Source: Eledone cirrhosa (Eukaryota). From it: 64,000 bases of DNA. The position numbers and the translations under genes are program-made. Shown one piece after another: positions 1 through 64,000 of the stretch. The stretch covers positions 49,848,001 to 49,912,000 of the forward strand of contig OZ024749.1 of NCBI GenBank assembly GCA_964016885.1, read 5' to 3'. Under the pieces are notes generated by a model that saw only the letters and a list, made by a program, of their open reading frames with translations, had not been told where the DNA came from and ran no database searches. Position 1 is the first letter of the stretch; each line of letters begins with the position of its first letter.

Positions 1-1885
1 AACTGAACCTCTTCCTTTGGTGACGAATATATTCTTTTGTTAAAGCAAAAACGGATATACTTGCACACCGTGTAAACAATATGTACTGCATTTGGCTACA
101 ATCTCTGTGCTGATTATTGCGTACAAAAAATGCATATATTCTTATTCGTACATTAAAAAAAAATCAAGATCTTATATCCATATTTCTCACTGTGTCACAG
201 ACTACGAAAGTAGAACAGACAATACACTCCAGAAAAATATTTTATTATTCAAAATGAAAGATATTCTCTTTCAGAATACATGCACAAACGAAGTTGGTAA
301 GAAGACTAGATGTGGTTCTTAGATTTTACTCTATGACATGTTTAACATGACCATATTCATGAGTAAAAAGGAAGAATTTGCGAGATCTTTCTTCTTTTGA
401 CATGTATGTTATTATCGACGGATTTATCGTTACGTGTGAATTTGAATCTGTCGTTAATGTCTATATTGTTCAATCACAGTTGAGCCAAACTATACAACTG
501 TTTATCTCAGAAGTAACACGTTTACGTTTATAGTCTATTCAGGCATCATTACACTGTTTCAGAGGAAATTGAGACAACGAAATATAATGTAGAACGTATT
601 GTTTACTTACGAATCTTTTATGGTTTTAATGTGAATGGGATGTTATTCTATCGCTTACCGTGGTCATGAAGATGTTCATTGATTAGCTCAGATATCAATA
701 TTGAGACATTACTGAGTTACTGTCATCGTTGGGAAGCGAGATACGCGAGTCTTAACTTAAGAACATATAGTTATAATTAATGCTAGTTATAATTAATATT
801 TTGATTAATACAAAATTAATTTGCAACATTAACACACAACTAAAAAAGAAATAATTTATTTAAAATGAAGCTATCAATAAGAGAAATGAGGGGACCAACC
901 AATATCGTGGGAGATTTGTTTCATACAATAGAGATAAGAATGAAATATACATATATAATAGAGTTTCAATCTATGTTGTAGGTTAAAGATTCTTGGGGGT
1001 GAATCTTTATAATTATATAGATAGCAACCAGTTGAATCATCTTCTCGTCTAGAGTTAGGTTTATGAAATAACAAATTTATTTAAATATGTAGAATAAAAA
1101 CACAGATATTTATGCACGTTTTGCATGCTAAAATCAGCCGAAAACATACCGTTATTTTTTATCCGTTTATAGCGATAAGGATAAAATCATTAATCAATAA
1201 AGTTTTTATGGCTTTTAAAAACAAAATCACTTAAGTTTTCGATAATATTATTTAATGTGGAAATCACTGTTTTAATAACATTTATATCAACATAAATCAC
1301 GTGTCTCGGTTGTTCTATGGTGAAGAAAATGAAAAGTAACTGATATGATAACGCACATTCATATATAAAAATTCGGGTAATTTAACTTGGAATATGATAC
1401 ACAATTCTTATATTTTGTGAGAAAAGAAAGTATTCTTGAATAAATGGTTATTTATTTAGTGAGTAAATGATAATATATATCCCATATATTCACTGAATGT
1501 CTTTTCCGAACACAATATGATTTATATATATGACTGAATAATACATTATATTGGAAAATATTTTCTGCAATGTATGGTAGCACAAAGACAGTACATTCCG
1601 CTGCATCAGTGAACAATTGTAGTTTACATAGAAAATATTCATGATTTAACTACAGTTGTTCTTCTTCATATTCTTCTAAAGTTTTATTTTTTTAAATAGT
1701 TTCTCACAATGGTATTTGATAATAGACCGGGCGGTAATCTTCTAAATCCTCGGGCTTTAATCAGATTTTGTATTCAGTTATAAAAATGGCCTTCATTTTA
1801 ATCCTTTAGAGCAATATGAATATCCTATGGGAATTAATTATTACTGCTGCTCATGTGAAAATTACAGAGTCAAATATACAATAAT

Positions 1886-2073
1886 AATTGTTTCTACTTT
1901 AGGCACAAGGCCAGCCATTTACTAGTGCATTACTGGTACTGTATTTCATCGACCCCGTAAGGATGAAAGGCAAAGTCAACCTCGGCGAGATTTGAACTCA
2001 GATCGTAAAGAGACGTAACTATGCTGGAAAGCATGGCCTCCGACCCTCTACCGATACTGCCAATCCACCGACC
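1886..2073 (-). mobile_element. tRNA-derived SINE (Meta-SINE-domain family), copy 1
   Basis: The reverse complement has an A-box-like TGGCAGTATCGG, B-box GAGTTCAAATC, the central GCCTTTCATCCTTACGGGGTCGAT..AGTACCAG motif and the 3' GGCCTTGTGCCTAAAGTAGAAAC(ATT)n end. It matches 11 other copies in the window. Confidence 0.9.
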
Positions 2074-2479
2074 CTTATATATAATAATAATGTCGCTTGT
2101 TTACAGCGTATTTCAAATGATTTAAACAATCAATGGATATGCAAATATATCTACGCAGAAACCACTTTTAGTAGAGTACTAGAAGCATACGTTTGAAACA
2201 TATCGAACGAATTCTGTAAAAATGCTAAATACTCATTTGCCTTTACAGTATTTTACAAAGCATTTACTGCCAATTTCAGAGTAATTTGAACTTGACAGAA
2301 GTAATAAACTTTAAAATGTCTGCGTGTTTATTGACCTTATAAATCGTTTGTGAATATCACTATTGTGTTCATTTCATTCGCCCCATTAACACATGAGTTG
2401 CTAAATACATATACAATGAATGTGTCCTGCGTGTGATGTATGAATTAACTTAGGCAGCACTAGCTAATATATACATATG

Positions 2480-2766
<287 letters not shown>

Positions 2767-4215
2767 ATGGAGTGAGAGAGTGTGTGTATAAGAGAATATC
2801 AAGAGTGAAGGGGAAGTAATGTGAGTGTGTTCATGCTTGCAGGAAAATGATGGCACTAACAATAATCCAATAGGCAAACCAGATGCAGTTAGAAATTATA
2901 TTTGCATAATTATATTTCCTTCTTTCCACCAGACGATCATCTGTAAATCCTGTTTCATGTTTGATAATGGATTGAAAATTGTCTGGGATATTTATTTACT
3001 CTCAAATCAGAAATGCATCTTCATTGCATTCATTATTATTGAGTCCCCGGCTAATCATTTCAATGATATTTAAAATGAGACAGAAAATCATTAAGTAGAA
3101 TGGCTTTTTAATATCCCAGTCTCGGTCATGACCATCTATATTTCATTTAATATAATTCTACTAAGCGATATGTTGTAATTTTATATATATATATTCCGAC
3201 ATATTAAAGACGCAACTACATTTTATCATAAACAGAAATATGCATTCATACATATGTATGTATTTCATTCATATACCTACTGTTATTAGCTTAATAGGTT
3301 GGGAATTGACAGGTTATATAGAAATAAGTCCGTCAAATACCAATAGTTACCTCGGTCCAATATTATTTTGGTATTAACTCATACTTACGCGATTGTCACT
3401 CCCAGCATAATTCACATATATATTTTATTCATTAAAACACTTAAACACTTCCAGAGTAGAATTGAAAGTTAAGCATGACAGCACTAGGATGTATTTAAGT
3501 TGAATTCAATAATTTACTAGAAAAAAAAAAAGAAATAGAAATCCAATGGATGTTTACAGCTAAAATCAGACAAAATAAATCATTATTTACAAATACGCCA
3601 GAACGTAATGAAAATGTTACGAAGCCTTTTTATATTCTTCTCAGGATTTGTTCCTTACTAACACATAAATATTCACTTTCTGTACAAAACCAAACAAATT
3701 CCTACATTTCTCCTAAGTCTCGGAAACATTCATGATAATTTACCACATTGTTAATGTTACACTTCGTTAAAAAGTAAATATACACCACAGATTCGTCCGA
3801 CACAGCAACATAAATGGATGTAATTTATCTTCAACATTTGAGACATAATTTTCCTGAGTTCTATGCAGACATTTCATTACTTACAGTTCAATAAATCACA
3901 TTACGAGTCAAGTATTATAGTTCAAGTAATCGTCTGATCCAGCCTTCCCTTTACTTGTATTGCCGCGGAATTAGAAACTATTATTAATGTTATTACTATC
4001 GTTCATTTCCTCTTGTTACATGGGATTTTGGTATGAATGCAAACGGTTAACGTATCATCGCAAGAAAGGATTCTTCTACCGAATTTGCTTGATAATAATG
4101 TATATTTATTCTCCAGCATTCAATGTAAACTGTTTTATTGAATTCTGATTCTTTGTGATATAACACGGATTTCTTGTATGATACTGACTCATATTTCAAT
4201 TATTATTTCATGTCA

Positions 4216-4410
4216 GGGCGGTGGATTGGCAGTATCGGTAGAGGGTCGGACGCCATGCTTTGCAGCAAAGAGTTACGGCCCTTTATGGTCTAAAGTTCAA
4301 TTTCCGCCGAAGTTAACTTTGCCTTTCATCCTTACGTGGGTCGATAAAATAAGGTACCAGTAATACACTGGGATAATTAGTGGCTTTGTGCCAAATATTA
4401 GAAACAATTA
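4216..4410 (+). mobile_element. SINE copy 2 with target-site duplication
   Basis: Full head-to-tail match to the family; ATTATTTCATGT(C/T)AGGG lies on both flanks. Confidence 0.9.
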
Positions 4411-4655
4411 TTTCATGTTAGGGATTTTCAAATTTCATTGAGTTAATTCACGTTCTACTTTCATAAAATTAATTTCAACTCCATAGAAATACAGACTGTA
4501 ATTTTTCTTATATATATATAATATAGATCTTCTTATTCTAAAGATGTATTCCTTGATATTTGAATATGCTGAATGTGAAGTCGGATCATGAATTTAATCG
4601 TGTCCTTTAATGTAGTTACTATGCATATAAGTATCATTTTCTTTCTAAATCTATT

Positions 4656-4720
<65 letters not shown>

Positions 4721-4817
4721 TAAGTATAAATATATATATTGGGTCATCGAGTATAACATTGGTAGAACTTGTAGAAAGTTTCTTCTACAAATTTCTACAC
4801 GCTTCAGATTTGGCGAC

Positions 4818-4971
<154 letters not shown>

Positions 4972-5112
4972 CAGTTAGAGACTAGCTAGTGCACCGGGCG
5001 ACAGAGACCACTCCACACACACATATATATGTATGTGAGAGAGAGAGTGTGTGAAGGGGAAGTTGTAATATTGTTTTGTTCAGTTTCAATGTTGTTTTAT
5101 TTTCTTCAAATA

Positions 5113-5494
5113 CCATCTAGTTCCGCAGATGAGGGTCACCGCTGCTTCCTCAGGAAGATCGATTTTAAAGTTTGAATTCTCTATCTACTTATGGCTTTTT
5201 ACTGTCATAATATTTTCCTATCAAATATATACCATCCGTATATATATTTATATGTACATTTCTTTTTCTTTGCTTCAATTCTGTTTTATATCCGCTTTTG
5301 TGGGTCGACAATGTTAAGTGTGGCATTTTAAAAATATTGTTATGTTTGTTTTTTTTATTTGTTGTTTTCAGATTCGTGTCCCCAATATATATATGCACAT
5401 TTATATTTTCATCTCTTGATATGAAAACGTTGTATTTATTTTCGATTTTAAGTAGCTCTTGATTTAAATACACGACGTCCAACATTACATCCAT
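5113..5494 (-). mobile_element. Penelope-like element 3' remnant (degenerate GIY-YIG plus decayed hammerhead)
   Basis: ORF 5189..5494 has VVY...HIYIGDT...H. Downstream is CTGAGGA-AGCAG..CTGC-GGAA-CTAG (5113-5156, minus). Confidence 0.6.
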
Positions 5495-5556
5495 ATTGTA
5501 TACATTTATATTTTATATCGGCCTGCATACACTCTTACACAAACACGCACACACAA

Positions 5557-5624
<68 letters not shown>

Positions 5625-5630
<6 letters not shown>

Positions 5631-6290
5631 AGTTCCCATACTAACTGTAAAACTAGAAATGTTAGATATAGCATAAGATGTACTGAAGGACAATGTAGAG
5701 ATAAGAAAATACTGTACATAGGTGGAACAGCTCGTAGTATAGGGGAACGGATAAATGAACACCGGTGAGAGATTCAACATAGTAAAGAATCATCTGTACT
5801 CCACCAACATCTAAAATAGAAGATAAGGGTAAATTAGAGAACATAGAAATAAAAATAGAATCTACACACAGAAAAGACGCAATGTTTAGAGAAATCACAG
5901 AGGTAATAATGATAAATGAACTCCAACCAAAATTAAATAGAAAACATGAATGGAATAGCAACATCACAACTTACAATTAAGGACAAAATGAAAAGAACAC
6001 ACACACATAGAACAAACAACCAACCAGTAACATGTAAATAAACAAATAAATAAACAAATATAAACACACACAGACAGCCGGATGTAACACATGCGCAAAC
6101 TAAGCACACAACAAAAACAAGATGGCGTAGGAGAGAACATAGGAGAGGCACAAAAGCAAAGAAAAGAAGCCGCAATCACTGAAGAGGTCACATAATGTGT
6201 GACTGACGAAAGAACTTTGACAATATATGAACAATCGTTTGGTTGTGGAACCAACCAACCGGAAATTTATAAATTCCTAAATTTATAAAT
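5625..6290 (+). mobile_element. Penelope-like element 3' end (GIY-YIG endonuclease pseudogene plus pLTR)
   Basis: Translates as CKTRNVRYSIRC..C..LYIGGTARSIGERINEHR, then after disruption E.I.INELQPKLNRKHE, followed by an A-rich UTR and a hammerhead core. Confidence 0.85.
6176..6220 (+). ncRNA. Minimal type I hammerhead ribozyme motif (PLE-associated)
   Basis: TCA-CTGAAGA-G GTCACA taatg TGTGAC tgaC-GAAA-GAAC-TT-TGA. Stem I is TCA/TGA and stem II is a 6-bp hairpin. Confidence 0.7.
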
Positions 6291-6479
6291 TTAATTTATA
6301 ATAAATTGAAGTGAAAGCATTTGGTGCGTGTGTTTTTTATTGGCAACATGGCCCTCCCAAACCATAGCAATATCGGTTTCAACACACGTTTTCAGATAAA
6401 TAATCTTGCTAAACAAATTCAGAAACGAAATATATATATATATATATGAATATATGAATATATATATATATATGTTTGG

Positions 6480-6880
6480 ATGAGTGTGTGTGTTAGGGGG
6501 GTGTTATTGGGTGTTACTATTACTGGTGGTGGGGAAAGTGTTGAATGCGGGTGTGTAAGTGTGGGTTAGTTCTGGCTGGGTGTGTGGAGAGGGTGGTGTA
6601 CATGTGTGTGTGTGTGTGAGTGTGATGGTGCGTGTTCGTTTTATTAGTTGTGGGGTGGGCCAAGAGGGTGCGCCGGTGAAATAGAGGAGTGTGTTAGTGG
6701 TGTTAGTGGGGGATGTGTGGGGGGAAGGTGAGTAGTCGAAGGCTAAAGGAATGGGTGTGCGGAGTTCAAGCCGGCGGCTGTGGTCTGTAGGGTGGAGATG
6801 GTGTGTTGTTCGACCGTGAGGCGGGTGGTGGGTGTTCTATTTCATTGGAGCAGGCCACAGACTGTGAGGTGTTGGGCGGA
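6480..6880 (-). mobile_element. Penelope/Neptune-like element C-terminus with CA-rich 3' UTR
   Basis: The minus strand translates LTVCGLLQ*NRTPTTRLTVEQHTISTLQTTAAGLNS, matching the R...E...I..L.T..(P).GLN end of PLE GIY-YIG domains. Confidence 0.6.
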
Positions 6881-7053
6881 ATATGTATGTATGCATATTT
6901 GTACGTATATGTATTATATATGTATCTTTATATATACATATGCATTTACATATAGCTATGCATATAAAAACGGGTGCATTTATTTGTTTTTTGTTTAATT
7001 ACGGTATTTTTCATCGACGCAAATCATTCTGTTGATCCAAATTTGTTGTTATT

Positions 7054-7245
7054 CAGTATCGGTAGAGGGTCGGATGCCATGCATTGCAACACAAAGTTAC
7101 GGCCCTTTAAGGTCTGTATTCAAATGCCACCGAGGTTAACTTTGCCTTCATCCTTACGAGTTCGGTAAAATAAAGTACCAGTAATACACTGGGATAATTG
7201 GTGGCCTTGCGCCAAAAGTAGAAACAATTATTATTATTATTATTA
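7054..7245 (+). mobile_element. SINE copy 3 (slightly 5'-truncated)
   Basis: Family match with (ATT)n tail. Confidence 0.88.
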
Positions 7246-7258
7246 ACATTATTAACAG

Positions 7259-7460
7259 AGGGCGGGGAATTGGCAGTATCGGTAGAGAGTCGGACACCAT
7301 GCTTTCCAGCATAGTTACGTCCCTTTACAGTCTGAGTTCAAATAACGGCGATGTTTACTTTGCCTTTCATCCTTACGAGGTCGATAAAATAAAGTACCAG
7401 TAATACACTGAGTAATTGCTGACCTTGTGCCTAAAGTAAAAACAATTATTATTATTAACA
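7259..7460 (+). mobile_element. SINE copy 4, inserted in the tail of copy 3
   Basis: Family match; ATTATTATTAACATTA is duplicated on both flanks. Confidence 0.88.
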
Positions 7461-9165
7461 TTAATGATAATAATATTGCAATCGGTATCAACATCATTTC
7501 TTTACAAGTGAGATTACCAAATTCTTTGAATATATCTGCCTATAATCCCACTCCTGCTATGTTTTCTTAGTGGCATGGCAAAAAATAAAAATAAAATAGA
7601 TCAACCTGTCTTATTTATATTTTCCAGATGTAAAGGAATCTCTTTGTGAATTAATGAATCACTGACACTTTTCTCGTCTGTTGGCAGGTAATTTCATTTG
7701 ACACACGAACATCCATGGCAGCTGCATTGAAACCATATCCTGGCGCTTTTCCAAAACAACTTACACCATATAGCGATCAAAACAATTAATTGTTTCCACA
7801 TACCATATTTCTATTAATTATTGAAAATAAAATAAGAAAAACAAAAAAGAAATTAATATAGAAACCATTTATTCCAATCTCATGTTTGATTCTAAGATTT
7901 CCAATGTTATAATGTTATTCCAACCTCCAATTGGATATTTTGCTTATTGCATGGTATATTCTTTTTAACAAAAATCAAATTCCTTAAATACGTCATAATT
8001 ACATTAGGATCCGATTATCTGCCAGTTCCTTAGACAAAATAATCCCAACAATGTATAATATGTTTTACGAAACGTTGAAACTATATAGTACGCTGTTTGT
8101 AACGTAGAGAAATATATGGTCTCAGACATAATGTCATCTGACAGATCTCTTGAAATAAAACACCAGATGTGAAGAAAGAATATAACGAAGTGGAATAACT
8201 ATTTCAATACTTCACACCAAATACAAGAGCAAATTCGGCAATTTTTGTCATAAAATGTTTGTTTATTTTTGTATGAAATGCAACGAGGATTACTAAGTCA
8301 TTTGGACGGAGAACACTAGGAACGGTAATAATATCAATCAATAACATACCGATAATTTGACATATTTTGTATAATTGAACAATTTGAAAGTCATATAATT
8401 GATATAATTATGTTTTAAAATAGAAATCTTAAATCATTTGCACGTTACATTTATTGATATTACACACAGTATAGTCTATAGTCTGATAATAAAACTAATC
8501 TTCAAAATAATCAACAGTTAATTACACACGTAAACTCGGTTATATTATCGTTAATTTCATTAACATAGTACATGGATTCAGTTTCAGGGTCATAATCGTG
8601 TAAAGGTGGTAAAACAAAGCCTAAAACTGGTAGTCGTCTTGTCGGTAATTAGCTTTGTTGGGATGTTAAATTGTAAAACAGACTGAAACTTGTTAACGTT
8701 TACGAACTTCCTAGATACAGCTTATTGCATGTCTCTGAAAAAGCGAGAACATAACTTTGTTGCATATGCCGAACTAAACGTACATATGGGTAGACATTAT
8801 GCTAACATGTGCATGGTGAACGAAGATTACATCAACTTTCGGCGTGACGGAATGACACTAAGCTGGCTCTTTCCACTACAGGAGCCACAAAGCTTCCCAT
8901 GCTCAGAAATATGGAGCCACAGTAAATGTAAATATTTGTTCAAGGTCATCAGAATCCACCGCGAATGGAATTAACGAATTAATAATCGGGATCTAAGCAC
9001 CAGAACCTTTACACCACTCGTTTTCATCGACACACGGCCGCAAATATATATATCTATGAATTTAATATATACATGAATGGATGCATGTGCATGAATGCAT
9101 ACACATTCATATAATTTAACACACAAATAAACTCACAAACATACACTAATATACATATCTCTCTT

Positions 9166-9166
<1 letters not shown>

Positions 9167-9230
<64 letters not shown>

Positions 9231-9232
9231 TT
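9167..9232. repeat. (ATCT)n microsatellite
   Basis: Tandem ATCT units. Confidence 0.95.
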
Positions 9233-9294
9233 ATCCATCTCTCTATCTATATATATACATACATATACGAACGTATCCATATATAGTGTTAAAA

Positions 9295-9388
9295 AAAGTA
9301 ACACGATTACATTATACTTCATCTCCTATAGTATTATTAGTAATAATAATACTATAGGAGATGAAGTATAATGTAATCGTGTTACTTT
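9295..9388. repeat. Perfect 45-bp inverted repeat with 4-nt loop
   Basis: 9295-9339 is the exact reverse complement of 9344-9388; the loop is GTAA. Confidence 0.92.
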
Positions 9389-9899
9389 GTTATAATATAT
9401 ATAATAATAATAATAATTCTTATTTATATTGGTATTGTTGACGTTATTACTATTATTAATATCACCAGTATTTCTGTTACTAAGAATAGTAATAAAAATA
9501 ATAATATCAATCAAAACTGGATAATTCAGTATAGTTTGGATTGTACAACTGAATAGAGTTATTAGATACAGGTCAGAATGTTTCAGAAGATACCAGACGT
9601 ATTGGAGACATCAGTTATAGAAGTTCTACATATTTTTAATATAGCGCATATATTGCTATTCATCTTTTTCCTCAACAACACTGACCTCTCTGGAACATAA
9701 TCGAAGAAAAAAGGCCAACACAAGTGAATATCTAAATTACATTGCGCATGACCGTTCTCGAGAAATTATCTTCCTAGATCAGGAGATTATTTACAAACCT
9801 GAAGGATAGTGAATATTAAACAGAAGACATTCACGAGTATATTATACACGAGATTATACATACCTACACATATACACACTCACATTATATATTTAAATA

Positions 9900-10056
9900 T
9901 ATAACAAAGGAATTGTGGTAAGAAACTAGGTGGACCATAACGCACCATAGTACTCAATACTAAGGGTAGTAGAGTTGGAAATAGGAAAAAGTATGACCCC
10001 GACCGCAGAGCTAAAGCCGTCGATACGGCTTGAGCTCTGCCGTCGGGGTCATACTT

Positions 10057-10062
<6 letters not shown>
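9900..10062. mobile_element. Small hairpin-ended dispersed element next to (TA)n
   Basis: 36-bp stem at 9985-10060 with 2 mismatches and a CGAT loop. An inverted, partly deleted homolog lies at about 56770-56890. Confidence 0.7.
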
Positions 10063-10115
<53 letters not shown>

Positions 10116-10527
10116 GATACTATTTATAGTTATGTATAGACTATATACAACTATAAACAGGAAAAGGTCAGGAATTTATTACTACCTTATTACCAGTAAG
10201 AAAAATAGCTTAATGTAAATACATCAGATGTTTATATAAATATATATACATATCAACTAGAAATAGATTGACATATCTATATATATATAAAATAAACATA
10301 TGGAACAATCACAGGGAATAATTTGTAAAGTACGTAAGCACACATAGCTAGGTAGGTACCCAATTAAAGTTTAACTAGAACTTCAAATATAGATACCTTT
10401 TAAAATGAATAATCTCCTTTTTATATATTTTTTTAAATAAAACAATATATATTTCACCAATTAATCAGTAAATCACGGTACTCAAATCCTGGATGGCAAC
10501 CCTTAATTTAATTGTGTGTATATATAT

Positions 10528-10559
<32 letters not shown>

Positions 10560-10560
10560 T

Positions 10561-10790
<230 letters not shown>

Positions 10791-10798
10791 CACACACT

Positions 10799-10884
<86 letters not shown>

Positions 10885-12899
10885 TGTGTGTGTGTGTGTG
10901 TGTATGTGTGTATATGTAGAGAGAGAGGGGGCACGACAGAGGGTGGGAGAGATGGACTTAGTTTAAACGAGTTAGTAAACACAGACACATAAATATATTA
11001 AGTTAGAGCAATGTATTTTAATGCATAATTGTTTCGCCTAGGTCGTAATTAAATTACCACTGTAACCGAAACCCTTAATAATATATTAATGTACACATGC
11101 ACAACCAACTATTTATATATTCATATACTTATATATATATATATATTGAGATTGCTACAATATACGTATTAAGTGATAGAGTAAATTTGTGGTTTAATGA
11201 AGGAGGTACCAACAATAATAAATATATGATTTCGCATTAAGTTGATCACAACCAGGCTTTACATTCTGGTCTTTATTGATTAGAATCAATAACGAACCTT
11301 TCACTGTTGGTTTGCACAGGCTTCAGCGTTGTTTAATAGATCAGTCTCCAGCTCCAATATGTTCATCAAAATAACTAATGAAGCGAAGCCAGCTTCTGAA
11401 ATGAAATGAGATTCGTGTTTATGAGATACATATGGATCTTGAACCACACATATGTGAAACGTTCGTAACTGAGCCTAATCAATAAAATCCTCAATGTGAG
11501 ATCTCATTGTGTTCTTCATATAAATTACGTATATCGAATTAATTTGATTATAAAGACATAGTCTAAAACATGAGGCATATACGACTCTTCAGCGGACATT
11601 TTTGGATATTATATATTCAATTAAATGAAAGATGTCCTGATATAGTAAAATACTCTACAGTGTTTGTCGTATTGAAATGATCAACAATTTTGGAAGAATA
11701 GTAATTGCTTGGCCACAGGCTAATGAGCGAATCTAGTAAAAAAGATTTAAATATATATATATATATATATAGTTTTATAAAAAATATATATAGTTGTACT
11801 GTAGTCTTTTGATTAAGCTGTGAATCTACCGTGGCTAATTTTCCAGTAGGGTGCAAGTAGAAAATATATTTAATAATCTTACATATACTAGTAGCGTGCT
11901 CAATTACTCCCCTGTACTTACGTATGGACAACTGCAGGGAAATATATATTTATAGAACTTTCTACGGAGACCGTATCTCTAACAGTCTGATAAGACTGAT
12001 ATTTCGATTGATTTGTACAATTGATACTCGGGTGTAGTGTATCGATTCAATAAACTCCTTTGCAATATAAAATAATTTTAGTGGTATCAATAATCCACAA
12101 GCACATTCTTTTTATATATTAAATAGGAGGCAATGTCAGTGCTAAAACATAAAGAGCATAGAATTTAAAAAATACACCTATTAGAGTTAAATAAATTTGG
12201 AGAGGCAATATAGTGAAAACGAATCCATTGCAATAAAGATAAATCAATAAACCATTACAATTAGAAAGTGCGATATATCACATAATACATGAAATGGAAT
12301 TAAATTTCACAGTTCGTCTACTTATTTATTTTATAAAAATAATATTGCTCAGAAAATATTTTTTTTAAATATCATTGATATCATATTTCAGTTAAACTAG
12401 AAAAATAAATATGTATCTGAAAACTTAAAATTTAAAGTCAAAAACAAAAGAGGACATACCGCGTACTGAGTTACACGCAATAAATTATCTTAATATATAC
12501 ACAAATAAAAGATTAATAATGCAAGTTTAAAATAAGAAATAATTACATGAATAATATAATGTATAATATTACATATATAACAAGTTCATTAAAATATATA
12601 TTGTGATGTATAATACAATATAATGAACAGAATCAAACAGTAATTTCTCATATGATGAATTCTAGAGATGTTATTTACATTTCTGGAATACGTATCACCT
12701 TTACGTTTACAATACTATTTTGCGTTCTTCAAGTTTCTCCTGGCATTTTCAACTTTAAAACTAATTTATTATTTCTGAATTATAAAGCAAGACTTAAGTT
12801 TCAAACCTATAACTTTTTACAATTATATATATATATATTTTACATTTGTTATATATATTGACTTCATAATATTGTTCATTTATATTATTGTTCCTTCGC

Positions 12900-13087
12900 T
12901 CAGTTTCTAACGCTGGAGATGCATTATTGCGTTAGCTGTTCACTAACAGTATTCGAGCTGTTCCAACCAATGCAGCTATTTGTAAATATTCCATCTGTAT
13001 TCCAATCCCTAATCGTTTAATGCACAACTACGTATCTGTATACATCATTCCTAAGCCTCCAACTATTATTCGTATTACAATTTTCAG
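12900..13087 (-). mobile_element. Old R4/Dong-type LINE 3' fragment
   Basis: The minus strand translates LKIVIRIIVGGLGMM...KRLGIGIQMEYLQIAALVGTARIL, the RLE C-terminal signature also seen at 17731-18249. Confidence 0.7.
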
Positions 13088-15510
13088 TGACCACCACCGC
13101 CTAACCTCCCATGCTAACCTTTCTTATAAATGATAAATATTATTATTATTATTGTCATTACAGGAGGTAGGAAAACAAGTATTTTTCGGACGGGTGCCGT
13201 GTATAAAATAGATAGATTTTTATAGGAAAAATATTACAAAATGTGTTACGTGATCTGTTGTGAAGAGATCTCATATGCAATGACTTTGAAATAGTTATTT
13301 ATGAAGAACAATTTAAACGTTGCTTGTTATCCCCTGCAATTTAATATTTGCCTTTATACATTTATTTTGCGACTAACTAGAACATATATATATATATGTC
13401 ATAAGAGACACATACATACACATACACACACACACTCTTACATATGTTTACTGAGCATACCTGATAACAACTACTTATGTTGTCCCCGATGTTCTACTTC
13501 ACAGGCATCGCAAATTGCAACGAATACCCAAGGATGCAAACACACGTGCTAAAAGGGAAATAAATAAAAAAAGATTCTGAAATTTCGGGTAAATGTATGC
13601 GCAGCTCTAAGTAGCAAAGCTATTATCAATGTTTAACGTTAAATAAACTCTATACTATCTAACCAATTACGTTGGTTTTATTCCTGAGCGATTTAAATCA
13701 ATAAATACAAGCACATTGTATTATTAAATGATGATTGCAACATAATTACATTCTATGGAGTAGACTTCGCTTTGCACTTAAGCAAGTAATTTCCATAAAT
13801 TAAATGTTTTGCCCTAATATAGGCTTTAAAAAGAGAAAGAGTCGACTCTGTTTCTACCCCATCTCTTCTTCTTTCTCGCTCTCTCTCTCTATATATATAT
13901 ATATATGTGTGTGTGTATGTATTTATATACTTATATATATGTGTGTGTGTATATGACCGTGTGTGTCCCTATGGGTATGTGTGTGTGACTTTGTTCTAAT
14001 TCTAAGCAATATTACATGACGGTTTCCATTCGTTTGGCGTTAAAATTTCCTGAAGACAACGTAATTTCTGTTTTCACTATAATATAAACACTAGAGATAT
14101 TTAAATATGTATATAGCTATATATGTAAAAACAATTCAGAATACAATTTCAAAAATTGGACAGCAAATGTAATATCTATTATAGTTGTTGCAGAGATTAT
14201 GGCTATTATTCAGCATATGTGTGAATTAAATTTTCCTCCGGTGTATTTTAATCTATAGATAACCACATATTTATATTGCTTCATTCATATTTTGGAAAGT
14301 AACAGAATATTTTGCATCCTACTACATATTGGGAATATCATCTTGCAATAAACAACGTGTGTTGGTTTCTTCATCTGACACGCTACAGGTTAGATACTCG
14401 CCGTTCACATATTGGTAGATTACACTAACATGAAAAGAAACATGCAGCTCATTTAGACTCGGATAGAGATGGACAACTTCTAAAAACATAATCCATCTCC
14501 CAGAATTCAAGGTGTATTAGTTTCATTGGATTATATTACCTTTATATAAAGGAGCAGAATACTTGGAAATGGGAATACTTGATACGTGTATTAATATCGT
14601 TTGCATGCATTTCATTTAGTTAAAATTTGTTTTCGCGGAATATAGAAAACCAAGTGTCACAGTATGTGAATTTGTTTTACATTTCGTTTTCTTATTTTGT
14701 TAGATCAACCTTACGTTGTATTGCTAAATAGAGTAGTAAAACATTTCAACTATTCTGATGTTTTCCTTCATTTTAAGCATCTAAACCGATAGAAATAACC
14801 ATAAATGTTTTGGTGATTATTTTTATTTAGACCCGTCTCGCTTTGAAGGTCAAATTTATATTTCCATGTGGTCTGGATATATTTTAATTGAATCGTAACA
14901 TCAAAACAGTAGGGGATTATTGAATTCCCCACTCACAAGATTTGAGGTAATACATACAATACGATTCCATTATTAAATATCGATCGCAATATAATTAGAA
15001 ATGTATTATATATAGAGCATTGAGTAAGTTATAGTGAAAGACAAAATCAACCATATAAACACATACAAATTCCAGGCTAATTTTTGTTTTCGAGATAGAA
15101 AAACGAATATTCATACCTTAATATATACGTGAAGATAAAGGTTTAACAAAGTTAATGCGAAGAGAAACCGCTATATATAGAAAGTGCAGCCCCTCCACGA
15201 CGCCCAAATGCTGTTTGAATATACCAGAGAACGCCTTCCAGCGAAATGCCACAGATATATTACAAACAAGGTAGGAAAATTACTGACATGATTATAGTTA
15301 ATTTGATTTAATAGGGGATTGAAAACACATTCCCTGCTCGAGGTTTTAAATGCCATGTTTATACAAGCAGCCGCGTGCTTATATATTCATATATTACATA
15401 TGACTTTATATATCCACCACCCTTCAATAATAATAATAATGATAATAATAATAATAATAATAACACTAACAATATTAATAATAAAAATAAATAATAATAA
15501 TAATGATAAT

Positions 15511-15704
15511 AATAATTGTTTCTACTTTTGGCACAGGGCCAGCAATTATTCCAGTGCATTACTGGTACTTTATTTTATCGACCCCGTAAGAACGAAAGGC
15601 AAAGTTAACCTCGGCGGGATTTGAACTCAGAATAGTAAGGGCCGTAACTCTATGTGTTAAAGCATGTCGTCCGAGCCTCTACCGATAGTGCCAATCCACC
15701 ACCC
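15511..15704 (-). mobile_element. SINE copy 5 within (AAT)n
   Basis: Family match. Confidence 0.9.
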
Positions 15705-15725
15705 TGTAATAATAATAATAATAAT

Positions 15726-15786
<61 letters not shown>

Positions 15787-15788
15787 TT

Positions 15789-15945
15789 GGCCCCTTCACG
15801 CTTTTTGGAACGCTTCAAAAGGGATGGTTGCTGGGAACAGCAAGAACCCTCCGATACGTCCTGAATATTTGAGGCTGCAGGTAGTGGCTTGATATTCATT
15901 TCAACAAACTTTCTAGTTAATTAACATCAATGACTGAGCTCAAAC
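15789..15945 (+). mobile_element. R4/Dong-type LINE family B, extreme 3' end
   Basis: Encodes LQKGWLLGTARTLRYVLNI* plus a 3' UTR ending in (AAT)n; homologous to 36877-37140. Confidence 0.8.
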
Positions 15946-16004
<59 letters not shown>

Positions 16005-16007
16005 TAA

Positions 16008-18393
16008 GACAAAATACAAAACTTTTGGATAAATGCCTTCACAGAGTCTCATGAGCTGTTAGGCCCAACTTTACAATGAAATAGTTAAGGAGCCAGAAAA
16101 GATACCATCATGGCTAGTTAACGGCATTACATTCCTGCTTCCGAAGAATGATGAGACAAACAATCACAAAAATTACAGACCGATAACTTGCTTGACCACA
16201 ATGTATAAAATGTTAACATCAGTCCTAACTGAATACACATATGACAATGACAATGATAACAAATGACCTATTTCCCATTGAGCAGAAAGGGTGTAAACCA
16301 GGCTCATATGGCTGTAAGGATCAGCTTCTGGTTAACAAAATGATACTGGAAGATTGTCATAATAGACACACAAATCTATCGATTGCTTGGATAGATTATA
16401 AAAAAGCATTCGATAGTTTGCCACACAGTTGGATTGAAAAATGTTTAGAGATTTTCAAAATATCCCCCGTTGTCAGGAGGTTTTTGTCATTCAGTATGAA
16501 GACATGGAAAACGACACTCCTTTTGAATAGTGAAACAAAATCATTGGAAGCTGGAGAAGTTAATATTAATTGTGGAATGTTTCAGGGTGACTCTTTATCA
16601 CCGCTTTTATTCTGCATCGCACTTATACCATTAAGTAAAATGCTCAATGAAACAAAACATGGATATAAAGTCTATGACAAAACCATTAATCACCTGTTCT
16701 ACATGGATGACCTGAAACTATTTGCCAAAAATGATGAACAATTGCAAGGGCTATTATCCACTGTGAAGCAGTTCAGTGATGACATTAAAATGGAGTTTGG
16801 ACTATATAAATGCGCCAAAGCAACGTTCACCAGAGGAAAGCTGCTGAGGAGTTCAGACATTAATCTTGATTGGGGGAACGTGATAAGAGAACTTGATCAA
16901 GAAAAAACTTACAAATATCTAGGTGTTTGTGAAGGAGACGGAATCAAGCACTCGACAATGAGGGAAAGGATAAGTAAGGAATGTTACCGCAGAGTAAGAG
17001 CAATCGTAAGAACGGAATTGAATGCAAGGAATAGGATCGATGCCATAAACACGCTTGCCATACCAGTAGTAACCTACAGTTACCATGTCATCAACTGGTC
17101 AAGCACAGAGATCCGTAGGCTCGATACAAAAATTCGAAAATTCTTAACCATACACAGAATGCATCACCCTAAGGCAGATATAGATAGAATATATCTCCCT
17201 AGGAAAGAAGGAGGACGTGGGTTAATCCAGTTAGACATTGCGTTGAAAACTGCGACAATTGGATTATCTACATATGTAAGGGAATCACACGTTTGGATGA
17301 TCAAACTCGTTTTAAAACACGAAAGCATCAAAAGATCATATTCCATTACAAAAGATGCGCAAAGATACAGTAATGGACTCACATTTCAGAAGTCCCATTT
17401 ACTGCTGAAATGGAAAACACAGAAAAAGCAAAGCAGGTAAAAGTAACTGCAAAGAAAGAACTGCTACAGAAACTGGCTAAGACATGGCAAGAAAAGCTCT
17501 GTATGGAAAATACCCAGAGCGAGCTAACAATCCTGATGTTGACAAAACTTTAACCCATCAGTGGTTGGCATCCTCTGGACTGAAATCGGAGACTGAAGGA
17601 CTGATTATAACAGCACAAGATCAGTGTCTGCCAACAAAAAATTACCAAGCCAACATAATAAAAAAATGGATGCAGCCCATTATGCCGTGTATGCAAAAAA
17701 CAACCAGAGACTATTGACCATATAATTTCAATGTGCAGTCCTATAGCTCCAACCGAATACCTAAGCAGGCATGACAGAGCTGCACAATACATACATTGGA
17801 TAATGTGTAAGCATTTTGACCTGCCCCATCAAAAGAATTGGTGGGAGCATCAACCACCTCCCATACTTGAAAAAGATCACATCTCAATCCTGTGGAACTT
17901 TAGCATCCAAACAGACCGAAAAATAGATGCAAATAGACCTGATATAATATTGAAAAACTTTAAAAAGAGGGTATGCCTGCTAATTGATATGTCTGTTCCA
18001 ATAGACAAGAATGTATCTATAAAAACATTTGAAAAATTGAGCAAGTATAAGGACCTGGAGATAGAAATTGGAAAAATGTGGAAATTGAGAACTAAAACAA
18101 TACCAGTGGTTGTAGGCGCTCTGGGAATGATACCTAAGGGGTCTATTGATTACTTATCGCAAATCCCAGGAAACCCGCGTATAGGAGAACTACAAAAGAT
18201 AGTACTAATGGGAACTGCCCATATACTAAGGAAGATTCTGTCAATATAAGTACATCACATGTCTAAACACTAAAGATGCATGTGTGAGTATGTATGTTCT
18301 TTCTTGAACATGGCGGACCTTGTTGTCTCTTGAGGTCACTGGTTGTGACTTGGTGATAACTCGTATGAACATAAAGCAAGATAAATGCAACTG
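16008..18393 (+). mobile_element. 5'-truncated R4/Dong-clade non-LTR retrotransposon, family A (RT plus restriction-like endonuclease, frameshifted)
   Basis: RT motifs [50 protein letters not shown] motifs RHD, RPDI, LIDMSVP, K.SKY.DL, PVVVGALG. Split across ORFs 16241-17440, 17484-17717 and 17731-18249; (AAT)n on both sides. Confidence 0.93.
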
Positions 18394-18415
18394 TAATAAT
18401 AATAATAATAATAAT

Positions 18416-18603
18416 AATTGTTTCTACTTTAGGCACAAGGCCAGCAATTATACCAGTGTATAACTGGTACTTTATTTGATCGACCTTGTAAGGATGAAAG
18501 GCAAAGTTAATCTCGGCGGGATTAGAACTCAGTCCGTAAAGGGACGTATCTGTGCTACAAAGCATGGTGCCCGACCCTCTTCTGATACTGCCAATCCACC
18601 GCC
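18416..18603 (-). mobile_element. SINE copy 6, tail-to-tail with the LINE
   Basis: Family match. Confidence 0.9.
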
Positions 18604-19309
18604 AATAATAATAATAATAAGGATAATAATTATATATGTAACTCATGTATTGTGGAGAAGCTTATATTTCTTTAGATCACCTCTAAATTGGGCGCTATTT
18701 GTTCTATGGACGCCAATGACCACAAGGTTCAACCGTCTTTGAGAATATTTCAACTGAAAAACATTTTAAAGTATGCAACTAAATACTAGAAAACATTCTA
18801 TTCGGTACTGTATCCATCCTCCCAATCCACCCTACCCCTTATAATAACAAAACGGATAATAACAGCATATATAATAGAAATATTGCTGATAAAGATATTT
18901 TTCCTTCAAAGTTCCCTATAGTATATGGTAGTTCACTTTCCATTGTTAATGTTATTTCATTTGTCCAAACATGACGTTAGAACCTATCACAATTGAAGTA
19001 TTAATTACCTATTTTGCTTCACCAGACAGTCGAATGTATTGTGTAGATTTACTACAGAATTGTTATATAATAGATTAGATGTTTTTGAACAACGTCTCTT
19101 GTTATACGACTACAGTATTATTAATACAATGTTGATTCTCTTGGATCTCAGCCAAGCAGTGCTATTAGGATTCAATTATTGTCAAACAAAGCGACTGTAG
19201 ACGAGGTTAAATGGAGAAAGATAAATGTAGTGATGGAGCGACAGAGAAAATCTCTAATGTCTGTGAAGTGATACCTCATGATTATGAGAGTGCATAGAAG
19301 TCAGTGTGT

Positions 19310-19358
<49 letters not shown>

Positions 19359-20160
19359 ATCAAAGAGAGAAGGACAGGGAGGGAGAGAGAGAGAGAGCAA
19401 GGGAGCGTTATACACTCACACACATACAGTCGCGTATATTCGCGTATAGATAAGAAATAAGATAGTGAAATGGAAAGATGAAATGTTAATAATCTAACTA
19501 GTAATGATTTTACTTGAAATACAAACATAATATTGGAAAATATATAACGTTTTCTAAATTATGTTAAAGGCCACCAATTTGGAAATTATTGATTGTATTT
19601 GACGTTATTGTATCTTATCAACCTCCGAAATACGAAAGGCATTGTTGATTTCCACGTGATTGGAACGCAACGTAATGAACTAAAGAGAATATTTAGCTAG
19701 GTATATTGTGTATCCACTATAAACAGGCATAATTTTATATTTATAACACATTGCTAACACATGATCGTACAGTATAAGAAACAAAATTAGTTTGGACTAT
19801 ATTCGTTGATGACACAAATAATTCCACATTGAATTCCACGCCGAACTCCGTACATGGCATTATATCAAGTAGCAATGGGTGAATTATTGAGGAAATTAAA
19901 AATATATGTCAAAGTTCTTGAACAGCTCGAGGACTGCCAAGCCGGTGCCAATATGCATTTATTTAGATAAGTCTGGATTTGAAGATGAGAATGTGAATGC
20001 TGCTAAATGTTTAAAAACTCGTCGATTTGGGAACGATATTTATTTTTTAAACTGAGCCTAAACCACTAATATAAAAATACGAAAGTGTCTTAAAAAATAA
20101 AATAAGGAACTGGAGCGTAATCTTGAATTCAATACCATATGTATTTCTACAAATATCATT

Positions 20161-20223
<63 letters not shown>

Positions 20224-20226
<3 letters not shown>

Positions 20227-20480
20227 ATATTAACAAATGGAAAGTATATTTATAAAACCATACTTATTTCATTATACATATTTCAAGAGCCACCAAAGCA
20301 AACTATGGTGCGCTTTCATAAGATAAAATATAATATAGGTTAGTTTTATAAACAAATATTGACATACCCTTAAAAAATGCAACCATTCTGGTTGGAATCT
20401 CCTGAATAGTGCTTTATATCAGTTATAAAATATTTAGCTTGTTGTATCCCAACAAATTAAATATAACCTCTACATAAATA
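20224..20480 (-). mobile_element. PLE-like pLTR repeat with decayed hammerhead
   Basis: Homologous to 45714-45900; the core reads CTTATGA-stem-GAAA at about 20272-20326. Confidence 0.6.
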
Positions 20481-22179
20481 TATATATATATATATATGTA
20501 TATATTAATATACATATATATTAGTGTATATATATATATAAATTAATATATATATATATATATATAGGAAAGAAAGAGAATTTATGTTTATCTTTGTGTG
20601 ATTATGTGATTGCTTTGGAGTGAAGCAAAATCTAATATATTTGATAGTGTGAGAGAGTTGATAATGAATTTATGATTTCTTTCATATGATATTGCATCAT
20701 TGATGTATATATGTTTATTTCATTTTGTATGTAGTCATTATATTTGTAACCGTCTCAATTATATTCTCGTTAATATCGATAATTTATGTTCTTTGGCAAA
20801 ATAAGGATATCTTAGTACTGGTTACGTATGACTACGATAAATCGATATCAATGCATATAATTTTTTTCAGCTACACAGGAGACGTTATGAGGCTAGAAGG
20901 AAAGGTTTTTACTAGATATACTATCCCATCTTTTAGAAATATTTACTTCCATTTTAGATCTGAAATGGACTTTTCTACCCTCCATATCGCTGCATTTGTT
21001 TCAGCTGACCAGGTGTTTACTTACTTATTTCACAACTCGCTACAGGAATATTACGTCTACATGTACGACGTGTTATTGTTACATAAATGTATGTCTAGAG
21101 ATGTAATTATATTATCTAATCTGCGATGAAGATTATGTGTATAATTAACATAATCATGTGTATAATTAACCTAATGGTATAACACAATAACTTCTACCTT
21201 GTGGGTATTAACAGTTTCTACTTGGTTCCTAGTAGGGATTCAAGGAGAGATATGTGTAGATAGATGTTGACAACCACGTGTTACGTTATTATAACATAGA
21301 TCCGAGAACCATGGCAATAAATATGCGTGGGCTTATTTATATCTGCAAAATCTGTGATTGGACTATCTAAACATGCATTTAACACTCCAAACATACATCA
21401 CCTGCTATCTTAGACTATAACATTCCCGAAAATATATGGTATCGTTCTATTCTGTTCTTCAACTCTGCTGTCAGTACTTCATTCCAATTCCCTGACTCAG
21501 CAATGAAATATATTCTGTTCGTTATTCTGTAATTGCAATTTTCTATCAGTATACATTTATTCACTAGTCATTTTTCATCGTGTAATTGGAGAAAAACAAT
21601 TTAGTCGATTTCCCGTTGTGTTTTTTCTACGATATAAAGAATAGTACATTATTTGGTTGGCATTGAGAATAATATCACATTAGAGTAGATATAGCAAAAA
21701 CTGTCTGTAGGATCGAGTCGTAGTTTTCTGACACAACTCATATCGAATGTGACAATTTTTCAGAATCCGCTTCAAAATCGATACTCAACATAATCGCATG
21801 ATGATAATAATCATTAGAAAATGATGCCGACGATGATGATGATTTTGGAAATTGATGCAGAGGAAGATTATGATGAGTATGATAACTGTTATTATCCATT
21901 AGTGTAGCCCAACGCAAAGCGCAAGTCAATGAATCATTCGGAAAATAAATAATTTCTTAAGATTTAAGCAGGTGGCTGTCTATCTGCGATTTCCCCTGTG
22001 GCCCAAGCTCCTCATATAGGAAAACAAATCAATTAATTTATTTTACTCATTGCCTGAGGATTCGACGACTCCATGTGAAAACACTTGTACAGGAAGCTGT
22101 TATATCACTAAAAATATGTAATTCCTCCTCCTATTCTATCTTTCTCGCTTACTCTCTCTCTCCTCCTCCTCCTCTCCAT

Positions 22180-22283
<104 letters not shown>

Positions 22284-22293
22284 TATATATATA

Positions 22294-22380
<87 letters not shown>

Positions 22381-22531
22381 TCATACATACATAGGTTGAC
22401 GCAAATATGATTCACCTTCATATGTGACTCGCTGCAGTATTTCACCGACCCACGTAATTATGTTGAACCGGTCGTATTAACCAGGCATAATTATATTGGT
22501 CTATCTATGACTTGCTTGTTTATATGATATT

Positions 22532-22720
22532 GGTGGATTGGCAGTATTGGTAGAGGTCCGGACGCTATGCTTTGACACAGAGTTACGGCCCCTGCCATCC
22601 TGATTTCGAATCCCACCGAAGTTAAATTTGCCTTTCATCCTTACGGGGTCGATAAAATAAAGTACCAGTAATACACTGGTTAATTGCTGGTCTTGTGTCA
22701 GAAAGTAGAAACAATTATTA
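22532..22720 (+). mobile_element. SINE copy 7
   Basis: Family match. Confidence 0.88.
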
Positions 22721-23134
22721 ACCTAATGATGTCGGACAGAGTTGTCCTTTATAAGAATATATAGACATATATAAACAGAGATATCAAAAACCTAACATAG
22801 GGAATTGCCATTAGGGAAAGTGGTTCGCATTTCGTCTGAGATAGCAAAGTCACATTCAACTCCAGGTTTTGTAAACAAAGAAATATAACTTATATAACGT
22901 GCTAGCCAACACTTTTGTTAGTGAGATGTAACTAATTCTAACTTTGCTTAATTCTAAATAACAATAGTGCCATGGTATTGCAAATGTCATTCGGCAAATA
23001 TTATTGTTAGAAGTGACTGTTGCGTGATTATAACTGCTGGGTGTCCTTTCGCTATAAAACATGACACACCGTGGAACAGTAGTTAACAATACATGAATGC
23101 ATGTACCACACATATAAATAGATGTATAATATGT

Positions 23135-23254
<120 letters not shown>

Positions 23255-23354
23255 GTATATACCACATATATATACCACATATATATACCACACATATAAA
23301 TATATGTATAATATGTATACACATATACATATATATATATACATATATAAATAC

Positions 23355-23528
<174 letters not shown>

Positions 23529-23586
23529 GTACATATATATTTATTTATATATATACATACATGCTACAATATTTTCTATATCTTGC

Positions 23587-23649
<63 letters not shown>

Positions 23650-23658
23650 TATATAGAT

Positions 23659-23696
<38 letters not shown>

Positions 23697-24305
23697 GTGT
23701 AGTTTGAATGTGTATCTGTGCGTGTATGTGTATGTGCTGCGTCTGTGCCGACTGTGTATAGCACGCGGATTTCTTCAATTACGTTATAATTCTTTCCTGT
23801 GTTCTTTTAAGGAGGTGACAGTTTGTTGGTAACAGGAAATCTTGCAGACATTAACTATTGCTGATTGTCTCCGTGATGGCAATACGTAATTGGTGATGGT
23901 GACTATTACTACTACGTTATATATGTCAGTGGGAACCCGAATGATATGCTTTGTTAGTTGAGCTGCTAACAATAAGTCTGAATTTTTGTCTGTTGGCCAT
24001 TATATTTTACTGTCTATGATTATTTCACTTTTACTGGTGTATGTTGTCTGTTTGGTAAATCTAGGAGCAGATGTGTTTCTCATCTGATATCCAGCCTTTA
24101 ATTTCTATGTTTAATAGTCTCAATTCATGAAAAGGAAGGGGACACCTGAGAGACACATTGGTGTCAGAATTTAAATGACGATTATCTTCGATATCGTCCA
24201 CAATAATATTTTAATCCACTGTATTCTTCGCACATTTTCTCTCTATTAAACAGACACCATACAATTCGTAGGGAATCGCATCCTTCGTTTGTAATCTCAT
24301 TATAT

Positions 24306-24480
24306 AATTATTTCTACTTTTGGCACAAGGCCAGCATTACAGGTACATTATTTCATCGACCCTGTAAGGATGAAAGGCAAAGTTAACCTAGGCGGGATTT
24401 GAACTCAGACCATAAAAGGCCGTAACTCTTTGCTGCAAAGCATGGCGTCCGACCCCTCTACCGATACTGCCAATCTACCA
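24306..24480 (-). mobile_element. SINE copy 8
   Basis: Family match with a short internal deletion. Confidence 0.88.
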
Positions 24481-26338
24481 TAATAATGGTCCGCATCTTC
24501 CACATCTTCAACGTATTAATTATCCACACCATTATCTACCTCATAAATAACACTGATATCATATAGGTCGTAATGGACCTTATAATAATTGTCATCACTA
24601 CAAAAAGTCCCCATGTACCAATAATGTTTTAACACCACATACAGGAAATAGAATGCAGCGTTACCACTCTCAGCATCATCAAGATCATCACAGCAACATC
24701 ACCACCACTACCAGCAACATCAATATAAACACAAAACACTGCAGTACAACTAGCACCAATAACATCAGCTCAAACAAAAATTTACAGCAATTACATTCAT
24801 CAATCAATATATGAATTACAAAAATATTTACCTCCACCAAAACCGACGGAAGAAGACAACAATACCACACGAAACAACATAAACATCACCATTGCAACAA
24901 CCCAAAATTATCGACAACGACTAAAAAGGAAGATAATCAGCAATAAATCTTGCATCTGAAATATAGTTTCAAATAAATATTGATGGAAGGTGTAGACGTT
25001 CGAATTTAATCCGGATTATAACCATAAGTATTGCTATTTAAGGATTGGAATGATTTCAATTCCATTTGAAAATATTTTCTTGGAAAACATCCAGGTCAGA
25101 ATATTGATTGTGTTTTCTTATTTATATTTCGTTATAAGTACCAATAAGTAATCATTTGTAAGGAGGTCAATCGTTATTTGAAGAGGTAAGTTGTGTGAAT
25201 AATGACGACAACACTTATGTGATTTATGGTAGACCATTCCACAAGACAGCCTATACATTTCTGAATAGGTTCCAACGGAAACTGAACAGGCGTTTGTCAA
25301 ATATACACATATACATAGAATCATACATACATATGTGCATGTCTCATGTGCCCCTTTATAAATATATATCTTTAAGTCTATATGTGCGTGCACACACATA
25401 TACACTGACATATATATGTATGTGTGTGTGTATTTACGTTTATATATATATGTATACGTCTCGTCGACCGTTCTCTTCAGAATTATTATCTACATCAAGA
25501 ACATTTGAAATAGAATAGTTAGAATAATTAATAATTGAACTAAGGTCATTACATAAGGTGATAAAGAAAATATAATCAATCTAATCAAGAATGTAGATAT
25601 GATGCATAATAGGGTTATAATTATTCATATTATTCATAAAGAAATCTGAGAAAAATTTCACAATCCGAAAGTCTTGTAAGTGAACTGTAGAAGATGTAAA
25701 ATATTGCAAGATATATAACTGCACTGGAATAAGATCTGAATTTTAAGCCACGGAGTGCAATGTAATATCATGAAAATGGTATTGTTTTAGGAGAAAATTG
25801 TGTATCGAAACTATTTCGAATTCCGCTTCCTATATGTGTGTTATCGATTTGATTCACTCTAGATTTGGTATCATGATTAGTTTGGGGACGACAACATTGC
25901 AACAGTTCTTCTACCTCTTCATTTACCTCCTTTTCTAGCTCATCTTCTTCTAAATGTTCTATTTATATCCCTTTTTGCCCAATTCTTCTTGTTCTTAAAT
26001 ATTCTCCTACTTCATCTACTTCATACTAGTATTCGCCTTTTTATCAACTGAATCACCTAATCAATTTCTTGTTGTATGCTATAATTACCTACGATTTATC
26101 ATCCAATAAAACGCCTAAAGCCTAATTTAAATCTATTACACTTTTCATGGTGTTACCGGAAGTCTATATATATATATATATATATTTAATAAAATAACAG
26201 ATTCTAGCCTTCAAATTTATTATTATTACTATATATATATATTTATTTTCCATTGGTCACATGCTTTGACCAGTATCACCGATAAACGGTAAGGTTTGTA
26301 TTTTGCTAGTGAAGGATTTTAACGATTCGCTGAGAATT

Positions 26339-26391
<53 letters not shown>

Positions 26392-27543
26392 TATATATGG
26401 AAAATAAATAACGTTTTTATTCGCAGTAGTTATAGTATTGGGTTCTTCAGAGCAGTTTGACACGGCCGATGAAGAACGTGATATAATTTGGCATCAATGA
26501 ACTCCCTCCCGATAATTTCACAAGCCATACAAAAATGATGAATAGTGTATTAGTCAGATACTTAATATAACACACGAAACCGAAATTACAGACATTGACA
26601 GGAGCGTAAACTGATGGGGCATGGAGTTAATTCATGTGTGATATAAACGAACAACCCTGTAAATTAGATGCTGAATTAATGTGTCATTATTTTACATGAA
26701 GCTTTTAAAATATTATTTTATCCGATTTAGAGATTTCTGTTTCATGTCCAGAAGCATTCAATCTTGATAATTCCAGCATACGATCTATAATCTCAGCAAG
26801 CATTATTACACATTGACAGTGTAAATATTTGAGGGAATTATAAATAAATGCAGTAAACATGGTGAAATTCTGTATCAACCATCACAGAAAATATCCAGCG
26901 AAATGATTTATAGTTATTTTATGTTTTACCCATATAATATAGTATTGATATTCTTTGTTTCCTTATCCTATATGGACAGAATCAAAACACGTATTTCATA
27001 TCAAAATATCTCATTGTGTTTTGCAATTAAAATGAACAACATTTCTAGAATGGAAATTATGTGGAATATAGATGTTTACTCTTAATATAGTTAAACTATA
27101 CATGTAAGTCAAAATGTATACTATTTTGACATGTCTAGAGTAATCTTGTGTATCATTTATCTTTATTTTTTCACATAATTTTTGCGTTACATAATTACGC
27201 TTATCAGCTTTCCATTTGCATCTTAGTATAATTTTCTCTCTCAAAATAGTGACATAGTTACATGTGTGTCTATATTCATGTCAATGATCGCGTCGTAAGC
27301 AGGTATTATACATATCAGCATAACAGTTACAGTTCTGTCTACACATTCTTGTTATTTGTTATACATGTGATGTCTATTTCGACGCAATTGCATGCTCTAA
27401 TCTACCACAGTTATCTGCTACATGAAAATTCTCTTATGTTGGTAGCTGTTGATGCATATCTCACAAGAAGAGTTGGGATTTATAAGATTGACTAAACATC
27501 CAGCTGCGTAGTTGGAAATTGTAAAACGTTTACATCGGTAATC

Positions 27544-27583
<40 letters not shown>

Positions 27584-27676
27584 TGTGTGTAAAAGGTAAA
27601 CAGAAATAAGAACACAATCAGTACAGTATATGGAAGGGATATATTAGGTTAATGCTTGATACAGCAGGAAGAGGGT

Positions 27677-27710
27677 CTTAACGTTTCGGACGCTAGTCCT
27701 TTATCAGAAT
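27677..27710 (-). ncRNA. Minimal hammerhead motif, variant core
   Basis: CTGATAA-AGGAC tagc GTCC-GAAA-CGTT. G8 is replaced by A; stem III is the palindrome AACGTT. Confidence 0.55.
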
Positions 27711-27711
27711 A

Positions 27712-28735
27712 TCTTTGCTTAAAATTTAATCTGTTATTTTAATAAATATTTGCTCTACGGTTCTTATATATTTGATATATATTTTCCTTATCGAGCCCTC
27801 TTTGGATTTTAGTCTTCAATTTTATTATTATTACTATTTGGCTCCTTCGGTTGAGCACTCTACTGACTTATATTCATCATGCAGAAACAACATCTGAATA
27901 TTTCTACAAAGAACATACCCGTACCAAACAGGAAAACATACCTAAAACTACTGATACAGAAAACAGACGCGTTCATTAAAAGGTTGCGTTGGCGTGCCTT
28001 TTATTTCGATAATCCGCGAAAAGCAGACAACAATGTACACAAGCATACACAAACACACATATTTATATGTGCGTGGTTTTGTATACCTATGGTAAGGTTT
28101 TGCGAATGCTTGTGTATGTACGTATCTGTTTGCGTGTATGTATTTATTTGTTTCTATTACTTCTGTATTGTATTTATTTACTTTGTTCTTAACTTTGTAG
28201 CGGAGATTCATTTGGTCTACTAGTTAGAATTTTAGTCTACAACTTCTGCTTTACATTTTACGTGGTTTTGTCTTTGCGTGCTATTGTTCTCCACACTCCA
28301 CATATGACGTATTATCTTCGTTTTTTTCGTTCATCGCCAGAGAACGTCTCTATGCAGCACCTAAGAGAACATTAGTCTACGACCTCTATTATACCATAAA
28401 CGTGGTTCTGTCTTTGCGCGTAATTGTTTTTCACCGCTCCTAATAATGACGTATTATTAGTTTTTTCCGGTTCTTAGCCAGCGAACGTTTCCACGAACCA
28501 AAGTATCGTCTTCCTGTCTTCCTCCGGTTGCAACGTTTTTTGAAATATCCAGTTCTGCGTTTACAGATTGACTTTGTTAGTTTCAGAAGATCCCGTTAAG
28601 GGTGAAAGCAGCGATTCTTTGCTTAAACTTTAATCTGTTATTTTAATAAATATTTGCTCTACGGTTCTTATATATTTGATATATATTTTCCTTATCGAGC
28701 ACTCTTTGGATTTTAGCCTTCAATTTTATTATTAT

Positions 28736-28742
<7 letters not shown>
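27712..28742 (+). mobile_element. Internally deleted Penelope-like element, family P1 (pLTR - ORF start - 3' UTR - pLTR)
   Basis: Direct terminal repeat 27712-27838 / 28616-28742. ORF 27879 begins KNIPVPNRKTYLKLLIQKTDAFIKRLRWRAFYF, resembling PLE ORF N-termini. A ~140-bp diverged internal tandem repeat and a hammerhead-like core (28584-28607) are present. Confidence 0.75.
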
Positions 28743-28774
<32 letters not shown>

Positions 28775-28778
<4 letters not shown>

Positions 28779-28783
28779 GAGAC

Positions 28784-28880
<97 letters not shown>
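28775..28880. repeat. (AG)n microsatellite
   Basis: Tandem AG. Confidence 0.95.
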
Positions 28881-29261
28881 CAGAGATAGATGTGTGTGCG
28901 TTCATCTTTTTATGTATCTATTTATAAATGGGCTTTCCATTATTAAGTGTAACATCACTGTAGAATATTTTGCAAAGTGAACGTGTAAAATTAACAGATT
29001 TAATTTTCTTCCCCATTAGAATGATTTTCCTTCTCATATCACAGCACGTATTTCTATATTTGGATTATTTCATGTTGAGCTGATCTCCGTAGGATATGAT
29101 TTGTTTTGCCAGCTCCGTGTAACTGTAAGTCACTGATTTTAACAGGAGGATGAGTAAAATGTTAACGCTGATAATAACTTCAGCAAATACTTTGACATTC
29201 TGGTGTAGCTAATGATAATGTCAGTACAGATATGGATGTTTTTCATTATGATGGTATGGTT

Positions 29262-29425
29262 GTGTATTGGCAGTATCGGTATGGTTTGCAGCAAATAGTT
29301 ACGGCCCTTTATGGTTCAAATCGCGCCGTGGTTAGCTTTGCCTTTCATCCTTACGGAGTCGCTGAAATAAAGTACCTGTAATATAATGGGATAATTGCTG
29401 GCTTTGATGCCAAAAGTAGAAACAA
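29262..29425 (+). mobile_element. SINE copy 9 (degenerate)
   Basis: Family match with deletions. Confidence 0.8.
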
Positions 29426-31322
29426 CTATGATGATAGGGTTGGTTATGATAATGATTATGATAATAATGATGATAACAGATGTAATAATTATTGTGAGTG
29501 AATTGTCATTTTATATGGATGTCGTTTATCACAACGGTAGAGATGATCAATAATGAAGAGAATGATGATGATAATTATGTTAATTTTTTTTTCTATGATG
29601 GATATCATCCCGAGGATGGAGGGAAAGGAGGGGGATGAATTTCGTTAGTCGCATGATGTGATGATGATAACAATAGTGATATTTGATATTTGAACATATG
29701 ATGATTTTCTACCCCTAGAAAAAATACAGTCGAATATATAATGTTTCTACTTTTTCGTATTCTTCTCCGAAATAATATGATGTATGCTTTTAAGAAGTGA
29801 ACAATAGGAAGGAGGAATGAACTAGACGAAAAAATCAATACTAAAATATTAACCGTTTAGTTACTGAGAATATCAGATTGTCATAACGCAAGAAATAATC
29901 CCTATGTCACGGTACCATTTTAGATCAACTGCTGTCATATTATCCTAAATTAGGCATCAATTCTGATGCAAATATGAATTCTCTTTTGTATGAAATCCCC
30001 AATTTTCTTGTCAAAAGTTTTACATAATCAAAACTAATAAATCAAGAAATAGCAGTAATAGTACGCTCAAAATTAGAAAAAAGCCAGTTTTATAGAAATA
30101 TCTTTGTTCATGAATATTATAGTTGTTTGCAATGAGAATAGGTTTGTCTAGTTTAGACTCAGATCATCTTCCAACATGACTTCTCGTCATTCATTCAAAT
30201 ATAGTGTACCTAATACTATTTTATTGTTTTATTCTCAATGTTCGGCAGCAATATTTAACATTTCTAATGAAAACATAGATACTTATATTGTATGACTCTT
30301 GTTGCGTGAGGCAGTAAAAACTGTCATAGACGTATCGGCTTAATAATTGGCGGTAGCAATTTTCTTTGCTTTGGTAATCTAAGCTTGATTTTGTGTCCTT
30401 CCATTACTTCTTTGTGATGGATATTGTTCTCTTTTTCAAATAATATTACTGACATTATATTCTATACGTTTCTGAATTACAAATCGCCATATCAATGAAA
30501 GCATCTAGAAATACCAACAACCGAACAGAGCATTTGATTACTCTTTTATTAAATACCAAAACAAAATAAACACTTACATATCTCTTTGTTTCATATCCGT
30601 CGTATCTGACATGACACCAGCAGCAAAATATTATAAGGAAAAACAAAACTGAAGCATAAACACATGAATTTGATGTGGTGACATAGTCAACCCGTCAACC
30701 ACACATGCACATGATTAGTGAAGAAATAGAAAATAGATATACATCAGCTCCCTAATAAACACGCACTCATATCATCTTCATAAAGAAATATTATTAAACC
30801 CCCAGCTCAGAAAATAAAAACATCAAAAGGCAGCCGGCTTTGGTTTATACTCGCAACACTTCGACAGAAATATACGATTATTTTCATTATGAAATATTTA
30901 GATATTCTACACTCATACACATATTTTTGGTGCCACTCATTTAGTTGATGTACTTTGGAGAAACGTAATGTATTGGTATACATAATTTAAACGGATTTAT
31001 CAATTACAAATGAACACAAATACATACAATGTCAGTAATATATATATTTTCATTGAGGAATGAAACTCATTTACAAATAAGGAAAACTATGTCTAATTAC
31101 CATAATAAATACGTGTATAATTAACGAATATAAATAAATAATGTATTGATTTTTGTCTAAAATTTACATCAACATTTAAGTAACAAGTTTACAGAAGTTG
31201 ATCTTTTTATCACGCGCAGTAAATAGCTGTACATAAATTCTTTGACATTGTCTCCATATGAATATAAAATATTATTCTGCAAGTACGAATTTGAGCAGAA
31301 TTCGTATATATAAACACTCACA

Positions 31323-31353
<31 letters not shown>

Positions 31354-31401
31354 CCGCACCCACACACAGACACACACACACACACACATACACACACATG
31401 C

Positions 31402-31449
<48 letters not shown>

Positions 31450-32031
31450 CACACAGTATTATTGATTTAGGCGTCGCAGAAACCCTGCATTGGATTTTAC
31501 CATCAGTTCAGTCGGTCCGCGTAAATATTTCACTCATATAATATTTTGTTTGACCCGCTTAGCTTGCTTGTTTTGGGGATTTAGGTGGGTAATAGCTTCT
31601 TAACCGCTGTCTCGGGTTTTATGGCCTTTAAAACTTATGTGTTTTACTCTGGTCTATTCTGGTCAATGGAACACTTGCCATCACAAATCGGAAGTTGCGT
31701 TTCGCTAATTTCTACTCGCGGAAATGCGATTCTCGCTAAATTTATATATATATAGGGGGATCAACTGTATAATTTTCACAAAAATACAGTAATTTATCTG
31801 ACTAACACACTTATCTATAATTCTCAAACTGAAATGATCAGAAATGTTTCGATTATGAAAATTTACATTGATTTAATCTTACATTATTTTAAACGAAATG
31901 AATATATAAAAATTCATATGTGACTACATGTGTCGTTATATATATACTTAGACGTGTATACCGATATATACCAAAGGCCTTATGATACTGTTCTTCTATA
32001 TATGCATATCTACAATTACATTTTCTATTCA

Positions 32032-32081
<50 letters not shown>

Positions 32082-33282
32082 AGAGAGGGGGGATTGCCCT
32101 TTACATACTATTTGGGAGTACAGGAACCCGCCGAAATACGAATACCGATACTTTCAGATTGCTAGTCAAATCCTTACGCAACGTTAAGTATCTTACATAA
32201 AATATTATACGCGATTCAAAAGGCAGATAATATCAACGTGTTCACTTTCAACACAAGTATATTTAAACTAAGTATTTTATCACATGAAGTTCTAATCGTA
32301 ACATTCTAAGAAGAATATGCAGTACTAACAGTATTTCTTTGTAGGCTAGAGGCAAATATTCATCAAATTATAACAGGCAAACCAAAATATCGAAATAGAT
32401 CTTGATCGCCAATATGAATGTACGTAAAATGAAACACTATACAGATTAAACAACCGAGTTAAGAACTTTATTCTAGCGGCATGTATTCTCATAACTATAT
32501 GTAACAAATATTACTTTTATTTTTCTTCCTATCCAGCATTTTGCAAGTCCTTCTCTCAGATCGGTATCTTAAGAAATAAACAAAACTAGATGAAACGCTA
32601 TTTTTTAAAGTCAACGTATTCTCTGTTAAGTTTTATCCTTGAAAATGCCTGCAAGATATATGGAAATTGAAGTTTATTTAAGATAAACAGAAGTAAAAAT
32701 AGCGATATTTTATGAAATGTGTATAGGAACGTTACACATTCTCGTTCATTGAACTATTTTGGTGTATATATGTGTATACATATGTGTATAAGTATAGGTG
32801 GATACATACATCTTACCTGAAATAAATATCACAAATATGCTCTTAAGTATACATACATATATATATATATATATGTTTATGTGTGTGTGTGTTTGTGAGT
32901 GTGTGAAGAGAAAGAGAGAGAGAAGGGGTGGGGTGGGAGGAGAGAACAGGGAATGATGTGCGTGTGTGTTTGCTTTTATACACGAATATATGGTACATCA
33001 TTGCTCAAATTGTACATATAGTTACTATAGAAATGTGTAGGTGTATATCAGTTAAAATGCCATCGTCAAATGCTAATATGTAATCAGAATGTGAGTGCAG
33101 CATATGTATAACTCATGGATATATGCCATACAATCTTTATAAAATATTCACATGTTTGGCGTAGCCACACATTGTATACTATAAACAGGTTATTTGAAGA
33201 CTGATATCTTCTGATTAAACAGCGCCTCTCTGTCTCTCTTTTTATACCAATTGACATACACACACACATATACATAGATATA

Positions 33283-33410
33283 TATTTCATTATAATATCA
33301 TTATAATTTTAAAGGATTGTAAATAAAACGAGTAAATCGGATAAAGTTGGAATTCCTTTTACTAATATAATCTTCTATACACAATCATACACACTCGTGT
33401 ATATATATAA

Positions 33411-33501
<91 letters not shown>

Positions 33502-33640
33502 CATTATATATATATATACACGGGTGTGTATGATTGTGTATAGAAGATTATATTAGTAAAAGGAATTCCATTCCAACTTTATCTGATTTACTCGTTTTAT
33601 TTACATTCCTTTAAAGTTCTAATGATATTATAATGAAATA
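33283..33640. repeat. Imperfect inverted repeat (~115-bp arms) centred on (AT)n; third partial copy at 33753-33840
   Basis: The arms are reverse complements with several substitutions and a 5-bp indel. Confidence 0.88.
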
Positions 33641-33852
33641 GCATGGTTTAAAATTGCAAATTTGACAGTCACCACTTAATATCAACCTGAAGATTGCGAA
33701 AATATGAAAGTAGTTGTTCAATTAACATTTAACATTTAATATGCTACAATACTATTCCATTATAATATCATTATAATTTTAAAGGATTGGAAATCAAAGG
33801 AATAAATCAGACGAAGTTGGAATTCCTTTTACTAATATATATATATATGTAT

Positions 33853-34445
33853 ATAGTAATAATAATAAAATTGAAGACTAAAATCCAAAGAGGCCTCGAT
33901 AAGGAAAATATATATCAAATATATAAGAACCGTAGAGCAAATATTTATTAAAATAACATATTAAAGTTTAAGCAAAGAATCGCTGCTTTCATCCTTAAGG
34001 GGATCTTCTGAAACTAACAAAGTCAATCTGTAAACGCAGAACTGGATATTTCAAGAAACGTTGCAACCGGAGGAAGACAGGAAGACGATACTTTGGTTCG
34101 TGGTAACGCTCGCTGGCAAAGAACGGGAAAAAACGAATAATACGTCATTAATAGGAGCGGTGAAAAACAATTACGCGCAAAGACAGAACCACGTTTATGG
34201 TATAAAAGAGGTCGTAGACTAATGTTCTCTTAGGTGGTGCATAGAGACGTTCTCTGGCAATGAACGAAAAAACGAAGATAATAAGTCAAATGTGGAGCGT
34301 GGAGAACACTAGCACGCACAGACAAAATCACGTAAATGGTAAGCAGAAGTCGTAGACTAAAATTCTAACTAGTAGACCAAATGAATCTCCGCTACAGAGT
34401 TAAGAACAAAGTAAATAAATACAATACAGAAGTAATAGAAACAAA
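33853..34445 (-). mobile_element. PLE family P1 3' UTR/pLTR copy
   Basis: Reverse complement of 28147-28742. Confidence 0.85.
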
Positions 34446-34575
34446 ACCTCGACGTTACCCTCAATTTATTGAATGGGTTGTATTACCCGTATAGAAAGCC
34501 GAATGATACGCTTAATTACATAAGTAAGCATTCCAACCATCCTGCCAGCATAACCAAGAACCTGGTAAGGAACGT

Positions 34576-34907
34576 TTCGTTTTTTCGTTCATTGCCAGAG
34601 AACGTCTCTATGCACCACCTAAGAGAACATTAGTCTACGACCTCTTTTATACCATAAACGTGGTTCTGTCTTTGAGCGTAATTGTTTTTCACCGCTCCTA
34701 TTAATGACGTATTATTCGTTTTTTCCCGTTCTTTGTCAGCGAACGTTACCACGAACCAAAGTATCGTCTTCCTGTCTTCCTCCGGTTGCAACGTTTTTTG
34801 AAATATCCAGTTCTGCGTTTACAGATTGACTTTGTTAGTTTCAGAAGATCCCGTTAAGGGTGAAAGCAGCGATTCTTTGCTTAAACTTTAATCTGTTATT
34901 TTAATAA
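34576..34907 (+). mobile_element. PLE family P1 partial copy, inverted relative to 33853-34445
   Basis: Matches 28317-28650. Confidence 0.85.
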
Positions 34908-35756
34908 CTATATATGTATATATATATACATATATATATATGTGTGTGTGTGAGGGTGTGTATGTCAATTGGTATGCAACACAATATGCACATATATATA
35001 TATATCCTCAATTAACTGTTAACTGTATTTTAGTTGTTATCCATGTGATGTGGCATTTGCATATATGCCAAATACACGTTGGAATTGTATGTAACTACAT
35101 GCTTTGTATATATATGGAAATTGTGTGTAAATGTACGTGTTCATATATGTTTGAGTAACTCAACATTTTATATACGGTTAAACGTACGCAATCTTGCATT
35201 CCAATACATTAATTTGCCTAACGCTCTCAATTAATGGAATTATATATTATAAATAATAGAGAAAGCGTATGCAATCTATTAGTTAATTACGTAACATTAC
35301 TAGACTCTTTGTAATAATAATTACATTATAATTCTTGATATTCGCAAATATTTCACTTAAAATATGGAATTTAAATGATTAGTAAATTACATCATACGTT
35401 TCCATCTCTCTAGTTATCCCTATTTCAATATCTGATCACATAACTAACTACACGGAGACATAATGTGTTAATAACAGAGTAAACCAATTTTTATAATTTG
35501 TAAGCGTAAACAACAATATTTATTATAGAAAAATATATTTTAATGATATATATTCAGTTAATTTGTTGGAACTTGTAAAAATATTGATGCATATATAATT
35601 TCCAATTTAAAATTTTTCATATTTCCAAATCATAAGACAGATCATATATAATATCTAGTCGATTATGTATTTGTAGAAGCTAATCTATGAACATCTGGTG
35701 GCCTTTGTGTCTCACTTTTTCTCACTCGCTCTGCTTATATATATATATATATATAT

Positions 35757-36100
<344 letters not shown>

Positions 36101-36221
36101 GAATATATATAGTGTATTTTGAGCACCGATTCTAATTTTGAATTGTTGCTGGACCGACAACCGCTCTGTATAATCAGTTCCTGATTATTACTGCAATTCT
36201 ATCAAAATCCAACATTCATAA

Positions 36222-36311
36222 TTTTCAGCAGGCAAAGGGAGTTCTAAGCTGTGAGGAGTACCAACAGTACGAAACAGATCTGCCAGCTTATCTCCCTTTG
36301 TTTTCTGAAAA
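36222..36311 (+). ncRNA. Extended type I hammerhead ribozyme fold with variant core
   Basis: Stem I TTTTCAG.AGGCAAAGGGAG-ttc-TAAGCT / AGCTTA-t-CTCCCTTTGTTT.CTGAAAA; core GTGAGGA; stem II GTAC-caaca-GTAC; GAAA; stem III CAG-at-CTG; site GCC. Confidence 0.8.
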
Positions 36312-36464
36312 AAGAAGTAAGTGACATAGTCCCTACTTCGAAACGATAGCGTAAGGTTTTCAAAATGATTTTAATTAAGCATACGATGTATTGCAAAATA
36401 CACTATATATACATTCATATATATAACACTATCTCAGACACCATTTTTAATATATATATATATT

Positions 36465-36530
36465 TGAAGATCCCGTTAAGGGTGAAAGCAGCGATTCTTT
36501 GCTTAAACTTCAATCTGTTATTTTAATAAA
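36465..36530 (+). mobile_element. PLE family P1 pLTR fragment
   Basis: GAAGATCCCGTTAAGGGTGAAAGCAGCGATTCTTTGCTTAAACTT matches the P1 pLTR. Confidence 0.8.
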
Positions 36531-36656
36531 AATATATATATATATATTGACAAAGTGAAACGTTACGTTTTAATCATTTTCTGACCCATAACAAAGAGAG
36601 AGAGAAACAAAAAAATACATTTTTTTTTTCTTCCTAATAATCCTCTTTTTCCCTAT

Positions 36657-36698
<42 letters not shown>

Positions 36699-36827
36699 AA
36701 GTGAGGTTTTCTTCACAAAATGAAAAAAAAACGAGGTTTCCTACACGAGTGAAAGTATAAGGAAAGGAGATGAAATCGAAAATGTAACTGGACTATTTTT
36801 TTAGAACTATATTTATTTGTTTCTTGT

Positions 36828-36876
<49 letters not shown>

Positions 36877-37140
36877 AGGTGGGAGGTAAAGAGGATTTGG
36901 AACTGCCATGAAGTCTAGGTCGTCCCGATTGTCATAGGCGCACCAGGTACACAAAGGGTTTCCAAGTATGGTTAAAGAAGATTAGTCCAGCCCCACTATT
37001 TCGAACACTTCAAAAGCATGCTTGCTGGGAACAGCAAGAACCCTCCGATACGCCCTGAATATCTGAAGCTGCAAGTAGTGGCTTGATATTCATCTCAACA
37101 AACTTTCCACTTAACTAACATCAATGACTGAGACTCAAAG
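36877..37140 (+). mobile_element. R4/Dong-type LINE family B 3' fragment
   Basis: Translates WEVKRIWNC..VVPIVIGA..LLGTARTLRYALNI* and shares its UTR with 15789-15945. Confidence 0.8.
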
Positions 37141-37171
37141 AGTAATAACAATAATAATAATGATAATAATG

Positions 37172-37203
<32 letters not shown>

Positions 37204-37206
<3 letters not shown>

Positions 37207-37957
37207 TACCAAGCCAACATAATAAAAAATGGATGCAGCCCATTATACCGTGTATGTAAAAAATAACCAGAGACCATTGACCATATCATTTCAATGTGCA
37301 GTTCTATAGCTACAACCGAATACCTAAACAGGCATGACAGAGCTGCACAATACATACATTGGATAATGTGTAAGCATTTTGACCAGCCCCATCAAAAGAA
37401 TTGGTGGGAGCATCAACCACCTCCCATATTTGAAAAAGATTACATCTCAATCTTGTGGAACTTTGGAATCCAAACAGACCGAAAAATAGATGCAAGTAGA
37501 CCTGATATAATATTGAAGCACTTTAAAAAGAGGGCATGCCTGCTAATTGATATGTCCGTTCCAATAGACAAAAATGTATCTATAAAAACATTTGAAAAAT
37601 TGAGCAAGTATAAGGACCTGGAGATAGAAATTGGAAAAATGTGGAAATTGAGAACTAAAACAATACCAGTGGTTGTAGGCGCTCTAGTAATGATACCTAA
37701 GGGGTCTAATGGTTACTTATCGCAAATCCCAGGAAACCCGCGTACAGGAGAAATACAAAAGATAGTACTAATGGGAACTACCCATACACTAAGGAAGATT
37801 CTGTCAATATAAGTACATCACAAGTCTAAACACCTAAAGATGCATGTGTGAGTATGTATGTTCTTTCTTGAATATGGCGGACCTTGTTGTTTCTTGAGGT
37901 CACTGGTTGTGACTTGGTGATAACTCGTATGAACATGAAGCAAGATAAAGGCAGCTG
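37204..37957 (+). mobile_element. R4/Dong-type LINE family A, 5'-truncated copy (RLE domain plus 3' UTR)
   Basis: ORF 37294-37812 is nearly identical to 17731-18249; (AAT)n flanks. Confidence 0.92.
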
Positions 37958-38164
37958 TAATAATAATAATAGTACTAATAATAATAATGATTTCTCTATT
38001 AATCACAAGGGTTTACATAAAGTAGACATTAAGGACAGTGCAGGACAATACAACAATGACTGTGACTCAAAGAACAATAATAATAATAATAATAATAAAT
38101 AACATCAATGACGGAGACTCAAAGAATAATAATAATAATAATAATAATAATGATAATAATACCA

Positions 38165-38830
38165 GTAGAATGCATATATATACATGAGAGAGTTGGCCAA
38201 TATCTACACTGGGTAATATGTCGGCAATACAAAATTCAAAGCTGGAGACATGTGGTACAATCATCTCCCCCCAGGCTGTAACTGAAGGAGAAAAAGTAAC
38301 AATTCTCTGGGACTTTCCTGTATACACTGACAGGACCATAAAGTTAAATACACCTGACATCTTTATAAAATATCAACATAACAAGGTATGCTTGTTGATA
38401 GATATGAGCATCCCATGTGATCACAATATCGCGGCAAAAGAATTGGACAAGCTACGAAAGTATAAACGTCTGCTTATTGAAATTGAGAAAATGTGGCACC
38501 TCAAGGCCGTTACAATATCAGTGATTGTGGGAGGACTGGGAATGATCAAGAAAGGAACAGAACAATATTTCCGAATGATTCCTGGTTTACCCTCTCTGTA
38601 CCAGGTGCACAAAATTGTTTTGACTGGTACTGCACACGTATTGAGAAGAGCACTATCCTTGTATTTACATATGCATATGCACATATGTATATATGTATAT
38701 TTTTTTCTTTTTGTTATTATAATGAATGTGCTGTATTAAGTGGCTTACCAATGCACACTGTAAATTTATTTTCCCTAGGTGTCAGGAAGACACACAGCAT
38801 ATATCTCAGAAACAATAATGAAAGAAAATA
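38165..38830 (+). mobile_element. R4/Dong-type LINE family C 3' fragment
   Basis: ORF 38218-38739: ILWDFPVYTD..PDI..LIDMSIP..K.RKY..L.IEIEKMW..VIVGGLG..LTGTAHVLRRAL. Confidence 0.88.
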
Positions 38831-38854
38831 AAAATAATAATAATAAAGCAACCA

Positions 38855-38857
38855 CTG

Positions 38858-38927
<70 letters not shown>

Positions 38928-38971
38928 AACTACTTCTACTACTACTACTACTAATACTAATACTACTACTG

Positions 38972-39047
<76 letters not shown>

Positions 39048-39048
39048 A
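38855..39048. repeat. (ACT)n microsatellite
   Basis: Tandem ACT; source of the poly-T and poly-S ORFs. Confidence 0.95.
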
Positions 39049-39684
39049 ATGCACAGAACTTAATGACCGTGATCGTTAATAATGAATTTCATCAGGATAC
39101 TATTTTACAATTATACCGAACACTAAACAATGACTCGTTAGATATTTTATGTCGACATCAGGTTTCATTTATGGCCGCCACGAACCACATGACTTCCAAC
39201 CGTATCCGGTAGTAGCATATGTTTCAGAATGTTTCATGAGACATAGAACTAGTTTATTACCTGCTAAATTATGCAGTTAATGGGAATAACCGAAGTATAT
39301 TTGCAACACAAGGGTCAATACTGTTAATAATATATTGTAGAAATTGGAGACAATACGCTTACATGTTCAGCTTGAGATTGTTAATATGAATACATAAACA
39401 ATGGTTAAATGTTTCTAAAGAAATATGGAATGTTCAACACATTGTGAAAATGCATTATATAATATAACATTTTGCAAATTAATAGAAAATAAAAAGCAAC
39501 AGGTTTTAGGTACGAGCACAGAAACAAAACATATATTTTTGTACATATATATATATAATTGTTTTGCAAGGATTTTGATATGAAATCGTGTGTCGAAACA
39601 AATATTCTTATACTTGATAAACGGTGATTGCCAAATAAATTAACTATGGAGATATAAAAGATACAGAAGCGAAAACCAACCAAA

Positions 39685-39746
39685 CAGTGAATGTGTTCTG
39701 TTATTATTTCTCGCAATATTATAAAAATATGACCCTCCCCAAGTAT

Positions 39747-39752
<6 letters not shown>
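39685..39752. repeat. Dispersed repeat end abutting (AT)n
   Basis: GTGTTCTGTTATT..CAATATT..AAATATGACCCTCCCCAAGTATAACAA is also at 57066-57129 and 57776-57839. Confidence 0.75.
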
Positions 39753-39829
<77 letters not shown>

Positions 39830-39830
39830 T

Positions 39831-40006
39831 AATTGTTTCTACTATTGGCACAAGGCCAGAAATTACCCAGTACATTACTGGTACTTTATTTTATCGACCC
39901 CGTAAGGATGAAAGGCAAAGTCAACCTCGGCGGGATTTGAACTCAGATCGTAAAGGGACGTAACTATGCTGGAAAGCATGGCGTACGACCCTCTACCGAT
40001 ACTGCA
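39831..40006 (-). mobile_element. SINE copy 10
   Basis: Family match. Confidence 0.9.
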
Positions 40007-40124
40007 ATAATAAATGTGAAGACTAAAATCCAAAGAAGGCTCGATAAGGATAAGTATATATCAGTTTTAGAAGATCCCGTTAAGAGTGAAATCACCGATT
40101 CTTTGCTTAAACGTTAATCTGTTA

Positions 40125-40131
<7 letters not shown>
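40006..40131. mobile_element. Two short PLE family P1 pLTR pieces in opposite orientation
   Basis: 40006-40062 matches the minus-strand pLTR end; 40063-40131 matches the plus-strand pLTR. Confidence 0.7.
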
Positions 40132-40155
<24 letters not shown>

Positions 40156-41415
40156 TGAGTCCCAGTTTTAATCGGGGTGAACCACACTAATTTAAGAACA
40201 CAATACATGATTTCCTTCGAATTACACATTTCTACTCATCTATGCGAGCAGATTGATATATAAACAGTAGTTTTCTGTATAGCACCACTCGGTCAATGTC
40301 GGAATACGAGTGGAATCAACAAGAAAAGGGGTCAAATATAATAAAATAAATTAAATAAAATCCTCAACGGAAAATATATATCCTGCTTAGTATAAATGTA
40401 ACCAGCAAAGTAGAAGATCAGGAACTATTATTTGGCGCAGGAAAGGTATACATGGGAAACTATATATACATTTATTTCAATCTACGTATATCAGTAGCGT
40501 GTAATCATCCTTTATATTTAACTATCATCTACGAATCGCACTAAATTACTAATACTCAAGACATTTCCGTTGAATTTGCAACCATGAATGTGTCTAATTT
40601 CACGCTATTCTTTCGACAAACATTCTAATGTCGATCGATATTGAATTTAGCGATCACACCTTGAACTGTAATGTTCACAAGTAATGAAGATGTGTTTCTG
40701 TAAATCTAGAAAATGATTGTACATTTAGTGATATATCCAGCCAGTATATATTCAATTAACATCCCATATGCTGATATCCCGTTTCCAGTAATTTCTGTGT
40801 AAGTATTCAATTACCCAGACCCGTGTAACAATAGAGTGTACACATATCAGATTCGTTAAATTGAATGAATTCAGCTTTATTATTTATATGTTGAAGTCGT
40901 AGACTTCAAATGTAATAAAGATTTACAAAAGAAAATAATGCGTTGTAGATTGTCGTTTAGGGGTGACATGAGATATTATAGAAGTACAGTTATTTCAATG
41001 TGTTATTAGAAATTCCCAGGCAAAAATATATATTGAGAAGCAGAAAAAATAAGTGGTGTGGCTAACGGACAAATTAAGCAAACTAGTCTCAAGTTGAAAT
41101 ATCATATTTAGCTTGTGGAGAGTTAATCTGCCAAAACAGTGCTGCAGCAATCAACACCATAGAGTCACAGCTGATAGTATATGGCAACATTCTTTGTAAC
41201 ATATCCCCACATACTTTATGTATATCTATATATATATATATATATATATATAAATGAAGTAATTCCGTCGGAAAAGTCCAGGAAAGAAGAGTGCTCTATG
41301 TAGGTTACAGAGCTTATTAGTTATGTAATATACAACATAAGATAATTATTTCATTTACCAGTGGTTACTTGAAAGCAAACAAAACTTGCTTTATGTATAT
41401 ATATATATATATACA

Positions 41416-41498
<83 letters not shown>

Positions 41499-43585
41499 AC
41501 ATTTATATTTATATATATGTATATACACAATTTGCTTTATATATATATATATATATATATACAAACATATATTTCTATGGACGTAAAATTTAACATAACT
41601 GTAATGTTTACCAGAGAAAGAAAAGTTGTGGTATATCCTTATCAACATAGCAATATAGAGGAAAAGGGACAATACCTATGTAAGAGAAACTGAAGAATGC
41701 CTGAATCGAAACAGACAACTGCGCTATAGCTGTCAACTATAAAAAAAAACCATTCGGCTCAAAGCTTCAGATATATTCTAGTATCAAATCCGCTAACACT
41801 CACTCACACACCCAAATCCATATATGTGTATGTGTTTGTGTGTGTCTGTGTATGAGTGTATGTGTGTGTGTATGTGCCTGTGTGTTCGCCTGCGTTATTG
41901 TATTACGATTTCAAATTTTTAATTTGCTATTTCAGTCCTTGGTGTAGCAGATTCATTTCCGTTTCCAGATAATCTCAATTTTGAGAACGCACAGTGAGAT
42001 TTTAAATAGAATTTCACAAAGTATTTTAAGCGTTTCAAATGTTCTCTCTGACTGAATATAATTTTCGCTTTCAGTTTTGCCCTAAGCATTGCTTTCGCAG
42101 ACGACAGGGATTAATTTAAGTTCATTCTTTCAATGTGACATTTGCAATTAGATCACCTCGTGACATTCTATTTCAAGATGTTTCTGTGAATGAAATAACA
42201 CGCACTGCCATCATTTTAGATTTAAATGGTCTACAATGTGGTATTCTTTATTCCCTATTTCGAAATGTCATATTTAGCTTGTGGAGAGTTAATCTTTTAA
42301 TGTGTATTTGTTTATGTCACAATATTAAAGACGTGAGCTGTCGTATGAATATGCATTATGTTATTCCTAAGTGAATTAATTGTTGCTACTGAAATTTTAA
42401 TGAGAAAATATATTTATCAATGACGTACATAACTAACTGGTTTTAACCACACGTACATTTATAGATGAATACGGAGAACTAGAGATAGTGTTGCATATAA
42501 TGATTTTCCGCGTTGTCACCGTGTCCAAAATTAGATGATAGTGTCGAATACTCGTTGCAGCTTCGGGAAATATATTTATGTACTTCCTTTCTGACTTACA
42601 TTGTTCTCTCTATTCTTTCTCTATTTTGATTATTGCTTTCATTTTCTTCTTACATTTGTTTACTCTCGGTTCTTTCTTTCGTTTGATTCTGTCGCTTAAC
42701 TCTCTCCTACTACTAGAGTCACAGCCAGAAACTCGGACAAACAAAATAGACAGAGGTAAATGCAAAACGCCACAAGTATTTACATTACATAATGAACACT
42801 CTGTGCTATTATTTACAAGAAAATCATCATCAATAAATCTCTGAATAACATATATAGCATACAATTTTCTATTCATATTTTTATTCACATCTCTCTAAGA
42901 AAATTCTCTATTCACACAGTTCAAATGAGAATGTAATTCTATATATCTTCATTCAGACCATAACATTTGTGTCAAGCAGATATATTCTGATTTACATTAA
43001 CGATAAAGATTCAGAGTCAGATAAAGTGCGTATATTATTTAAAATATAAAGCTAACGGTGTTTTACAAATATATACAATTGATTGAAACAAATATTACAA
43101 CACAATGAAACGGACGATATGAACAGTCTGTTCGACGATGAATAAATGCAGTGTATTTGTTCACATATGCGTATTGTGTGACACACAATAAATGGTTCAA
43201 AAATTATTATATTTTTCTGAATTTAACTCTCACGTAGCAAGATATCCAAAGCGGTTCAGTGCAAATCTAAGAATCATTTCAAATCTGCATTCCTTCAAAT
43301 ATTTTATACATTCTTGCTTTATAAAGAACACATTTACATATACGTACACCCAGATAAAGACATACAATGTCAAAAAAATATATATATACGTTTGTGAGTA
43401 TACATATCGGTGCGAGTGCGTGCATTTAATCGTAAGCTTTATACATGAGATTGGTTTTGAGATCCTCGAGTTATTTTGATAGTCTCAAGAAGACGAGTTT
43501 ATATATTGGTCACTTAAAATATTAAGGCATCGTTGTTTTATATATTGTTAATTTTGGGTGATATATATATATATATAGATCTCTC

Positions 43586-43658
<73 letters not shown>

Positions 43659-43731
43659 GTTTATATATATATACATATATATATATGTATATATATATAT
43701 ATACGTATATATATATGTATATATATATATG

Positions 43732-43808
<77 letters not shown>

Positions 43809-43825
43809 ACATATATATATATATT

Positions 43826-43919
<94 letters not shown>

Positions 43920-43945
43920 TGTAATAAACAACATAAGATATTTAT

Positions 43946-44006
43946 TTCATTTACCAGTGGGTTCTTGAAGACAGATGATGTGTCTATCTTCAGTCGTCAG
44001 AATGAA
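43946..44006 (-). ncRNA. Type I hammerhead motif, decayed
   Basis: TTCATT-CTGACGA-c TGAAGATAGA cacatca TCTGTCTTCA a-GAAC-CCACTGG-TA-AATGAA, followed by AATAAA. A sister fragment at ~41320-41372 reads GTAA, so the consensus is GAAA. Confidence 0.7.
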
Positions 44007-44564
44007 TATAAAAAAACATTTTGTATTTATTAAATATGGATTTGAAAACAAAATTTAGGAAATATGAAAGCGAGGCAAATGTTACGATCTGTTGTTTATT
44101 ACAGAACGTATAAAGCATAGTAAGTGATAGGTTTAATCTACGCTCCATCGATTCTCAAAAATAATAATAAAGATAGCAATAGCAGTAGGAACAAAATTAA
44201 CACAAGATAAAGCTCAAGAAAACACCAAGAAAACAAATAAATACTGTAATGTAAGACCATTGAGGCAATTAACAGATAACATAACCACAATCGATTGCTA
44301 TACAGCGCTATATAGTCCCTTTAGAGGGATTTGGCATTTCTAAAAGATGATAACATTTATAGATTTCGAATTGAAACAGTGTTTAAAAAATGCCGTTTTT
44401 TCATTGAAGAGAACTGCAATGCATAGTTGATATTGAGAAGATTGTGGACAAAGCATTGAGTATAAGAAAGCAGAATGGTGACAACATTTATTGAATGATG
44501 AGGAGGATCGGAGGGATATAGGTAGTTATGTACACATTCTTGACACTCACCCACACGCACACAC

Positions 44565-45335
<771 letters not shown>

Positions 45336-45339
45336 CTCA

Positions 45340-45444
<105 letters not shown>

Positions 45445-45475
45445 TGTGTGTGTGTGTGTGTGTGGCTATATATAC

Positions 45476-45511
<36 letters not shown>

Positions 45512-45577
45512 GCCTATATATATATACATATATATATATATACACATATATATATATATATATACATATATATACAC

Positions 45578-45654
<77 letters not shown>

Positions 45655-45713
45655 TTTATTTGTCTGCCTCTCTGTTTTGTTACCCTATACATGTGCACTA
45701 TATATATATATAC

Positions 45714-45900
45714 AATATATTAACAAATGGAAACTATATTTATAAAACCATATTTATTTCATTATACATATTTCAAGGGCCACCAAGGCAAACTATGATG
45801 CGCTTTCATCAGACAAAATATAATATAGGTTAGTTTTATAAATAAATATTGACATGTTTTGCTTGTTATATCCCAACAAATTAAATATAACCTCTACATA
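45714..45900 (-). mobile_element. PLE-like pLTR repeat with hammerhead core
   Basis: CTGATGA-AAGCGCATCA..TGGTGGCCCTT-GAAA-TATGTA at 45762-45816, then AATAAA; homolog at 20224-20480. Confidence 0.65.
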
Positions 45901-45931
45901 TATATATATATATATATATACATATACACAT

Positions 45932-45982
<51 letters not shown>

Positions 45983-45992
45983 GGGAGAGAGA

Positions 45993-46042
<50 letters not shown>

Positions 46043-46609
46043 TGATGGAGCACGAGAGAGATTGAATGGATGTCAAGAAATAGCTGAAAGGAATAGGAGA
46101 GAATGGGAGAGAGAAGAAAAAGGATCTAGAGATAGATAGAATATTAGCAATAGAAAGAGATTGCTACCGTGTGAAAGTGAGGAAAAAGGAAAGGATGAGT
46201 ATGGATAGGTTTGTGTGCATGTACTCACTTCTAAAGTTTTCGGTAATGCAATTTCCAAACATCTACCCAGGGAGTTGAGGTGTCTGAGATTAAAGGCAAA
46301 TGAAACTATGAGATAATATGCAGCTGCTGCGGAATCTGTTGGTACATTAATGTTATTAATGATGGAATCGTACGCTGTAAGATACGTTGCAAAAGCATTA
46401 CAAAATAACATTTAGTTAGTTTAAATTTAGTGCATATAGGTTGTTTCTGTTTTATTGCGTATGCTTTGCTAAATAATAGATACTTAAATATATTATTCCG
46501 GAGTCACTGTCATCTACAATATCAGATGAGCTTCAACTTTTACATGGATGCTTATGTACATATATCTATATACATCGTTGGGAACCACATTCCTACAACT
46601 AGAGACATG

Positions 46610-46643
<34 letters not shown>

Positions 46644-46644
46644 A

Positions 46645-46860
46645 CGGAAAAATATGAACAGGGACAAAACAGAGAGCCAGTACAATAAATGTTTATTAAT
46701 TTCACGCTCAGGAGAGTGGGGGGTAGGTGGGGGACAACGTTTCGGGCATAAGCCCTTCCTCAGGTGAGAAGTGTGTGGGAACAGAGTTCAAAAGGTGTGT
46801 AGGGGAGTGGTGGAGAGACATATAGCGAAAGGAAACGGTGCGAATGAAAAATGAACAAAT
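46645..46860 (-). mobile_element. PLE pLTR with minimal hammerhead
   Basis: CTGAGGA-AGGGC ttat GCCC-GAAA-CGTT at 46735-46765, with AATAAA downstream. The tail is homologous to 59065-59156. Confidence 0.75.
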
Positions 46861-46906
46861 AAAGATAAAAAAAATAAATAAAAATAAAATAAAAATAAAA
46901 ATGATA

Positions 46907-46998
<92 letters not shown>

Positions 46999-47029
46999 TA
47001 TATATATATATATATACATATATACACAC

Positions 47030-47072
<43 letters not shown>

Positions 47073-47087
47073 CATATACATATGTAG

Positions 47088-47152
<65 letters not shown>

Positions 47153-47430
47153 TAAATATATATATATGTATGTATGTGTGTGTGTTTTACGCATATGTGT
47201 GTCTATGCTCATATATGCGAATATATATAGTGGATGGGAAAAAAGAAAACGATACTCAATATGGCTTTAGAGGTGGTATACTTTATTTTATATATATATA
47301 TATATATATGCGTGTGTGTGTGTATGTATATATATTCATATATATACATAAATATATAATATATTTATATATGAGAGAGTGAATGTATGTATATAAATAT
47401 GTGTGTGAGTAGGTGTATGTATATATATAT

Positions 47431-47532
<102 letters not shown>

Positions 47533-47684
47533 ATATATATTATTAAAAACACAAATAGTTGGTTTATGTTTATATCACCATGAGATACATGTCGCACAGG
47601 AATACCAGTCCCGATAACCTTATATATTTAACTTTTCAAGAAAAATATTTCCAAACCTTCCATGAATTATCTGTTCTTGATACA

Positions 47685-47763
<79 letters not shown>

Positions 47764-47785
47764 TATATATATATATATGTATATA

Positions 47786-47837
<52 letters not shown>

Positions 47838-47908
47838 CTGTGTAAATATATATATACACACACACACATATACATACACACATATACGTGCACGCGCACA
47901 CCACAAAC

Positions 47909-47955
<47 letters not shown>

Positions 47956-48713
47956 CCGGATATGTATTATATATAATTATCACATTGATTCCTGTAAAAT
48001 ACAAATAAGACATCAGAAACTTTTGATACTAGCAAAAGGAATTACGGCGCAGAAAATTGTACCTATATATATATACTGTATGGTGCTAGAAATACCATGT
48101 ATATATTGTGATCAGTGTATATTTTGCAGACATATTTTTCAATTTTTTTTAATGTAGTTTCTCATGGATATATTCATAATAATGTTTTGTATATTTGTTC
48201 ATTGAATTGTTAACGTTTGATATAAACAGTATATCTCTATATAATTCACTTGTAAGATACGTGTAAATAACGAAAGGAATAGTGATATATCCGTCTTTCG
48301 GGATAATGTCGAAAACAATAAAACACTTTTCAGTCATATTAATATTCAGTAAATATTGAGAATATTTCTACTACTTTAAATCAAAGACTTTGAAGAAATG
48401 AAATCGGGAAATCAAATCTCCTAAGTGTATAGAATTCTTCCGATATACTTTTAGAAAATTACTGTTTATCACATGTATTAGGTAAACACTCAAACAGTGT
48501 GTTGGTAATAAAGTTGAATATATATAATATTCTCCAAACGGACTATAGTGTATCGATGTCATATTCGATTAGGTATTACATAAATATCAATAACGTTGCT
48601 AAGAAAAGTGATACAAAAAGAAATGAAATGTTAGAATCTTTACTATCATTCTATAACTAGTTGTCACAGACCTGTATCATCGGACACTAGTACAGCTTTC
48701 GAAGTCTTGTGTA

Positions 48714-48761
<48 letters not shown>

Positions 48762-48919
48762 GGGGGGGGGTGTTTGTGTGTGCGTGTGTGTGTATGTATT
48801 TATGGCGTTACCATCGTGATATTTTCAGACTGGTTGAGACCTTTTCTCCCATATTCTGAGCACAGTCATTTTCTAGTAAAGATTGAAGTTGAGAGAGTAA
48901 AAGCAATCTAATGTTTCGG

Positions 48920-49300
48920 AATAGTGAGCCAGGGCGACCTGGTGCAGTCTGCTAATAAGCCAGTCTCTCTTTCACATCGGTCGCTTTCCGACATCTTTGC
49001 AGTCGATGTCCTAGCAGTGGGGACTTCTACTGTAGTTGGCCTTAGGGCTACCAACCTACCTATCACCATAAGCGCTGAGCTGGCTAGTCACAGATGTGAG
49101 CCTCACGAGATGAAATGCCTCTTCCAGAGTATGGCCCTTACCATCCTCCGGGGAAACGCCTACTCCATTATGTCTGCTGGGTCCATGGGGCGGCCAGACA
49201 GTGGGAGTTAGGCTCTTCTGTGTTCGAACCTGGTATGAGCGACTGTTGTCCGTAATGAATATAACGTACCCATCGTCTTTAGTTGTGGTTTATTAAAAAC
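48920..49300 (+). mobile_element. CRE-like non-LTR retrotransposon 3' remnant
   Basis: ORF 48924-49211 ends E...LFQSMALTILRGNAYSI, matching the LFQ.LS..IQRGNA C-terminus of CRE-clade RLE proteins; locally GC-richer. Confidence 0.65.
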
Positions 49301-50807
49301 CTTGCAACACCCCTTTTCCTTATATGTTTATGATGAACGCCTCGTATTTGAATACACTGACAAAATACAATGTCTGCGTTTCACTGTATGTCACCTCGAA
49401 GTAGTTTAGAATTGATACAATTTTATATAATCATAATATAGAAATAAACCTTATAGGACGAACTTTAATAAATAGTAATTAAAATAGCTCATCACCCAAA
49501 AGCTATGTTTGTAACAAAATAATTTTACTCATAATTATTTTTACTTGTAAATGGCTTAGATTTTCATTATCCAAAATTATCAGTAATTAAGAAACGTCCT
49601 ATGCAGTATGCTTCTAGCTATTTCTCTCATATCATATATCTCACTCTATTTATAATGTATATGTACGTTTCCGTGTATGTGATACTGTTAGTTATAACAA
49701 ATTATCCGTCATTGTTGACAGCCGCGCATATAACAGAAAGAGCATACGATGCAATCATATATATATACAATGTATAAACTGTGTAACCATGAATTCTTAC
49801 AGGTAGCTAAATAGGTAGAAAAATATAGAAAACGAACAATTGTGTTAATTTCGGTGATATGCGTAGCTATTTGAATATAAGACAGGATACCCACCTGATT
49901 GTTTACAAGTTTGCCTTGATATTTATCACCAATACAGTGAAATATATTAGGATTAATACATGCCAACAATTGCACATACATAAACATATCATGGGGAGGA
50001 AATAAGCCCATATGAATGAATGATTTTCCGAATGAACTTGCTATTATTGTACATAATTAACGACTGTGTTCTCTAGAGAATGATATTAGTTACAAGTCCA
50101 TTAAGGCATATATCTCGGATACAACATTTTAAAAATTAACATACACTTTTATAATGCGTACAACTTTATACTGGAGCATTTACAGTTATCCGGCCTATGA
50201 AGCTAAGATTGATGCGAGTTGATTTCGTGTTCGTGCCTTATATAGGAAACTAATATATCTCAAAAAGCAAAGAAAATAGTCTAGGATAATATGCTTTAGA
50301 AAACATAAGAACAAGATGGAAAAACGTTTTTATGAAACTTTGTTCTATGTGCAGTGATTGAATTTCAACAAACGATATATGCATTACTAAACGTTTCTCC
50401 TAATTAGAATAAATAAAGACGATATTTTTGTTCATTACAATTGTTTTATTTCTTGAGAAACTATTTGCATAAAATTTCAAATCAATTCATATTTCAGTGT
50501 AGCATATATCAGAATTACAATAGAATACTTGGTATATAATTATCAATGGATAGTACATGAAAGCAAACATGAAATTAATATTTTGTTAGAATAGTTAACT
50601 TGAAAATCTCCTTTCATTTCGACATTGTTCGAGGTCATATTTCGACAATTCAGATAATTAGCTATTTGAAAGCCAATACATATATACTCAGAAACATACA
50701 TATGCATGCAGTGGGTTTGTTCGCGTAATGTCATGTATGCATATAGGTAATTTTCTTTGGATATGTATGATGTTCTGGTAGCATGCATCCAAATGAATAA
50801 TCATAAC

Positions 50808-50808
50808 C

Positions 50809-50853
<45 letters not shown>

Positions 50854-50854
50854 T

Positions 50855-50885
<31 letters not shown>

Positions 50886-50925
50886 AAGAAGAAGAAGAAG
50901 AAGAAGAAGAAGAAGAAGAAGAAGA
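50808..50925. repeat. (AAT)n-(AAG)n compound microsatellite
   Basis: Direct reading. Confidence 0.95.
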
Positions 50926-50975
50926 ATATATAAATATGTATATATATATGCATATATATACAGATATATATATAC

Positions 50976-51025
<50 letters not shown>

Positions 51026-51044
51026 ATATATATATATATGTATG

Positions 51045-51224
<180 letters not shown>

Positions 51225-51832
51225 TATATACGTATGTATATATATATATATATTTATATATATATGTATTTATATACACGTGTGTCTCTTTGTGTTAATA
51301 TATGTGTGTGAGTCCATCTAAGCACTTCTAAATGTTTCCAATTGAAACAAGTAAGACAATGACTTCATGAAGTTTAAAAGTAGAAAGAAATAAAAAAATA
51401 CAAAATTTAGTATGTTTATTGTTCTATAATCAAAGAATATCGAGACATTCACATTCCAATTTTGTTGAATAATAGAAAGGCATTGAAATATTCCACGTTC
51501 CCCTGAATCAGAATGAGTTGTTGAAACGCTAGGAAAAATCAATATGTTTTACCATTGAAGTACACTCAATTAAACTACACGTGGTATACATTTAAATACT
51601 TACATTATGCTATAGGCTCATTCATAATTTATGTACATACACACAGACACAGGCTCTGACAGAGACAGACACAGAGAAACATATACATAAATAAACAAGT
51701 GAGACACCAGATTAACAGTCTCGCTAGCTAGCCTTATTAAAATGAACATATACAATCTACTTCGGTATTGCGTACACTTTACTCTCAGCAGTCAACTACA
51801 TATGGATATCTAAATCTCCCTCTCTCTCTCTC

Positions 51833-51937
<105 letters not shown>

Positions 51938-51962
51938 AAATCTAAATCTCTCCCTCTCACTA

Positions 51963-52027
<65 letters not shown>

Positions 52028-52029
52028 TT

Positions 52030-52390
52030 ATTAAAATAACAGATTAAAGTTTAAGCAAAGAATCGCTGCTTTCACCCTTAACGGGACTTCTGAAACTAAC
52101 AAAGTCAATCTGTAAACGCAGAACTGGATATTTCAAAAATCGATGCAACCGGAGGAAGACAGGAAGACGATACTTTGGTTCGTGGTAACGTTCGCTATGC
52201 AAATAAGTAAAGGAATAAACAAAACATATCATAGGTTTTAAATCCAAATTTATCCTGTTTGTTGTCTGCTTTTCGCGGATTATCGAAATATAAGGCACGC
52301 CAACGCAACCTTTTAATGAACCCGTCTGTTTTCTGTATCAGGAGTTTTAGGTATGTTTTCCTGCTTGGTACGGATATGTTCTTTGTAGAA
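52030..52390 (-). mobile_element. PLE family P1, second internally deleted copy
   Basis: ORF start TKNISVPSRKTYLKLLIQKTDGFIKRLRWRALYFDNPRKADNKQDKFGFKT joined almost directly to the 3' UTR/pLTR. Confidence 0.8.
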
Positions 52391-53151
52391 CACATGCGCC
52401 CATGTATATACCCATATACATATACATACATACATATGTACATGTGTATATACATATTTACACACTTTTGGATGGTGGTTGGCTCTATGAGTTCTTCTGC
52501 CCTTTGTTCTGGAGAACAGAAATCTTATGTGTATAGGGTGAAATAACAATTTGTACAATCTGATTTCCTTTACCATTTATCAAAATGTTCATATAATCAC
52601 AAAATAGCACTCTTCGTTTGTGAAGAAAATATACAATAATGTTCTATATTTTTTAGATGAATAATATGAATTTGAATTTATGAAGTTACATAAGTGTAAT
52701 GGCAAACTTTATTTCACATGGTCTCAAATATCCAATGTTACCATCTAAGATAAGGATAATGTCAGTGAGAATGCAGAAATATTATAGATCTTAGTAACAA
52801 TTGACTTATGTGAGATTATAAAGATTTTAGGAGAATCTATAATGCGAATGATTTAAAATATACATCACTTGAAATCTACACATCATATATATATATATAT
52901 ATTTCAGTTTAATCCTGGGTAGAATTGAGTCTCTAATTAACTGTAGGGTCTCGGATAATACCGACGAAAATGAACGTTACTTTAATACATTGAATGGGTT
53001 AAAACTGATTTCGCTAACGTCATTTCACTGAGAATCGAGATTTATGAGGGATATTGTGTGAAGAATGTTACAGAAAATGTACTTCTGGTGAAAAAATATA
53101 TTGATGTAAAACATCGCTAAATCTAATTCAGATGAAATATATATATATATA

Positions 53152-53343
53152 TAGTAATAATAATAAATTTGAAGACTAAAATCCAAAGAGGGCTCGATAA
53201 GGATAAATATATATCAGATATATAAGAAGCGTAGAGCAAATATTTATTACAATATTCTTGGCCAGAGACCGTCTCCATGAACCACCTTATAGAATTTTAG
53301 TCTACGACTTCATTTATACCATAAACGTGGTTTTGTCTTTGCG
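53152..53343. mobile_element. PLE family P1 fragments (inverted pieces)
   Basis: 53152-53250 matches the minus pLTR end; 53257-53343 matches the plus internal repeat. Confidence 0.7.
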
Positions 53344-53346
53344 TTA

Positions 53347-53780
53347 TTAGAATAATTCGAATTTAGATTTGTGTAATTATTCATGCAAAGCCATATAGCC
53401 CATCAAATCGAAATTTCAGATAAGAAATTCAATGAGATTCTTATTACAAAATAATAGGTGTACTGTACGTGAGTCTATTTCTATATTTATATAAATAATA
53501 ACACGTACATTATACATTTTTGTGTGTGTGCATGTGCTAATAAATCATGTATATATATATATATATATATATTTATACATGATTTATTAGCACATGCACA
53601 CACACAAAAATGTATAATGTACGTGTTATTATTTATATAAATATAGAAATAGACTCACGTACAGTACACCTATTATTTTGTAATAAGAATCTCAATGAAT
53701 TTCCTATCTGAAATTTCGATTTGATGGGCTATATGGCTTTGCATGAATAATTACACACATCTAAATTCGAATTATTCTAA
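53347..53780. repeat. Near-perfect inverted repeat (~200-bp arms) centred on (AT)n
   Basis: The arms are reverse complements with only a few mismatches. Confidence 0.92.
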
Positions 53781-54803
53781 TGTTTCTGCCACCTATTTGT
53801 ATATATGTAACTCTATCTTTGGAACGGAATGTGTGATCCAAATGAATATGAAATTCTATTCATGACTTTGGATAAACTAAGCCCCAGTACAATTATCGTC
53901 ATTCCAGAATTTAGTTTATAAATCAAAGTTATCCGACCGTAGGTCCATAGCCATACCAAATATAACATAAAATATTCATTGCAGTAATAATTATATTCCT
54001 TAAATATCATGAAGTCCTTGTTTAGTACATTCTTCCATAGTATGGCTTACATATTGATTGTCCACATTTTATTCTATAAGTATTGTGAACGAATGAATTT
54101 TATTTAGGTCCCAGATTATATTATGACCCTGATGACTCCAACGTAATTTAAATACACATCGGAAAATAAGGCTGTCTGATAATATAGTCCCTTTGTATTC
54201 AGTATTACTATATTTTAACCATTACCATAATTATCGAAGATTGATACACATTCTTATATCTCGAATGGTGTTACATTAGATTATATCACAATCATTATAA
54301 GAGTAGTAATTCCCATAGCTATAGAATTTTGAAATGCAAAGTAGACCGAAAATAAGATACTCTAAATTAATACTACAGAGAAAAATATTTTGACGCTCAA
54401 ATGATTCTGCCCCACCAAAATGTTTTGAATTTAAAGCTACTTGATATTATTTAAATCGCTGTTACTCTTGATTAATCTTCGTTTAACTACTGTAATACTA
54501 AGGGGGTTTATAATCAAAATTATCCAGGGTCATATTTTCATCTAGTAGTTAATTAGGGTCTACTGTGTGATGAGACTTACTGTGTTCATCTCTCTAGCGA
54601 ATTTGACAAAACAGATGCACATAATTTAAGATACGATTGAACCTAAAATAAATAATATTAAATCAGTTCTCACTAAAGAAAGGAAATATTATTGATAAAT
54701 AGGTAACAACTGGAGAGGTTTGTGATTTGAAATCAAAATTTAAAGGATACATTTACATCACATATCTAAGATCCTACTGAATCAACATTATTAATATGAA
54801 TAA

Positions 54804-55030
54804 GGGCGGTAGATTGGTAGTATCGGTATAGGGTCGGACGCCATGCTTTGACGCATAGAGTTACGGCCCTTGCCATTCTGAGTTCAATTCCCGCCGAGGT
54901 TAACTTTGCCTTTCATCCTTACGGGGTCGATAAAATAAAGTACCAGTCACGGACTGGGGTCAATTTCATCGACGTTTCCCTCCCCAAAACTGCTGGGATA
55001 ATTGCTGGCCTTGTGCCAAAAGTAGAAACC
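54804..55030 (+). mobile_element. SINE copy 11, long variant with 19-bp TSD
   Basis: Carries the extra segment CTGGGGTCAATTTCATCGACGTTTCCCTCCCCAAAA; CATTATTAATATGAATAAG lies at 54786-54804 and 55030-55048. Confidence 0.92.
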
Positions 55031-56206
55031 ATTATTAATATGAATAAGAATATTCAGTATAAGTATTAATACAAACTGATTTTTTATGAGGTAAAAATTA
55101 GATACATTACTAATGTAATCGGTTTATTTAATCGAATGGGAGCTTTCTAACGCGGAGTTTCCAATTTAACGCACATATAAGTAGTCAATGAGACTAGTAA
55201 TGTGCAATTTTATCTTATAACATATTCCTGAACACATCTACTTTTCGTAGTTTAATCCTACATCTATTCGATCTTTTGTACTTATTTCTATTTTGCTCCT
55301 TCTTTTTTTCTATTAATCTTTCTTTGCTGAATTGCAGTTAATTTACTTTCAGAGTAATGAGTTTTCTTACCATAATTAAATGTCTGCTTCTTTATTCTTA
55401 TTTCACCTCCCTAGTACCTTGATTTCTGCTACAACGTTGTAATGTTGTTATTCTATTCTTTAAATCTAACTAAGCTTAACAATTGTGCATCTTAGCAAAT
55501 ACCTCATAACAGACAGGAGTAAACATTGAAGAGAAACATTTCAAACGAGAAAACAAACAAAAATAAAAATCCATAGAGAATTAAATATCAGGAATAGATT
55601 GCAGAAACGATACAAATAGAAGGCACATCATCAAAATGTGAAATGAACAAGAACAAAATAAATTATCGACAACATGAACGTAATTATCAAAAATAAACGA
55701 ACTGTAGTTAAACAAATTAAAGAGAGGGTAGCGTTCGTTAGGACGTTATCATTGAAATAAATCATTATAAATGACAACATCAACTGAAATTTGTTGAATA
55801 ATATGTGAATTCTCCGTGCGTTATACTAATTTTCAGCTATTGATGTAGTATAATGATATTATTTGATATACGAAAACACACATGTCACATATACATAAAC
55901 ATTTAAACACAAAAAACAAGATGACAGTAAATACATAATATTTTATATCGCACAATTATGAAATATATATTTACAAATCCATACACAGAAGACCATACAC
56001 AGTGTTACAAAGAAAATGATAAGCACACACATATATACATATATATAGAGAGATTTGTGTTTTTGTTTGTGTCAGTGCGTGTATACACACACACAACACA
56101 CATATATACACACACACACGCACACACAGACACATATATATATGTCCCAAGGCTCTGATACCATCAACACTATAAACACAGAGATGGGATATAGAAGAAC
56201 TGACTA

Positions 56207-56262
56207 ACTGCCTGATGAGGTAATAGCCATTCAATGGCTATCATCGAAATATATATAGCAGT
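56207..56262 (+). ncRNA. Intact minimal type I hammerhead ribozyme
   Basis: ACTGC-CTGATGA-GGTaATAGCCAT tca ATGGCTATcATC-GAAA-TATATA-TA-GCAGT, then AATAAA. Confidence 0.88.
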
Positions 56263-56313
56263 AAATAAAGGATTATGAGTTCATGCAATTGACTTATGTT
56301 TCGTCACTATATA

Positions 56314-56474
<161 letters not shown>

Positions 56475-56482
56475 CAAAATAG

Positions 56483-56704
56483 AATAGCTTTCGCCGTATT
56501 TTTGACTAAAGAAATATTAGCCTGATAATGGGGTTTAGAACCCTCAGATAAATAGGAAAAGATGAGTATTGACGTAGATGTACGTACATGTACGTACATG
56601 TACGTACATGTACGTCAATGCTCATCTTTTCCCATTTATCTGAGGGTTATAAACCCCATTATCAGGCTAAAATGTCTTTAGTCAAAAATACGGTGAAAGT
56701 TATT
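56483..56704. repeat. Imperfect palindrome centred on (GTACGTACAT)n
   Basis: About 90-bp arms with several mismatches; self-complementary 10-mer repeat in the centre. Confidence 0.88.
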
Positions 56705-56769
56705 TTCGAATTTTAAAGCTGCTCACTGTTTCAAAACATACTTACTTGTCATATATATATATATATATA

Positions 56770-57057
<288 letters not shown>

Positions 57058-57123
57058 GCGGGAGTGAGTGTGTTCTGTTATTAATTCTGGCAATATTACG
57101 CAAATATGACCCTCCCCAAGTAT

Positions 57124-57201
<78 letters not shown>

Positions 57202-57358
57202 ATATATATAGATTTTGAGTTTATGTTGGTTGTATACCAACACCTCAGTATGCAGGCTGGAGCACTCGACGAAGTGCGCAGGTTGGTTTGGTTACTCCGG
57301 AGTAGTGTAAAATAAAGTTAAATAAAAGTCAAATGATTAAAATTTAGCTTCGTTTATT

Positions 57359-57413
57359 ACTGCTATATATATTTCAGTGACAGCCATCTTTGGCTGTGAC
57401 CTCTTCAGGCAGT
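57359..57413 (-). ncRNA. Intact minimal hammerhead, minus polarity, unit 1
   Basis: Exact reverse complement of 57496-57550. Confidence 0.85.
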
Positions 57414-57495
57414 TTGAATTAGTATGGTATAGACAAGTACATATGTTGTTTAGGTGTATGATATTGTCAATACTCTGATATGCCCAGTTCCTCAA

Positions 57496-57550
57496 ACTGC
57501 CTGAAGAGGTCACAGCCAAAGATGGCTGTCACTGAAATATATATAGCAGT
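57496..57550 (+). ncRNA. Intact minimal hammerhead, plus polarity, unit 1
   Basis: ACTGC-CTGAAGA-GGTcACAGCCA aaga TGGCTGTcACT-GAAA-TATATA-TA-GCAGT, then AATAAA. Confidence 0.88.
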
Positions 57551-57594
57551 AATAAACGAAGCTAAATTTTAATCATTTGACTTTTATTTAACTT

Positions 57595-57767
<173 letters not shown>

Positions 57768-57833
57768 GCGGGAGTGAGTGTGTTCTGTTATTAATTCTGG
57801 CAATATTACGCAAATATGACCCTCCCCAAGTAT

Positions 57834-57903
<70 letters not shown>

Positions 57904-58060
57904 ATATATATAGATTTTGAGTTTATGTTGGTTGTATACCAACACCTCAGTATGCAGGCTGGAGCACTCGACGAAGTGCGCAGGTTGGTTTGGTTACTCC
58001 GGAGTAGTGTAAAATAAAGTTAAATAAAAGTCAAATGATTAAAATTTAGCTTCGTTTATT

Positions 58061-58115
58061 ACTGCTATATATATTTCAGTGACAGCCATCTTTGGCTGTG
58101 ACCTCTTCAGGCAGT
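58061..58115 (-). ncRNA. Intact minimal hammerhead, minus polarity, unit 2
   Basis: Copy of 57359-57413 shifted by 702. Confidence 0.85.
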
Positions 58116-58197
58116 TTGAATTAGTATGGTATAGACAAGTACATATGTTGTTTAGGTGTATGATATTGTCAATACTCTGATATGCCCAGTTCCTCAA

Positions 58198-58252
58198 ACT
58201 GCCTGAAGAGGTCACAGCCAAAGATGGCTGTCACTGAAATATATATAGCAGT
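58198..58252 (+). ncRNA. Intact minimal hammerhead, plus polarity, unit 2
   Basis: Copy of 57496-57550 shifted by 702. Confidence 0.85.
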
Positions 58253-58296
58253 AATAAACGAAGCTAAATTTTAATCATTTGACTTTTATTTAACTT

Positions 58297-58361
<65 letters not shown>

Positions 58362-58858
58362 GTTACATAAACATATATTTCTCTATGAGTATCTGTTTAT
58401 ATATATATGTAGATAAATTCATATATACATATAAATGCTTACGTGTGTTTGTATATACTTATATACTAACCACTGTGTTTATGTACATAACTTGGAAGGA
58501 TCGTGACACAGTAGTTCTCTTAGTGAATGACATTGATGCAAACGCATCAAAGCGAAGAAAAAGTCGGTGAATGTAAATGTGAAAAATCTTTACAGCTGTC
58601 TTTGCTGATGATTGAATGTAGGTGTAGTATTATCTGCAGCTATTCATGTGTAGCAGACACTGCAATAGCTCGGGAGATATGTTTTGTTCGTCGAGACAAA
58701 GGTAGTATGAATTCACTCCTTTGGACAATAGGAAATGAGAAGGAAAATCAAATGATTACACATGAGTAAACGCAGTGAACATCATTAATGATTCCATCGA
58801 CGGATAGATTCTCTCTGTTAAATAGACTTTGTAATTTTGGCAATTTCACATTCATTTA

Positions 58859-58995
<137 letters not shown>

Positions 58996-58996
58996 C

Positions 58997-59064
<68 letters not shown>

Positions 59065-59068
<4 letters not shown>

Positions 59069-59154
59069 AAACTGGGACGGGAACAAACACACAGAGGCAG
59101 TACAAACAAAGGTTTATTAGTTTCACGCTCTTGAGAGTGGGGTGATGGTGGGGA

Positions 59155-59156
<2 letters not shown>
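59065..59156 (-). mobile_element. pLTR tail fragment related to 46645-46735
   Basis: Shared CAGTACAA..GTTTATTA.TTTCACGCTC..GAGAGTGGGG; embedded in (AT)n. Confidence 0.65.
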
Positions 59157-59243
<87 letters not shown>

Positions 59244-59603
59244 TGTATATATATATATATATGCATATATATGTAAATACAGACATAGTGTTTACTATTA
59301 CATTGAAATCACAGTATACTTTTCTCTAATTTTCGTTTTAACAATTGTGCTTATACAAAGTGTTGTGCTGTCTCCCTGCTTGTAAATGATAAGCAGAAGC
59401 CTCCGAATAATACTAGCAAAACGAATGAACGTAAGACTGCTGATTGTTTCCTAAGGTTTGGATGGTTAAGGCTTGGAATAGCCAAAAGTGTGGGGAAGAT
59501 GATGATAGTATTTAAAATGGTGCTGAATAATTCAATGAAAGCACTGAATTTTTCAGACACACATTGAACGATTCAATTTAATCTGCGCATAAGCACACAC
59601 ACA

Positions 59604-59667
<64 letters not shown>

Positions 59668-59689
59668 TACCGCACACACACACACACAC

Positions 59690-59721
<32 letters not shown>

Positions 59722-61970
59722 TTGTGTGTGTGTGTGTGTGTGTACGCGTGTGTGTGTGTGCAGTGTATGTGTGTATGTGTACGTATGCAATGAATGTATA
59801 TATATATATATATATCTGTGCGTATGGATGTGTGCGTGTACGTGCGTGTGTGCGTGCGTGTACTTATGCCTGCACATGCGTCAATATAGAATTCATTGTT
59901 ATTGTTAATAGTAGTGGGTAAAAAGGTGCATGAATATCGTGAAGTACATGCAGTTTCAATCGTTTTAACATAGTTGGAAGAAGATATATTTGTGGACATT
60001 TACAATAATAATTGTCTTTGTTTTTTACGTAATTATTACATTTTAAATTTACAGATATTTGTTTAATGTAAACCGCCGCTCCGTAGTCAAGAATATATTC
60101 ACAGTAGTACAGATTCTTTACGTCCGTATGTCTAAGGGATTGTCACAGGGGTTTTACTGAGTATCCAATTGTAAGAAAATGCTACTTTTTACCCTGGACG
60201 TATTTAAGCTTTTATCAGAAACAGATAAATTTGAATTTGTGATGAGAAACTGATCTTCTTTCACGCTAAATAAGCCGGGCAAACTCTAGATCATGACTCA
60301 TTGGCGCCATTTTGTTGGCATTTAAACTTTCGGATATTGGAGTATTGTTGTGTCTCTAAAATGTATGTAGATGTTGTTCACTGGAACTAGCTGCAAGTTT
60401 TCTCAGTTTCCTCTCCTTTCAAAGTTATATTCAAGTAATTTCGTGGGATTGGACAAATAACTCAGCCGTCATGGTGTTAATGATATAACAGTATTAGCGA
60501 CACGCCAACAATTCATTTACGACACACTCAGAATGTCTTCCCATAGCCTACGATGAAATACAATATATGATTGCCTAACGCAGCGTATTATATGCTACGT
60601 TAAATAATAAATATATATTGCATTATAATGTATATTGCATGAACAAATTCTTCGAGAATGTTCACATAAGAACCTTTCCTTTCATTACCTAAACGCCTCC
60701 TTCGAATTTAGAAGTATCCATCTACGTATACTTCACTCGTACTTAAAGCTAATAGTCATATGCATAGAACCGTTGACGGAGGAGAACATGTTTCCAAGCT
60801 GCAGACATGGCCAAATATAATGCTATTTTGATATCCATTAATTTTCGCATGTCGGATTTGGCACTTCATATAAATGTACATGGATGGATTAAACTCCTAA
60901 TTTAGTTTTCATAAATATTCGTTATCACTTCAAATAACGTGTATGAATCCAAATGTGAAAGAGAAATATGATATGGCTTAAAATTGTACTATAATTTAAT
61001 TTGCAAATGCTTAATATGATTCTCCGATTAATGAGGAAACTGTTTTTGTTAGCAAATATCAGATTTATATTCGTTATCATTTAATCTTAATGTTTAAAGA
61101 AAACCTTCTGGAAACTATTAAAGACATGAAGCGACATTTTGTTAATAACATGCTTAGCTATCTTTATTTCTCTTTGAAAATGTCCATGCAATAATTTGAT
61201 TTTTTAATTGGGAATTTGATCAGTTTCCTCTTTTTAAGCTCTGAATATGTTATTCATTCAGCTTTGTTTATTAATATTCAAACAACCAGAATATTGGAAC
61301 CCATTACTTTACTCCTGCTGGAATAATATATACGGTATTTAATATGTTTATTGATTTGTTAGAATAAAATATTTTATCTTTTATTACGATCATATATTTT
61401 TTTTATTAAACATTATTAAAAGAAAACTGAGTGTAATGTAATTTTGAATTATAATGATATTTATATATAATTTATATTGCAAAGTAAGACATTGGATTAC
61501 ACTTCATGGCCATAAGTTTATGAATGTTGATGACTCGATTTAATGAATGCGAATTAGTGATACAATCCTTATAAGCAAATCATTGAACGATATGAAATAT
61601 ACACAATATGATATATTATTGTACATCTTTACTCTCAGCACACATAAATTTATCATGACAAATTGTTGGGATTAGCTACAATCATTCAGAAAATAATGGC
61701 ACCAAACTAGTAAATTGATAATTGTTTTGTCTGAAGGATATAGCGATGCTATATTAACAGGCTTATTTATGATACCAAATATATAAACATGAAAAGAATA
61801 ACAGACATTTTTTACTAATAATGGTTTCTTTATTGGACGGTGGTGTCTCTAGGATAAATCTTTGCTTTTATTACTTGCATTAAACATATAAAAAAAAATA
61901 GACAAATAAAATCTGCAATAATATTTATGACAATAAATACAATTATTCTCAATACACTATTTTGTTTTCC

Positions 61971-62268
61971 TTTATCTTGCTTTATGTTCATACGAGTTAT
62001 CACCAAGTCACAACCAGTGACCTCAAGAGACAACAAGATCCGCCATGTTCTAGAAAGGACATGCATACACACACACGCATCGTTAGGTGTTTAGACGTGT
62101 GATGTACTTATATTGACAGAATGTTCCTTAGTATATGGGCAGTTCCCATTAGTACTATCTTTTTATTTCTTCTATACGTGGGTTACCTGGGATTTGGGAT
62201 AAGTAATCATTAGATCCCTTAGGGATCATTCCTAGAGCGCCTACAACCGCTGGTATTGTTGTAGTTAT
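61971..62268 (-). mobile_element. R4/Dong-type LINE family A 3' fragment
   Basis: Reverse complement of about 18090-18385. Confidence 0.88.
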
Positions 62269-62295
62269 CATTCCTAGAACACCTACTTATTATTA

Positions 62296-62480
62296 TTGGC
62301 AGTATGTGTAGAGGATCTGACGCCATGCATTGCAGCAAAGAGTTACAGCCCTTTATGGTCTGAGTTCAAATCTCGCGAGGTTAACTTTGCATTTCATCCT
62401 TACGGGGTCGATAAAATAAAGTACCAGTAATGCACTGAAATAATTGCTGGCCTTGTGCCTAAAGTAGAAACCGTTATTAT
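62296..62480 (+). mobile_element. SINE copy 12
   Basis: Family match, with ATT repeats on both sides. Confidence 0.88.
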
Positions 62481-62504
62481 TATTTATTATTTTTATTATT
62501 ATTT

Positions 62505-64000
62505 CTGTGGTGAGAGTGAACGGTCACCTTTCGGAACGGTTGAACATCATGCGCTAGGTCCGCCAATGATGTGCCGTCTCGTCCCTCTTGTACGTATTGA
62601 CTCTCGAGCCATTACTGCACAGACTGGAGACGTTTGAGGGGGTCCCACGTGAACTAGGATGCCGAAGATTCGTGTCAGCAAATGCGAACGATGTCACAGT
62701 AGTAGTGTCGAACGCCAAACACATCGAGGCGATCGGCACCACACTAAGAGAATACGAATCGGTGACAGGAGAAAAGCTCAACCGAGAAAAGTCGGTGGGC
62801 CTGCAGCTCGGCACCTGAGGAGGCAGATGCATGCCGTCCAACAGCGTCGTCGGGCGCTGGACGGACGGACCGGTTAAATTGGTAGGGGTCTGGTTCGGTC
62901 CAGACTTCCAGACGGACAAAATCTGGGAGTAGGTGACGAGCAGGATCGCTTCTCTCACTCAGAAATGGACAGCGAGGAAGCTATCACTGAAAGGTCGAGC
63001 GGAGGTGGCGAATTCGTACTAGGCGTCCGTCATCTACTAGCGCCTGACCGACGTGCCTTGTTCTAAGCCTCGCCTGACAGCACTAGAGCTTTGCTCTTTC
63101 ACCTTTTGTGGAAGGAACGCGCTCCGATGGTCTGGTGGTTCATCTGCTGTGAACACACGTGGAGGGCTAGCCATGCCGTGGCTGATGATGCGCAGACACG
63201 CGCTCGGGCTACGACATCTCCACATCTTCCTCAACGGTGATCAGGTGTGGTCGCCGTTTGCTAGACGCGTCTTTCCCCAGCTCGTCTCATTGACGGAGCT
63301 GCAGTCCTGGGTCAAGCGAAGACCGATCCTGGAATGTCTTCACGCGCTCACGGCCCTCGACCAGTCGTGCAATGTGATCGGTGGAAACTCCACCTTGGCG
63401 TTCTATAGAGGATTAGTGGAGGGGAAAAGTGACGAAGTACGTGGGGAAACTCTAGGCGTCGACGAAAATCAACTAGCCAATCTCTTCGGAAGAACTTTCG
63501 GGCCGGGGCCTATGGACAATTTCCAGAAATACCTGGCCTGGCAGTGCTACCGAGGAGCTTTGCTAGTTCCGGATAAACTCTACAGGCACGGAAGTGCCTT
63601 CAGCCAGGCATGTCCGAGATGCGCGCAGGACGACGAAACCGTCCTGCACGCACTCGTTCAGAGTCCGAGCATTGCTGACTTGTGGGTTTATGTCGAACAT
63701 CTGCTGTCGCGTGTAGGACGGATCTAGCTATCAGCTGAGTCCATCGTGAGGATTGCCCGCCCTCTTCCTTTAGCCGGGAAGGGCAGGCAGTTTGTATCTG
63801 TGTTTTTATCAGGCCATGGCGAAAGAGATAGTATGGTGGACACGTTTGAAAGGGCTGCAGACGAGCACTTACCTCATCGGTGATGCCCTGATTAACTTTT
63901 TCAAATTTCATTTGAAAAGGAAAATCAGGGTAAAGAGGGGAGTGCTCTCTTCCCAGCATTTTGTTGTAATATGGGTGAGAGAAGCAAGAATGGCCCGAGT
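62505..64000 (+). pseudogene. Degenerate Tx1/L1-clade LINE ORF2 (RT C-terminal half plus zinc-finger region), running off the window
   Basis: LYVLTLEPLL, SANANDVTV (decayed YADD), GEKLNREKS, KLSLKGRAEV, RGGLAMP, CPRCAQDDETVLHAL; several stops and frameshifts; GC-rich relative to flanks. Confidence 0.85.

Follow-up and report, generated by a model that had tools for sequence, protein, structure and literature searches.

The window, the whole stretch of 64,000 nucleotides of Eledone cirrhosa DNA that was analysed, contains at 36222-36311 an RNA motif with the fold of an extended type I hammerhead ribozyme. The motif lies in a repeat unit between runs of TA, next to a remnant of a Penelope-like element (PLE).

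35915..36099, no strand: (TA)n microsatellite upstream, read from the sequence
36087..36121, minus strand: inverted piece from the 3' end of the unit, truncated 5' (unit positions 277-311)
36121..~36449, plus strand: full ~322-nt retrozyme monomer (subfamily A1), continuing a short way into a following unit
36222..36311, plus strand: extended type I hammerhead fold with a damaged core; would-be cleavage after 36284
36222-36250 / 36285-36311: stem I, 6 bp, TTC/T loop and 20 bp
36251-36257, plus strand: core positions 3-9, GTGAGGA (GUGAGGA); C3-G8 in the A1 family
36251, 36283 and 36284: G3, C16.1 and C17
36258-36270: stem II, GTAC-CAACA-GTAC
36271-36274: GAAA
36275-36282, plus strand: palindromic stem III, CAGATCTG, from paralog comparison
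36450..36463, no strand: (TA)n run following the unit, read from the sequence
36466..36533, plus strand: separate neighbouring insertion, the 3' portion of a pseudo-LTR that belongs to a young 713-aa PLE family

The fold and its position, proposed in an earlier note on this DNA, were borne out by the sequence and by two calculations. The RNA of 36222-36311 folds with a z-score of -5.04, and none of 200 shuffled sequences folded equally well. A strict hammerhead descriptor matched this single site in the window and nothing in 25 shuffled windows. Three helices surround the core and stem I is open-ended, as in type I hammerheads, with stem III present only as a palindrome. Stem I of the window copy includes G-U pairs and a single C.U mismatch at 36229/36304. 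The Infernal-type check that the note had suggested gave no hammerhead call: Rfam yielded no match at gathering score across the window, and none of the 26 hits around the motif at E ≤ 10 belonged to a hammerhead family, the hits being repeat-driven noise. In a monomer model of the window RNA, stems I and II were formed and the pair probability of stem III was 0.00. The penalty for the hammerhead fold (5.9 against 0.5 kcal/mol) is partly due to the dimer-type stem III and was therefore not taken as proof of damage. The window copy scored 127.8 bits against our model R1, a circular value since this copy is part of the R1 training alignment.

The type I core is described as C3 U4 G5 A6 N7 G8 A9, G12 A13 A14, an A15.1-U16.1 pair and H17 (PMC3088659). 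The window copy departs from it at exactly the two bases named in the earlier note, G3 and C16.1, while 69 of 92 distinct A1 paralogs have the canonical core. G3 is uncompensated because G8 is retained. In hammerheads, a severe effect is to be expected when the 3-8 pair is lost. Changes at 16.1 reportedly lower activity at least tenfold, without abolishing it (PMC3088659; NHH rule, PMC3884650). Judged from its sequence, the window hammerhead is likely to be catalytically inactive.

A search of the animal's own genome (3.0 Gb) gave 50 matches from the best 40 of 1641 candidates, and the full-length ones among them were 91–94% identical over the query, many in inverted pairs. The motif had been called solitary and without a second copy; this holds for strict-descriptor sites in the window and fails genome-wide, where paralogs are many. 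It is part of a non-coding repeat of ~322 nt (~320 bases), designated subfamily A1, found in hundreds of genomic places. With the full natural unit as the query, the ~322-nt monomer was found head to tail, and in most cases part of its 3' end came before it. Copies of the family occur as dispersed monomers, as head-to-tail dimers and trimers (spacing of units 318 at locus L056) and as 5'-inverted pieces. The natural unit (318 nt) has a GC content of 0.34 (34%), its longest ATG frame encodes 28 aa, and as a circle it folds with a z-score of about -6 relative to 40 shuffles. These values lie within those of non-LTR retrozymes (unit of ~200–400 nt, GC below 45%, non-coding), and the head-to-tail units with a type I hammerhead that mark this class are present in the dimers and trimers and in the arrays of a sister family, B. 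Unit size, GC content and tandem copies thus agree with the suggestion that the extended type I hammerhead is of the non-LTR retrozyme kind. An active retrozyme locus is not what the window holds, however, as it has just one unit, whose core is broken. Family copies were also seen at regular spacing, four times at ~44 kb (G000:C2:338330045-338463206, L059-L062) and three times at ~2.5–2.9 kb (G000:C26, L222); both are likely local segmental duplications.

The order of elements at the window locus is (TA)n, inverted piece, one direct unit with its short extension, and (TA)n. The inverted arms are at 36090-36121 and 36394-36425, homology to paralogs extends from ~36090 to ~36463, and the upstream microsatellite is likely the insertion target. 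The absence of PLE flanks stated earlier is contradicted by the inverted 3' piece, by the TA runs on both sides and by the pseudo-LTR remnant at 36466-36533, although this last piece is not homologous to the retrozyme unit. Across the family, an inverted piece of at least 40 nt accompanied 43 of 68 called sites, several of the 68 being short TA-rich matches only. TA was scored at 124 of 150 unit ends, in an interval that overlapped the TA-rich end of the unit and without a background control. The sequence directly before 91 unit starts was scored as the 3' end of the unit itself in 83 cases. Of the remaining eight, judged by eye, four are diverged own ends, three are inverted family pieces and one is a microsatellite, and foreign shared sequence was not seen at any of the 91. 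An inverted 5'-truncated copy, a partial tandem and a one-sided tail are all present, and partial tandems, inverted 5' copies and one-sided tails make up the published anatomy of PLE insertions (PMC8557442).

The core of the window copy was compared with the 92 A1 copies and with 188 distinct copies drawn from all the A subfamilies, chosen by best score or exact pattern, so that the sample leans to intact copies. Position 3 in A1 is C in 88 of 92 copies, T in two and G in two; G8 is found in 87 and U16.1 in 90. The combination of G3 and C16.1 was absent from all 188 other A-subfamily copies. Exact 20-mers gave 91 sites with C3 genome-wide and three with G3, including the window. The two non-window G3 copies retain U16.1, adjoin a C3 sibling and have almost none of the other changes of the window copy. 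One other site with C16.1 (contig C27) keeps C3 and has the short stem III in common with the window, and the two copies could derive from a shared, already damaged template. In three other DNA sequencing runs, whose reads represent copies of the family and not the window locus itself, the base corresponding to 36251 was C in 165/165, 148/149 and 121/125 reads, and that corresponding to 36283 was T in 359/364, 335/340 and 281/287.

Compared with the commonest letters of A1, the window copy has changes in 19 of 305 columns (6.2%; 36121-36425), spread along the unit. The median divergence in A1 is 3.6%, and 13 of 89 copies have diverged at least as much as the window copy. The ribozyme accounts for four of the 19 substitutions: G3 and C16.1 in the core, and in stem I the loop base 36243 and the pair at 36304. 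The earlier picture of intact helices with changes concentrated in the core is therefore not upheld, since 36243 and 36304 are mutated, 15 changes lie outside the ribozyme, and two changes in 11 core positions are no excess (binomial P 0.147, Fisher p 0.144). Among the 92 A1 copies, 69 have no core change, 15 have one and eight have two, and the decay rate per site, taken over 40 A1 copies, is 0.039 in the core and 0.036 at unpaired non-core sites. Since most other copies have an intact catalytic core, the two odd core bases of the window are likely ordinary private mutations. The possibility raised at the outset of an ordinary dead copy among many randomly decaying paralogs with canonical cores is what the genome presents, and the case shows that paralogs are the first thing to consult when a hammerhead stands alone and has odd core bases.

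The family comprises subfamilies A1, A2, A3 and A4 and sister family B, in which the sequences of the stems differ and pairing is retained. Three of them bear on the core and on stem III.

Subfamily A3 (L154-L177, L104, L109, L116, L203): compensated U3-A8 core in 34/34 copies examined
Subfamily A4 (L204-L213, L220-L228): CUGAUGA core, U.U-closed stem II, stem III CAGATCTG, ~94 exact pattern sites
Sister family B (L064 2100-3046, L121, L104, many contigs): 310-312-nt (311) units, canonical core, palindromic CGCG stem III

The palindromic stem III of the window copy, taken in the earlier note as part of the fold, is a real natural design, having 101 exact sites; 16.1 is U in 97, A in one and C in two of the 100 listed. 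Palindromic stems III are known as the dimer-type design (PMC4209133). A private 2-nt deletion had been considered as the origin of the palindrome, and it is refuted by these 101 sites, the form belonging to subfamily A4. Most of the sites are in this sister subfamily, where all 21 copies examined have the short form. In A1, stem III is 2 bases longer and has a tetraloop in 83 of 92 copies, and the other nine are 2 nt shorter. Counted against each subfamily, the window copy has 19 differences from A1, 33 from A4, 44 from A3 and 55 from A2, and was assigned to A1 since 19 differences are fewer than the 33 from A4. The window locus has no partner unit for its palindromic stem III.

Covariation was analysed in 43 rows (12 each from A1, A2 and A3, six from B and the window copy), taken from a set of 152. 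Paired letters occupied 95.1% of the cells, compared with 36–51% in slid controls. Two-sided change was found in 11 of 25 pairs, a count no higher than that of 196 of 500 shuffles; there were 114 two-sided cells against 38 in the shuffles, none of the 500 being as high, with the reservation that the shuffle ignores kinship and there are essentially four subfamilies. The 3-8 pair is CG in 29 and UA in 12 of the 43 rows. Compensatory change is thus found among homologs in the helices and in the 3-8 pair, U3-A8 being a compensated core variant known from nature (PMC3088659; PMC4209133). The covariation proposed as a check is accordingly present in the helices across the sister subfamilies, and it is missing for G3/G8 of the window. 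From the helix covariation across subfamilies and U3-A8 in 34/34 copies, selection as read from these sequences has acted on the family and not on the window copy. The subfamilies of one lineage switch stem III between the monomer type (tetraloop) and the dimer type (palindromic), and switch the core between C3-G8 and U3-A8.

Taken together, the window motif is very probably an ordinary decayed insertion, namely a dead monomer of a ~322-nt non-LTR retrozyme family that accumulated neutral mutations after insertion. The family itself, by analogy, is likely mobilised by PLEs. From the insertion anatomy and published work on the retrozyme class, we infer a scheme in which tandem loci would be transcribed and successive hammerheads would excise unit-length RNA, which would be circularised after cleavage. 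The PLE reverse transcriptase/GIY-YIG endonuclease would then prime at (TA)n and copy around the circle, leaving inserts of one and a bit, two or more units, often with an inverted 5'-truncated piece. Intact copies would, by the same analogy, undergo cleavage and yield circular RNA. No unit release is possible from the window locus since it has a single ribozyme; in addition, G3 would break the 3-8 pair without compensation, with C16.1 the A15.1-U16.1 pair would be lost, and stem III, being a palindrome, would require a neighbouring partner that is absent. The relic of an undescribed retrozyme family, one of the options in the earlier note, is the one supported by the repeat family and its dead A1 monomer. 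A description of the family was not found in the literature on hammerheads, PLEs, retrozymes and cephalopods, with Repbase, supplements and most subscription papers outside the scope; it is likely a retrozyme family for which no earlier description was found, within the known non-LTR retrozyme class. The family extends non-LTR retrozymes to the genome of Eledone cirrhosa, and its PLE-like insertion anatomy bears on which enzyme mobilises animal retrozymes.

The traits shared with PLEs, namely inverted 5' pieces, partial tandems, a tail and a TA context (PMC8557442), would be expected also if the repeat were a dead solo pseudo-LTR or the 5'-truncated end of an autonomous PLE instead of a self-standing retrozyme family, and retrozymes of Xenopus are reported to resemble pseudo-LTRs (bioRxiv 10.64898/2026.07.22.740005). 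We consider this origin improbable. The unit's own 3' end precedes 83 of 91 unit starts and the other eight show no foreign sequence, family B forms pure arrays of 310–312-nt units, with up to 16 units among the matches listed, and six full-length PLE loci have terminal repeats without homology to the unit. Two other readings, both offered in the earlier note, are less probable still. That the host keeps a domesticated or deliberately silenced fold for structure or regulation might be argued from the stable long hairpin (z -5.04) and the mostly intact stems I and II; however, ~6% of random divergence alone leaves helices standing, stem I and the loop are mutated as well, and the core is not enriched for changes. 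The copy number also speaks against it, the motif being a high-copy repeat and not low-copy, and none of the 125 window ORFs of at least 55 aa, a length above that of short exons, has a host-gene domain at curated Pfam score, where only reverse-transcriptase-related families matched. We regard such domestication as very improbable.

A natural and still active core variant, defined by G3 with C16.1, is to be expected just as little. Natural core variants do exist (PMC3088659), the superfamily itself has U3-A8, and the effect of 16.1 changes is, as given above, a lowering of activity (PMC3088659), but G3 stands opposite G8 and not C8, and its combination with C16.1 is unique among the 188 copies. 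Moreover, a variant that had spread would be expected to mark a subfamily of its own, as U3-A8 marks A3. Silencing, domestication and core variation are thus all countered by the three G3 sites against 91 with C3, by the uncompensated G3 and by a core that is no denser in changes.

The ordinary dead retrozyme monomer has close counterparts. The metazoan non-LTR retrozymes of coral, mussel and axolotl, as described in PMC7229834, likewise have units of ~300 nt with low GC (34% here), a type I hammerhead in each unit, copies both in tandem and as monomers, families with tetraloop and with palindromic stem III, and a U.U-closed stem II in some subfamilies. Against them, the window copy stands alone as one unit, its core is broken, and it is known here from DNA; the inverted arrangements frequent in the present family have no counterpart by name in the main text of PMC7229834, in which the word "inverted" does not occur. 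Partial tandems, inverted 5'-truncated copies, a one-sided tail and a microsatellite context are shared with the PLE pseudo-LTR hammerheads treated in PMC4209133 and PMC8557442, and the U3-A8 core of A3 with the Cercyon PLEs of Schistosoma (PMC4209133). Unlike PLE pseudo-LTRs, the retrozyme unit has no RT/GIY-YIG ORF, and in contrast to the minimal PLE hammerhead its ribozyme is a canonical extended hammerhead, in which proximal stem I has 6 bp and stem II has 4 bp. In vertebrates, dispersed solo monomers similar to the present ones are regarded as offspring of active multimers that probably do not transpose themselves, with a proposed dependence on PLEs (bioRxiv 10.64898/2026.07.22.740005). 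The vertebrate retrozymes of the same preprint match known pseudo-LTRs, whereas no homologous PLE was found for the present family. As to other extended type I folds, the window copy differs in being a broken-core member of a high-copy repeat. The conserved intronic hammerheads of amniotes, which have the same fold, are low-copy, conserved across species and catalytically intact.

A driver element was sought at several levels. A 17-mer common to the subfamilies has 24,477 exact sites, and at 20 of them no partner element was found other than chance neighbours. A tblastn search over the collected loci also gave chance neighbours and no autonomous element sharing family sequence, and in a sample of loci no RT and GIY-YIG ORF was flanked by the unit, as it would be in an autonomous PLE with its pseudo-LTRs. 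The six full-length PLE loci carry their own terminal repeats without homology to retrozyme units. In family B the units are 99–100% identical across many contigs and form same-direction arrays, mostly adjoined by an oppositely oriented array. Family B is very young and, judged from these sequences, likely recently or still active, and its arrays fit a rolling PLE-copying mechanism well. A doubtful but more specific proposal is that the superfamily is still active, that its inserts arise by rolling-circle PLE reverse transcription, and that the young 713-aa PLE, which has a fixed U4A hammerhead, is the driver. If this were true, the 713-aa PLE and the superfamily would be an enzyme and its substrate, both known by name, with which the movement of animal retrozymes could be tested.

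The 713-aa PLE, which may be Neptune-like, is a young family whose frame is intact in many copies, and it and its pseudo-LTR motif lie at the following positions.

28554-28658 (+), 33936-34040 (-), 34812-34911 (+), 52024-52122 (-): pseudo-LTR U4A hammerhead-shaped motif in the window
36466-36533, 40063-40137: truncated copies of the U4A motif in the window
L198 1920-2024 and 5377-5475: U4A motif at the locus with the intact frame
L198 2137-4275: intact 713-aa PLE frame
27712-28741, 33853-34911, 52024-52390: fragments of the 713-aa PLE in the window

By eye, the frame contains RT, cysteine linker and GIY-YIG-like motifs, and Pfam gave no match for it at E ≤ 0.1. The U4A motif has the core CAGAAGA, a 5-bp stem I with a distal helix, a U.U-closed stem II and a 5-bp stem III. 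Position 4 is A in 36 of the 37 copies that cover it and U in none, and in 869 kb examined a descriptor with A4 matched this PLE family only, those with C4 or G4 giving no match. No variant at this base was found among the best-supported 40 of 70 rows, in runs with more than 5,000 reads each. A report of a U4A hammerhead core was not found in the literature, again with Repbase, supplements and most subscription papers outside the scope. As far as its sequence goes, the U4A pseudo-LTR motif may be more likely to represent a natural core variant than the motif at 36222-36311.

Seven further PLE-type hammerhead motifs were seen in the window, at 56212 (+), 57501 (+), 58203 (+), 58110 (-), 57408 (-), 45812 (-) and 20322 (-). 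They have a long stem II and a palindromic TATATA/TATGTA stem III, with a canonical core in six of the seven, and include two inverted pairs in a ~700-bp local duplication. Fragments of non-LTR retrotransposons lie at 16229-18249, 37267-37812, 38188-38739, 62570-63727 and 5463-5768, with Pfam matches to RVT_1 at 16229-17437 and zf-RVT at 63041-63724; restriction-like endonuclease ends and one GIY-YIG-like end were recognized by eye among them.
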